Source of the DNA: Torpedo marmorata | Taxonomy: Eukaryota | Direction of reading: 5' to 3' | Assembly: GCA_977017645.1 (NCBI GenBank) | Contig: OZ360253.1 | Location: 29,698,001 to 29,762,000 of the forward strand | DNA length: 64,000 bases | Shown here: piece by piece, positions 1 through 64,000 of the stretch | Numbering within the stretch: the stretch's first letter is position 1 | Layout: each line of letters starts with the position of its first letter | Translations under genes and position numbers: made by a program | The notes under the pieces: model-generated | The model's database searches: none | Seen by the model: the letters and a program-made list of their open reading frames with translations, nothing else | What the model was told of the DNA's origin: nothing

Positions 1-1706
1 TATGAAAATAAAAAAAGATTTAGAACTTTGGAAAGACCTACCTATAACTTTGATGGGAAGAGTAAATTGTATTAAAATGAATGTTTTTCCAAGAATTCAA
101 TATCTTTTTCAATCGATTCCTTATGGTATTCCAAATAAATTTTTTAAAGATTTAAAATTTGTTATTAGGAAATTTTTATGGAAAGGAAAGTTGGCAAGAG
201 TAAGTATAGATAAATTAACATGGAATTATGAGATGGGAGGATTACAACTTCCCAATTTTCAGTATTATTATAAAGTAGCTCAATTAAAGTTTATCAATGA
301 ATTTTTTGATTCAACTAAATCTTCTGCTTGGATTAATATAGAATTGAATAATATAGGAGAAATACATAAAGAAGAGATTATTTATAAGTGGAATTCTAAA
401 TTGTTATTAGTTAAAAAGAAAAATTAACCAATTATTAAACATTTGTTGGAAATTTGGTCACAGGTAGACAAAGAGATAGGTCGAAAAGGATTAATTTCTT
501 TAAATACACCAATATACCAGAATCCGCTCATACCATTTTCTATTGACAATCAATTACTTAAAATATGGTTTCAAAAGGGAATTAAGACCTTAAAGGATTG
601 TTTTGAAGTTGGTAGATTTATTACTTTTCAAAGGTTAAAAGAAAAATTTAATATATTAGATAATACAATGTTAGTTTATTTTCAAGTTAAAGCCTTTTTG
701 ATTGAGAGATTAGGGAATGAATTAATAGAACCAAGACAAAATGAATTGGAATTGTTAATTACTAAAGCTAATATTAATAAGTTTATATCACAAATGTATA
801 AATTATTTCAGAGAAAGATGTCTAAAGTAGGGTTACATAAATCTAGATTAAAATGGGAATTAGACTTAAATGTTAATATAGATGAAAATCATTGGAAAGA
901 GTTATGTAAATTAAGTATGACTAAAGTTATTAATGTTAGATATAGATTAGTACAATATAACTTTTTTCATCAATTATATTTAACACCTAAAAAATTGAAG
1001 AAATTTAATCCAGCGTTATCAGATATGTGTTTTAGATGTAAAAGTGAAATAGGTTCTTTTGTACATTGTACATGGTTATGTTCAAAAATTCAAGATTTTT
1101 GGTTGAAAGTTAAGAATTTTTTAGAGAGAATTTTTAATGTTGGATTTATAATGGATCCTATGTTATTTTTATTTGGAGATATTAAAAAATTTAGTATTAG
1201 AAATAGATTAAATATGTATCAAGTAGAATTTTTACGTATAGTATTAGCAGTTTCGAAAAAGTGTATAGCTATTACTTGGAAGTCAGATGTGGATTTAAGT
1301 TTAGAACGATGGCATGCAGAGTTACGTTCATGTATACCATTAGAAAAAATTACTTATAATTTGCGAAATAAATATCATTCTTTCTTGAAAATTTGGGGCC
1401 CATATATGAGGATTATGGGTTTAACAATTTAAATTCTCTAGATATCGGATCCACTGGCGAAAATAACCTCTAAGGTAAATTAGTTTGAAGTTTGTTGTCT
1501 CCTCATCCTATTTTTCTATCTTTCCTTTTTCTTTCTCTCTTTTACTATATTTTATTTTATTTTTAGAGTAGTGGGGATATAGGGGTTAGGGAGGGGAGGG
1601 TGGGAAGGGGGGGAGAAAATGTATATCACATGTATTTTTGAAAGATATGCAAAATTATTTTATGTATTTTGTGATTTAAAAATTTAAATAAAATATTAAA
1701 AAAAAA
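1..1706 (+). mobile_element. L1-clade LINE, 3' part of ORF2 plus 3' UTR and A-tail (family A)
   Basis: ORFs 2-427 and 443-1432 carry LPITLMGRVNCIKMN, GGLQLPNF and the CFRC..H..W.C zinc motif. Followed by a G-rich 3' UTR, AATAAA and a poly(A) tail. Confidence 0.92.
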
Positions 1707-1710
1707 GAAA

Positions 1711-4700
1711 ACTTTCTTACCTTAATGAATCATGTCAAGAAGTCTTCTTTCGATGACATTAATTGGACGCGTCAATATTATCAGGATGAATATCCTACCT
1801 AAATTTTTATATATTTTTCAAGCTGTATCGGTTTTTGTTCCCAAATCCTTTTTTTGATTCACTGGACTCTCTCATCTCTTCTTTTATATGGAAAAATAAG
1901 TGCCCCTGTCTTAAAAAAGTTTTCCTTCAAAATATTACTGGGCAGCCAATATTAGATATGTTATTTTTTGGATTCATCATAAGGAACATCTACGTGCTTT
2001 AAGATGGGTTAATTTAGAAATTAAATCTACTAAAAAGTATTCTCTTCTTTCGATACTTGGCGCACCTTTACCTTTTTCGGCTTCCAAATTAACTGATAAT
2101 TTTGTTGTCAGACATACATTGAGAATTTGTTTTCAATTTAGGAAACACTTTGGGTAACATAGATTCTTATTAATTAGTCCTATTTTAGGTAATTCCTTCT
2201 TTTTACCTTCAGTTCAAGATATCGGTTACCATCGACGGTCAAATTTAGGTATCCAATCCTTTTTAGATTTTTTTATTGACCAAAATCTTGCTTCTTTTGA
2301 ACAATTATCCACCAAATTTATAATACCTAAACATCACTTTTTTTGTTATTTACAGGTTAGGAGATTCTTTAATTTTGAGGCTCCCTCAAGACCTAGAACC
2401 TAATATGATAGAGAAGATTTATAATTTCAAACCTGATCATAAACGGATGTTATCAGTCCTTTATGAACTACTTTTAAGATCTAGGGATAATTCCCTGGAC
2501 AGAATTTAAAAACTATGGGAACAAGATTTTCAACGGTTAATTTCTGAAACTACATGGGACTCTACTTTGAAGCGAGTGTATTCATCCTCTCTTTGTGCTC
2601 GACATTCATTGTTACAATTTAAGGTAGTACACAGGGCTCACTATTCCAAAATCCAATTGGCTAAATTCTATTCTGATCTTTCTTCTAAATGTGACAAATG
2701 TATAGCTGAAGAAGGTACACTGTATCATATGTTCTGGTTATGTCCTTCTCTTTCCAATTTTTGGGAAAGTGTATTTCGTACCTTGTCTTTAGTTCTTAAC
2801 ATTAATTTGACTCCAAATCCTTTTCTTGCTCTTTTTGGAATAAGTGGGCCAACAGGTTTGATATTGACTGCTTCACAATCCATGTAGTCGCCCTCGCCTC
2901 CCTTATCGCAAGAAGGGCCATATTAATGAGATGGAAAGATGCTGTCCCTCCCACTCAACTCAATGGTTGTCCGATATGATGGCATGTTTGACTTTGGAAA
3001 AAAATTAGATGCTCCACGTATATTATGTAGGACTAGATGTTAATATCCCTTATTGCACTCCTGAGACTTGCCGCCTGGACCCTGCGGGGTAGCCAAGTGA
3101 GTGGTGGCATCTTCTGGGTTATCAAGTGGGCGCCCTCCTTCCTCAGTGTTTCGCTGATAGACCCACGACACCTCCGGAGGGTTCAGCAGTGAATCCCGGC
3201 GTCACGGGCTCACCCCCTAGATGCCATTCACTCACTTGGGTGCCCAGTTGGAATCCTTTCTCCTCATCCAGAGCCACTGACTACCCATTTCAGCAGCTCT
3301 GGAGATATCTTTAACTGCTTGTCGGTGTATCTTTCCTCGCACTCCCAACTCCCAGAGTAGCCTTGATGTTGATGTGGCTACAAATCCTCTGCAGCCAACT
3401 TCAACCGGTCGGACCCTTGCCTTCCAGCCACGTTGCTGCACATCAGCTGCAAACTCAGCGTACCTCAGTTGCTTACACTCATCGGCCTCCTCCACTGCAT
3501 CCTCCCAGGGCACTTGTAAGCTCGATGATATAAATGAGATGGAGTGAGGACGACCACAGCACAAGGTCTGGTCTGAGGTTGGTTTCCGCGATTTCATTTG
3601 GGAAGCAGAGCCTCTGGCCTAAGTCTGCCGCCATCTTCCAATCACGTGCCCCGCCTCGCCGCCTGGAGTCTGACCTTGATGTGGCGATTCCGGCTTGACC
3701 CTCACCTTCCCAGACAAATGCTGTTAACGGCCAGCGGGATGAAGGGGGAGGTAGAGCGTTAAAACCCGTCCGCCGATTTTCCCGCACTGCTGCAAGACAC
3801 TGTAGCACCTGGTTGTGACTCCAGGTGTATCGGCCTTGAATGAGGCTGGTCTTGCAGCCCACCAAAATGTGTTTTAGTGTTGCTGAAGTCGGGCAGAGGG
3901 AGCATGTGGGGTCCTCTCCATACCACTGGCTGAGATTCATGGCAGACGGCAAGACATCGTATGCAGCCCTGATGGTGAAGCTCGCTTTGAATGTCTCCAT
4001 CTCCCACAGCTCTTTCCAGGAGATCTTCCTTTTCTCTACTCCCTCCCATCTCGTCCATTGTCCTTGCTTTGTCTGAGCGACGGCCTTTGTGTAGCTTGCC
4101 GCCTCCTCCTGCCGATGTATTTCCTGTGTAACCAGCCTGAGTCTCTGAGACGGAGCAGCCTTGTTACAGGCTGGTGTACTGGCCCCAAGACCAAGACCAT
4201 TCCTCCCTTGCTGAACTTGGCCCACGATGTCCCTATGCTTGAGTGCCGCCTTTGCTTGCTTAGTTGCTTTTGATGGAATCCATTTCCTCCCAGTATCCAG
4301 GATGACGGCAGCTTAAGCTACAAATGGATCACTCGCTTCTGATCAGTCTTACTTTGGAGCACTTAAACTCCTCTGAAAGACTGGAAATGGGTAGCTCCAG
4401 GACTCCTTTGCCATAGAGCCCTATGCTGCTGAGGCATCTGGGAAGACCAAGCCACTTCCTTACGTACGAGTTGATCAGTCTCTCCAGCTTTTACACGCTC
4501 GAGATTGGAACTTCACACAGGGTTAGTGGCCACATGAGGCGTGGAAAGAGCCCAAACTGAAATGAATCTTAACTTTGTTTCTTTATGGCGTTCTTTTCTT
4601 AATTATTTTCAAAATTTGTAAGATTACCGTAGTTAACTTTTGGTTTTTGACCCCATTGATTACCTTCCTTTTTATCATCAGGTAGTGGACTGCTTACGTT

Positions 4701-4900
4701 TTGCCAGTAGCCTCTGAAGGAAGGGGGTTGATAATTAGTATAGTGTTTTTTTTAAAAGTTTTTTTTCTCTTTATTTCTTTTCAATGTAACGTAGGTCTTA
4801 ACAACATTTTTATTATTATATGTGATTTGTTAATACTTTATTTTATTATTATGTACCTACGCAGCATTTACTTGATGAAACCAATAAAAATTTTGAAAAA
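1711..4900 (+). mobile_element. Decayed L1-clade LINE 3' part (family B), interrupted by a HERO-like element
   Basis: LIGRVNIIRMNILPKFLYIFQ and SSSLCARHSLLQFKVVHR...CDKC...HMFWLC, with many stops and frameshifts. Resumes at about 4563 and ends in AATAAA plus an A-rich tail. Confidence 0.85.
3019..4562 (-). mobile_element. HERO-like (R2-group, restriction-like endonuclease) non-LTR retrotransposon, 3' fragment
   Basis: Overlapping frameshifted ORFs 3479-4225 and 3232-3597 contain the CCHC motif CSLC..LKHILVGC, YTWxHNQVL, RPDLVLWS, ELTVPWE and VEVGCRGF. Confidence 0.85.
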
Positions 4901-4964
4901 GAATTATTGAAATGGAAAGGCTATTGATAATTTGGTTAGACGATCAAAATCAGCATAATATGCT

Positions 4965-5632
4965 TGTCACATGTAGATAGGGTGGTGAAGAAGGCATTTG
5001 GTATGTTGGCCTTCATAAATCAGAGTATTGAATATAGGAGTTGGGATGTCATGTTGAAGTTGTATAAGGCATTGGTGAGGCCAAATTTGGAATATTGTGC
5101 GCAGTTTTGGTCGCCGAATTACAGGAAGGATATAAACAGAATAGAGAGAGTGCAGAGGAGATTTACAAGAATGTTGCCGGGGTTTTTGGGTTTGAGTTAT
5201 AGGGAAAGGTTGAACAGGCTGGGACTTTATTCCCTGGAGCGTAGAAGGTTGAGGGGTGATTTGATAGAGGTATTTAAAATTATGAAGGGGACAGATAGAG
5301 TCAATGTGGACAGGCTTTTTCCATTGAGAGAGGGGAAGATTCAAATAAGAGGGCATGGATTAAGATTGAAGGGGGAAAAGTTTAGAGGAAACATGAGGGG
5401 GAATTTCTTCACTCAGAGGGTGGTAGGAGGGTGGAACGAGCTTCCGGCCGAAGTGGTAGATGCAGGTTCAATTTTAATGTTTAAGGAAAAGTTGGATAGG
5501 TATATGGACGAGAGAGGTGTGGAGGGTTATGGGCCGGGTGCGGGTCAGTGGGACTAGGTGGGAGAATGTGTTTGGCATGGACTCGAAGGGCCGAACTGGC
5601 CTGTTTCTGTGCTGTAAATGTTATATGGTTAT
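4965..5632 (+). mobile_element. CR1/HER1-like LINE 3' fragment
   Basis: [19 protein letters not shown]...LERRRLRGDLIEVFKIM...FFTQRVV..WN followed by the CR1 3' tail GGGCCGAA..GGCCTG. Confidence 0.92.
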
Positions 5633-6069
5633 AAAAGGCTCAAAGTCTTTTCAATGATTTAAAAGCTGCACATGCAGCAAGTGAAGGTGATTGTGATGAA
5701 GAATTTGTTGTGATGAGGGGTTGGTTCAATCGTTTCAAAGTGAGGGCAAATCTACATAATATTAAAGTGCAAGGTGAAGCAGCGAGTACCGATGTAAGTG
5801 CTGCGGGTGATTTTCCTGAAATGTTGAAAAAAATTATTGAGGAGGAAGGTTATTTGCCAGACCAAATATTTAATGTTGACGAGACTGTCTTATTTGGGAA
5901 AAAAGTGCCTGAAAGGACCTACATTTCGAAATGAAAAAAGTGCACCAGGGCATAAGGCATCGAAGGATAGGCTAACGTTATTGCTTGGGGGTAACGCATC
6001 CGGGGATTTCAAGCTCAAGCCTTTGCTTGTGTAGTGCTCTCTAAATCCGAGGGCACCTCGCCGTATCAT

Positions 6070-6719
6070 TGTAAAAGCCGTAGGCTCGTTAACTTACCGT
6101 TGTTGCGGCGCTCCGATGTCTCGTCGGGCCTTGGAGCGCTCGCGTTGTTCTGTAGGCCGTCCTCGGAGTGCTCCGAGGCCACGTCGGGCCATGGAGCGCT
6201 CGCGTTGTTCTGTAGGCCGTCGTCGGCCCGTTCTTTGCTCTGCGCATGCGCAGGATTGCCGACGGGCGCATGCGCAGTGTGGAGTGACGTCATTGTGCGC
6301 GTTGCAGTCTGGGAAATGTAGTATGCGCGGGGTAGGATGCGCAGTGGTTTAGGAGCTAATGGGCATGCGCAAATCAAGAATAGAGGGAGAGAAAAAGGAA
6401 AGGAATAAGATGATTGGAGGGTGAGTGAGGTCTCCACATCTTTATTGACCGTTTTATAGCGTTTTTATATCGTTTAACGTCATTTTACAGTGTTTCATAT
6501 TGTTTTGGAATTGTTTAAAGAATAATTTAAAGGAACACTTCATACATCATTTCAAGAACTGTTTATATTAAAGTCATTGAAGATTACTGCAAGTCATGTG
6601 TGAAAATAAAGGTTTTGAACATATTGGACTTTGTTAGTAAATTAATTAAAACGCGTCAAAGACAAGTATCTCACTTAGCCTCCAGGTGACTATTGGAAGA
6701 TCGAAGTCACCGTAATATA
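6070..6719 (+). repeat. 5' LTR of the BEL/Pao element
   Basis: TGTAAAAGCC...CGTAATATA. About 12 substitutions against the 3' LTR by hand count. AATAAA near 6605. Confidence 0.93.
6241..6292. promoter_or_regulatory. NRF1-like palindromes and a full CRE in the CpG-rich LTR U3 (repeated in the 3' LTR at about 11628-11679)
   Basis: TGCGCATGCGCA at 6241-6252, GCGCATGCGCA at 6266-6276 and TGACGTCA at 6285-6292. Confidence 0.55.
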
Positions 6720-7163
6720 GTCAATAAAGAGCTGGCTGTTTGGAACAGAAGTTTGAAAGAAAGAAGATAGAAAAAACTCTCTGTGCTTTGGACTGATATA
6801 AAATGGTGGCCATCTTGGAGATGCCTCGAGTTGGGGGCAGTTTATAATCCACTTCCATCTGCCATGAATAACAGCCAGAGAGGGATTTAAAGCTTCAAAT
6901 CTTATAGTAAAGTGTCCTATAAATACGTTGGAGAAACCATTTTTGGAAAATCAGTGATATTAGTGACGGATGTTGTGGTTGAAACTCGTTTGTGGATTGC
7001 AGCACATTACAGTCATTTGAAGTGGTAGGCATAAGTCTGTGGACTCCTTCTGTGTATCTTTAGCAAGTAAGAACACAGATTGGAATTGCTGCCGCTGGTC
7101 CATTGGGGACTGTTGTTTGGCTAGTGTTGTGTATGCTTGAAGGAGAGGAACAAGACGAGTAAA

Positions 7164-10100
7164 ATGGCCGCAGCAGCCACTGATACAGCAGCTACTGATA
7201 TATCAGCAGCTGACGCAGCAACCGCTGATGTTGCTGTTGAGGACCAACGTATTGAAGACATGAAGGTTTCGGATATTAAAGAAGAATTGAAGCGACTGAA
7301 AAAGGACATAAGTGGAAATAAAAAGGTTCTTATCGAAAGATTGAAGCTGGCAAAGGATGAAGAGGCAGCTTCATTAGTTGAACAAGAAGATAACTTGGAA
7401 ATGGCTGAAATTGTGTCAACAAATGATGAAGAAATTAAAGTGGTTGAAGATGCAAAGGATATACAATTTGAATTGGATAAAGAGGTAAGTATGAAGACAG
7501 CATATGAACTGCAGGACGACATACAAGCAAGTGACAGTGTCTCAAATGCTGTAAGCAGGAGAAGCAAAAGAAGTTCTGGTTCAAGCTCCAGAGTTTCTCG
7601 TACTTCAAGTTCTGCATCGTCACGTACAAAGGTTGATGTTAAATTGGCCGCTCTTCTTGCACAACAAAAAACGCTTAAGGATAAGTATATTTTGGAAGAA
7701 GAGGAGGAGCAGCTAAGACAAAAGGAGGAGCAGCTAAAGGAGCAGCTAAGACAAAAGGGGGAGCAGGTAAAGGAGCAGCTAAGACAAAAGGAGGAGCAGC
7801 TAAAGGAGCAGCTAAGACAAAAGGAGGAGCAGCTAAAGGAGCAGCTAAGACAAGAGGAGGAGCAGCTAAGACAAAATGAGAAGCAGCTAATGAAGCAGCT
7901 AAGACAAGAGAAGGAGCAGCTAAGGAAGAGAAAAGAACAGCAGGAGCTGGAAGCAAACACTGCTATTGCCAAGGCAGAAAAGAAAGCAATAGAAGGCTCA
8001 ATGGTATCTGGTGCTAGCAGTAAATTATCTAAATTGTCTGATAATAAAAGGTCATATTTTAAAAAGGAGTCACAGGAAAAGAAACCAACCAAAAGGATAG
8101 ATATTTTAGAACCAAGGATACAAAACTTACATATACAAGGACAAACCTTTCAAGAGCATATTGGTATCGAGTCACATGTACCAATAATAACATCTGAAAG
8201 CAAAGCTGCGGCTTGGGTTCGGTCAAACGAAGCAACTTCTTTGTTATATGAGTCAAGCATCAGAAATATGGAAGAAACTACACCAGTGAGGTTTCCAGAT
8301 ACATTGCATGCAACAAGAGACGGTGAACAGAGCAATGTATTGTCGTCCAAGGAAAGACAAAATGAAATTGCTGCATCATTGTTTCAATTACAGTCTCTCT
8401 CTTCTTTACCCAAGAAAGAGATACAAACTTTTGATGGTGATCCACTTCAATATCAATCATTTATGAGATCTTTCAAACGCAATATTGAAGATAAATGCCA
8501 AGATCGTGATGAATGTCTTTATTATTTGGAAATGTTCACAAAGGGACATCCAAAAGAACTGGTAAAAAGTTGTAAACAAATGTCTTCAGGAAGAGGATTA
8601 GACAAAGCTAAGGATTTATTGGAACAATATTTTGGCAACAAGCATCGAATTGCTTTAGCTTATATGGATAAAGCTCTTAAATGGACATCAATAAAACAAA
8701 ATGATGTAAAGGCTCTGCAAGAGTTTACTCTGTTTTTAAGAGGATGTTGTAATGCTATGGAAGAAATCAATAGTATTCGTGAGCATGATGTGCATAGTAA
8801 TATGCGAATCATTTTAGAAAAATTACCTTACAAGGTATGGGATAGATGGAGAAATTTGGCTTGTGATTTACAAGTAAATTACGGTCGAAAAATTACCTTA
8901 AAGGATTTGGTAAATTTTCTTGAACGACAGGTGTACGTTGAAACAGATCCACTATATGGAAATACCAGAGATAATTCAATGGGCAAAGATGTAAAGAAGT
9001 CTAACACACAGTCTAGTCCGAAATTGAAAAGGAGTACTTTTGCTACTAATGTGCAAGTTATAAGTAAAGAAAATGACAAAGTAAATAAGGAAAAGGAAAG
9101 TTTGCCTAATGAAAAGAGTTGTTTGTTCTGTAAAGGTGGACATGCTTTGGAAATGTGTTTACAATTGGAAAAGAAGGAACATAAGGAAAAGATCGCTTTC
9201 TTAAAGGAAAATGGAATATGTTTTAGCTGTCTGTGTAAAGGGCACATCAGTAAAAACTGCGAGAAGCGAATTAATTGTAACATATGCAATTTGAAACATC
9301 CTAGAAATTTGCATATCCATAACAGAAACAAGGAATTGGAAAAGGAGCAAACAGAAACAAAGGAAACAACAGAAAATAATGTTATAACCTCGGTTCAGAC
9401 AAGTGGTCTTACTGGGGCCGGGGTGAATAACTGCAAACTTTCAATAGTGCCTGTACAAGTCAAGGCCAAGAAAGGGGATGTAATAGTAAAAACATATGCA
9501 TTTTTAGACCCAGGCAGCACTGCATCTTTTTGCACGGAAGGACTAATGAATAAACTTAATATTCAAGGAAGAAGATCTAGAATTATGTTAAAAACCATGG
9601 GACAAGAAAAGGTTGTTGAAACTAACATTGTTTCAGGCTTAGAGGTTGCTGGATTAGATGACAAAAAATTTTGTGATCTTCCAAGTGTATATACTCAGAA
9701 GACTATGCCTGTGAATGAAGGAAATATTCCTCATCAAAGGGATATCCATCATTTAGCTTATCTGTGGAAGGTTTATTTACCTGAAATTAATTCTGAGATA
9801 GAAATGCTGATTGGTTCAGATGTGCCAAAGGTTTTGGTACCAAAAGAAGTAATAGAGAGTAAAAGGAATGGACCTTACGCTATTAGAACCATGCTTGGTT
9901 GGGCAATCAATGGACCAATGGAAAGAAATAATGATATTGCTCAGGAACAGGTAGCGATAAATATTAATAAAATTTCAGTTGAGAAAGTTGAAGAGTTAAG
10001 CGAAGAGCAAAAAACCGTGAATAAGAAAATCACTTATGAAGAAAAGAAAACAGATCAATGTGAAAATAAATCAATGGTATTTAAAACAACTTTGAAGGAA

Positions 10101-11033
10101 TTAATTTCGTCAGAAATGGATGAAAGTGAAGTATTAGAAGATGTTGCAAATAATACTATTGATCATTCATGTGTAATTGAATCAAATACAGGAATAAAAC
10201 AAGTGACTGAAAACAAATCTGAATGTAGATTTTGTAGTTCAGAGATTACAACAGACAAAGCTAATGAAGAATTATTGCAATGTGATGTAAAACTGGAGAA
10301 CACAGAAAATTGTGCTGATGGAATAAAGAATAATGTGAATGATAATTTAATGCAATTGAATTCAGAGAACAAAATGTTGAAAGGGGAATTGGAAATATTA
10401 GATAATCAAGAAAACAGTAAACAGAAAGATTTAATTGTAAGTAAAACTCGCAAAGTCAGAAAGCGGAAGAAAAGAATAACTGCTGAAGAAATGAATACAG
10501 TTATCGAGGAAAGAGATTCAGCATTATCAAAATGTAAAAGGTTGGAGGAAGAGATTAATGTTTTAAAAGAGAACAAGTTATTTGTTAATAACACAAAACA
10601 ATTAACAATACAGAAAGAATGTGATATTGCATTGCAAAAATGTAACAAACAAGATGAAGAAATTAAAAAATTTCAAGTTTGTCACAACAGGATTGACAAT
10701 GGAAATATCAATGTATCACATGATATTTTGACTTCGGATCAAATTATTAATTTCTCGGAAAGAACTGAGACCGATTTGAAAGTTGCGAAATTGGACTTAG
10801 AATTGCAGGAAAGAGCAATAGAAACCAGAGTGGTTAAACAGACCTGTTTAAAATCGAAAGGATCAGATAAATATTCAAATTCTAATTCTAAGAGTTTAAA
10901 TTCTTCACATGAGAAGTGGAATACTGAAGAAAGGAATAAAGTGAAACGACGTGCTGAAGAAGTGCCTCATGTTAAATTCAAAAGGAAAACTGTATCTATT
11001 TTGTCTGAAGAAGATTTGAGGTTTACTGATTGA
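7164..11033 (+). CDS. BEL/Pao SAP-Gag-protease polyprotein with a MIPOL1-like coiled-coil C-terminal extension
   Basis: First ATG at 7164 (aaaATGG). SAP-like MKVSDIKEELKRLKKDISGNKKVLIERL; BEL Gag LPKKEIQTFDGDPLQY; three Cys/His knuckles; protease YAFLDPGST and GPYAIRTMLGWAINGP; tail includes RITAEEMNTVIEERDSALSKCKRLEEE. Confidence 0.88.
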   Translation: MAAAATDTAATDISAADAATADVAVEDQRIEDMKVSDIKEELKRLKKDISGNKKVLIERLKLAKDEEAASLVEQEDNLEMAEIVSTNDEEIKVVEDAKDIQFELDKEVSMKTAYELQDDIQASDSVSNAVSRRSKRSSGSSSRVSRTSSSASSRTKVDVKLAALLAQQKTLKDKYILEEEEEQLRQKEEQLKEQLRQKGEQVKEQLRQKEEQLKEQLRQKEEQLKEQLRQEEEQLRQNEKQLMKQLRQEKEQLRKRKEQQELEANTAIAKAEKKAIEGSMVSGASSKLSKLSDNKRSYFKKESQEKKPTKRIDILEPRIQNLHIQGQTFQEHIGIESHVPIITSESKAAAWVRSNEATSLLYESSIRNMEETTPVRFPDTLHATRDGEQSNVLSSKERQNEIAASLFQLQSLSSLPKKEIQTFDGDPLQYQSFMRSFKRNIEDKCQDRDECLYYLEMFTKGHPKELVKSCKQMSSGRGLDKAKDLLEQYFGNKHRIALAYMDKALKWTSIKQNDVKALQEFTLFLRGCCNAMEEINSIREHDVHSNMRIILEKLPYKVWDRWRNLACDLQVNYGRKITLKDLVNFLERQVYVETDPLYGNTRDNSMGKDVKKSNTQSSPKLKRSTFATNVQVISKENDKVNKEKESLPNEKSCLFCKGGHALEMCLQLEKKEHKEKIAFLKENGICFSCLCKGHISKNCEKRINCNICNLKHPRNLHIHNRNKELEKEQTETKETTENNVITSVQTSGLTGAGVNNCKLSIVPVQVKAKKGDVIVKTYAFLDPGSTASFCTEGLMNKLNIQGRRSRIMLKTMGQEKVVETNIVSGLEVAGLDDKKFCDLPSVYTQKTMPVNEGNIPHQRDIHHLAYLWKVYLPEINSEIEMLIGSDVPKVLVPKEVIESKRNGPYAIRTMLGWAINGPMERNNDIAQEQVAININKISVEKVEELSEEQKTVNKKITYEEKKTDQCENKSMVFKTTLKELISSEMDESEVLEDVANNTIDHSCVIESNTGIKQVTENKSECRFCSSEITTDKANEELLQCDVKLENTENCADGIKNNVNDNLMQLNSENKMLKGELEILDNQENSKQKDLIVSKTRKVRKRKKRITAEEMNTVIEERDSALSKCKRLEEEINVLKENKLFVNNTKQLTIQKECDIALQKCNKQDEEIKKFQVCHNRIDNGNINVSHDILTSDQIINFSERTETDLKVAKLDLELQERAIETRVVKQTCLKSKGSDKYSNSNSKSLNSSHEKWNTEERNKVKRRAEEVPHVKFKRKTVSILSEEDLRFTD
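7700..7935 (+). repeat. In-frame coding tandem repeat (33-bp unit built from 12-bp and 21-bp subunits; EQLKEQLRQKE)
   Basis: GAGGAGCAGCTAAAGGAGCAGCTAAGACAAAAG repeated about 5-6 times, plus partial units. Confidence 0.9.
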
Positions 11034-11072
11034 CGTTTTAACTCAGATTTGAAGATGAAAGAACTTTAAAGA

Positions 11073-11252
11073 GACATTGTGATTATTATGGATAATTCAA
11101 CTTCAAGAAACTTCTGGTTACTTGGAAAAATTATTGAGATTTTTCAAGACAAAAGAAGACTTGTGCGTCAAATGTGAATTAAAACTAAGACTGGTTTTCT
11201 AAACAGACCTATTAACAAGGTCTGTCTTTTGTTGGAGACAGAGGAACTTTGA
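11073..11252 (+). pseudogene. Remnant of the BEL/Pao Pol extreme C-terminus (post-integrase domain)
   Basis: DIVIIMDNSTSRNFWLLGKIIEIFQDKRRLVRQM*IKTKTGFLNRPINKVCLLLETEEL*, with one internal stop. Confidence 0.85.
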
Positions 11253-11456
11253 TAAATATAAACTGACTTTATTTGTTGTTGTATATTTCACAGGTTACAG
11301 ACTTTTGTTGAATCAGAGTTATGGTAAACTCTAGATTTATGAAGAAGGAAGAAAGAAGATTTGTATTGTTTTGAATGTTATGGTTATTGTTATTTATAAT
11401 TTATAGTGTAATTATTATTCAAGACATTACGTCTAATTATAATAACTAGGGGCCGG

Positions 11457-12106
11457 TGTAAGAGCCGTAGGCTCGTTAACTTACCGTTGTTGCGGCGCTC
11501 CGATGTCTCGTCGGGCCTTGGAGCGCTCGCGTTGTTCTGTAGGCCGTTCTCGGAGCGCTCCGAGGCCACGTCGGGCCATGGAGCGCTCGCGTTGTTCTGG
11601 AGGCTGTCGTCGGCCCGTTCTTTGCTCTGCGCATGCGCAGGAGTGCCGACGGGCGCATGCGCAGTGTGGAGTGACGTCATTGTGCGCGTTGCAGTCTGGG
11701 AAATGTAGTATGCGCGGGGTAGGATGCGCAGTGGTTTAGGAGCTAATGGGCATGCGCAAATCAAGAATAGAGGGAGAGAAAAAGGAAAGGAATAAGATGT
11801 TTGGAGGGTGAGTGAGGTCTCCACATCTTTATTGACCGTTTTATAGCGTTTTCATATCGTTTAACATCATTTTACAGTGTTTCATATTGTTTTGGAATTG
11901 TTTAAAGAATCATTTAAAGGAACACTTCATACATCATTTCAAGAACTGTTTATATTAAAGTCATTGAAGATTACTGCAAGTCATGTGTGAAAATAAAGGT
12001 TTTGAACATATTGGACTTTGTTAGTAAATTAATTAAAACGCGTCAAAGACAAGTATCTCACTTAGTCTCCAGGTGACTATTGGAAGATCGAAGTCACCGT
12101 AATACA
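11457..12106 (+). repeat. 3' LTR of the BEL/Pao element
   Basis: TGTAAGAGCC...CGTAATACA with TG..CA termini; same length as the 5' LTR. Confidence 0.93.
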
Positions 12107-12698
12107 CCTCTTCCCGTTATTTGGAAGGCAAATCAATGCAAAGGCTTGGGTTTCAATTGCCATCTTTGAAGTTTGGTTCTTGAACCATTTTGTCCCTGCT
12201 GTTGAACGTTATTGCTTGGCCAAGAAAATTCCTTTCAAGATTCTCCTTGTGCTTGACAACATACCCGGACATCCAAGTACTTTAGATGACCTTCACCCCA
12301 ATGTAAATTTACCCCCCCCCCCAACACCACATCGGTACTTCAGCCAATGGATCAGGGAGTCATAGCCTCCTTTAAGGCCTATTATTTACAGCGGACCTTC
12401 TCACAAGCAGTCAGGGCTACCCCAGATGATTTGATCTTAAGTGAGTTAACATCTACGATGCCATCAAAAATATTGCTGATTCTTGGGATGAAGTGAAGCA
12501 GTCAAATATGAAAGGAGTGTGGAACAAATTGTGCCCCCAATTCGTGCATGATTTTCAGGGGTTTACAGCTGACGACATCACCGAAGCCAGGCAAGCTGTG
12601 GTTGATATTGGTAATCAACTGCAGTTAGACATCAGTGAAAATGATGTCATAGAGTTACTCGACTCCCATGCCGAAGAACTGACCAATGAAGACCTTAT

Positions 12699-13628
12699 AA
12701 GACCTCCAACAGTGTTTCAATGATTTTCTCATACTATGTCTTGTTTAAGCTTAGAAAAAATTAGATATCATGTATTTGATTCATCGGTGAAATTTGAAGA
12801 TACATGGCGACCTTTTATGTCTTATTTTCATTTCATATGATGTAAATGTTTCTAATGTGAATAGATGTATTTACTCTTCCAGATGAGATATAGTCTTACC
12901 TTTGTTTTTTGATTTCAGAATCAGAATCAGTATTGTCATGAACAAGTCATGAAATTCGGTGTTTTGCGGCAGCATCATAGTGCAATTAACATTCATATTA
13001 TAACCATCTTACGACATTACTATATTAAAAAAAAAAAAATAATAGTGCACGAAAAGTAAGGCAGTGTCTTTGGTTCATTGATTATTCAGGAATCTGATGG
13101 CAGCGGGGAAGAAGCTGTCCTTGTGCCGTTGAGTGCTCGTCTTTAGGCTCCTGTACCTTTTTCCCGATGGTAGCAGAGTGAAGGGGGCATGGCCTGGGTG
13201 GTGGGGGTCTTTGAGGACGGAGGCTGCTTTTTTAAGACACCGCCTCATGTAGATGTCCTCGATGGAGTGAAGTCTGGTGCCTGTGATGTCACAGGCCGAG
13301 TTAACAACCCTCTGGAGTTTACTCTTGTCCTGAGAGTTACGGTAGGAACCAAAAACTACAAAATATATGTAACCCTCAGGATAAGCTGCTCAGCTGGTTG
13401 TTTTTTTTGATAGTTGTTTATTTTTTTTAATTAAAGTAGGTTAGGTGGAGCGGTTTTTTTTATATAATACTTTTGATGTTTTTTTTTTCATTTTCACCCA
13501 TTGCAGTGGAGTTTATACTGTTTCAAGTTTTATCTCAACATATGTGATATTGTATTTTCAGTTTCGTTCCCTTTTCTTCATTGTATTGTATTTCTTATAA
13601 AAACCAATAAAAAAGATTGAAAAAGAAA
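12699..13628 (+). mobile_element. 5'-truncated L1-like 3' end with an 11-bp TSD, containing a nested Rex/Babar fragment (about 12916-13330, minus strand)
   Basis: TSD GAAGACCTTAT at 12688-12698 and 13629-13639; LSLEKIRY motif; AATAAA tail. The nested piece ends in (TCAGAA)n. Confidence 0.8.
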
Positions 13629-14249
13629 GAAGACCTTATGGAACTAGAGCAGCATTTGTGGAAGAAGGCTGGGACCTAAAAACTCCAGAACCGAAAAAGT
13701 TTTTGACGAAAGAGTTAGCTGAAGCCTTTCGTCTCATTGAAGCAGGGATGGCAAACTTAGAGGAGCAAGATCCTAATACAGAGAGGTTCGCCAAAGTTTA
13801 CCGTACAGCTACCGAGGGCCTCAGCTGCTACAAGGCCATTTATGATGAGAAAAAGAAAAGTTCTGTACAAACCTCCCTTGATGCCGACTTCAAGAAATTG
13901 ACTCCAGTAGTTTTATATGCATAGAAAGGTAAAATATATACTAAGACAAACATTTGACTAACTGACGCTAAATAAGAACCGTATGTACCTGTTCCGACTT
14001 ACCTACAAATTCGACTTAAAGATAGACTTAGGAACGGATCTCGTTCATAACCCGGGGACTCCCCGTAATATGACACTGTTTTTAATTGCATGACAATAAA
14101 TTGAAACTAACTACAATCACAGCATCTGCAGACTTTATTGTTTCATTCCAAACATTTGAAATTGGTTTATTTGTCCTTAGCTTGAGGATGGGTTGTAGAA
14201 TCTGGGTTGAGGAGAGAGTTGTAGAATTGGGAGAATTTAATTTTGAATA

Positions 14250-14465
14250 TTAATTTTAACAACGCAGCACGGTTGAAGACACTCCGGCCCATGAAACCCG
14301 TGCCACCAAATTACACCCAATTAAAGAACCAACCCCGTACGATGTTGAAGGATGGGAGGAAACCGGAGCACCCAGGGAAAACCCACACAGGTCACAGGGA
14401 GAACTTACAGACCCGGGTTGCTGGCGTTGAAATAGCGTTGCGCTAACTGCTACACTAACCATGCC
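14250..14465 (-). mobile_element. HE1-like tRNA-derived V-SINE
   Basis: Reverse complement of the V-domain TGTGTGGGTTTTCCCTGGGTGCTCCGGTTTCCTCCCA plus a CR1-like tail. Confidence 0.75.
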
Positions 14466-14591
14466 AGTGACATGGCGTAGGGTAGGATTAGTGGAAGAAT
14501 GGGTGCTTGATGGTTGATGCAGACTCAGGGAGCTGAAGGGCCTGTTTTCATGCTGTATCTCTCTCTATGATTCTCTGATTCTGCACTTCCT

Positions 14592-15355
14592 GAAGTAAAA
14601 GCACGAATGTCTGCAGACACCGTGGTTGAAGTAAAAACACAATGCTGGAGAAACTCAGCAGGTCGAACAGTGTCCTTTAAATAGCAAAGGTAAAAATACA
14701 TAACTGACGTTTTGGGCTTGAGCCCTTCATCAAGGTATGGAAAAATGTCGGCAGGCGTCCGAACAAGATGGTGGGGGGGAGGGGCAGGAGGAGGAGCACA
14801 GTCCCACAGGCAGGAGCTAACAGGTGGATAAGGGAGGGAGGGCACACCAGCAAGCAGGGGGAGGGGGGGTGTCTCTGTGAATGGAGATGGAAGGGGGTGG
14901 AGAGCTGGAGGAAAGAAGACAGAGGGATGTGTGAGAACAGAGAGTAGGCTCGCAGAAATCGAAGTCGATGTTAATGCCATCCGAGATGGGACGGGTGGGT
15001 GTTGGGGGGAGTGGACAGGTGGGTGTTGGGGAGAGGGGACGGATGGGCAAAGACACAATGCTGGAGAAACTCAGCAGGTCAAACAATATACTTTATATAG
15101 CAAAGATAAAAATGCATAACCGACGTTTCGGGCTTGAGCCCTTCATCAAGGTATGGAAAAATGTCGGCAGGCATCCGAATAAAAGGGTAAGAGGGAGGTG
15201 TGGTCGCAAAGGCAGGAGGTAATAGAACAGTGTCCTGCCTTTGCAACCACACCTCCCCCCTTACCCTTTTGATCGGACGCCTGCCGACATTCTTCCATAC
15301 CTTGATGAAGGGCTCAAGCCCGAAACATCGGTTATGTATTTTTATCTTTGCATTG
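14592..15355. mobile_element. Penelope-like element terminal repeats (two tandem minus-strand copies, one inverted plus-strand copy)
   Basis: Repeated TGCTGGAGAAACTCAGCAGGTC and GATGAAGGGCTCAAGCCCGAAAC modules, plus the DGINIDF end of the GIY-YIG ORF. Confidence 0.8.
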
Positions 15356-15414
15356 TACAGAATCTCGTGTCAAGGAGAAAAGTAGATTCAAGAACCCTTT
15401 ATTGTCACGTCAGA

Positions 15415-15610
15415 GAGTAAAACTCCTGTTATCCAGAATTCAAGCAAACGGCAGCCTCAAGCAACTGGCAAAAAAGAAAATAGCAGAAAATAAATAGGTT
15501 AAAAAATAACCTCGCTATTAGTTCGCCAATCACGCAACCTCAAGCAACTGGAAAATTCACTTATCCAGCATCTTCCAAACCCCATCGGTGCCGGATACCA
15601 GGGGTTTTAA
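15415..15610. mobile_element. Tigger-type MITE (related inverted copy at about 56845-57063)
   Basis: Ends AGTAAAACTCCTGTTATCC ... GGATACCAGGGGTTTTA with internal CAAGCAACTGG repeats. Confidence 0.6.
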
Positions 15611-15970
15611 CCCATTGGTCTCCGTTTCCCTGCTTACAGGGACTACCAACAAGCTCATATACTCCGTGACCCCGTTTTACGGGACTGGTTTCATACCCAC
15701 CAGCCGGTTTGTACTGGTGCCTGTACTGTAGTTTAACCATGGACCCAGTTGGGAGTATATATTATGAAAGGTTAAAAATGGCTGGTGTCCAAAGGGTTAC
15801 TGTCTATCTTTGTATCCAGGGCCTGCTGAGTTTCTCCAGCACCTTTGTGCATTAACCACAATCACAGCATCTGCAGACTTTGTTTCAGTCCTTTTTAAAA
15901 AAAAATGTTTCAGAAGATTAGAGGCTCAAACCCAATGGCAGTTACAAAATCTCGGCAGAATTCTTCAATG

Positions 15971-16145
15971 CAGTAGTCACCCCTTATCCGCGGGGGATAT
16001 GTTCCAAGACCCCCAGCGGATGCCTGAAACCGCGGATAGTACCGAACCCTAAAAAGGGTTACTTGAACACAAGCACTGCGATACCGCGACAGTCGATCTG
16101 ATAACCGAGACGGCTACTAAGTGACTAACGGGCGGGTAGCGTATC
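15971..16145 (+). mobile_element. MER2-like Tigger non-autonomous element, cut by an assembly gap
   Basis: CAGTAGTCACCCCTTATCCGCGGGGGATATGTTCCAAGACCCCCAGCGGATGCCTGAAACCGCGGATAGTACCGAACCC matches the MER2-type left end. Confidence 0.7.
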
Positions 16146-16355
16146 NNNNNNNNNNNNNNNNNNNNNNNNNNNNNNNNNNNNNNNNNNNNNNNNNNNNNNN
16201 NNNNNNNNNNNNNNNNNNNNNNNNNNNNNNNNNNNNNNNNNNNNNNNNNNNNNNNNNNNNNNNNNNNNNNNNNNNNNNNNNNNNNNNNNNNNNNNNNNNN
16301 NNNNNNNNNNNNNNNNNNNNNNNNNNNNNNNNNNNNNNNNNNNNNNNNNNNNNNN
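16146..16355. other. Assembly gap
   Basis: Run of N. Confidence 1.
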
Positions 16356-16652
16356 GGAAGTGAGTAGGCTTCAGAACGTTCTTGGGAATGTTGTTTGACT
16401 GCATTGAATTCCTGGAGGTTATAGTGCAGAATCTCAATCTAAGAGCTCCGCCTGGCTCAAGACAATCTCCAACATCACTGATGCCTGGCAAGCTCTTTAG
16501 CAACAAAGTCAAGTTTATTGTCATCTGATTGCACAAGTACAAGCCGATGAAACAGCGTTCTCCGGTCCTCAGTGCAAAACATGCACACAACCAGACATAA
16601 CACACATACAATCAATACATATGCAGGACAAGGATTCATATATACATATATA

Positions 16653-16976
16653 CAGGTACAGTACCCCGTATCCGAAATGCCTGGGACCAGAAGTGTTTCG
16701 GATTTTGGAACACCATTTAAAAAATGCACTCATTCACTCAGACTTAAAGATACATGCATTCACATTACAATACAAACATTTACATATGCACAAATGAACT
16801 GAAGTAGACATATATTGAAAAATCTACACTCAATAATGCACTACTTACGTCCGCTACGTCCCGTTCTCTGATCGGGATTTCTGAACTCTATTACGTATTA
16901 CCTTATGGGACCACGGTCAAAAAAAGTTTCGGATTTTGGATCTTTTTGGGTATTCGGATAAGGGGTACTGTACCTG
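16653..16976. mobile_element. Tc1/mariner-Tigger MITE inserted at TA inside a Rex/Babar 3' fragment
   Basis: TIRs CAGGTACAGTACCCC / GGGGTACTGTACCTG flanked by TA on both sides. Confidence 0.85.
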
Positions 16977-17371
16977 TACCAATGAATAAATATTGTTTCA
17001 TGGTTTGTGTGAGCAATCCAAACTGATTGAAGTCTTATTAAAGAGTGAAACACGAAAGTCAGAAGACGCTATGATTGTCGTAAAAACATAAAAATGCTGG
17101 AGGAACTCTGCAGGTCACACAGGTACCTTCCCCAGATCAATTCTCACCTTTCCTCCCCTCTCCTCCTATGGCCTTTTGCCGGTTGGCCTGTGCTCCTCCC
17201 CTCTGCCACCTCTTCCCTCTCCGCCACCCTTTTTATTCAGGCACCTGGATACTTTTTGCTCATACCTTGAGGAAGGGCTCAGGCCAGAAACATTGGCTAT
17301 ATGTCCTTACCTCCTCGGACGCTGCGTGCCCTGCTGAGATCCTCCAGCACTTTTGTGTTTTTACTGAACTC

Positions 17372-17918
17372 TTTTTTTATTTTTAAATATTTTATTTTTT
17401 AATTTTCTCGAAAAGTCAAGATTCAAGATTTCAAGATTCAATTATTGTCATAGTAATAAGACAGTGTCATATTCCATGAAATTTCCTTTTGCCTGCTGCA
17501 AGGCAGACAGATTCGCCACCGGCAGAAATTGCCTAAGCGCCTCTAACATTCCTTACAGTCAGAGAAAGAGAAGCAAAAGAGAGTCCCCCCAGAGTCATCG
17601 AGTGTCCGTAGATTCGCATCCAGCGCTTCCGCAGCCACACAGAGTCCGGTCCACAATATAAACAAAAAATATAGTTTCCAATTATACACATTATTATTAA
17701 ACTCTCCCTCCCTCCAACTAAAAAGAAGAAACATAAAAAGGAAAAAATAAAACATACAGAAGGAAAAAGAAAATAAAAAACTAAACATACCGTCAGTGCT
17801 TACATTGATTTTTCAACCTTCTTGGAGGTGTTAAATATTTATACATTACATTGTACTGTACTTTAGGGTTTAAATTACAACTGGACACCAATATACTCTA
17901 GGTATAGTTGCCACACCT
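17372..17918 (-). mobile_element. Short L1-like 3' end with a 16-bp TSD
   Basis: TSD TGTTTTTACTGAACTC at 17356-17371 and 17919-17934; T-rich tail at the left end; a nested LINE tail with CAAGATT repeats. Confidence 0.7.
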
Positions 17919-18274
17919 TGTTTTTACTGAACTCAAGATTTTTTCCCCAGTTTCATGAGGCTCAGGAGGCAACCAAGAAAAGCAATGACAGCACTCTCAG
18001 ATGCAGAGGACACGAGGGTGCACTGATATAGAGTTACGTATGGAACTAGAACATTGAACCCAAAATCCGCTTTGTTGCCTCTTACTGAAATATACCCTAC
18101 CCTTTGACCCACATTCACCCACCCACCCATCTGATCTAAGGTGCTGGCACAATCTCCACTTCAATCCTTAACAAAGATCACACATCAAACTTTCTATGGA
18201 CCACTTATTCCCCTTTGGTTCCCCTGGCACTAAGTTGGTTTCATTCCATTGTTCGAGTTGACCACCAGACCACT

Positions 18275-18530
18275 GGGGCGGCACGGTTAGCGTAGCGATT
18301 AGCGCGACGCTGTTACAGCGCCAGCGACCCGGGTTAGATTCTGGCACTGTCCGTAAGAAGTTTGTACGTTCTTCCTGTGTCTGCGTGGGTTTCCTCCTGG
18401 TGTTCCGGTTTCCTCCCACCGTTCAAAACGAACCGGTGTTGTAATTTAATTGGGGTATTTGTGAGGCACGGGATCGTGGGCCGGAAGGGCCTGTTACCGT
18501 GCTGTATGTCTAAATTTAAATTGAAAATTT
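18275..18530 (+). mobile_element. HE1-like V-SINE
   Basis: tRNA-like A/B boxes, V-domain GTCTGCGTGGGTTTCCTCC..CCGGTTTCCTCCCAC, CR1-like tail and (TAAAT)n end. Confidence 0.88.
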
Positions 18531-19344
18531 AAACCACCTTGCTTCTATTATATCCCATCATTTTATTATACTAAAACACCTCTAAAAATTATTCATTTCC
18601 TTTTCTTCAAATGAAAACACCCCTGCAGGATTACAGAGTATTATTTTTTTCAGATCAGATCATGTCCCAGTTAAAATCTCTGCAACATAATCACTACACC
18701 CAGTGAGTAAGGAAGCAGAAAGCCATTAAGTCAGGTCTAGCTCGGATTTGAAATGGATTCATCGCCACTTCGAGTGGATGGTGGCTGGCTGACCTCACGT
18801 TTATTATTGGGAGTTTCCGGACATTATTTGGAGCTCAGAGGCAGTTCTAGAGATTAAGGTCAAGTGTCAGCTTGGTTAAAGTGATATTTTCTTCTGTTGG
18901 GTAAAAGGCTTCAGGTTGAGATCACATACAATGATCTAGGTGAACTTTTAACTTTCTTTTCAATTACAGTTGACACCAAGGTCTTGCCTATCTGTACAAG
19001 TGGAAAGTCACATGGATACAGTGTTGACCAAACCATCTTGAAAATGTGGACAATACTGCCCTTCAAATCAATTCCAAAGGTAGTAAGTAGGTAATTCAGC
19101 CAGTTTTCTTTGGGCAAACTGACTTGCGAGCACTTTAAAAAAAAATAATAATAATTAAAAAAAAAAAAAATGTTTAGGGCAACAGTTACTCTCCAGTTTA
19201 CCACCACCAATACCTGCCACCAATTGTTACATGCTAACAGCTTTCACCATTCCATAACAGCTCGGCGATGGGTTAACCATTTTCACGGAGGCAAACAACA
19301 ATGGGGCGCAGAAATGTGAGCAAGCTGAAATCAAGAAATTTCAA

Positions 19345-19582
19345 GGGCGGCGCAGTTAGCGCAACGCTGTTACAGCGTCAGCGACTGGGGTACGAATCCG
19401 GCGCTGTTTGTAAGGAGTTTGTACGTTCTCCCCGCGTCTGCGTGGGTTTCCTCCGGGTGCTCCGGTTTCCTCCCACAGTTCAAAAAACGTACCGGCATTG
19501 TAGGTCAATTGGGTTTATTTGGGCGGCACGTCTCGTGGGCTGAAAGGGCCTCTTACCGTGATGTATGTCGACATTTAAATTT
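19345..19582 (+). mobile_element. HE1-like V-SINE
   Basis: Same head, V-domain and tail layout as the copy at 18275. Confidence 0.88.
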
Positions 19583-19892
19583 AACACAGGATTATAAAGT
19601 CTTCATCTTCCGTACTTTCACACAGAATCTCTCCAGCAAGGATTGCAATGTACATTGATTCCATTTATTGCCAAGATGTTAAAAGGTATACAGTATTTAT
19701 AAAACTGGCTGAAATAAATTAATATGCACATTTGGACAATTCACTCCATTAATGAAAATAGAGAAAAGGCCTGAGATACTGCTTTAGTATATTTGATATA
19801 AATCTACAATTTTACATACAAACATTTCAAAGAAAATATCTTCTGGGGCGAGTTAATACATGGATTACTTCTTGAGAACATTTCTCCATCAA

Positions 19893-21030
19893 AGTAAAAC
19901 ATGAAAGTCTGCAGACACCGTGGTTGAAGTAAAAACACAATGCTGGAGAAACTCAGCAGGTCAAACAGTGTCCTTTATACAGCAAAGATAAAGATACATA
20001 ACCAACGTTTCGGGCTAAAGCCCTTCATCAAGGTATGGAAAAATGTCGGCAGGCATCCGAACAAAAGAGTAGGGGGGGAGGCGTGGTCGCAAAGGCAGGA
20101 GGTGATAGGTGGAGAAGGGAGGGAGGGGACAGCAGCGATCAAGGGGAGGAGGGATAGCTAGGTGAATAGAGGGGGAAGGGGGAGAGAAGAGCTGGAAGGG
20201 GGAAGGGAAGGGGGGAGGGGGAAGTGGGGGGGGAGAGGAGAGCAGGATAGCAGAAGCTGGAAAAGTCCATGTTAATGCCATCTGGCTGGAGAGTGCCCAG
20301 CCGGAAAATCTGGAAGTTCCTCCAATTTGCGGGTGGTTTTGGTGGGATAGTACATAAGGCCATGGACAGACATGTGAGCATGGGAGTGTGACACAGAACT
20401 GAAATGGTTGGCTACTGAGAGGTCTCTGTCACTGTAGCGGACGGATCGAAGGTGCTCAGCGAAGCGATCTCACATTGATTTACCTCATCCGGTGCTCCCT
20501 TTATGGCCTTCTCTACATTGGAGAGACTGAGCGCAGATTGGGAGATCGCTTCGCTGAGCACCTTTGCTCCGTCCGCACCAGTGACAGAGACCTCCCAGTA
20601 GCCAACCATTTCAGTTCTGCATCCCACTCCCATACTCACATGTCTGTCCATGGCCTCATGTACTATCCCACCAAGACCACCCGCAAATTGGAGGAACAAC
20701 AACTGATTTTCCGTCTGGGCACTCTCCAGCCAGATGACATTAACATGGACCTTTCCGGTTTCTGCTAACCTGCTCTCCTCTCCCCCACTTCCCTTCCCCC
20801 TTCCAGTTCTCCTTCCCCCTCCTTCTCATTCACCCAGCCATCCCTCCTCCCCTTGCTTGCTGCTGTCCCATCCCTCCCTTCTCCACCTATTACCTTCTTC
20901 CTTTGCGACCACGCCTCCCCCCGCTACTCTTTTGTTCGGACGCCTGCCGACATTTTTCCATACCTTGATGAAGGGCTCAAGCTCTATAAAGGACACTGTT
21001 TGACCTGCTGAGTTTCTCCAGCATTGTGTT
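19893..21030. mobile_element. Penelope-like element: inverted pair of 3' ends with GIY-YIG endonuclease C-terminus
   Basis: ORF 20475-20768 IYLIRC...LLYIGETERRLGDRFAEH...PVANHF...LEEQQLIFRLGTLQP. Bases 19893-20475 are the reverse complement of the same region. Confidence 0.88.
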
Positions 21031-21617
21031 TCTGCACTTCCTGAGAAGACTGAAGCGGGCAAGGCTACCGGCCACCATTATGTCAACCTTCCATAGGAGC
21101 TCTATCAAGAGCGTCCTGGCTGGCTATATCACAGTGTGGTACAGTTGCTGCAGAGAAATGGATCGGAGGTCAATCCACAGGACCATAAGAGCGGCAGAGA
21201 GGATCACTGGAGTCTCCCTCCCCCCATCGATGTGATCTACCTGGATCGTTGACTGAAGAGGGCGCGCAAAATCACTGAGGACCCCTTCCACCCTGCACAC
21301 AGCATCTTCCAGCTGCTCCCATCGGGAAAGAGATACAGGAGTATCAGAGCCAGTACCACCAGGCTGAGGAACAGCTTCTTCCCATGGGCAGTGAGAATGC
21401 TGAACGACCAAAGGAATTGCTCATACTAACCATCCGAGACTCTTATATTCACGAAACAATATATATTTATTGGTATAGATGAATACTTGTCCTGCATGTG
21501 TATTATTTGTGTTATGTCTGGTTGTGTGTCTGCGTATTTTGCACCGAGGACCGGAGAACGCTGTTTCGTCGGGTTGTACTTGTACAATCAGATGGCAATA
21601 AACTTGACTTGACTTTC
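21031..21617 (+). mobile_element. Rex/Babar-type LINE 3' fragment
   Basis: LHFLRRLKRARL...ITVWY...HPAHSIFQLLPSGKRYRSIRASTTRLRNSFFP and tail AATAAA(CTTGA)n. Similar fragments at about 22215-22610, 25930-26465, 29490-30600, 31310-31555, 40590-41097 and 46697-46960. Confidence 0.82.
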
Positions 21618-23254
21618 CACTTGCCCAGCTCCTGATCTTCACAGCTCCTGATCCAATTCTCATCGCTGTTTCTCCAGCGACACCAATGCCTCAACCTTCC
21701 TGGTCTGTCACCTCCACCTTTACGTGTCCCTCCACTCCTTGTCTCTTTCTGCTTTACTCTCTCCTCCTTTACTTCTTAAAACCTTTCATGTTTTCCCAGC
21801 ACTTTGTGGTCACATGCCCTGAATCTCTTAATTGGGTACTTGGTCAAATGTTGATTGATAATGTTCCTGTGATGCACTTGAGGACGTGCCACAACGTTAA
21901 GTCGCCCTATGAATGAAAACTATTGTATTTTGTGGTGTTGGGAAATGGGCCAATGGTGAAAGAATATCCAGAGAGTGACCTGGTATCGAGCTGCCTTGAC
22001 ATTTTGTGTCGCGTCCATTTTTATGTTTGATTAATGATGTTGATGCAAGAGAATCGTCGATGGGTGTCAATGGATGATATTTCTGCTGCATCTTGTTGGA
22101 GATGATCACTGCCTGGCACATGTGAAGCTAATAAACTGACATATTGATGCGTGCAGTCATTGGATGCTTCTCGGCTCGAGGACTGCAATGAAATTGAACA
22201 TGATTCAATTAATGCTGGGGGTTTCCCTCCCGCCCCATCAATGGGATTTACCGGGATCGTTGTCCAAAGAGGGCTCGCAAAATCAGTGAGGACCCCTACC
22301 ACCCTGCACGCAGCATCTTCCAGCTACTCCCGTCGGGAAAGAGATACAGGAGTATCAGAGTCAGAAACACCAGGCTGAGAAACAGCTTCTTCCCACGGGT
22401 AGTGAGACTGCTGAACGACTGATGAACTGCTCATACAAACCCTCCGAGACTTTACGATGTATTAAAAATTAATTTATATATACGTACTGTGCATATGTAT
22501 CGTTTGTCTGTATGTGTGTTTGCAGTGTGTTGCACCGAGAACCGGAGAATGCTTTTCATCGAGTTGTACTAATACAATTGGTTGGTCAATAAACTTGACT
22601 TGAACTTGAACGGCTCCGGTCTCCTCATAATGGAGGCTAGGTCCTTGATGGAACAGATGAAGACAGTTGGACCTGGCTCTGTGGAAACCGGCCCCCCCCC
22701 CAACCCCCACCCCCCATCTGCTCATTTGTCTGACCTTTAACGAACTTGGAGATCTCGGTATCATTGGAAATGTTCATTCCTCCAACTGTGCAAAGTCACC
22801 TTTGTATTGTGCTCGGATAACTGAATATTTATTATCTATCTTTTGTATGTATTGTTTCTTTTCAATTCAACCAAGTATACTACCTGTATTGTAGTTGTTT
22901 TTTTTATTGGTTTTGAAGTTGCTTTTTCTTGTAAAGTACTTGTTCAGCTGTAGCAAGGAAGAATTTTGGCACATATGAACATTGTATCAGCTCGTTATCA
23001 TTATCAAAAATTGGCCATTGGCTTTGAATTCAAATAAAATGACTTTCATTTACATAGCACCCTTTATGCTCCACATGCATCTTACAACTAATCGAGCACC
23101 TTTTAAGATTGGCCATTAGTACAGTAGAAAAATTCCAGCAGCTAACTGCATCCACTCAGATTCTGGCTCATAAATTCTGTATTTTTAAAGCTACATGTCT
23201 GAAAATTGATTTTTTAAAAAAGAAAGTGGTTTGTGACTGCAACCAGTTCCGTTT

Positions 23255-23503
23255 TAATTTAATTTGGATATACAGCACGGTAACAGGCCCTTTCGGCCCA
23301 CGAGCCCGTGCCACCCAATTACACCCAATTGACCTACAACCCCCCGTACGTTTCGAACGGTGGGATGAAACCGGAGCACCCGGAGGAAAACCACGCAGAC
23401 ACGGGGAGAACGTAGAAACTCCTTACAGACAGCGCCGGATTTGAACCCCGGTCGCTGGCGCTGTAAGAAGTTGTGCTAACTGCTACGTTAACCATGCCGC
23501 CCC
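23255..23503 (-). mobile_element. HE1-like V-SINE
   Basis: Full-length reverse-complement copy. Confidence 0.88.
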
Positions 23504-23611
23504 AAATTTTGTTTTAATTTAACAGTGCACTTTTATTTACGGTTGTGGATCTGCTGTGACTCCAGAGAGGTCACATTGTCCTTGGAGCACACGATGGTGG
23601 CTGTATCCATG

Positions 23612-23978
23612 ATTTGATAGAGGTATTTAAAATTATGAAGGGGAAAGATAGAGTTAATGTGGACAGGCTTTTTCCATTGAGAGTGGGGAAGATTCAAACA
23701 AGAGGGCATGGATTGAGATTGAAGGGGGAAAAGTTTAGAGGAAACATGAGGGGGAATTTCTTCACTCAGAGGGTGGTAGGAGGGTGGAACGAGCTTCCGG
23801 CCGAAGTGGTAGATGCAGGTTCAATTTTAATGTTTAAGGAAAAGTTGGATAGGTATATGGACGAGAGAGGTGTGGAGGGTTATGGCAGGTCAATGGGACT
23901 AGGTGGGAGAATGTGTTCGGCATGGACTCGAAGGGCCGAACTGGCCTGTTTCTGTGCTGTAAATGTTATATGGTTATA
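23612..23978 (+). mobile_element. CR1 LINE 3' fragment, nearly identical to 5268-5632
   Basis: DLIEVFKIMKG...FFTQRVVGGWNELP and the same 3' tail. Confidence 0.9.
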
Positions 23979-24496
23979 ACTAGACGTCAATGTAGATACT
24001 CCAAGCGCAACCTCACTTTGGTAAGACCTACTGCCCACCTCCTCGCTCTTCATTACCCTCATTCTCCAACCCAGAGATCCCCTCATCAGCCCGAGTCTGA
24101 TTAAGGCTTTAATCTACACCAGCTCAGATCCTGGTCTAATCTTCTCTTAGATCCACCAATCCCAAAAAGAGGGGCCAATGACTGACCATGCATCCTTTCC
24201 TTCTTGAGGCCCGTCACTGCTCCCAACTTCTGGCCCAGATATAGTATTCACAGCCACAGGAATATGCAGGGTATGTGTATCACCCCGCTCACACCTTTCC
24301 TCACTGCTACCTTTGGGTAGAAGTTACAGAGGCCTGAACACCAGCACCTGACCAAGGTTTCTCTCCAAAGGCTCATTGTGACCACTCCAGGTATCAACGC
24401 CATCCACACTTAATAGAACATAGAAATCTGCAGCACAACTCAGGCCCTTTGGCCCACAATGTTGTGCTGACCCAATAACCTCGTCTGACAGCTGCC

Positions 24497-24745
24497 GGGG
24501 CAGCACGGTTAGCGCTACGCTGTTACAGCGCCAGTGACCGTAGTTCGAATCCGACGCTGTCTGTAAGGAGTGTGTGCCTTCTCCCCGTGTCTACGTGGGT
24601 TTCCTCCGGGCGCTCCGGTTTCCTCCACTATTCAAAAACGTACCGGGGTTGTAGGTCAATTGAGTATATTTGGGCAGCACAGGCTCATTTGTCGAAAGGG
24701 CCTTTTATCGTGTTGTATGTCTAAAGTTTAAAAAAAATTAAAATA
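24497..24745 (+). mobile_element. HE1-like V-SINE inside a minus-strand CR1 tail
   Basis: Head, V-domain and tail layout. Confidence 0.85.
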
Positions 24746-24839
24746 ACCCTCCATTTTCCTCAATTCCATGAACCCATCTAATAGTCTCTATTGTGTATCT
24801 GTCTCCAACACCGTTGTCAGCAGCACATTCCATGCACCC

Positions 24840-25404
24840 CAGGGTCGGCGCCAGAACGAGTGTTAGAGGGGGGCATTAGGGTAACCGGGGGGGGCACAGT
24901 CCGACAGTTGTAAACTCGCTCAGCGGCGGGGGGTTGCTGGTGGACTACCTTTGGAATGGATGTAAACCTCCTCCGTCCCCTCCGACGGTAGCAGCCGAAA
25001 GCGCTGCTTTTATTGCGTCGAGAGTCACTAGCGTGCGCTAGTGACGCTTGACGCACGCTAGGGGCGGGGGCGGGTGGAGAGTCACTAGCGTGCGTCAAGC
25101 ATCATGAGCGTCTAGCATCATTAGCGTCTAGCTGAGTGAAGAAATTCCCCCCTCATGTTTCCTCTAAACTTTTCCCCCTTCAATCTCAATCCATGCCCTC
25201 TTGTTTGAATCTAATGATGCTTGACGCACGCTAGGGGCGGGGGCGGGTGGAGAGTCACTAGCGTGCGTCAAGCTAGACGCTAATGATGCTTGACGCACGC
25301 TAGTGACGCGGGCAGGGGTGGGGGGGGGTGGGTCTGACAGCGAGCAATGGGGGGGCACAGCACCTCGTTTTGGGGGGCAATGCCCCACCTTCGCACCGAC
25401 CCTG
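24840..25404. mobile_element. hAT-type non-autonomous element with an 8-bp TSD
   Basis: TIRs CAGGGTCGGCGC / GCACCGACCCTG; TSD ATGCACCC at 24832-24839 and 25405-25412; internal repeats of TGACGCACGCTAG. Confidence 0.85.
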
Positions 25405-26030
25405 ATGCACCCACCACTCTCTGTGTGAAAAATCTACCTCTTACATTCCCCCCGTACTTACTCCCTGGCACCTTAAAACTATGCCCCCTCGTGTTAGCCA
25501 TTTCATCCCTGGGGATAAGAAAACAACCTCTGGTCATCCATTTTCTCATTGTCTTTTACACCTCTATCGGGTCACCCCTCATCTCTGTCACTCCTACGCT
25601 AATCTTATTTTATTCTCGCCACATTCCATCAACTTCCCCAGGTTCTCCCACTCACCTGCATACGAGAAGCAAGTTACATTAACCAATTCACCCACCGACC
25701 CACACGTCCTTGAGATGAGGGAGGAAACCAGAGCACCCGGAGGAAACCCGTGCAGTCACAGGGAGAATGTGCGCACTCCCCACAGACAGCGGCTGAGGTC
25801 AGGATCGAACTTGAGTCACAGAGGTTTGAGGCAGCAGCTTGACACTCCGTGCCACCGTGTTTCTGTTTGCAAAATGATCATACCGGTGCGGGATCTACAC
25901 AGCTATATTAGTAATTTATTTATTATTGCCCTCTTCACTCTGCTACCATCGGGAAAAAGGTACAGGAGCCTAAAGACGAGCACTCATCGGCACAAGGGCA
26001 GCTTCTTCCCCGCTGCCATCAGATTCAGAT

Positions 26031-26292
26031 AGGGCGGCACGGTTGGCGTAGCGGTTGGCACAACGCCTTTACAGCGCCAGCGATCGGGACCGGGGTTCAA
26101 ATCCCGCGCTGTCTGTAAGGAGTTTGTACGTTCTCCCCGTGTCTGTGTGGGTTTTCCCCGGGGGCTCCGGTTTCCTCCCACCGTTCGAAACGTACCGCGG
26201 GTGTAGGTTAATGGGGTGTAAATTGGGCGGCACGGAGTCGTGGGCCGAAATGGCCTGTTACAGTGCTGTATGTCTGAATTTAAAATTTTAAT
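26031..26292 (+). mobile_element. HE1-like V-SINE
   Basis: Full-length copy. Further copies at about 26778-26975, 29657-29900, 37525-37790, 45335-45555, 47975-48130 (-), 48825-49005, 52870-53122 (-) and 57810-57975. Confidence 0.88.
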
Positions 26293-27124
26293 TCAAATTC
26301 CTGAATGATCAATGGATCAAGGACACTGCCTTACTTTGACTTTTTGTGCACTACTTTTATTTATTTTTGTAAGGTGGTTTACATGAATATTTGCACTATG
26401 ATGCTACCGCAAAACAACGACTTGCTCATGACAATAATTTCTGATTCTGGTCCTGATTCTGATAGTATGAAATTTAAGTTGCTTTCACATTCGGAAATCA
26501 CACCTGTCAGGACACACAGCAACTTCCAGGTCACTTGAGTTGATAGAGGGATTACCATCAGCCAAGACTACAGAGAGATTCTCTTCCTCTTCTTCAGAAT
26601 TATAACATGCACACACTTAGACCATAAGACACAGGAGCGGAATTAGGTCATTCAGCCCATCGAGTCTGCCCTGCCTTTCCATCATGGCTGATTTACTATC
26701 CTTTTCAACCCCATTCCTTCTCCCAGTAACCCTTGATTCCCTTCCTAATCAAGAACCTATCTGCCTCTATCTTAAAGGTCAGCGTAGCGGTTAGCGCAAC
26801 GGTGATACAGCGCCAGCGACCTAGGTTCAAATCCCGCGCTGTCTGTCTGGAGTTTGTACGTTCTCCCCGTGTCTGCGTGGGTTTCCTCCGGGCGCTCCGG
26901 TTTCCTCCCACCCTTCAAAACGTACGGGGGATTGCAGGTTAATTGGGAGTAACTGGGCAGCATGGCTCACGGGCCAAAATATATCCAATGACTTGGCCTC
27001 CACAGCCGACCCCGGCAACTAATTCCACAAATTCACCACCCCCTGGGGAGTGAAATTCCTCCTCATCTCTGTTCTACAGGGACTGAGAGAACACCTTTAA
27101 GAGCACAGCACACCCAACATCCAA

Positions 27125-27620
27125 CATATAGGAAGGATGTGGAAGCTATGAAGAAGGTGCAGAGGAGATTTACCAGGATGTTGCCTGGATTGGAAAACAA
27201 GCCTTATGAGGCAAGGTTAGTAGAGCTCGGGCTTTTCTCTCTGGAGCGAAGAAGGTTGAGAGGAGACTTTGTTAAGTCTATAAGATCCTGAGAGTCATAG
27301 TGGACAGACAGCGCCTTTTTCCCAGGGCAGGATCAGCAAACACCAGGGGACATCTGTACAAAGTGAAGGGAGGAAAGTTTAGGGGAGATATCAGGGGTAC
27401 GTTTTTTACACAGAGAGTTGTGGGTGCCTGGAATGCCTTGCCAGGGGTGGTGGTGGAGGCTGGAACATTAGGGGCATTTAAGAGAGTCTTAGACAGGCAC
27501 ATGGATGAAAGAAAAGCAGAGGGTTACGGGGTAGGGAGGGTTTAGTATTATTTTGGTAGGAATATATGGGTCGGCACAACATCGAGGGCCGAAGGGCCTG
27601 TACTGTGCTGAAATGTTTCA
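27125..27620 (+). mobile_element. CR1 LINE 3' fragment
   Basis: KVQRRFTRMLPGL...TRGHLYKV...FFTQRVVGAWNALP with a CR1 tail. Confidence 0.85.
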
Positions 27621-27729
27621 TTGCAGCACTCCTGAAAGAATGAGACCTGCTAACTCTGGCTGGAAGCTGGATCCTGGGCTCAGGTTGAACAAAAGCGCAG
27701 GTGAATACAGCGTCAGCAAAAGAAAATCT

Positions 27730-27735
27730 TTTAAT
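27730..27735 (-). promoter_or_regulatory. Candidate SORD polyadenylation signal (ATTAAA)
   Basis: An ATTAAA hexamer lies about 130 nt downstream of the SORD stop, before the next LINE fragment. No transcript evidence. Confidence 0.3.
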
Positions 27736-27866
27736 TATGCTTGACAGAGAGTTAACTGTACACTCTGTTGGGGGAGGAAGACGTTCCATCGCTGGTACGT
27801 CGCTTGAGCGTCTGAGGTTTATCTTGACGAGTCAAGTTGGCCAAGCTCACGTACCTACAGATCAGG

Positions 27867-28020
27867 TCAAACCTGGTCACATTTTAGCATCACTTTAATC
27901 CCCAGCTGTTTCCTTGTTGTTTCGAATGCCTCAATGGCCCGGCTAAGTGGGAAACGGTGTGTGATTAGAGGCTTCACATCCACCTTCTTCGAAGTCAGCA
28001 TAGCAATTGCCATCGGATAC
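27867..28020 (-). CDS. SORD: Sorbitol dehydrogenase last coding exon (exon 9 equivalent)
   Basis: catcag|G TAT CCG ATG...; translates [50 protein letters not shown] and is in phase with the preceding exon. Confidence 0.95.
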
Positions 28021-28249
28021 CTGATGTAGAGATGTAAAGAGAATGTTTGCATTTGGTCGAGAACCTAATTCAACGGAACTTAAAAAGCACATCAACAACA
28101 TAGCCCCTTTAATATAGTGATAGAAATCCTGAACTCACCTCACCAAAGTGTCATCAAACAAAATTGGACACTGAGCGATGCGAAGGAACAGCTCAGGCAG
28201 AGACACTTGTAAGGTGTGGAGTGAAGGAGGAGAGAGAGTTAGTGAGAGA

Positions 28250-29195
28250 GAGTGTCAGGGAGGAGAGAGGGATAGGGGGGAAGAGGGATGGGGGGAGAGA
28301 GGGAGAGGGATGGGGGAGAGAGGGAGGAGAGAGGGATAGGGAGGAGAGAGGGATACGGAGAGGGAGAGGGAGAGAGGAAGGAGAGAGGGAGGAGAGAGGG
28401 AGAGGGGGAGGGGAGAAGGAGGAGAGAGGGATAGGGAGGAGAGAGGGATAGGGAGGAGAGAGGGAGGAGAGAGGGAGGGGAGAGGGGGATAGGGAGTGAG
28501 GGATAGGGAGGAGAGAGGGAGGGGAGAGTGAGATAGGGAGGAGAGAGGGAGGGGAGAGGGAGGAGAGAGGGAGGAGGGGAGAGGGAGGGAAGTGGGAGGA
28601 GAGAGGGAGGGGAGAGGGAGGAGAGAGGGATAGGGAGGAAAGGGGAAGAGAGAGGGAGGAGAGAGGGATAGGGAGGAGAGAGGGAGGTGAGAGGGAGGAG
28701 AGAGGGATAGGGAGGAGAGGGGAGGAGAGAAGGAGGAGAGAGGGATAGGGAGGAGAGGGGAGGAGAGAAGGAGGAGAGAGGGATAGGGAGGAGAGAGGGA
28801 GGCAAGAGGGATAGGGAGGAGAGAGGGAGGGGAGAGGGAGGAGAGAGGGATAGGGAGGAGAGGGGAGGAGAGAGGGAGGCAAGAGGGAGGAGAGAGGGAG
28901 GGGAGAGGGAGGAGAGAGGGATAGGGAGGAGAGAGGGAGGGGAGNNNNNNNNNNNNNNNNNNNNNNNNNNNNNNNNNNNNNNNNNNNNNNNNNNNNNNNN
29001 NNNNNNNNNNNNNNNNNNNNNNNNNNNNNNNNNNNNNNNNNNNNNNNNNNNNNNNNNNNNNNNNNNNNNNNNNNNNNNNNNNNNNNNNNNNNNNNNNNNN
29101 NNNNNNNNNNNNNNNNNNNNNNNNNNNNNGGGAGGCGAGAGGGATAGGGAGGAGAGAGGGAGGAGAGAGGGATAGGGAGGAGGGAGGATTAGGGT
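28250..29195. repeat. Polypurine (GGAGAGAGGGA-like) low-complexity tract spanning an N gap (28945-29129)
   Basis: Almost pure G/A on the plus strand, with recurring AGGGAGGAGAGAGGGAT units. Confidence 0.95.
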
Positions 29196-30631
29196 GGAGA
29201 GAGAAGATTCATGGATGGATGGTGCTGGAGGCATGGTTGCCAATGGTGGAGCGATTAACATTGGGGAGACCAGAACTGGACAGGTAACAAGATGTGGGAG
29301 GTGTTCCGAGCCACAGTGGGTCAGAGAGAGGGAGGGAGGGGATCAAGGACATGGAGAGATTGGAAGACCACAATGAGAATGTTAAAGTAGAGCGAAGGTT
29401 TGACCAGGACGCAGCGTATGTCAGAGATTACAGGGAGAACGCGTGAACCGGGCCTAGAAGCAGAGTTTTAGATAAACCGAGGTTTATGTCAATTACAACC
29501 TTCCTCTCAACGTCGGCAAGACCCAAGGCTTATGGTGGACCTCAGGAAGGGGCACCTGAGGGACCATGCACCTGTCTTCATTGATGGGACGGTGGTAGAG
29601 AGAGTTAGTTCCTTCAAGTTCCTGGGAATCCACATATCAGACGACTTCCCTTGGAAGGGGCGGCACGGTTGGCGTAGTGGTTAGCGCAACGCCGTTACAG
29701 CGCCAACGATTGGGACCTGGGTTCGAATCCCGTGCTGTCTGTAAGGAGTTGATACGTTCTCCCTGTGTCTGCATGGGTTTTCCCCGGGGGCTCCGGTTTC
29801 CTCCCACCATTCGAAACATTCCGGGGGTTGTAGGTTAATTGGGTGTAGTTCGTGGGCTGGAAGGGCCTGTTACCGTGCTGAATGTCTAAATTTAAAACAT
29901 TTAAACCAGCTCATCAAAACAACCATCAAGCAGGCACAACAATGCCTTTCTAAGAAGTCTGGGGTAATTTGGCATGACATCAAACCTCTATAGGTGTACT
30001 GTGGAGTGCACACTGCCCGGAAAAGAATCTCAGGTTTATATGTGATGTCATGTATTTTCTCCGACAATAAATTTGAACTTTGGTTGCAGCACATGCTGGT
30101 TTGATAACTTGAGTGGCCAGGAACGCAGAAAGTAGCAAACCTAGCCAAGTCCATCATGGGCTCTGTCCTCCCATTCACATGAAGCAGTCAACATCATAAA
30201 GGACCCCCATCACCCCGGTCACAACCTCTTCTCACTGCTACCTTCAGGCAGATGGTACAGAAGCCTGATGTTCAGCACCTCCAGGTTCAATGACCGTTTT
30301 TTTTTCCCCAACAGCTACCAAGCTCCTTATCCTTCCCGTACTACCCTAACCCTGTCCATAAACTATTCTGGGACCATCAAAAGATCTGTCTGCACTAATA
30401 AAACAACATTTTTTTGCCTTAACTACGACTGTGAATATATATCTATCAATTATTTTCTATGTATTCTCTGACTCATTGCATATTGAGGTAATTTAATGTA
30501 TACTGTACTGTTGTTGATGGTGCAGGCGTACATACCTGTGTAGATGCAGTACATAGGAATTTCAGTGCACCTGAGCATTGTACTTATGCATATGACAATA
30601 TACGCTCTTGTTCATTACTTAAAAGCAATAA

Positions 30632-31667
30632 CACTGGACAACAATTTTTTCAAAAGGTTTGCTTCCTGAAAAAAAAATGGGGATTACGATAGACAACTTC
30701 TAGCTGAACACAAAGATAATTTCAGATTTGCTGTATCATGTAGGAAGTTGGAGAAACATTAAATTAACTTCTATTGAATTTAGCATATTTAATTGCATAT
30801 TGTACCTCTGAGCCATGCTCTCAGGTTGACTACACATGTTGTGCAACAAACGTGAGGAGCCCAGGGTTTGACTTGGTCACTAATTTTACAACTGAAGTAG
30901 CGCTCATAGGCTTTCTTAATAAGTGCAGTCATGCTGCGTCTTTGAGCCTTAAGCGTATACTCACCGCAAATGTAACAGAATGTATCGCAGCTGTTGCGAT
31001 ATTGACGAGACATTTCTGCTGTATTGAATCTTCCTGAAGACAATAAATCCTATTGTTAAGTACACTCACTATGCTATTGCCTGAAGAACATGTGCATCAA
31101 CATGCGTTCAATGTAATGCACAGCATCTGTACATGTGAGCTGCTTTTACAGCCTGTCTGCATCTATCCTGACTAAACATGCCCAGGCCTAAGACAACATT
31201 TGCATAGCATCTGCACTGAGTGCATGCCCAGGCATACTTGGACTGACCAAAACAGCTTGCTTTGTGGGCAATATACCAGTAGACTTAAAATACGACAGGA
31301 AATCACAAAAAGGTACAGGAGCCTAAAGACGAGCACTCAACGGCACAAGGTCAGCTTCTTCCCCGCTGCCATCAGATTCCTGAACAATCAATGAACCAAA
31401 GACACTAGTGCACTATTGTTTATAATTTTATATAGTAATGTCGTTAGAATGGTTAATATGAATGTTAATTGCACTATGATGCTGCCGCAAAGCACCGAAT
31501 TTCATGACTTGTTCATGACAATAAATTCTGATTCTGATTCTGATTCTGATTCTGAGGTTATATCCAAAAACAGTATGTGATAGGAAAATTCTAAGGCGAT
31601 TTTTGTGAACGAAACCTATAAAATACCCCTAAAGCTGTTCAGGAAGCAAAATCTTCATTTTCCAGTG
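30632..31667 (-). mobile_element. Chapaev3-like (CMC) DNA transposon internal-deletion derivative
   Basis: Termini CACTGGA...TCCAGTG with 3-bp TAA TSD. Transposase N-terminus MSRQYRNSCDTFCYICGEYTLKAQRRSMTALIKKAYERYFSCKISDQVKPWAPHVCCTTC at 30789-31013. Confidence 0.75.
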
Positions 31668-32391
31668 TAATCGGAAATAGTGCTAGTGCACCTTTTGGCT
31701 GATCAAACTGACCGATGAAAGGGTTAAAAGTTTCTTCATTGGGAATTCAATAGACTGCCTCGTTTGGCTGTTGATGAGAAATTATTGAGAGGTGACCGCC
31801 ATTTGTAGAGGCCAAGGTCACAGAACATTGCACAGCGATTGCTTTCTATCTCCTGCTGCTACTGTATTGTTGTGGATGTTATTCTATTTATAAATTTGAA
31901 TATAACAAATTAAACAATTGTATAAAATTACGTAAAGATCTGTGGTGTATTTTATACTTAGTCATTTTTCAAGATCTGGGCGTTGGTGTCAAAGGCAGTA
32001 TTTATTGCCCGGACAATTTCTCTTGCGAAGGTGGGGGTGAGCCATCTTCGAGACCCACTGCTGACCTTAGGGTGAAAGTTCCCACCACAGAGCCGTCAGG
32101 TAGGGAATTCCAGGATGAGACCCAGCTACGACCAGCAATGTATCTCCAAGCCAAATGGTGATTTAGAACCTGAAGGTGACAGTCATAGAATCCTACAGGT
32201 AGAAACAGGCTATTCAGCCCAGTGTCGACGCCAGCTATTAAATACCTGTCCATACTGACCCCATCCCTCCTCAGCCATGGTGTTTTTGTGGCCTATTTGA
32301 ATACAGGTGTTTAAGATGATCAGAATCAGAATCAGAATTTATTGTCATGAACAAGTCATGAAATTCGATGAGAGGCATTGATCTTGTAGAT

Positions 32392-32766
32392 CAGTGGTTT
32401 TCAAACTGCCCCCCTAAACTCACATTCCACTTTAAGCAATCCCTATGCCATAAGTGCTCTGTGATTAGTAAGGGATTGCTGAAGGTGGTATGTGAGTGGG
32501 AAGGGAAGGTTGAGAACCACTGCTCTAGACCCAATTGTTACTGAAATATTTTGCATGAGAAAAATGGTCATTGGCCCATTTCCTTTGGAGTTATGAAACC
32601 GTGCACATAACGAGTCAATTGGGTACGATTAAAACAGCGGTTTTCAACCTTTTTCTTTCCACTCACATACCACCTTAAGCAATCCCTTACTAATCACAGA
32701 GCACTTATGGCATAGGGATTGCTAAAAGTGGAATGTGAGTTTAGGGGGGCAGTTTGAAAACCACTG
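32392..32766. mobile_element. Composite hAT/Charlie-like MITE inserted in a CR1 fragment (32369-33090)
   Basis: TIRs CAGTGGTTTTCAAAC / GTTTGAAAACCACTG; 8-bp TSD TTGTAGAT / GTGTAGAT (1 mismatch). Confidence 0.87.
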
Positions 32767-33879
32767 GTGTAGATAGTCAGAGGTTTTTTTCACAGGGCTG
32801 AAATGGTTGCCACAAGAGGACACTGGTTTAAGGTGCTGGGGAGTAGGTACAGAGGAGATGTCTGGGGTAAGTTTTTACGCAGAGAGTGGTGGGTGCGTGG
32901 AATGGGCTGCCGGCATCGGTGGTGGAGGCGGATACGTTAGGGTCCTTTAAGAGACTTTTGGATAGGTACATGGAGGTTAGAAAAATAGAGGGCTATGGGA
33001 AAGCCCAGTAATTTCTAAGTTAGGGACATGTTCGGCACAACTTTGCGGGCCACAGGGCCTGTATTGTGCTGTAAGTTTTCTATGTTCTAAATGTTGTGGG
33101 AGAATCTGCCCCCACCACCCAATTAGGCAGGGTGCTCCCGATTTCAACCATATTCTGGGTGAATGAATTGTTCCTCAAATCCCCTGTAAATTTTCTAACC
33201 CTTACTTTAGTCCTGCATCTTCGAGGTGGTGGGGGGGGGGGGGTAAAAAATCACTTTCTACTCTGTCTATCCCTTTCCTAGTTTCCCCCTCATTGCTCTC
33301 ACTCTAAAGGAAACCAACACAGCCTGACGCGTCTCTCCTCCGAGCTGAAGCGGTTCTCGACGAATGTCCGCGTCGCCCTCTGCCATGTGATGTTGGCGAC
33401 TAGAACTGCACAAAGCAAGCCAGCTGAAACCTAACTACTGCTCGGGCAACAAACAAGATGATGTGAGGACTTCCGTGGGTCATCCTTGGAGAAAAGCAGT
33501 CAGTCAACGTTTCAGGTCGGGACCTTAAATGGAAGCGTCGACTGACCTTGTCTCTCCACGGATGCTGCCTGACCTGCTGAGTTCCTCCAGCTTAAGATTT
33601 CTGCATCTGCTGCTCTCGCGTTTCCCTGAATGTGTGAATGTACCTTAACCTCCCCGCTTTTATATTCTACGTCGACTTCGGTGGTGCGCATTTTGCTGAT
33701 CAGTTCATGCCTAAACATTCCCCAAGTCTTGCTGGGTACGCAGAGGGTTGTTTACTGAGGAGCTGTGAATCGTGTTGAAGGCAAATCGTGCAATAACCTT
33801 GGACAACCTTCTTCACAACGTTAGTTATTCTCAGTCTTTCGCTCCTCATCTGTGGCTGGCAACACTCATGCTGGAGATA

Positions 33880-34373
33880 CCATATATGCCGGCATAGAAG
33901 ACGACTCTGTATAAGAAGACCCCCTGACTTTCCAACTAAAGTGTAGCTTTTGAGCTGTACTCTCTGTATAAGACGACCCCAAATCTGGCATTTACCACTG
34001 TCCCATGGAATGATGCTGCTAGGCACATTTAATATACTAATTCACAATATTTTAAAAGTAAATTACCAAGTAAAGTTTTCAATTTTATTAGCACGTTGTA
34101 AAATTAAACCACCATCGGCTCCTTTAACAGGCCTTTTAAAGCCTGTACAGAGCCGACAGCAGTCGGACTGGGCGGATGGACCCCGCGGGGGAGCACTGAG
34201 ACTTCGCTGTTAAGGTTCAGATTTTATACTTGGCATATAAGACGACGGCGGAGGACTGCGAGGCCTGGAATCGAAGCTGGAAACCACGAGGCACAAGATG
34301 ACGATAAGACGACACCTGGTTTTGGGGTGACATTTTTAAAGTTCAGAACCGTCTTATACACCGGCATATACGG
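33880..34373. mobile_element. Tc1/mariner (Tc2/pogo-like) MITE; second copy at 45613-46038
   Basis: TA-flanked TIRs CCATATATGCCGG / CCGGCATATACGG; TATAAGACGAC subterminal repeats; shared internal sequence between the two copies. Confidence 0.8.
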
Positions 34374-34442
34374 TAACCGCTGCCTGGCACTTTTGTGACA
34401 CCTATGTTACTTGCCACATGCCTGGCTGCTACGTCTTGCTGC

Positions 34443-35845
34443 ATAAGAACATGAGGAGCAAAATTAGGCCATCCAGCCCATAAAGCCTGCTCCACCATTC
34501 AATGAGATCATGGCTGATCTGATGAGAGGCTCATCTCCACCTACCTGCCGTTTCCCCATATCCCTTAAACATCTTTGTAAACATGTATCCAACCTTGTCT
34601 TAAATATATTTACTGAGGTCGCCTCCACTGCTTCAATGGGCAGCGAATTCCACAGATTCACCACCCTCTAGGAAAAGCAGTTCCTCCTCATCTCCGTCCT
34701 AAATCTACTACCCTGGATCTTGAGGCTATGTCCCCTAGTTCTAGTCTCCCCCACCAATGGGAACAACTTACCTACCTCTGTGTTATCTATGTCTTTCATA
34801 ATTTTATACGTTTCTATAAGATCCCCTCTTATTCTTCTAAATTCCAGCGAGTACAGTCCCAGACGACTCAATCTCTCCTCATAGGCCAACCCCCTCATCT
34901 ATGGAATCAACCTGGTGAACCTCCTCTGCACCGCCTCCAAAGCCAGTACATCCTTCCTCAAGTAAGGAGACCAGAACTGCATGCAGTACTCCAGGGGCAG
35001 TCTCCTCTACATCGGAGATACTGGACGCAGACTGGGAGATCGCTTTGTGGGGAAATCCTGGCTCTGTCTGCCACAATAGCGTGGATCTCCCAGTGGCCAC
35101 CTATTTCAATTCCCTATCCCATTCCCTTGCTAACATGTCAGTCCATGGGCTCATGCACTACCAGACTGAGACCACCCGCAAATTGGAGGAACAACACCTC
35201 ATCTTCTGACTGGGCACTCTCCAAGCGGATGGCATTAACATCGACTTCTCTGGCTTTCGTTAAGCCCCCCCACCTCACTTCTTCGCCTTCCCCAGCTCTG
35301 TCTCTCTCTCTCTCCCTTTTCCCTGTCTCCTTTCACACAGACATAATCAATTCTCACCTCTCCCCTTATCATATCCAATTACCTCCTTTTGTTGGTCTGG
35401 ACTCCTCCCCCAGCCAGCACTGCCTCTATTCTGAGATTTCCTGTTTTCTGCTCATTCTGCTTATTCTTTCCTTATTCCTTGAAGAAGGGCTCAGGCCCGA
35501 AACGTCGGCAATATATCCTTGTCTCCTATGGACGCTGAAAGACCGGCTGAGTTCCTCCAGCATTTCAGTGTGTTTTTACTACAATCACAGCATCTGCAGA
35601 CTTTCGTGTTTCACTCCAGATGCGGTCTCACTAGTACCTTGTACAGTTGCTGCATAACCTCCCTGCTCTTAAAATCAATCCCTCCAGCAATGAAGGCCAA
35701 CATTCCATTCACCTTCTTGACAGCCTGCTGCACCTGCAAACCAACCTTTTGCAATTCATGCACAAGCACTCCCAAGTCCTTCTGCACGGCTGCATGCTGC
35801 AATCGCTTGCCATTTGAATAATGTTCTGATCTTCCATTTTTCCTC
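34443..35845 (-). mobile_element. CR1 LINE fragment interrupted by a Penelope fragment (34995-35612, plus strand)
   Basis: CR1 motifs QKDLGVLVH, LYKVLVRPHLE and LEFRRIRGDLIETYKIM. The insert has YIGDTGRRLGDRF and a 7-bp TSD ACTCCAG at 34988-34994 and 35613-35619. Confidence 0.85.
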
Positions 35846-36329
35846 ACATTTGCTGATTTTACCAGGGCTATTTGATCCCACACTCAGTCAAATGTTGCCT
35901 TAATGTCAAGAGCTGTGACTCTCACCTCACTTCTGGAGTCCAGCTTTTTTGTTCACGCTTGGACAAAGGCTGGGGCAAGGTTTCTGGCAGGGTAGTCCTG
36001 ACGAAACCCAAACTGGGCATCAGTGAGCGGATCATTGGTGAGAAAGAAAAATCAGTGAACTGCAGAGGATGGAAATCTGAAATAAAAACAGAAATTGCTG
36101 GAAACACTCGGCAGGTCAGGCTGCAACTGTGGAGAGAGAAACCAAGTTAATGCTTCAGGTCGAAGACCCATCACCAGATCCATAGTACTGCCTAGTGGCA
36201 TTGATGATGGCGCTTTACTGATGATTGAGAGAAGACTGGTTGAATGGTAATTAGTCAGGTTGGATTTGTCTTGGTCTTTAGGAACACTGCAATCCTGTGT
36301 AATTGTATCCATTGTTGGACAGGTTATTT

Positions 36330-37213
36330 TCTGGCAGGAATGGCCAAGCTACATCCCCCGTGCCAACTGCAGCCCGTTGCCCATTTTTAAGTGGCACGTT
36401 AGAACATTGTCTCCAACAATAAATTGCACTGTGTGTACATTGCACTTCTTAGCTTCAACACTAGATATCGCTGCCATTTTGAACAACTACTACACTGACC
36501 TCTGAAATATTACTCATCGATGAAAACGTTTACCTCAGTTAAAAAAAAAAATGTTTACCTCAGTTAAATAAATACTTTTACCTCAGTTGATTAAACATGG
36601 CGGGACCGAAAAGATGGAAAATAGCAAGGGAGTGCCGAAAATTTCAGACACGGTGAGAAAATGAACACTTTTTCACAGAAGTCAAGGGAAAGTGTGTGTT
36701 TGATTTACAAGGAATCTGTTAACTTTAACAGCCTATCTACAGATTTACACAATGCATCATAATCATTAAGGTGGACACTTGGGCCATGAACTGTATTGAC
36801 TGAGAGTTGTGGAGGAATGTTGGAGACGGCCTTGTCCCTTTCTTGATCTTATCTCCTGTTCTTATTTTTCACCCAGCTTTTTATTTTGCACTGCTTTTTG
36901 AATGAGAGTTTTAAAGGGTTTCATTGTCTTCATTTAAATTAAATTTAAGAGCAGCAGATACAGAAATGCCTACTGTAATATGTGAGCACATCAATAAACT
37001 ACTGTAATGTCAACAGTTAAACTGTTCAGTAGTGTCGCATAGTTATTTTGATAGAAAATGAATTTTCGATGGCACTGGGGTTTTCTGGTCTAAAAACACC
37101 ATTTTTCTTGCAGTGTAACTGGTTGAAAACTGCTGGGCTTAATATTATTTGGCCCGTGACTCCTTGTATTTTTCTGTATGTGGCCCACAACCAAAAAAGG
37201 TTTGGCCACCCAT
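36330..37213 (+). mobile_element. hAT/Charlie (SPIN/GTF2IRD2-like) deletion derivative
   Basis: Decayed N-terminus MAGPKRWKIARECRKFQTR*ENEHFFTEVKGKCV from 36597, and right end GGCCC...AAAAAGGTTTGGCCACCCATG. Left boundary uncertain. Confidence 0.55.
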
Positions 37214-37904
37214 GCTATATTGTGACTGTACTGACGCAGCTAGTCTAGAACTCCAGCAGGTTTTGGAGCACTGTTCGACATCCGGGACAATGTCCTTTAC
37301 CGTCTCCAGTGCTTTAATCCACTTTTTTGAGATCACATGGAACAAATCAAACTGGCTGAAGACTGGATTCTGTGATAGTGAGGATCTGCGGAGAAAGCCA
37401 AAGTCGGGTCACCTTTTAGGCACTTCTGGCTGAACGTGGTTGTATGTGCTGGGTGACATTGGGTTGCTTGAATCATCGATCTATTGTCACCTTCCTTATG
37501 GCACAAAACTGATAGCAACTGATAGGCGGCACGGTTGGCGTAGTGGTTAGCGCAACATCTTTACAGCGCCAGCGATCGGGACCGGAGTTCGAATCCCGCG
37601 CTGTCTCTAAGGAGTTTGTACGTTCTCCCCGTGTCTGCGTGGGTTTTCCTCGGGGGCTCCGGTTTCCTCCCACCGTTTGAAACGTACCGGGGGTTGTAGG
37701 TTAATTGGGTGTAAATTGGGTGGCACGAACTCGTGGGCCGAATGGCCCATTACCGTGGTGTATGTCTAAATATTTTAAAAAAAATTTAAACTTTTGAATT
37801 AGAAAAGAGAGGCACTCCCTGTGGAAACTGCCACTGTGTTTAAACAAGTGAGTCAACTTTGTGCATTTTCTTCAGAATATACTTGTTTAATCGGTGTGTT
37901 GCTT

Positions 37905-38334
37905 ATTACTTGGAAATCTGATTTAGATTTAGGATTAGAAAGATGGCATGCAGAACTTCGTTCATGTATACCACTTGAAAAAATTACTTATAATTTACAT
38001 AATAAATATCATTTCTTTTTAAAAATATGGAGCCCATATATGAAAGTTGTTGGTTTAAGGATTCGAAGATCTCTAGATATCGGATCTGCTGGCATACTTG
38101 ACCTCCATAATAGAATTAGTTTATAGATTGACATTCCCCTTACTCTATCTTTTTCTTCTTCTTTTTCTATTTTTATTTTTTATATTTTTATTTTTATTAG
38201 ATTAGTGGGGTTGGGAGGGTTGGGGAGGGGAGGGAGGGAGGGGGGGTGAAATTGTATCACAAATAATTTGACAATTTTATATTCCATTTTATGTATTTTG
38301 TGATTTAAAAATTTAAATAAAATATTTTTAAAAA
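37905..38334 (+). mobile_element. Short 5'-truncated L1 (family A) with TSD
   Basis: ITWKSDLDLGLERWHAELRSCIPLEKITY; TSD AATC(G/A)GTGTGTTGCTT at 37889-37904 and 38335-38350. Confidence 0.9.
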
Positions 38335-39929
38335 AATCAGTGTGTTGCTTTCAAACTTGTGCACTGCAATTAAAAAGATAACCACAATAAATCAAAGCCA
38401 TTTACAAACGATATTTCACATCTATAAAATACCCTAAACACCTATATGATGTTGCATAATGCCTGAGTGAGTTTTTAATTGTATATTATGCAACAGTTCA
38501 GCAAATTACCTTCCAGAAATAAAAAGTTTTATATTTGTAGAATTACATTAAAAAAATTCAAAACATAATAGACATTAAAATTAAATGATATATTAGTTTC
38601 TATATTAATCATGACATTTAAAAGGTGCGCTACAAATTATGACATTGTCTCCCTGGTCTGCAAAAAATGCTTTACTGCAATAGACTGTTCAGCCAGTTAA
38701 TGCTATTGCAGCTGGTGGGTACCAGTGGTACTATTGAAGTGATGTCTGGTAGCCTGGGGTTACCAGATTTTATTGCCTGATTTCCCCAAGATATAGGCAA
38801 GTGCATTGCCGACTGCAAAATCAGGGCCAGAATGATGTGCACACCAGTTTGCCCACACTCTGGGCTTATTGGGTTGTGGGTAAAAACCTTTATATTGTGC
38901 ATTTCTTGTTCAAACATTTGCAGGAACATCTTCAAAGTGAACGAAAAATATGAGAGGAGGACAATATCCTAGCGACGAATCACTCTGCAGCAATGATAAC
39001 CTATCGTTGGGAATGTTTTAAGGCTTCACATCACAAAAGAGAAATGGCAGAGTGGAACACGACCAAATTGCAACACTAGTCTCAACACTGATGTTTTTAA
39101 AAAATTTGTTTACCTGCTTTTATTGCTGTAAGAGTTGACTTGTATGGACAGCAAACAAAGCTTTTTACTGCGTGTGACAATAAAACCATTTCTTTTGTTT
39201 TGCTCAGATTTGCTCTTCATGAGATAAGTTGGCTCACTTATATTCACAATGTGAACAGTTCCATGGATGTCTTTTAAATAGCACACTTCAAAAAATCTAC
39301 AAGTTGGTCGCTACCTTGGGACCCATGTTGTAGCGGCAGCTTATGCAAGCACCAACCTACTTTTGTTTCACTAGAAGAAGAAGTTATTTGAGGGAACAAA
39401 GGCGAACAAGCTCGTGGTTTGCATTTGATAGACGTTGAGTTTCAGTGCGATGATGAACATTGAAGACTGCTTGTGAAGGCTATTAGGCAACAGTTATTAA
39501 TTATCTTTTACCAAGGTGCTTTCTTATTGTTTCATGTTTTATTTTTCTGTCCTAAACTTCCTTCTTCCTGATAGTCGATTTACTCAGCCAGAAGTGATGG
39601 CACATGTTACCATAAAATAGTTTAACAGCATGCTCTATGCACTTGAAAAATTTTATGGTACCGTAATTATTTTGATTAATGATGCATGCAGGTTAAAGTA
39701 TTTACATTTATCAAGGACTGGCGTGTGCATTCGAACTCTTCAAAAAAGCTTATTATAGAAATAAAACTATTTCCTTCTTTGCTCAAACTGGCTTTAGTCC
39801 CCTGTGTGTAAAAATAGACAATAACTAGAGGAGAATTCCGTAAAAGTTCCAAAGAGAAAAGAGACTTCCATTTCTACTGCATGGTGTGCATGCCAGAGAG
39901 TTTCACAGCCAACACAAGGCACTTTATCA

Positions 39930-40230
39930 CTATTATTATGCAGGAAATGAGTGATTAATTTGTAAATAGAAAGATCTCACAAATAGAAATGGGATAATGT
40001 CTTGGCTTTCTGTTTCAGTTATCTTAATTGAGGGATAAATACTGGCTGGAACCCAGGAAGAATGTCTCTGCAACTGTTTGAAGCAAACTACATTACACCT
40101 TGTTTTAACACCTCAGTTGAGAGAGAGAGAGAGAGAGGTCATCTCTGACAACGCAGCACTCCGTCTGCACTGCACGGGAGCAGAGGACTAGATTTTTGTG
40201 CTGAAGCCTTTGGAGTGGGGCTTGAACTAG
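39930..40230 (-). mobile_element. Old DeuSINE (SacSINE1/AmnSINE1-like) remnant; related pieces at about 42450-42520 and 47500-47800
   Basis: CTCTGACAACGCAGCACTCC..TGCACTGCAC..CTAGATTTTTGTGCT..TGGAGTGGGGCTTGAAC resembles the reverse-complemented DeuSINE 5' region. Confidence 0.5.
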
Positions 40231-41199
40231 AGGTCTGATTGGGTATGGTTGAAACCCAAAATGCGGCAGATGTAAGAGACTCTTAGTCAGGCACATGGAG
40301 GAAGGAAAAATAGAGGATTACGTGGTACGGTGGGTTCAGTACTTTTCTTTTTAGGGATATATGGGTCGGCACAATATCGAGGGCCGAAGGGCCTGTACTG
40401 TGCTGTAGTGTTCTATGTAGTTGGTGTTTGATGTCCAGCCTCACAGACCAGATGTTTCATACCTATTGCACCTCTGTTGCTTGCAGGAGTGCTGCAAAAG
40501 GCAGAAATCAGAAAAGACCAAGATTCTGCAAATCCGCAATGTCAAACAGATAATGCTGAAAATGCACGGTCAGGTTATTCAGCATCTGGGTCACAGCTGC
40601 ATCACGGTCTGGTAAGGGCACACCAATACCCCTGAGTGTAAAGCCCTGCAAAAGGTAGTGGCCACAGCCCAGGACATCACGGGCAAAACCCTCCCCACCA
40701 TCGAGAACATCTACGGGGAACGCTGCCGTCGGAGAGCAGCAGCAATCATCAATGATCCACACCACCCAGCACACGCTCTGTTCTCGCTGCTACCATCAGG
40801 AAAGAGGTATAGGTGACACAAGACTCGCACCACCAGGTTCAGGAACAGCTGCTACCCCTCCACCATCAGACTCCTCAACATCAAACTCAATCAGGGACTC
40901 AATTAAGGACTCTTACTTTTGCACGTTAGTGTATTTTCCCTCTCTGTATTGCACAGTCAGTTTGTTTACATTTCTTTATTTGTTTACATGTGTACGTTGT
41001 GTACAGTTTTTTTTTTGCACTACCAATAAGTGGTAATTCTGCCTAGTCTGCAGGAAAAAGAATCTCAGGGTTGTATGTGATGTCAATAAATCTGAAATGT
41101 GGGTGGAGGGAGAGACCAGGAGACATTTCTGGGGTGGATGAAAGGAATCTCCAGGACTGAGAACATACAGGTGGGGGAACACAATCAGCAGAAGAAGTA

Positions 41200-41920
41200 T
41201 AGAACATAGAAATCTACAGCCCAGTACAGGCCCTTCGGCCCACAGTGCTGTGCCGACCTAATAACCTATTTTAACAACTGCCTAGAATTTCCCTACTACA
41301 TAACCCTCAATTTTTCTCAGTTCCATGTACCTATCTAACAGTCTCTTAAAAGATCCTACTGTACCTGCCTCCATCACCATTGATGGCAGCATATTCCATG
41401 TACCCACCACTCTGTGTGAAGAACTTGCCTCTTACATTCCCCCCGTACTTACTCTCAAGCACCTTAAAACTATGTCCCCTCATGTCAGCCATTTCAGCCC
41501 TGTGGAAAAGGCCTTTCATCCACACGATCAATGCCTCTCATCATCTTGTGCACCTCTATCAGGTCACCCCATCATCCTCCATCGCTCCAAGGAGAAAAGA
41601 CCAAGTTCACCCAACCTATCGTCATGAGGCATGCTCTCCAATCCAGGCAGCGTCCTTGTGAATCTCCTCTGCACCCTCTCTATAGCATCCACATCCTTCC
41701 TGTGGTGAGGTGACCAGATCTAACCAAGGTCTTATATACTGTACCTGCAACATTACCTCACAGCTCTTGAACTCGATCCTACGGTTAATGAAGGCCAACA
41801 CACCATACTGCTTATTAACAACACTATCAACCTGTGCAGCAGCTTTGAGGGTCCTGTGGACGCGAACTCCACAATCTCTCAGTTCCTCCATACTGCTCAG
41901 TATAGTGGGTGAAATTCTTT
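41200..41920 (-). mobile_element. CR1 LINE 3' fragment
   Basis: Reverse complement of GVLAFINRRIEFKS...RGHSFKV, ending in an (ATAGAAC)n tail. Confidence 0.82.
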
Positions 41921-41944
41921 GACACCAGCAACTGAACTCTGCCT

Positions 41945-41946
<2 letters not shown>

Positions 41947-42009
<63 letters not shown>
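41947..42009. repeat. (GT)n microsatellite
   Basis: About 31 perfect GT units. Confidence 0.98.
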
Positions 42010-42012
<3 letters not shown>

Positions 42013-43165
42013 TATATCTGAGTGTGTCTGTATCCGCTTGTGTTCATGTGCGTGTGTATATTTGAGTGATTGCTTGCAACTGTGCATGGATGTGTGTGTG
42101 TAGATGTGAGGGGAAAAAACCAACTTGTATCTCTGTCGCAGAACAATCTATAGCCCTTGAGCCAATGAATGCACTCACACTGTAGGGAAAGATGCTGCCA
42201 ATTTGTACACGATAACCACTCACTAACGCTGACATGATCGAAGTATCCGCTTCAGCAATGGTTGCGGGTAGGCATTGCTCAGGGGAATAAAAACAAGCTG
42301 TTGGAAAAGCTCAGCAGGCCACGCAGCATCTGTGGAGGCAAAGTGATAGTCGATGTTTTGTGTTGAGACCCTGCATCAGGAATGGTCAGGGCACCTTTTT
42401 TGTTCTTCCAATGTACCCTCAGATCTCTGAGAGAACAGTTTAGCTTCACAAAAAAATGACAGTGCCACAGAACGGGGCTCAAGCCTCTGGAGTGAACCTG
42501 AAACCATAGATTTTGCCTGAGGGTCACCCATGGATTCACATTTCTTCCATTGTGTCAGATATTAGTAAAAGAAAGTAAAGGCATAGAACCATAGAACACT
42601 ACAGCACAGAAACAGATCCTTCGGCCCTTCTAGTCTGTGCCGAACCATTTTTATGCCTAGTCCCACTGACCTGCACCCAGTCCATATCCCTCCATACCCC
42701 TCCCATACATGTACCTGTCCAAATTCTTCTTAAATGTTAAAATTGAGCCCGTATTCATCACTTCAGCTGGCAGCTCATTCCACACTCCCACCACTCTCTG
42801 TGTGAAGATCCCCTGAATGTTCCCCTTTCACCCTTAACCCACGTCCTCTGGTTTGTATCTCACCTACCTATATTTACTCATAATTTTAAATACCTCTATC
42901 AAATCTCCCCTCATTCTTCTACGCTCCAGGGAATAAAGTCCTAACCTGTTTAACCTTTCCCTGTAACTCGGTTCCTGAAGTCCGGGCAACATCCTAGTAA
43001 ATCTCTGCACTCTTTCCAGTGGCATATCTAGATAAAATAGCACCTATGGCAAGCACTGAAATTGCGCCCCCCCCCGTTAAAAAATCGCACATAAAGTTGA
43101 CAGTTGGGCGGTTTTCACGCACAATTGGGCTAGTTTTGAAGATCGGCCGTGTGTGTATTGGGCAC

Positions 43166-43409
43166 TGTGGTGGAACGTGGTACTGCGCGTATGTCCAGGC
43201 ATGTCCGGACATGTCCTCAATGGCTCACCGGGCTAACCTGTAGCCCCTCCCCATTACATCCCCTAATAAAGGCTGAGAGCCCTAATCTCCTCCCCTATAC
43301 CTGCCTTGGAAGTGAGCCAGCAGCATGTATAGGCATGCTCGAACTTTCTGATCAATAAAGCCTTTGATCACTTTCTTCGTGTCTGTGAGTGGTCATTGAT
43401 CGCGCTACA
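43166..43409 (+). mobile_element. Solo LTR (244 bp) nested in the hAT element
   Basis: TGTGG...CTACA termini, internal AATAAA and a 5-bp TSD GGCAC on both sides. Confidence 0.85.
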
Positions 43410-44253
43410 GGCACTTTCTTGGAGGTCATGAATTCCCGTTCCCTAAATCAGCACCGTTCCTCACAGCCGGGTTCATTGTAACGGGGTTAGAAGTGGGACA
43501 GGCGAAAGGTTTTTAATGGGGAGAAGCAGTCTCTCTCGCTCTCTCCCTCCCAACCCCCTCCTCTGTTTAAAGCGTCTGCGCCTGCCATGCGTTTAGACTC
43601 GTTTGCTTTGTTCGAGAAACCAGCATGTTGAATATGCAGTATATTGACGTGCAGCCACTCCAGAGCCGGGCACAGGAGCGCGCTGTCTGGAGAACTGCAA
43701 ACGCATTGCTGTTAACTGCCGTCGCACCGGCGGTGACTGAATGCCGCCCCTCCTGCACCCAAGGCCGGGCCGAACCGGCCTGACTGCGGAGACGAGAAGG
43801 GCAGCTTGTACCTGAACTTCCTTTCTCATCCTGGAATAACTCGGCCCGGCTTCAGTGGGGAACAGAACATGCACATGGGGGGTTGGGGTGAACTCTTGAA
43901 TCCTCTCTGCTGCAATTCCCTGCTTACTTAATGAAAATTCCGACTCTCCCTTTGTTTTGCAAGAGTCCGCTGCAGGCCACGGATAACACAAGGGGTCTCC
44001 CGGTGAAGATAAACATTGAGCAAGTCAGGCGCAGGTTTTTTATTTCCCCGCTCCACGCACATAATCTCTCCCCTTGCACTTTGCGGGATTCAAACATAAA
44101 CGTTGCTGCCACTTCAGGGCGAAATAAAGTCTTACCTGCGATTGTTCAGAGGGTCGCCAGCGCCCCTTCTGAGGTCTGGTTCACCTAATGGTAGCGCTTG
44201 CCCTGGGTGCAGTGCTGCCGGAGCTCACCGGAGCGCCGCTCCGGCACCTCACT

Positions 44254-44460
44254 GGGCCGCTCCGGCACCTCGCTCAATGCGGGATCAATGGGCAAAATGG
44301 CCGTCTTCCTTACCCATAATCCCCCACGCAGCTGGAACCGCTCTGCATTTCCCTAGCGCTGGCACTGGCAGAGCAGTTCCAGCTGCGTGGGAGATTATAG
44401 GTAAGGAAGACGGCCATTTTGCCCATTGATCCCGCATTGAGCGAGGTGCCGGAGCGGCCC
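44254..44460. repeat. Inverted repeat with 93-bp arms and a 21-nt spacer
   Basis: 44254-44346 is the reverse complement of 44368-44460 with 3 mismatches. Confidence 0.95.
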
Positions 44461-45169
44461 TGAAGCGGCCCGATGAGATGCCGGCCCGGTGAGGTGCCGC
44501 AGCGGCGATCCTTTGATGAAGGGCTCAAGCCCGAAACATCGGTTATGTATCTTTACCGTTGCTACATAAAGGACACTGTTTGACCTGCTGAGCTTCTCCA
44601 GCATTTTGTGTTTTTACGCTCAAGTGAGCCCCAGCAACACTGCACCCCTGGGATGGAGATTCATTGTTGGGCGAGGCACTCGGAGATTGAGCGGGCGAGG
44701 CGAGGACAGTGACGCCCCCTGCAAGTGGTGCCCAGGGCATGTGCCCTAGCTGCCATATCTTAGATACGCCTATGACTCTTTCTATCTTATTGATATCTTT
44801 CCTGTAGTTAGGTGACCAAAACTGCACACAATACTCCAAATTTGGCCTCACCAATGTCTTATAAAACTTTACATAACATCCCAACTCCTATACTCAATAC
44901 TTTGATTAATGAAGGCCAATGTGCATGAAAATTAAAAGTACAAAACACATGTAAAAATTTCACAACTTGCTCCAGGATTTCACAACATTTTCAGTGGTTC
45001 GAAAACAATTCAAAATCGATCAGCTGATCTACGGAAATCTGACATTTTAACAGAGTTGGAACCTGAATAGAGTGGACGCCAAAGATTCAGCTAAAGTACA
45101 TCTTTGCCGTCAGTTGTTTTAATTAATATTAAAAGTCGAAGTGGGAAACAGCTGAGCGTCAGAACTTAC

Positions 45170-45291
45170 GTGTTGCAGTACCGGAACATGCCCCGGATAT
45201 CCACCTCACGGATTGCAGCATTTAGAAGGGGGACACTCACCAAATCTGGGCCGTGCCCAACCAGAAGCACAGTCCCACCGGACTGAGTTGA
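45170..45291 (-). CDS. SORD: Sorbitol dehydrogenase internal exon (exon 8 equivalent), 122 bp; absent from the ORF track
   Basis: ttcctag|TCA ACT CAG...TGC AAC AC|gtaagt. Translates [40 protein letters not shown](T). Confidence 0.95.
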
Positions 45292-47218
45292 CTAGGAAAG
45301 AGAAAATCACACACGTATACCAAAAGGCAAGAGTGGGCGGCAAGGTGAACGCGACGCTATCACTGCGCCAGCGACCCGGCTTCGAATCCGGCACTGTCCG
45401 TAAGGAGTTTGTACAACCACCCCGTGACCTGGGTGGGTTTCCTCCGGGTGCTCAGGTTTCCTCCCACCTTCCAAAGACATACAGGGTTTGTAGGTTAATT
45501 GGGATATTTGGGCGGCATGGGCTCGTGGGCCGGAAGGGCCTGTTACCGTGCTGAAATAAATACAACAAAATGCATAAAATTTGAAGAATTTCAGCCAAAC
45601 TAACCAGACCTACCCTATATGCCGGTGTATAAGTCGACTTGTGTATAAGATGACCCCATGAATTTCCACCTAAAATGTAGGTTTTGAGCTGTACTCACTG
45701 TTTCAGACTACCCCAAGTCTTACTGCCCCAATAGTCCTTTACCAACCATCCTTCTGACCAGTGGAGTGATGCTGTCACAATATTTGAAAAGCAAATTACC
45801 CAGTAAAGGTTTAAATTTTATTAGCATATTTTAAAATAAACCACCGTCGGCTCCTGTAACCGGCCGTTTAAAGCCTGTACAGAGACGACGGCAGTCGGAC
45901 TGGGCGGATGGACCCCGTGGGGGAGTGCTGAGACTTCGCTGTTAAGGTTCAGATTTTATACTTGGTGGAAAGACGATCCCTGGTTTTGGGGTGACATTTA
46001 TAAAGTTCAAGGATCATCTTATACGCCAGCATATACGGTATGTTTAAAGTGGAGTAGTCTGGCAGCACACCATTCGGTTCCTGGAGCGTTGTACCCCATT
46101 ATGTTGATGGAGTTAAAATCAATTCTCACCTTTCCTCTTATCGTATCCAATTAACACCTTTTGGCTGTTGGTCTGGACTCCTCCTCCTCCCATTCTTCCC
46201 CCTTAATCTCCAGTCTTTAATTAAGATTCCAGCCTGCTTTTTGCTTATGCCTTGAAGAAGGGCTCAGGCCCGAAACGTCAGTAATATATCTTTACCTCCT
46301 ATGGATACGGCAGGACCAGCTGAGTTCCTCCAGCATCTCTGTGTATTTTAAATCTTAACCTGATAGCCTGATAGGTATTTGCTCCTTGAGAGTTGGGGAA
46401 ACACTACAAGAGGAAGTTCTTGAGGTGAGTGGCTTAGATGCTTTGCAAAGGTACGTAGGTGAGGAGGTGAGGGGGTGGGGAGGTGGGGCGTTGTGGGGGG
46501 GGGGGAGTTGGTGGGGAATAGGAAGGCATACTGAGAGGCTGATGGAATGGAAGGAGGGCTCGTGCAAGCTAAACATCAGCACAGACTGAAAGGTTGGTCC
46601 AAGTGCTTTATAGTCCATGGAATCGCATACCTAACCCTGATCTATTCTGGTCCGTTTTGATTCCCTTTGACTGCAGCTTAATCTGGCCAGGAAACTTCAA
46701 GTCAAGTCAAGTTTATTGTCATCTGATTGCAAAGTGCAAAGCCGACGAAACAGCGTTTCCGGTCCTCGGTGCAAAACACGCAGACACACAACGAGGCATA
46801 ACACATGCAGGACAAGTATTCATTTGTACAAATAAATATTGTTTCATGAATATGAGAGTCTCGGATGTTTAGTGCGAGCAGTTCCTTTGGTCGTTCAGCA
46901 GTCTCGCTGCCCGTGGGAAGAAGCTGTTCCTCAGCCTGGTGGTTCTGGCTCTGATACTCCTGTTAGATAGAGCTTTTAAAGATAGCGGAGTCAAGCGATA
47001 TGGGGAGAAGGCAGGAACAGGGTACTGATCGTGGATGATCAGCCATGATCACAGTGAATGGCGGTGCTGGCTCGAAGGGCCGAATGGCCTACTCCTGCAC
47101 CTATTGTCTATTATCTCTTTCCTTACCTACTTCCTATTTAACACTTACTCCTGACTTCACTAACTCTGGTTTGCTCCCGGATGCACAGAATGGAAAATGT
47201 ACAGTCCATGGTACTCAC

Positions 47219-47394
47219 GTAGACAGCTGCCTGGACACAGAACTCTGTCCCTGTGCACTCAATGGTAGTGCATGGCATTTCACCGAGCACAGCCCCCACT
47301 TTCTGGGCTAGGTCCTGAGGTGTCTGCTTCTCCACCTTGATGGTAAAGTTCGCCCCCAGTTCCTCCGCCTTCTCCAAACGGCCGGTTGATAAAT
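47219..47394 (-). CDS. SORD: Sorbitol dehydrogenase internal exon (exon 7 equivalent), 176 bp
   Basis: tcttag|AT TTA TCA...GCT GTC TAC|gtgagt. Translates (D)LSTGRLEKAEELGANFTIKVEKQTPQDLAQKVGAVLGEMPCTTIECTGTEFCVQAAVY. Confidence 0.95.
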
Positions 47395-49032
47395 CTAAGA
47401 AAAGAAATGCATTTCTCGTTCACCGGTAACCCTTTGAGATTTCACCTGGCTTTAGCAATCAGTGAGAGTGGTCAGCCTTAGTTGCGATTGCTGCAATTCT
47501 TTCTGCACATCAGAAGGCTTTTGGTTCAAATTCCACTCTCGAGCCTTGAGCACAAAACTCAAGACCAGGAGCTGCACTGTTGAGGTTCCATCTTCTGGAT
47601 TTTCTCATCCCTGAGGTGCATGCAAAATAATTCCCACACAACCATTGTTTGGAAGAAGTGGGGGAAGGTTTTTCCCAACATCCTGGCCAATATTGAACCT
47701 TCAATGAACATCGTAAAATAGAGGTAAATGTCTTTATCTCACTGAGGGACGTGTGCATATTGGCTGCTTCAATGACTACATGTCATTGACCGAAAAGTGC
47801 TTCAGAATGTCAAGAAGCAATAAAAGAGATGAAACCTTTCAATTTCTCAAGCCATTCTCAACCTTTTTTTGCATATGGCTCCCTTAGGACTCTGTTCAAA
47901 GTGTTTGGTCCCCCTTCCCTGTGAAGCAGTTAAGTTGAGTTGGTTTCTTCCGTACTTCTCTCCTACCGACTACATGCCCAATTACACCCAATTGACCTGG
48001 TGCGTTTTGAATGGTGGGAGGAAACCGGAGACCCCAGGGAAAACCCACGCAGACTTGGGGAGAGCGCGGGATTCGAACCCCGGTCCCAATCACTGGCACT
48101 GCAACAGCGTTGCGCTAACCGTGCCACCCATGGTTATCAGCCACCAGACCAAGTTAGCAACTTATTAGTGTGGATTTCAAGTGCTCCCCTCTGTGCATAA
48201 ACTAGGAGAGGCATTATCCCAAAACCTGTACTATTACTTGTGGCCTTCCACGGCTTGGTTCACTTACCATCACTGGAGAGGTGGGGTCGGGAGAAACTGA
48301 ATTGGCCTTAAGCACTTTTTCCTATCTCTTTCGGGTGAGTAGGAAGATTTGGGCTCAAGATGCTTTATCACAGGCTTGAGGGACCAGCCAATCAGGAGGG
48401 GAAAACCTCGACTTCAAAGCAAGATAGCAGGAGAGACCCAGACAGTGTTGATTTATTGGATAGGGGCACCACTTGCAAGGCCAGTGTTTATTACACATCC
48501 CGAATTGCTTTGGAAGAGATGGTGGTGACATGACCTCCTGAACAGGTGGGTGGAGGTAATGCCATTGTGTGGCTCGACATGTGCTCCTGGGTTTAGTAGA
48601 TGGTGTGTATCTTGGAGGGGATCTGTAGGGCTACTACCCGTGCCCTTGAGGGTGGTAGCAGGCTCAGATTTGGGAGCTGATAAGATCTACGATGAATCGC
48701 TTTGTTTAGCGAAAATCTTAGGATTCTGTTATTGCAACGCAATGTACAATGGGTTGGAATTCAAGAACAAGTTACAAAGATGTGCTGGTAGGTTAAGTGG
48801 TTGCTATAAATTTCTTTGTCAAACACGGTTAGCATAGCAGTTAGCGCCACGCTGTTGCAGCGGTTCGAATCCCGCGCTGCCTGCAAGGAGTTTGTACGTT
48901 CTCTCCGTGTATGTGTGGGTTTCCTCCGGGTGCTCCAGTTTCCTCCCACCCTTCCAAACATTCCAGGGGTTGTAGGTCAATTGGGCCTAATTGGGGCGGC
49001 GCGGGCTTATCTCTGCTCAGTAATTGAACAGA

Positions 49033-49915
49033 AGAACATAAGAAATAGGAGCAGGAGTAGGCCTTCCGGCCCGTCGAGCCTGCTCCGCCATTCAATGAGA
49101 TCATGGCTGATCTGATGATAGGCTCATCTCCACTTACCTGCCTTTTCCCCATATCACTTAATTCCCCTACTATGTAGAAATCTATCCAAACATCTTAAAT
49201 ATATTTACTGAGGTCGCCTCCACTGCTTCAACACATTCACCACCCTCTGGGAAAAGCAGTTCCTCCTCATCTCTGTCCTAAATTGACTACCCTGAATCTT
49301 GAGGCTATGTCCCCTAATTCTGGTCTCCCCCACCAATGTAAACAACATAGCTACCTCTATCTTATCTATGCCTTTCATAATTTTATATGTTTCTATAAGA
49401 TCCCCTCTCATTCTTCTAAATTCTAGCGAGTACAGTCTCAGGCAACTCAATCGCTCCTCCACTTCATCCCTGGAATCAACCTGGTGAACCTCCTCTGCAC
49501 TGCCTCCAAAGCCAGTACATCCTTCCTCAAGTAAGGAGACCAGAACTGCACGCAGTACTCCAGATGCGGCCTCACCTGTACTTTCTACAGTTGCAGAATA
49601 ACCTCCCTGCTCTTAAATTCAATCCCTCTAGCAATGAAGGCCAACATTCCATTTGCCTTCTTGATAGCCTGCTGCACCTGCAAACCACCCTTTTGCGATT
49701 CATGCACAAACACTCCCAAGTCCTTCTGCATGCCAGCATGCTGCAATCGCTTGCCATTTAAATAGTAATCGGATCTTCCATTCTTCCTTCCAAAGTGGAT
49801 AACCTCGCATTTGCTAACATTGCACTCCATCTGCCAGACCCTTGCCCACTCACTTCACCTATCTATATCCCTCTGCAGAATCTCCGTATCCTCTGCACAA
49901 TTTTCTTTTCCATTC
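49033..49915 (-). mobile_element. CR1 LINE 3' fragment (same family as 34443-35845)
   Basis: NVSKCEVIHFGRKN...QKDLGVFVH...LEFRRMRGDLIETYKIM. Confidence 0.88.
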
Positions 49916-50675
49916 AAAACAGTACGCCAAATGGAAAAGCAAATTGTGCAGAGGAATCAGAGAGTCATAAGTAAGGATGATTATGCAAGTAAGCAGCAAC
50001 AAACTTCTCAAAGAACAGGATATGAGCATCACAGGCAAGACCAGTATTTGCCGGGCAGTGGGGCTGAGTGGGAAAATGGATCAGCTCATGTTTGAATGGC
50101 GGGGCAGACTCAATGGGCTGAACGGCCTATTTCTACTCCTATGTCTTATGGTCTGAGAAGGTGGTGGCGAGATGCCTCATTGAACCGTGGCACTCCTGGT
50201 GATGGTCCTCCCATGTTGGGGAGGAAGCTCCAAGATTTGTACATTTCCATGTTGCCACAGTGCAGTGTGTAACAGGGAGGGGAGTTTGGAGCCATTGGTA
50301 CCCATAGGGGATGGAGCGGGGGGAACACCAAATCAATTGGAAACCTTGTCCGTGCAAGAACACAAATTAGGAACACTCTCTCTGTAAGCTTTTCCTTTTG
50401 GCAGTGGTGCGGTGCTGACACAATAAATTCTCTATGCAATCAGCACAGACCGAGATCAAATTACTATTGCTTTGTATTGAGGAGGTAAATCTATCACTGG
50501 AGTGCATTTGGCACCAAAAGTAACCTTCTGGCCAACTCCCACACACTGACCACACTCCACCTCTTCTAGCTTAGAACAGAGGAACACCTTCAGATATTGG
50601 GGTCCATTCAGGAGATCTTGCATTTGAAGAGTCTGGGTCAATTATTTCATAATGAAGTGGGAAAAGTGAATGAGG

Positions 50676-51392
50676 TCCAACCGGATGGCATTAACATCGA
50701 CTTCTCCGGTTTCCATTAGCCCTCCCTCCCCCCATGTATCCCTATTTCTCCTTTCCTTTAGCTCTCTCACTCTCTCTCTCTCTCTCTCGTTTTCCATAAG
50801 ACCATAAGACATAGGAGCAGAAATAGGCTATTCAGCCCATCGAGTCTGCCCCGCCATTTAATCATGAGCTGATCCATTTTCCCTCAGCCCCACTGCCCGG
50901 CCTTCTCCCCAAAACCTTTGATGCCCTGGCTAATCATGAAACTCTGCCTCTGTCTCCTTTCGTCCAGCTCTGCATTCACAGAGCCACCCCCTCTCCTGGT
51001 CAATTCTCACCTTTCCACTCCTGTCCACCTATCTATGTCCAATTATCACTTTTGTCTGTTGGTCTGTGCTCCTCCCCCTACTCCTCCCTCCTGTACATTC
51101 GCTTCCACAGCCACGTGTCCTTCCTGGCTACTTGTCTCTGTCACTATCTGCTGCCCCGTGGATTCCAGCTCCGGTTCCGGTCTGTACTCCTCCCCCTCCC
51201 ATTCTTCCCTTTTCCCCAGCCTTTTAATTCAGGCGTCTGCCTGCTTTTTACTCATACCTTGAAGAAGGGCTTAGGCCCGAAACGTCGGTTATATATCTTT
51301 ACCTCCTATGGACTTTGCGAGACCTGCTGAGTTCCTCCAGCATTTCTATGTTTTTACTACAATCTCAGCGTCTGCAGACTTTCTTGTTACAC
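50676..51392 (+). mobile_element. Penelope-like 3' end / terminal repeat
   Basis: QPDGINIDFSGF stop, pyrimidine-rich UTR, TTGAAGAAGGGCTTAGGCCCGAAACGTC and CCTGCTGAGTTCCTCCAGCA modules. Confidence 0.75.
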
Positions 51393-51399
51393 TCCATTC

Positions 51400-51972
51400 A
51401 GCTTGGGTCAAGATACTGAGCATGGGGAGAGAGAATGTGCAATAAAGTCGTATAAAACATTGGCGAGGTCACTGTGCTACAGGAAAGATGCTCTGAAGGA
51501 GGAGAGGGTGCAGAGTAGATTCATGAGGATGTTGCCAGGACTCGGGGGCCTGAGCTACAGGGAGAGGCTGAGCAGGCCGGGGCTTTATTCCTTGGAGTGC
51601 AGGAGGGTGAGGGGTGATCTCATAGAGGTGGACAAAATCATGAGAGGAATAGGTCGGATGAACACAGAGTCTTTTGCCCAGAGTAGGGGAATCGGTAACC
51701 AGAAGACATAGGTTTAAGGCGAAGGGGGGAAAGATTTAACAGGAACCTGAGGGGTAACCTTTCCTACACAGAGGGCTGTGAGTGTGTGGAGCGGGCTGCC
51801 AGTTGAGGCAGGAACTATTGCAATGAAATTTTAAAAATTGGACGGATACATGAATAGGATGGGTTTAGAGAGATATGGGCCAAACACGGTCAGGTGGGAC
51901 GAGTGTGAGTGGAAAATTGTGGTCGGCATGAGCAAGTTGGGCCGAAGGGCCTGTTTCCATGCTATGTGACTC
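51400..51972 (+). mobile_element. Decayed CR1 LINE 3' fragment
   Basis: ERVQSRFMRMLPGLGGLSYRERL...LECRRVRGDLIEV. Confidence 0.8.
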
Positions 51973-52157
51973 CAAAGGAAAGAAGGAAAAAGAAGAGGAG
52001 AATGGGATAGAAAGAGAAAGAGCGACGTACAACCACGGAGAAAAAAGAGAAAAAATTGAGGAAAAAAGGAAGAGACAGAAAAAGAGGAGAAAAATGACAA
52101 AGCGAGAGAGAGAAACAGAAATAAAGAAAGAGAAAGGAGAAAAGCAGATAGAAGAAA

Positions 52158-52534
52158 NNNNNNNNNNNNNNNNNNNNNNNNNNNNNNNNNNNNNNNNNNN
52201 NNNNNNNNNNNNNNNNNNNNNNNNNNNNNNNNNNNNNNNNNNNNNNNNNNNNNNNNNNNNNNNNNNNNNNNNNNNNNNNNNNNNNNNNNNNNNNNNNNNN
52301 NNNNNNNNNNNNNNNNNNNNNNNNNNNNNNNNNNNNNNNNNNNNNNNNNNNNNNNNNNNNNNNNNNNNNNNNNNNNNNNNNNNNNNNNNNNNNNNNNNNN
52401 NNNNNNNNNNNNNNNNNNNNNNNNNNNNNNNNNNNNNNNNNNNNNNNNNNNNNNNNNNNNNNNNNNNNNNNNNNNNNNNNNNNNNNNNNNNNNNNNNNNN
52501 NNNNNNNNNNNNNNNNNNNNNNNNNNNNNNNNNN
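52158..52534. other. Assembly gap preceded by a purine-rich tract
   Basis: Run of N. Confidence 1.
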
Positions 52535-53803
52535 AAAACAGGATGAACAATCTAAACCAGAGAAGGAAGAGGGAAGTAACTGAGAAGCAACTGAGCCTGT
52601 CAGAGATGGATGAGATGTGTCTACTTCCTTTTAGGACGAAGGGGAAGTCCCTTATCTTTGGCTGGGTGCTGACAGATTCCAGAGTGCTGCCAACATTAGG
52701 TTCCATTGTACTAATGACATTCCAAAGCCCTGGTCTTTACCCCAGGAAGACAGCTGGAAAATCTCAGTGGATCAGAGCACCCATTCTGCCAATGTGAAGT
52801 TATTCTCCTGATTTTGACCTACCATCCTTCCTCTGTTGACGATACAGTGCTCCTCCGTGTTGAACAATAATTTAATTTAATTTAGACATACAGCACGGTA
52901 ACAGGCCCTTTCGGCCCACGAGCCCGTGCCGCCCAATTACACCCAAGTGACCTACACCTGCGGTATGTTTTTGAACGGTGGGAGGAAACCGGAGCACCCG
53001 GAGGAAACCCACTCAGACACGGGGAGAACGTACAAACTCCTTGCAGATAGCGCCGGATTCGATCCTGGGTCACTGGTGCTGTAACAACGTTGCACTAACC
53101 GCTATGCTAACTGTGCCGCCCAAAAGCAGTGAAAGTAGCAAGTGCTCAGAATACACTCTGGGTGGGGGGGGGGACACGTCAAATAAACTCCACTACCAAG
53201 TGACACATCGTCCTAAGTTGGAAACACATCATGTGTCCTGCACAATCGCTGGGTCTAAATCTAAATCCTGGACCGCCCATTTAAAACAGAGATGTGGAGG
53301 AATTTCATTGGCCAGAGAGTGGTGAACCTCTGGAATTTGCTACCACGGGCAGCTGTGGAGGCCAGGTCGTTGGGTGTATTTAAGGCAGAGATTAATACAT
53401 ATCTGAATAGTCAGGGTATCAAATGTTATGGGGAGAAGGCAGGGGAGTGGGGCTGAGAGGGAGAATGGATCAGCTCATGATGGAATGGCGGAGCAGACTC
53501 GATGGGCCGAATGGCCTACTTCTGTTCTGATATCTTATGGTCTTATGATTTTGTTTCTTTTCGTGAACTCGTGTATCTTTGGCCCGACGGGAGAAGGGAG
53601 AAGAGAGTTCGACCGGGATGGGACAGGTCCCCCTACATGCTGGCAGTGTTCCCTAAACACCGGGAGATGCAGACGGTGTTGACGGAGGGGAGGTAGGCCG
53701 CAGGATGGCCCAAGCTGGTTTCACAACTTTCTGCAGCTTCCTGCAGTCTCGAGCAGAACAGTTCCTGCCCAAAGCTGTGATGCATCAAGACAGGATACGT
53801 GCT

Positions 53804-56774
53804 AAACAAAGATATTATAAATTAGGGGAAAGAGCTCATAAGGTTTTGGCATGGCAATTGAAAAAAGAACAAGTTTCCAAAACTATAAATGCTATAAGGA
53901 AGAAAAATACTGGAGAAATAACTTATAAACCTCAAGAGATAAATGAATCTTTTAAAGATTATTATCAGAATTTATATAAATCGCAGATTGATCAAGACGA
54001 TTCTAAAATTAATAGATTCCTATCCAAAATGACATTACTTAAATTGAATATTCAGGGTAGAGACTCTTTAGATTTGCCTTTTACAATGAGGGAAGTTAGT
54101 GAAGTATTTTCTTCGCAGAAGAGTGGTAAATCTCCGGGTGATGACGGGTTTCCATCAGAATTTTATAAAGAATTTAAAGATTTATTAATACCTCCATATA
54201 TGGAAGTACTAGATCAAATTACGGAAACTCATTCATTACCGAAAACATTTTAAAATGCTATAATTACAGTTATACCAAAGAATGATAGGGATGTATTAAA
54301 AACTGAATCATATAGACCTATTTCATTATTAAATGTAGATTATAAAATAATGGCAAAAATTTTAGCAAACAGAATGGCTAAATATTTGCCAGATTTGATA
54401 CATATAGATCAAGCTGGTTTTATTAAAAATAGATATTCAAAAGATAATATAGCTAGATTAATTAGTTTAATTAGTTTGCATAAAAAGAAACAAGATCTAC
54501 CATTAGTTGTAACATTAGACGCTGAAAAGGCTTTTGATAGATTAGAATGGAATTTTTTAATTAAGGTATTAGAAAAATTTGGTTTTGGAAATACATTTAT
54601 AAATTGGATTAAAGCTATATATAAAGAACCATCAGCTAAAGTAATTACAAATGGACAAATATCGCCAAAATTTTCTTTAACACGTTCTACGAGACAAGGA
54701 TGTCCTCTGTCACCAGCTTTATTTGTTTTGGCGATAGAACCCTTGGCTGAATTAGTTAGAAAAGATCCTAAGATAGTGGGTATTAAAGTTGGTATGGAAG
54801 AACATAAGATTAGTTTGTTTGCAGATGATGTATTGATATATATGACAAAATCTATTACATCACTTCAACAACTATCTATCATATTAAGAGAATATGGTGA
54901 AATATCTGGATATAAAATTAATTCTGATAAAAGTGAAATAATGGCTTTATCTCAAGGTGATTATACTAGATGTAAAGAAATTACACAATTTAAACGGGCT
55001 AAAGAAGGAATTAAATATTTGGGAGTTAAGGTTGATACAAAATTGGAAAATTTATATAAATTAAATTATCTACCATTATTTGTGAAAATAAAGAAAGATT
55101 TAGAGAATTGGAAAGATTTACCCATAACTTTAATGGGAAGAGTAAATTGTATTAAAATGAATATTTTTCCAAGAGTTCATTATCTTTTTCAATCAATTCC
55201 TTTTGGAATTCCTCAAAAAAATTTTAAAGATTTAAATTTTATTATTAGGAAATTTTTATGGAAAGGAAAGTTAGCAAGAGTAAGTATGGAAAAGTTAACT
55301 TGGAATTATGAGATGGGTGGATTGCAACTTCCTAATTTTCAAAATTATTATAAAGCAGCTCAATTAAAATTTGTTAATGAATTTTTTGATTCAACTAAAT
55401 CTTCTGCTTGGATTAAAATAGAATTAAATAATATAGGAGAAAATCTTAAAGAATAAATTATTTATAAATGGGATTCTAAATTAATATCAATAAAAAAGAA
55501 AAATTCACCGATTATTAAACATTTGTTAGAAATATGGGGTAAGACGGATAAAGAAATAGGTGGAAAAGGATTAATTTCTTCAAATATGCCATTATATCAA
55601 AATGGACTTATATCATTTACCGTTAATAATCAGTTACTTAAAATTTGGTTTCAAAAAGGTATTAAGAAGATTAATGATTGTTTTGAAGCTGGAAAATTTA
55701 TTACGTTTCAAAGAATGAAAGATAAATTTAATATACCAGATAATACATTTTTAGCTTATTATCAAGTTAAAGCTTTTTTGACTGAGAAATTAGGTTATGC
55801 TTTAATTTTACCGAGACAAAATGAGTTAGAATTATTAGTTACTAATGGAGATGTCAATAAATTTATTTCTCAAATGTATAAATTGTTTCAGAGGAAAATG
55901 CCTAAAATAGGATTGCATAAATCAAGATTAAAATGGGAATTAGATTTAAATGTAAATATAGATGAAAATCATTGGAAAGATTTATGTAAATTAAGTATGA
56001 CGAAGATTATCAATGTTAGATATAGATTAGTACAATATAATTTTTTTTCATCAATTATATTTAACACCTAAAAAATTAAAGAAATTTAATCCGACATTAT
56101 CAGGCTTATGTTTTAGATGCAATAGAGAGGAAGGTTCTTTTGTTCATTCTACATGGTTTTGTCCAAAAATTCAAGATTTTTGGTTGAAAGTTTAACATTT
56201 TTTAGATAAAGTATTTAACATTGCATTTCCAATGGATCCTATGTTATTTTTATTTGGAGATATTAAAAAATTTAGTATTAAAAAGAAATTAAATATGTTT
56301 CAAGTAGAATTTTTGCGAATTGCTTTAGCTGTTTCAAAAAAATGCATTGCTATTACTTGGAAATCTGATTTAGATTTAGGACTAGAAAGATGGCATGCAG
56401 AACTTCGTTCGTGTATACCACTGGAAAAAATTACTTATAATTTACGCAATAAATATCACTTTTTCTTGAAAATTTGGAGCCCATATATGAGAGCTGTGGG
56501 TTTAAGGATTTGAAGATCTCTAGATATCAGATCTGCTGGCATATTTGACCTCCATAATAGAATTAGTTTAGAAGGTATTCCCCTCATTCTATTCTTTTCT
56601 TTCTTTTTTCTATTTAATTTTTATTTTTATTTTTTATTAGATTAGTGGGGATGGGGGGGTTGGGGAGGGGAGGGAGGGTGGGGGGGGTGAAAATGTATCA
56701 CATGTATTTTGATAATTTTATATTTTATCTCATGTATTTTGTGATTTAAAAATTTAAATAAAATAATTTAAAAA
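53804..56774 (+). mobile_element. 5'-truncated L1 (family A), about 3 kb, containing the RT domain
   Basis: KSPGDDGFPSEFYK, YRPISLLNVDYKI, LDAEKAFDR, TRQGCPLSP and LFADD motifs with several stops; 17-bp TSD AAGACAGGATACGTGCT at 53787-53803 and 56775-56791. Confidence 0.95.
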
Positions 56775-57471
56775 AAGACAGGATACGTGCTTGATCCAGG
56801 TTCTGCATGAAATCAGCCTCAAAGGAACGTCAATCATAAACATTAAAACCCCCGGTATCCGGCACCTATGGGGATTAGTAGATGCCAGATAAGTGAATTG
56901 GCCGGTTGCTTGAGATTGTGTGTTGCGTGGATTGGCGAACTAGCTGTTAGGGGGCGCCAATTTTAAACTTTCGTATTTTTAGACACATTTATTTTCCGCA
57001 ATTTTTATGATGGTTTCTTGAGGCTGCCAGTTGCTTGAATTTCGGAGAACGGGGATTTTACTGTATAGAGCTCTGTAGTTTGTTGATGGGATGTGGACAC
57101 CACTGGTAATGCTGATGTTTATTATCTGTAATTGCATCTACCCCTACGGGGGTAGTCTGTGTGAGGACTGTCGTTAAGGTGTGGGCTGAAATAAGAAAAA
57201 TCTCGGAGGTAGTAATACACTTGGAACCTGGTTTCCCCACACAGGAAACTCGGGAGAAATCGGGTTCAAGCCAAGAGATGGATTGAGTTGACTAGCGATC
57301 TGTCAGGACAGAACTGGGCCTGGAACCCCATCTCAGTGAATAAAATGCTTCTCCTGATCAAAATGATCATTCTTTATAATCAACTCCATGATCAGGAAAA
57401 GGTCAAAAGAGTGAAACGATGGGAGGGGTTGCAAAGAAATAGACAGGTAGAGAGAAAACTCTGAGGCCTAC

Positions 57472-57537
57472 CACAAATCACAACCTGAGCCGCTCCCATT
57501 GCCTTGGCAACCAGTAGATTCAGAAGTCCAATTGGAC
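57472..57537 (-). CDS. SORD: Sorbitol dehydrogenase internal exon (human exon 6 equivalent), 66 bp
   Basis: Minus strand reads tttag|GT CCA ATT GGA...GTG ATT TGT G|gtagg. It translates (G)PIGLLNLLVAKAMGAAQVVIC, the Rossmann GxGxxG region of SORD, and its phase matches the next exon. Confidence 0.93.
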
Positions 57538-58106
57538 CTAAATAAATGATACAAATTTTGGTTATGTTCTGGCAAGAGGAAAACAGATTCATAAATTCAG
57601 AGAAAATAGAAGGCCATTCAGCCCTTCAAGCCTGCTCTACCATTCAATATGATCATGACTGATCATGCAAACTCTGTCCCCTATTCGTATTTTCTCACCA
57701 TACCCCATGATCCCTTTAACCACAAGTGCCACATCCAACTCTCTTTTGAAAATATCTCATGAACTGGCCTCGACAACTTTCTGCAGTAGAGAGTTCCACA
57801 ATCTGGTGGTGTCTATAAGGAGTTTGTACATTCTCCCCTTCTCTGCGTGGGTTTCCTCCGGGCGCTCAGGTTTCCTCCCACCCTTCAAAATGGACGGGGG
57901 TTGTAGGTTAATTGGGTGGAACGGGTTCATGGGCCGGAAGGGCCTGTTGTATGTCTAAATTTTAAAAAAAATTAAAGTTCACAACTCTCCTCATCTCAGT
58001 CTGAAAAGGGCTCACCCCCTTACCCATAGACTGTGACCCCTTGTTCTAGACTTACCCAACAGCAGGAACATTCTTCCACCTTCTTCCCCTCCGCCATCAG
58101 ATTTCT

Positions 58107-58819
58107 TTTCTTTTTAAAATATTTTTATTGAGTTTAACATATAAACTTGTATACAAATATTTTTTGGAGAGCACATAACAAGTTATCTCATATACATACA
58201 AATACAAAATAAAAAAAAACAGTTGAAACTACGTTGACCAGTTCCTGAATCCACATGAGAGACAAGTTATGAATATATTATAAAAATCATGTTGAAACCC
58301 ATATTACAAATTATTCAAACTAAAAAAAAATGATATGAAAAGAAAAAAAAAAGGACCAAACAAAAAAAAAACTAAAAGCTAAATCTAATCGATCCCCTCC
58401 CTCTAATCAAGGTTACCTTTGTAAGAAAAAGGAAAAATATAGATCAGATAGCGACCTCCAGACATCGGACAGAGAATCCTCGGAACATTCAAAATTCTTA
58501 ATTCTTCCAATCATGATAGTATTCTATGAATGGGCCCCACATCTTTAGAAATTGAAACTTTCTGTCTTTGATATTGCATCTAATTTTCTCCAAGCTCAAA
58601 TAAAACATTACATCCTGTAACCACTGTATATGTGTAGGTGAGGAATCATCTTTCCATTTCAATAAAATTGCTCGTCTGGCTATCAACGTGGAAAAAGCTA
58701 AGACTTTCTCCTGAGATGCAGACAGAAGTATATCTGGTTCACGTGAAAAACCAAACAGAGCAATTATCGGACATGGTTTTATTTTAATCTTGAAAATCAT
58801 TGATAAAGTTTGGAAAATT
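58107..58819 (-). mobile_element. L1-like 3' fragment with a 10-bp TSD, inserted in a Rex/Babar tail
   Basis: ARRAILLKWK...LSLEKIR...WGPF; TSD TCAGATTTCT at 58097-58106 and 58820-58829. Confidence 0.85.
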
Positions 58820-59004
58820 TCAGATTTCTGAACGGACAATGAACCTATGGACACTACCTCACTTTTTTGCACTAATTATTTATTTTTAAATGTTGTATTT
58901 ACGGAACCGTAACTTATAGCAATTTTGCACCTATAACGCAGAATACTACTGTGGCAAAATAACACACGTTCACAACAATAAACCTGATTCTGATTCATCT
59001 ATCC

Positions 59005-59345
59005 CAGTGGTTTTCAAACTTTTTCTTTCCACTCACATACCACCTTAAGTAATCCCTATGCCATAAATACTCTGTGATTAGTAAGGGATTACTTAAAGTG
59101 GTATGTGAGTGGGAAAAAAAAGGTTGAGAACCACTGCTCTAGACACAATTTTGCTTGAGAAAAATTGTCATTGGCCCATTTCCTTTGGAGTTATGAAACC
59201 GTGCACATAACGAGTCAATTAGGTTCGATTAAAACAGTGGTTTTCAAACTTTTTATTTCCACTCACATACCACTTTAAGTAATCCCTTACTAATCACAGA
59301 GCACCTATGGCATAGGGATTACTTAAAGTGGTATGTGAGTGGAAA
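59005..59345. mobile_element. Second composite hAT MITE copy (right end truncated)
   Basis: Same unit-CTCTAGAC-spacer-unit structure as 32392-32766. Confidence 0.8.
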
Positions 59346-59367
59346 GCATTACAAGCTCCTGTTTCAT

Positions 59368-60170
59368 TTAGTGACTGTCACTTTAAGGGTTAATACAGGC
59401 TGCAAACATTCACAGCTTGAGACTGAGTGACACTATTAAGTAGAGACATTGCCCAGGGTTGGTGCTCTGGAAGAAGAGAAAAGAACAATGGTTGTTTATT
59501 CAGGAACAACAGATGGTGAGAGAGTCATGTGTTTGGGACACTTAAAGAAACATGATTCATTAATTGACCACCAGCCATTTGATGAACACAGAGGAGGAGT
59601 GACTTTGTGTGAAATGGACAATTCGGATGATTCTCTCTGTCTGGGGAATTATTGAACCACCGTGACCAAAGGAACGGTCACTTTGATTGACCCGTATCTA
59701 GGTAAAGGAAGCAGGCGAATTCCTGCATTGGATCGTGACCATTGTGATGGTCATTTCAACTGACCCGTGCCTGGGTTTTGGAAGCATCGTGGAAGTCACA
59801 TGTTTCGTTTCCCCTACGCAAGGAAAAGGGGAGTTGTGACAACCATTCGTATGAAAGGACATTTCTCTGGAAGCAACTCGACAAGGATTCGTGAGTTTTC
59901 AGCAGTCTGATCACTCAGTCTCTCTCACCTCCTACATAATTACTTCTGGGCATCAGTTTAAAAGTCTGAGTTTCAACACAGGATTTCTAAGACTGAACTT
60001 TGAAATGACTTTTCAGAATTGTGCCTAAGCTGTAATAGTTTGGGTATCACACACACACACATACATACACACATAAGTATATTCGCGCATAGTTGGGGTT
60101 AAGTTAACTAATGTGTTATATTATTAGTAGTTATTAATAAAAATATATTGTTTTAAAAATAACATTGTCC
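59368..60170 (+). mobile_element. Probable Gypsy-type LTR fragment
   Basis: Layout resembles the LTR at 61852 (CA-repeat, GGGGTTAA, AATAAA), but clean termini and a TSD were not found. Confidence 0.45.
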
Positions 60171-61020
60171 AAATGAAGCTAAATTATTATCAGTATATAA
60201 ATCCTGAACGATTGAATACCCAACTTAAACTATTCATGAAAAGCAGAATCTTGCACAGAAGGTGTAAAAAAAAAGAATTAAATAATATAGGGCTAGTAAG
60301 TAAAAATCTATGGAATCCAAAAAAAAATTCTAAATTGAAACCAAATTCTCAAACCATAATTTTTTAATCTTATCTAGAGAGTTATCCCTAGACTTTAATA
60401 GTAAATCATATATACCTGATATCAGCTTTTTTGACTCGGTTTAAAATTATAAATCATCCCTATTGTGTTTATAGCAAGGTCCTCAGGAAGTCTCAACGAT
60501 AGTGAATTAAAAAAAACCAACTATCTTTTAAATTTAAATTACCTAAGTATCATTTTTTTTGATACTTACAAATTAGGAGTTTTTTTGAATTCACTGTCGT
60601 TGAGACCTTGCTATAAACACAATAGGGATGATTTATAATTTTAAACCGAGTTAAAAAAAGATGATACCAGGTATATATGATTTACTATTAATGTCTAGGG
60701 ATAACTCCCTAGATAAGATTTAAAAATTATGGGAGCAAGATCTTCAGCTCTTATTCTCGGATACTACATAGGATTCTATCTTAAAATTGGTAAATTCCTC
60801 CTCTTTATGTGCCCGTCATTCGCTTCTACAATTTAAGGTAGTACATCGAGCCTACTTTTCTAAAGTTCAATTGGCTAAATTTTATCCTAGTATTTCTTCG
60901 AATTGTGATAGATGTAAGACTGAAGAGGGTACTTCATTACATATGTTTTGGTCTTGTTCCTCTATTTCCAAATTTTGGGAAGATATCTTTCGTACCTTGT
61001 CTTTAGTTCTTAATGCAATT
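60170..61020. mobile_element. L1 family-B fragment with an inverted duplication
   Basis: VNSSSLCARHSLLQFKVVHR at 60787-61020; about 60352-60515 is the reverse complement of about 60581-60735. Confidence 0.78.
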
Positions 61021-61849
61021 TTTTAAAATATTTTATTTAAAATTTTAAATCACAAAATACATAAGGTAAAATATAAAATTATCAAAATACTTGTGATACA
61101 TTTTCACCCCCCCCACCCTCCCCTCCCTAACCCTCCCATCCCTACTAATCTAATAAAATAAAAAATATAAAAATAAAAATAAAATAAAAAGAAAGAAAAA
61201 GATAGAGTAAGGAGAATGTCAATCTAAAAAATAAATCTATAAACTAATTTTATTATGGAGGTTAGGTTCGCCAGTAGATCCGATGTCCAGAGATCTTCAA
61301 ATCCTTAAACCGACAGCTTTCATATATGGGCTCCAAATTTTAAAAAAGAAATGATACTTATTACGTAAATTATAAGTAATTTTTTCAAGTGGTATGCATG
61401 AACGAAGTTCTGCATGCCATCTTTCTAACCCCAAATCTACATCAGATTTCCATGTAATAGCAATGCATTTCTTAGAAACAGCTAAAGCAATTCGTAAAAA
61501 TTCTATTTGATACATATTTAATTTTATCTTAATACTAACTTTTTAAATATCTCCAAATAAAAATATCATAGGATCCATTGGGAATGTGATCTTTAATACT
61601 TTATCTAAAATTTTTTAACTTTCAACCAAAAATCATAAACTTTTGGACAAGACCATGTAGAATGTACAAAAGAACCTTCCTCTTTATTACATCTAAAACA
61701 TAAACCTGATAATGTCAGATTAAATTTCTTTAATTTTTAGGTGTTAAATACAATTGATGAAAAAAATTGTATTGTACTAATCTATATCTAACATTAATAA
61801 TCTTCGTCATACTTAATTTACATAATTCTTTCCAATGATTTTCATCTAT
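61020..61849 (-). mobile_element. L1 family-A 3' end, interrupted by a Gypsy LTR
   Basis: IDENHWKELCKLSMTKIINVRYRLVQYNF and ITWKSDVDLGLERWHAELR, with a T-rich tail at the left end. Confidence 0.9.
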
Positions 61850-61851
61850 TG

Positions 61852-64000
61852 TGTTATGGACCATGACTGACCATTTGGACTGTGGACGGTCAGCAGGAAG
61901 GATGAATTCTTTTGGAGTATACACTGGGGCCAGGTACTGAAAAAGTTAACTTCCCCAGGACTTGGTGTACCCAGAGAGAGAGAGAGAGAGAGACAGACAG
62001 ACTGTGGAATAGATACATTGTTGCACTTTTGCAAAAAGCAGGGGCAGATCTCTGCAAAGCAGACAGTTGTGAGTTGCAAAGGCTACAGAAAACAGCCAGT
62101 ATCCAGGGGTGTGTGCAGTCAGAGAAAATCTGGCAAAATAGCACATGGCCTCCTGTCTCAGAGAAAAATTCTGAGAAAAGCAACTTCTGTGGAGAACAGG
62201 CGTGAGATCAGCGAGACTAGCTGTGAGATTCAAGCATACGCCTAAATCAGAGATATACTGATCTGGAACTTGCAATCCTTATGAACCTACAAGAAGGGGA
62301 CGTCATCAGAGAAGAAAACAAGTATTTGTAAGCATAATCAGTCATTTGTCTCTCTCCAACGTTCATTCAGAAGTACTTCTACCAGACCCAGAGGAAAAGT
62401 TGAAGCCTGAACTTAGAGAGTAAATTTGTAGACTGTTTATCTTTTTTTTGACTGACTTGTTTTTTATGACTGACCTGGGGTTTTTGGGGAAAGTTTTTCC
62501 ATTTTTTTTACATAAGGGTTGGGCACAGACTGTAATGGTCTGGGCTTTACACACACACACATACACCTTTTAGATAAGAATAGAGTTTATAGACGTTTAT
62601 AGTGGGGTTAATTGTTGTGAAATTATATGTTTACTTGTGTTTAATAAATAATAATTTCAATTTTTACCCCTTTTGCATTGCGTCTTCTGTCGTTGCTGGT
62701 TTGATTCTGTAACAAATTGGGGGCTCGTTGCGGGATTTGAATCAAAATCCATCTTGGTCATTGAAGGAATCCCAGTTTGGTTTAAGGCATTCCTTTTGGT
62801 AAAGCTAATTAAAAGCTAGTGTGTGTGTAACAAAAAACCAGCAACAATGGATGTAGAACATTTTTTGGAATCACCTGAACCTGATACTTTAAAAAAGGCG
62901 AAAAAGGAACAGTTAGTGGCTATAGCAACAGAGTTGGGCATTGCTTCTGTAAAACCATCTATGAAAAAGGCAGAGATTGGGAGAAAAATTGTCAAGTACT
63001 ATATAAAAGAAAAAAAGTTTGAGGAGAGCATGTTAGAGCAGTTTCCCAAGGGTAAACCTTCTGAAAACATACAATTGGAAATAAAGAAATTGGAATTGGA
63101 ACAAAAGAACAGGGAATTGGAGGCAGAGAGGGAACAAAAGAACAGGGAATTGGAACAAAAGAAATTTGAGGCAGACAGGGAACAAAAGAAATTAGAATTA
63201 GAATTGGAATTGGAACGAAAGAGATTAGACTTAGAGAACGATGAGAGAAATAGGAAATATGAGTTGGAAAAGATGAGGTTGGAAAATGAGAGGAGACAAG
63301 AAGAGCGCCAAGATCAAATTCGTCATCCTGCTGAGGGGTTTTTGGCTAGTAGAGAAGTTAGGTTGGTTCCTCCATTTGAGGAGGCAGAAATAGATAAGTA
63401 CTTCCAACATTTTGAGAAAGTGGCTGTAAAATTAAAATGGCCACAAGACCAATGGTCTCTTATGTTACAAAGTGTAATAAAAGGAAAAGCTCAGCAAGCT
63501 TATTCTACTCTTACCACAGAACAGGCTGCTGATTATGAAACGGTGAAGAAGGCTATACTCCAGGCTTATGAGTTAGTTCCAGAGGCTTATAGACAGAAGT
63601 TTAGAAATTTAAAAAGATCAGCAACCCAATCTTATACAGAGTTTGCCTATGAAAAAGTTGTGTGTTTTGACAGATGGTGCACATCTAAGGAAGTAAACAA
63701 TGATTACAATCAATTGAGAGAATTGATAATAATCGAGGAGATAAAAAGGTGTGTTCCTGAGGATATTAAGGCCTACTTAGATGAAAAGGAGGTGAAAACT
63801 TGGCAAAATTCAGCTAAGTTAGCAGATGAATATGCTTTAACCCACAAGCCTAAGTGGACGTCAGGTAGAATTTTCCAAAAGGTCACGGTGGATAATCAGA
63901 AGCAAGTGGAAAGTAAATTTGGAAGTGGTGGTAAGGAAAGGGATGAAGGAAAGTGGAAAAGGGAAAACAATTCAGGTCCCATTTGCCACTACTGTAGAAA
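61852..64000 (+). mobile_element. Gypsy (Gmr1-like) LTR retrotransposon, 5' part; runs off the window
   Basis: LTR 61852-62714 with TGTTA...TAACA termini; PBS TGGGGGCTCGTTGCGGGATTT resembles the complement of the tRNA-Pro 3' end; gag follows. Confidence 0.88.
62847..64000 (+). CDS. Gmr1-like Gag (SCAN-related capsid), open to the window end; absent from the ORF track
   Basis: MDVEHFLESP...VRLVPPFEEAEIDKYFQHFEKVA..LKWP..W..MLQSVIKGKAQQAY...YELVPEAYRQKFR...LADEYALTH...CHYCR. Confidence 0.85.
   Translation, partial: MDVEHFLESPEPDTLKKAKKEQLVAIATELGIASVKPSMKKAEIGRKIVKYYIKEKKFEESMLEQFPKGKPSENIQLEIKKLELEQKNRELEAEREQKNRELEQKKFEADREQKKLELELELERKRLDLENDERNRKYELEKMRLENERRQEERQDQIRHPAEGFLASREVRLVPPFEEAEIDKYFQHFEKVAVKLKWPQDQWSLMLQSVIKGKAQQAYSTLTTEQAADYETVKKAILQAYELVPEAYRQKFRNLKRSATQSYTEFAYEKVVCFDRWCTSKEVNNDYNQLRELIIIEEIKRCVPEDIKAYLDEKEVKTWQNSAKLADEYALTHKPKWTSGRIFQKVTVDNQKQVESKFGSGGKERDEGKWKRENNSGPICHYCR

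Follow-up and report, generated by a model that had tools for sequence, protein, structure and literature searches.

The ray Torpedo marmorata carries a BEL/Pao retrotransposon whose pol has been replaced by pieces of BRCA1, MIPOL1 and Elongin A (ELOA). On a joint reading that we hold with good confidence, the MIPOL1 piece likely derives from a circular RNA, the element likely spread by co-packaging with a helper, and the open frame rather than the encoded protein is likely under selection. Slightly less firmly, but still as the probable course of events, a vertebrate LTR element reverse-transcribed a host circular RNA (circRNA) in its particle, set it between pieces of BRCA1 and Elongin A without loss of the reading frame, outgrew its helper tenfold and now makes up about 2% or more of a 6.2-Gb ray genome. 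The sequence analysed (the window) is a stretch of 64,000 nt from contig OZ360253.1 of assembly GCA_977017645.1, forward strand. All coordinates are relative to the window, and all features described lie on its + strand.

Structure of the element

The element is bounded by a 5' LTR (6070..6717) and a 3' LTR (11457..12104) that are 98.3% identical (637/648). The 5' LTR reads TGTAA...CCGTAATA and, like those of the helper family, has a terminal TA instead of CA. Between the LTRs, a single open reading frame (7164..11033; 1289 aa from the ATG at 7164, or 1302 aa from stop to stop at 7125-11033) encodes Gag, an aspartic protease (PR) and the BRCA1/MIPOL1/ELOA cargo. Gag comprises a SAP domain (PF02037, 7251..7346, Pfam E 1.6e-7), the BEL/Pao Gag core DUF1759 (8430..8852, Pfam E 2.5e-7) and two zinc knuckle matches with the motif CX2CX3-4HX4C (9120..9260). 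The protease (9420..10010) has LDPGS at 9504 and a weak Pfam match. At 10010 the match to the helper stops; it restarts at 11071 with an integrase C-terminal remnant containing stops (11071..11252), so that a cassette of 1,060 nt stands in place of 3.2 kb of pol. A short purine-rich tract, read from the sequence, occupies the PPT position just before the 3' LTR (11448..11456). The motifs YxDD, D.FGP and SDNGTNF are all present in the helper ORF and all missing from the window ORF, and Pfam found nothing specific on the tail, just weak coiled-coil matches (the MIPOL1 families are outside the library used). A preliminary description of this DNA had already read the ORF past the protease as devoid of RT, RNase H and integrase motifs and had seen the stop-containing Pol remnant before the 3' LTR, and both readings hold.

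Two LTRs with 5-bp target site duplications (TSDs), and a DUF1759 Gag, zinc knuckles and protease in one ORF, are as expected of BEL/Pao. The RT-RNase H(Peptidase_A17)-IN part is absent from the window and present in a ~90-94% identical PF05380 helper, and the window element is therefore a non-autonomous derivative with an in-frame Gag-PR-cargo fusion, as had been proposed. The TSD was found in 10 of the 11 scorable copies, one of these a helper; the window copy is without a clean adjacent TSD, since on its left side CACCT lies 11 nt out of place. CR1-like LINEs are abundant in this genome and might have inserted ordinary L1/CR1-type processed pseudogenes into a dead element, or the structure might be an assembly chimera. 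Such an origin is exceedingly improbable and is already refuted by common breakpoints and copy number: pol is replaced by the cassette, not interrupted by it, there is no poly(A) tail, the breakpoints are identical in the 20 position-ordered copies, the TSDs enclose the whole element, and contigs of other public sequencing runs also span the cassette.

Host genes in the cassette

The element is thus a non-autonomous BEL/Pao retrotransposon with pol replaced by in-frame spliced host pieces, and its cassette is a mosaic of host cDNAs, each in its native frame. The preliminary description had named MIPOL1 as the source of the insert; within the ~350-aa tail this holds only for ~10428-10832, and the flanking parts belong to two other genes. 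The BRCA1 fragment (10011..10430) consists of two host exons without the intron (ray BRCA1 ~aa 241-382), matches ray BRCA1 with E 7e-46 at 155 bits (maximum in 50 shuffles, 24.6), and includes neither the RING nor the BRCT domain. It is followed by MIPOL1 exons Ef (3' part), Eg and Eh (10428..10687), spliced and in native frame, then by Eb with an 81-nt internal deletion and part of Ec (10688..10832). The ELOA remnant (10832..11045) joins part of exon 4 to part of exon 6 and contains the ORF stop (11031-11033). Among the 120 matches listed, every eukaryotic-named one is MIPOL1 or has the MIPOL1 Pfam pair, and proteins of sharks and rays score best (E 1.8e-16, 52%); the identity to human MIPOL1 given in the preliminary description, 22/27 over RITAEEM..RLExE, was reproduced with a human isoform. 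Capture of MIPOL1 from an mRNA-type template had also been suggested, and the absence of introns across the exon joins bears this out, but the back-splice-type junction and the two further genes had been missed. As in LTR-mediated retrocopies, partial spliced host mRNA replaces the internal ORF between the LTRs, without poly(A).

In older copies, identity to the host exons is mostly 90-98%, and introns are likewise absent. Cargo content varies between sublineages; in the older ones it is longer and also includes IARS1 and probably NDC80, a candidate fifth donor with a single PDB match (E 6e-8) for which the protein atlas returned generic coiled coils alone. The cargo has since shrunk by deletion, and the amplified lineage has lost the Elongin_A domain of ELOA and much of each donor. 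Among 83 matches, none was an element with ELOA as its sole cargo and an undisrupted central part of exon 4, and a profile search of protein representatives with cluster look-up found no annotated element fusion in other species, only ordinary MIPOL1 proteins (8 checked). For the microsimilarity expected at the switch points of LTR-mediated retrocopies the picture is mixed, with 6 nt at the pol-ELOA junction and 5 nt at pol-BRCA1 but little or none at BRCA1-MIPOL1, ELOA-BRCA1 and MIPOL1-ELOA; these are raw lengths, and the old junctions were compared with a present-day helper that is just ~75% identical. The MIPOL1-ELOA junction holds a ~15-nt linker matching no assigned donor. The mosaic would have been assembled over several steps, by RT template switches between co-packaged RNAs.

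A back-to-front MIPOL1 junction

At 10687..10688 the donor of Eh is joined to the acceptor of the upstream exon Eb, so that a late MIPOL1 exon runs into one from further upstream, both ends coinciding with splice sites of the host gene (exact in older copies). In the window, 21/30 positions match Eh before the junction, and of the next 30 nt 20 match Eb and 7 the colinear exon Ei. The same junction occurs, besides the window copy, in 12/12 older copies, in 19 of 20 position-ordered matches and in 4/4 copies from random stretches, and its host-exact 18-mer has 260 genome occurrences (control, 0). Both CAG triplets are retained at the junction and AG alone is in common; therefore splicing fits, not microhomology. 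The captured MIPOL1 lies entirely inside Eb-Eh, with Ea and Ei absent from every copy mapped. A non-colinear join at true splice sites and circle-resident exons only are what a circRNA retrocopy should contain, and because the piece crosses this junction, a circular RNA is its likely source; the template would be a 780-nt circMIPOL1 of exons Eb-Eh. In the host gene, Eb-Eh is flanked by introns of 50 and 62 kb with 11 inverted-repeat pairs >200 nt. An exonic circ-Mipol1 exists in mouse, a likeness at gene level (PMC9888537), and our literature search on 'circMIPOL1' found no paper.

Within the same capture history, an identical splice-exact junction would also arise from linear RNA, either by trans-splicing (exon repetition) or after a tandem duplication of Eb-Eh in an ancestor. 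The flanking introns also carry 37 direct-repeat pairs, and what was captured amounts to less than a full turn of the circle, which leaves no rolling-circle repeat to prove circularity. A linear origin is nevertheless unlikely: each MIPOL1 exon occurs once in the 320-kb host region, MIPOL1 proteins of four sharks and rays have no exon repeat, nothing from outside Eb-Eh was found in any mapped copy, and back-splicing is established as the usual source of such junctions (see PMC4897178).

Helper elements and amplification

Among 15 fetched PF05380 copies, 11 have ORFs of 2018-2134 aa. The helper is ~90-94% identical to the window up to 10010 and 84-96% from 11071, and intact helpers (~2,050 aa) have LTRs, gag and PR in common with the cargo family. 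The autonomous relatives lack the tail, as the preliminary description requires. In the PR tree the helpers are nested within the cargo lineage, and a single cargo clade is rejected (p-AU 9e-5). We consider it likely that the family spread by co-packaging with an intact helper, borrowing its enzymes: RT and IN would be supplied in trans, and helper and cargo genomes would repeatedly exchange gag/PR.

Copies with the same insert, whose counting had been advised at the outset, number 17,101 by exact MIPOL1 21-mers genome-wide, against 1,634 for helper pol, counts that depend on the conservation of each chosen word. In 400 kb of random sequence, 4 cassettes were present. First-look totals of 38,222 and 91,143 candidates were rejected as copy numbers in favour of the exact-pattern counts. 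At ~6 kb per copy, the 17,101 copies would amount to at least ~100 Mb of the genome.

Probable selection on the open reading frame

The 193 fixed differences over 312 cargo codons include no stop, where simulation gave a mean of 9.7 (0/2000 runs without any) and the empirical stop rate of 3.1% predicts ~6. Private indels are in frame in just 77/292 cases. An automatic count of shared indels (13/39 in frame) was discarded since the aligner had split large deletions (-17/-28 = -45; -80/-1 = -81) and one of the ELOA references had been joined wrongly; with that count unusable, frame retention is judged from the single ORF and the absence of stops. The cargo dN/dS is 0.73 (p=0.09 vs 1), an estimate of limited power from ~400 codons, 52 of them from the mis-joined ELOA reference; by segment it ranges over 0.51-1.14, with 0.51 for the BRCA1 part (p=0.055). 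For gag and PR it is 0.33 and 0.34 (p<1e-5), low values to which recombination with the helper may have contributed in part. Because stops and frameshifts are avoided, yet cargo dN/dS is about 0.7 and not different from 1, selection likely acts on the open frame and probably not on the cargo protein. The cargo would be kept open since Gag-PR is translated from that ORF too; a premature stop would create a long 3' UTR, exposed to nonsense-mediated decay, or impair cis-packaging.

In acutely transforming retroviruses, a Gag-host fusion stands in place of pol, replication depends on a helper, and the cargo protein is selected. The ray element resembles them in its pol-replacing Gag-host fusion and helper dependence, and differs in that no amino-acid constraint on its cargo was detected. 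A functional passenger of this kind would require that the protease release a BRCA1/MIPOL1/ELOA coiled-coil peptide aiding the element in particle assembly or in interference with host defence. The cargo occupies the position from which RT would be released by cleavage, its frame and native reading frames survived many switches and deletions, its dN/dS is slightly below 1, and the cargo family outnumbers the helper ~10:1. Against this stand a dN/dS statistically no different from 1 (0.51-1.14 by segment), the missing RING and BRCT domains, the loss of the Elongin_A domain and of much of each donor, and the differing cargo of sublineages (IARS1, likely NDC80), and we regard a functional passenger as unlikely. 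The oncogene-like reading of the preliminary description is unsupported for the same reasons, namely near-neutral dN/dS, cargo shrinkage and Elongin_A loss.

Relation to known systems

Capture by LTR elements, chimeras of several genes and pseudogenes of circRNAs all have precedents, but neither their combination, nor the scale seen here, nor this element itself was found in the literature searched. BEL/Pao capture of host mRNAs has been described in insects, and the mosquito BEL18_AG carries one captured gene (Tan et al., 2016; PMC5131818). Zebrafish and chicken cases are included there too, and the view of the preliminary description, that vertebrate BEL/Pao captures of this kind are not known, would hold if these involve other LTR families. 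In these cases of LTR-mediated retroposition, as in the ray, internal ORFs between two LTRs have given way to parts of spliced mRNAs and further retroposition is non-autonomous; multi-gene chimeras likewise include a two-gene Drosophila Pao BATUMI and a four-gene mouse 'Super' retrocopy (PMC5131818). Those cases are young individual retrocopies, whereas the ray family has >17,000 copies, a long subfamily succession and a maintained Gag-PR-cargo ORF; in the main text of that paper 'circular' occurs 0 times and no circular-RNA template is proposed, whereas the ray cassette has a back-splice-type junction (PMC5131818). The maize LTR element Bs1 similarly holds three host-gene fragments in a chimeric ORF, but is a plant element and a domesticated chimeric gene, not mass-amplified, with no circRNA reported in the passages concerned (PMC13317346; PMC5131818).

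The mouse circRFWD2 pseudogenes share with the ray element a non-colinear exon join in DNA, the lack of poly(A) and an LTR association (Dong et al., 2016; PMC4897178). They number 33 copies, the LTR link noted for them is an enrichment in the flanks and the mechanism was termed mysterious (PMC4897178); the ray junction, in contrast, lies in frame within a defined element whose helper is known, with the protease on one side of it and the integrase remnant on the other. The route of circRNAs back into genomes was left open there (Dong et al., 2016), and it becomes testable here because a splice-exact junction lies inside a defined LTR element with a helper and graded subfamilies. If our reading is correct, it would directly explain how circRNA-derived pseudogenes form, and the family would preserve, as a fossil record, germline circRNAs and mRNAs that were once packaged in the particles of retrotransposons. 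One captured putative circRNA fragment has been amplified >17,000-fold, and circRNA and retrocopy pipelines risk being swamped by such TE-borne junctions.

A term search of a preprint on shark genome size returned no passage on the element (10.1101/2025.06.08.657570). In a 2026 preprint, MIPOL1 ranks first on a list of genes retrocopied in cartilaginous fishes, such lists being explained by formation bias and selective filtering, and the relevant passages mention neither LTR capture nor circular RNA (10.64898/2026.06.26.734816). The ray element family may account for the position of MIPOL1 at the top of that shark and ray donor list.

The Element and Its Helper

Where its intact relatives carry pol, the BEL/Pao LTR retrotransposon at window 6070-12104 (LTRs 637/648 identical) carries a cassette of host-gene sequence. 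Its single ORF (7125-11033, ATG at 7164) encodes SAP, DUF1759, two zinc knuckles and an LDPGS protease (PR), followed by a tail of ~340 aa that, as the preliminary description had stated, lacks RT, RNase H and integrase motifs; an integrase remnant with stops begins 3' of the ORF at 11071. A PF05380 search recovered pol-bearing copies, with ORFs of 2018-2134 aa in 11 of the 15 fetched. These helpers match the window at ~90-94% up to 10010, and the match resumes at 11071; 1,060 nt of cargo thus stand in for ~3.2 kb of pol. Cargo and helper types have common LTR ends, which are TG...TA and not TG...CA (window 6070-6717; fetched stretches L119-L173), and 5-bp target site duplications flank 10 of 11 scorable copies. 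In the window copy, CACCT abuts the 3' LTR on the right, and on the left 11 nt separate it from the 5' LTR. A gag tandem repeat of 33 nt (QLRQKEEQLKE) and variable length (7666-7961) is present in the helper too. The insertion site (5635-6069 and 12105-12723) is, from its translation, presumably a Tigger/pogo-like DNA transposon remnant. The window also holds a CR1/L2-type LINE 3' end (4940-5557) and a dispersed, tRNA-type-SINE-like repeat family of ~9-10 copies (18270-57970; families D3-D6, D9).

Host Donors of the Cargo

The tail had been read as a MIPOL1 fragment. Its best matches are indeed shark and ray MIPOL1 (E 1.8e-16), the atlas agrees with very high confidence, and the 22/27 identity to human MIPOL1 given in the preliminary description was reproduced on comparison, but three genes contribute: BRCA1, MIPOL1 and ELOA. 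Searching the genome (G000) with ray MIPOL1 revealed many intronless copies that resemble the host gene more closely than the window copy does; their flanks carry Elongin A (E 7e-71; Pfam Elongin_A) and BRCA1 (E 5e-56) sequence. In the window tail, ray BRCA1 matches aa 12-150 at 61% (155 bits, against at most 24.6 in 50 shuffles) and ELOA matches aa 279-346; the closest proteins to the cargo donors are ray proteins, which identifies the host as a batoid. Host exons were mapped to contigs C40 (MIPOL1), C41 (ELOA) and C61 (BRCA1), and introns are absent from every cargo piece spanning exons, in keeping with the proposed mRNA capture. Identity to these exons is mostly 90-98% in older copies and 70-86% in the window copy.

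Older copies comprise the pol N-terminus, an optional ELOA e3-e4 start, two to four BRCA1 exons, MIPOL1, ELOA from the end of e4 to e8, and the integrase end. In one older sublineage IARS1 follows ELOA (PDB E 7.5e-78), and sequence similarity makes NDC80 probably a further donor there (E 6e-8; atlas without support). This extra IARS1 and NDC80-like coiled-coil cargo is in frame (L084:6738-7412, L190, L193, L194). The ~15 nt that separate MIPOL1 exon Ed from ELOA exon 4 have no assigned donor (L085:7085-7107, L111:7421-7441). The public electric-ray BRCA1 model P0282 lists no RING Pfam; its aa 1-180 seem to be retrotransposon gag-like sequence in place of the RING domain, and its start is probably an annotation chimera.

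A Back-Splice-Type Junction in MIPOL1

The MIPOL1 exons, named Ea-Ei in host order, are permuted in the cassette: Ef (3' part)-Eg-Eh is followed by Eb-Ec-Ed (start). In the best-preserved copies the Eh/Eb join matches the host donor (ACAG/gt) and acceptor (tag/CAGG) to the nucleotide. It occurs in 12/12 older copies, in the window (10687/10688), in 19 of 20 copies drawn from the first 41 matches, in order of position, on contig C1, and in all four copies from random stretches; the host-exact junction 18-mer has 260 occurrences and the window variant 91, with none for the reversed control. Exons Eb-Eh form a stop-free 780 nt, a multiple of three, so splice phase keeps the reading frame across the junction; no exon outside Eb-Eh appears in the copies mapped. 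A non-colinear exon junction is described as the hallmark of circRNA-derived retrocopies (excerpt of PMC4897178), and exonic circ-Mipol1 is reported in mouse (excerpt of PMC9888537). The host gene has every exon once, and the flanking introns of 50 and 62 kb contain 11 repeat pairs in inverted and 37 in direct orientation; trans-splicing or a since-lost tandem duplication is an improbable source of the permuted junction.

Copy Number and Exchange With the Helper

High copy number is evident from exact 21-mers: a MIPOL1 word occurs 17,101 times (one in the host gene) and a pol word 1,634 times. In 400 kb of random sequence there were four cassettes, one full pol and two short pol pieces; the MIPOL1 introns (320 kb) yielded four cassettes, and the 120 kb surrounding ELOA had none. 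The cassette-bearing copies within introns of the donor MIPOL1 are three sense and one antisense (L063, L064, L072, L079). All 20 position-ordered copies are of the window's short-cassette type, one truncated, and in three public samples contigs span the cassette wholly or for the most part. Five MIPOL1 21-mer matches 4,964 nt apart mark a head-to-tail element array (L264, G000 C1:1,498,298-1,518,174), and one short-cassette copy is nested in an old cargo-bearing copy (L115).

The cargo tree is ladder-like: host exons come first, then old and intermediate copies, and finally the window clade. Helpers fall within the short-cassette lineage in the protease tree (100/97), and a single clade of all 33 cargo rows is rejected (p-AU 9e-5). 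Because a pol-less element cannot regenerate pol, gag/PR must have been exchanged between helper and cargo genomes, which co-packaging would lead one to expect. About 140 nt of integrase sequence in the short type are absent from the old copies aligned alongside.

Selection on the Cargo

None of the 193 differences fixed across 312 cargo codons (44 copies) is a stop, against 9.7 expected by simulation (0/2000 runs with none) and ~6 from the private-change rate of 3.1%. Intact copies read through the heterologous joins in native frames (pol-BRCA1 in two forms, pol-ELOA, ELOA-BRCA1, BRCA1-MIPOL1, MIPOL1-ELOA, ELOA-IARS1), as they do the deletions giving the short cassette; of 292 private indels, only 77 keep the frame. 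Cargo dN/dS, comparing host codons with the commonest codon per column in 26 copies closely related to the window copy, is 0.73 (p=0.09; segments 0.51-1.14), with 52/412 codons from a mis-joined ELOA reference. Selection thus keeps the frame open, and probably acts little, if at all, on the amino acids. A functional cargo peptide, which the open frame might suggest, is unlikely given this ratio, and the amplified lineage has dropped the Elongin_A domain. Between old and young copies dN/dS is 0.33 for the gag core and 0.34 for PR (p<1e-5), to which import from the helper possibly contributes.

Proposed Mechanism and Comparison With Known Captures

The cassette probably arose over several rounds of template switching by RT between RNAs packaged together in the particle, with circMIPOL1 as one template; microhomology is 5-6 nt at two pol junctions and little at cargo-cargo joins. 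The element makes its own Gag and protease and would take RT and IN from elsewhere. Its open frame is likeliest kept for a cis-acting reason, in that an early stop could cause nonsense-mediated decay of the genomic RNA or weaken its packaging by its own Gag.

Capture of this kind is already known: LTR-mediated capture and multi-gene chimeras are on record, Pao/BEL in insects among them (excerpt of PMC5131818), and maize Bs1 is an earlier case of host capture by an LTR element (excerpt of PMC13317346). What is striking here is the circRNA signature, the three to five donors and the >17,000 copies. The LTR-flanked circRFWD2 pseudogenes of mouse number 33, their mechanism being given as unknown (PMC4897178). 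Our literature search found no description of the cargo family, nor of any LTR element in which a back-splice junction has been amplified. MIPOL1 ranks first among retrocopied genes of cartilaginous fishes in a 2026 preprint whose accessible part offers no LTR-capture explanation (10.64898/2026.06.26.734816); the other top donors listed there (SUDS3, SDF2L1, SLU7, ZNF276) may be similar TE captures.
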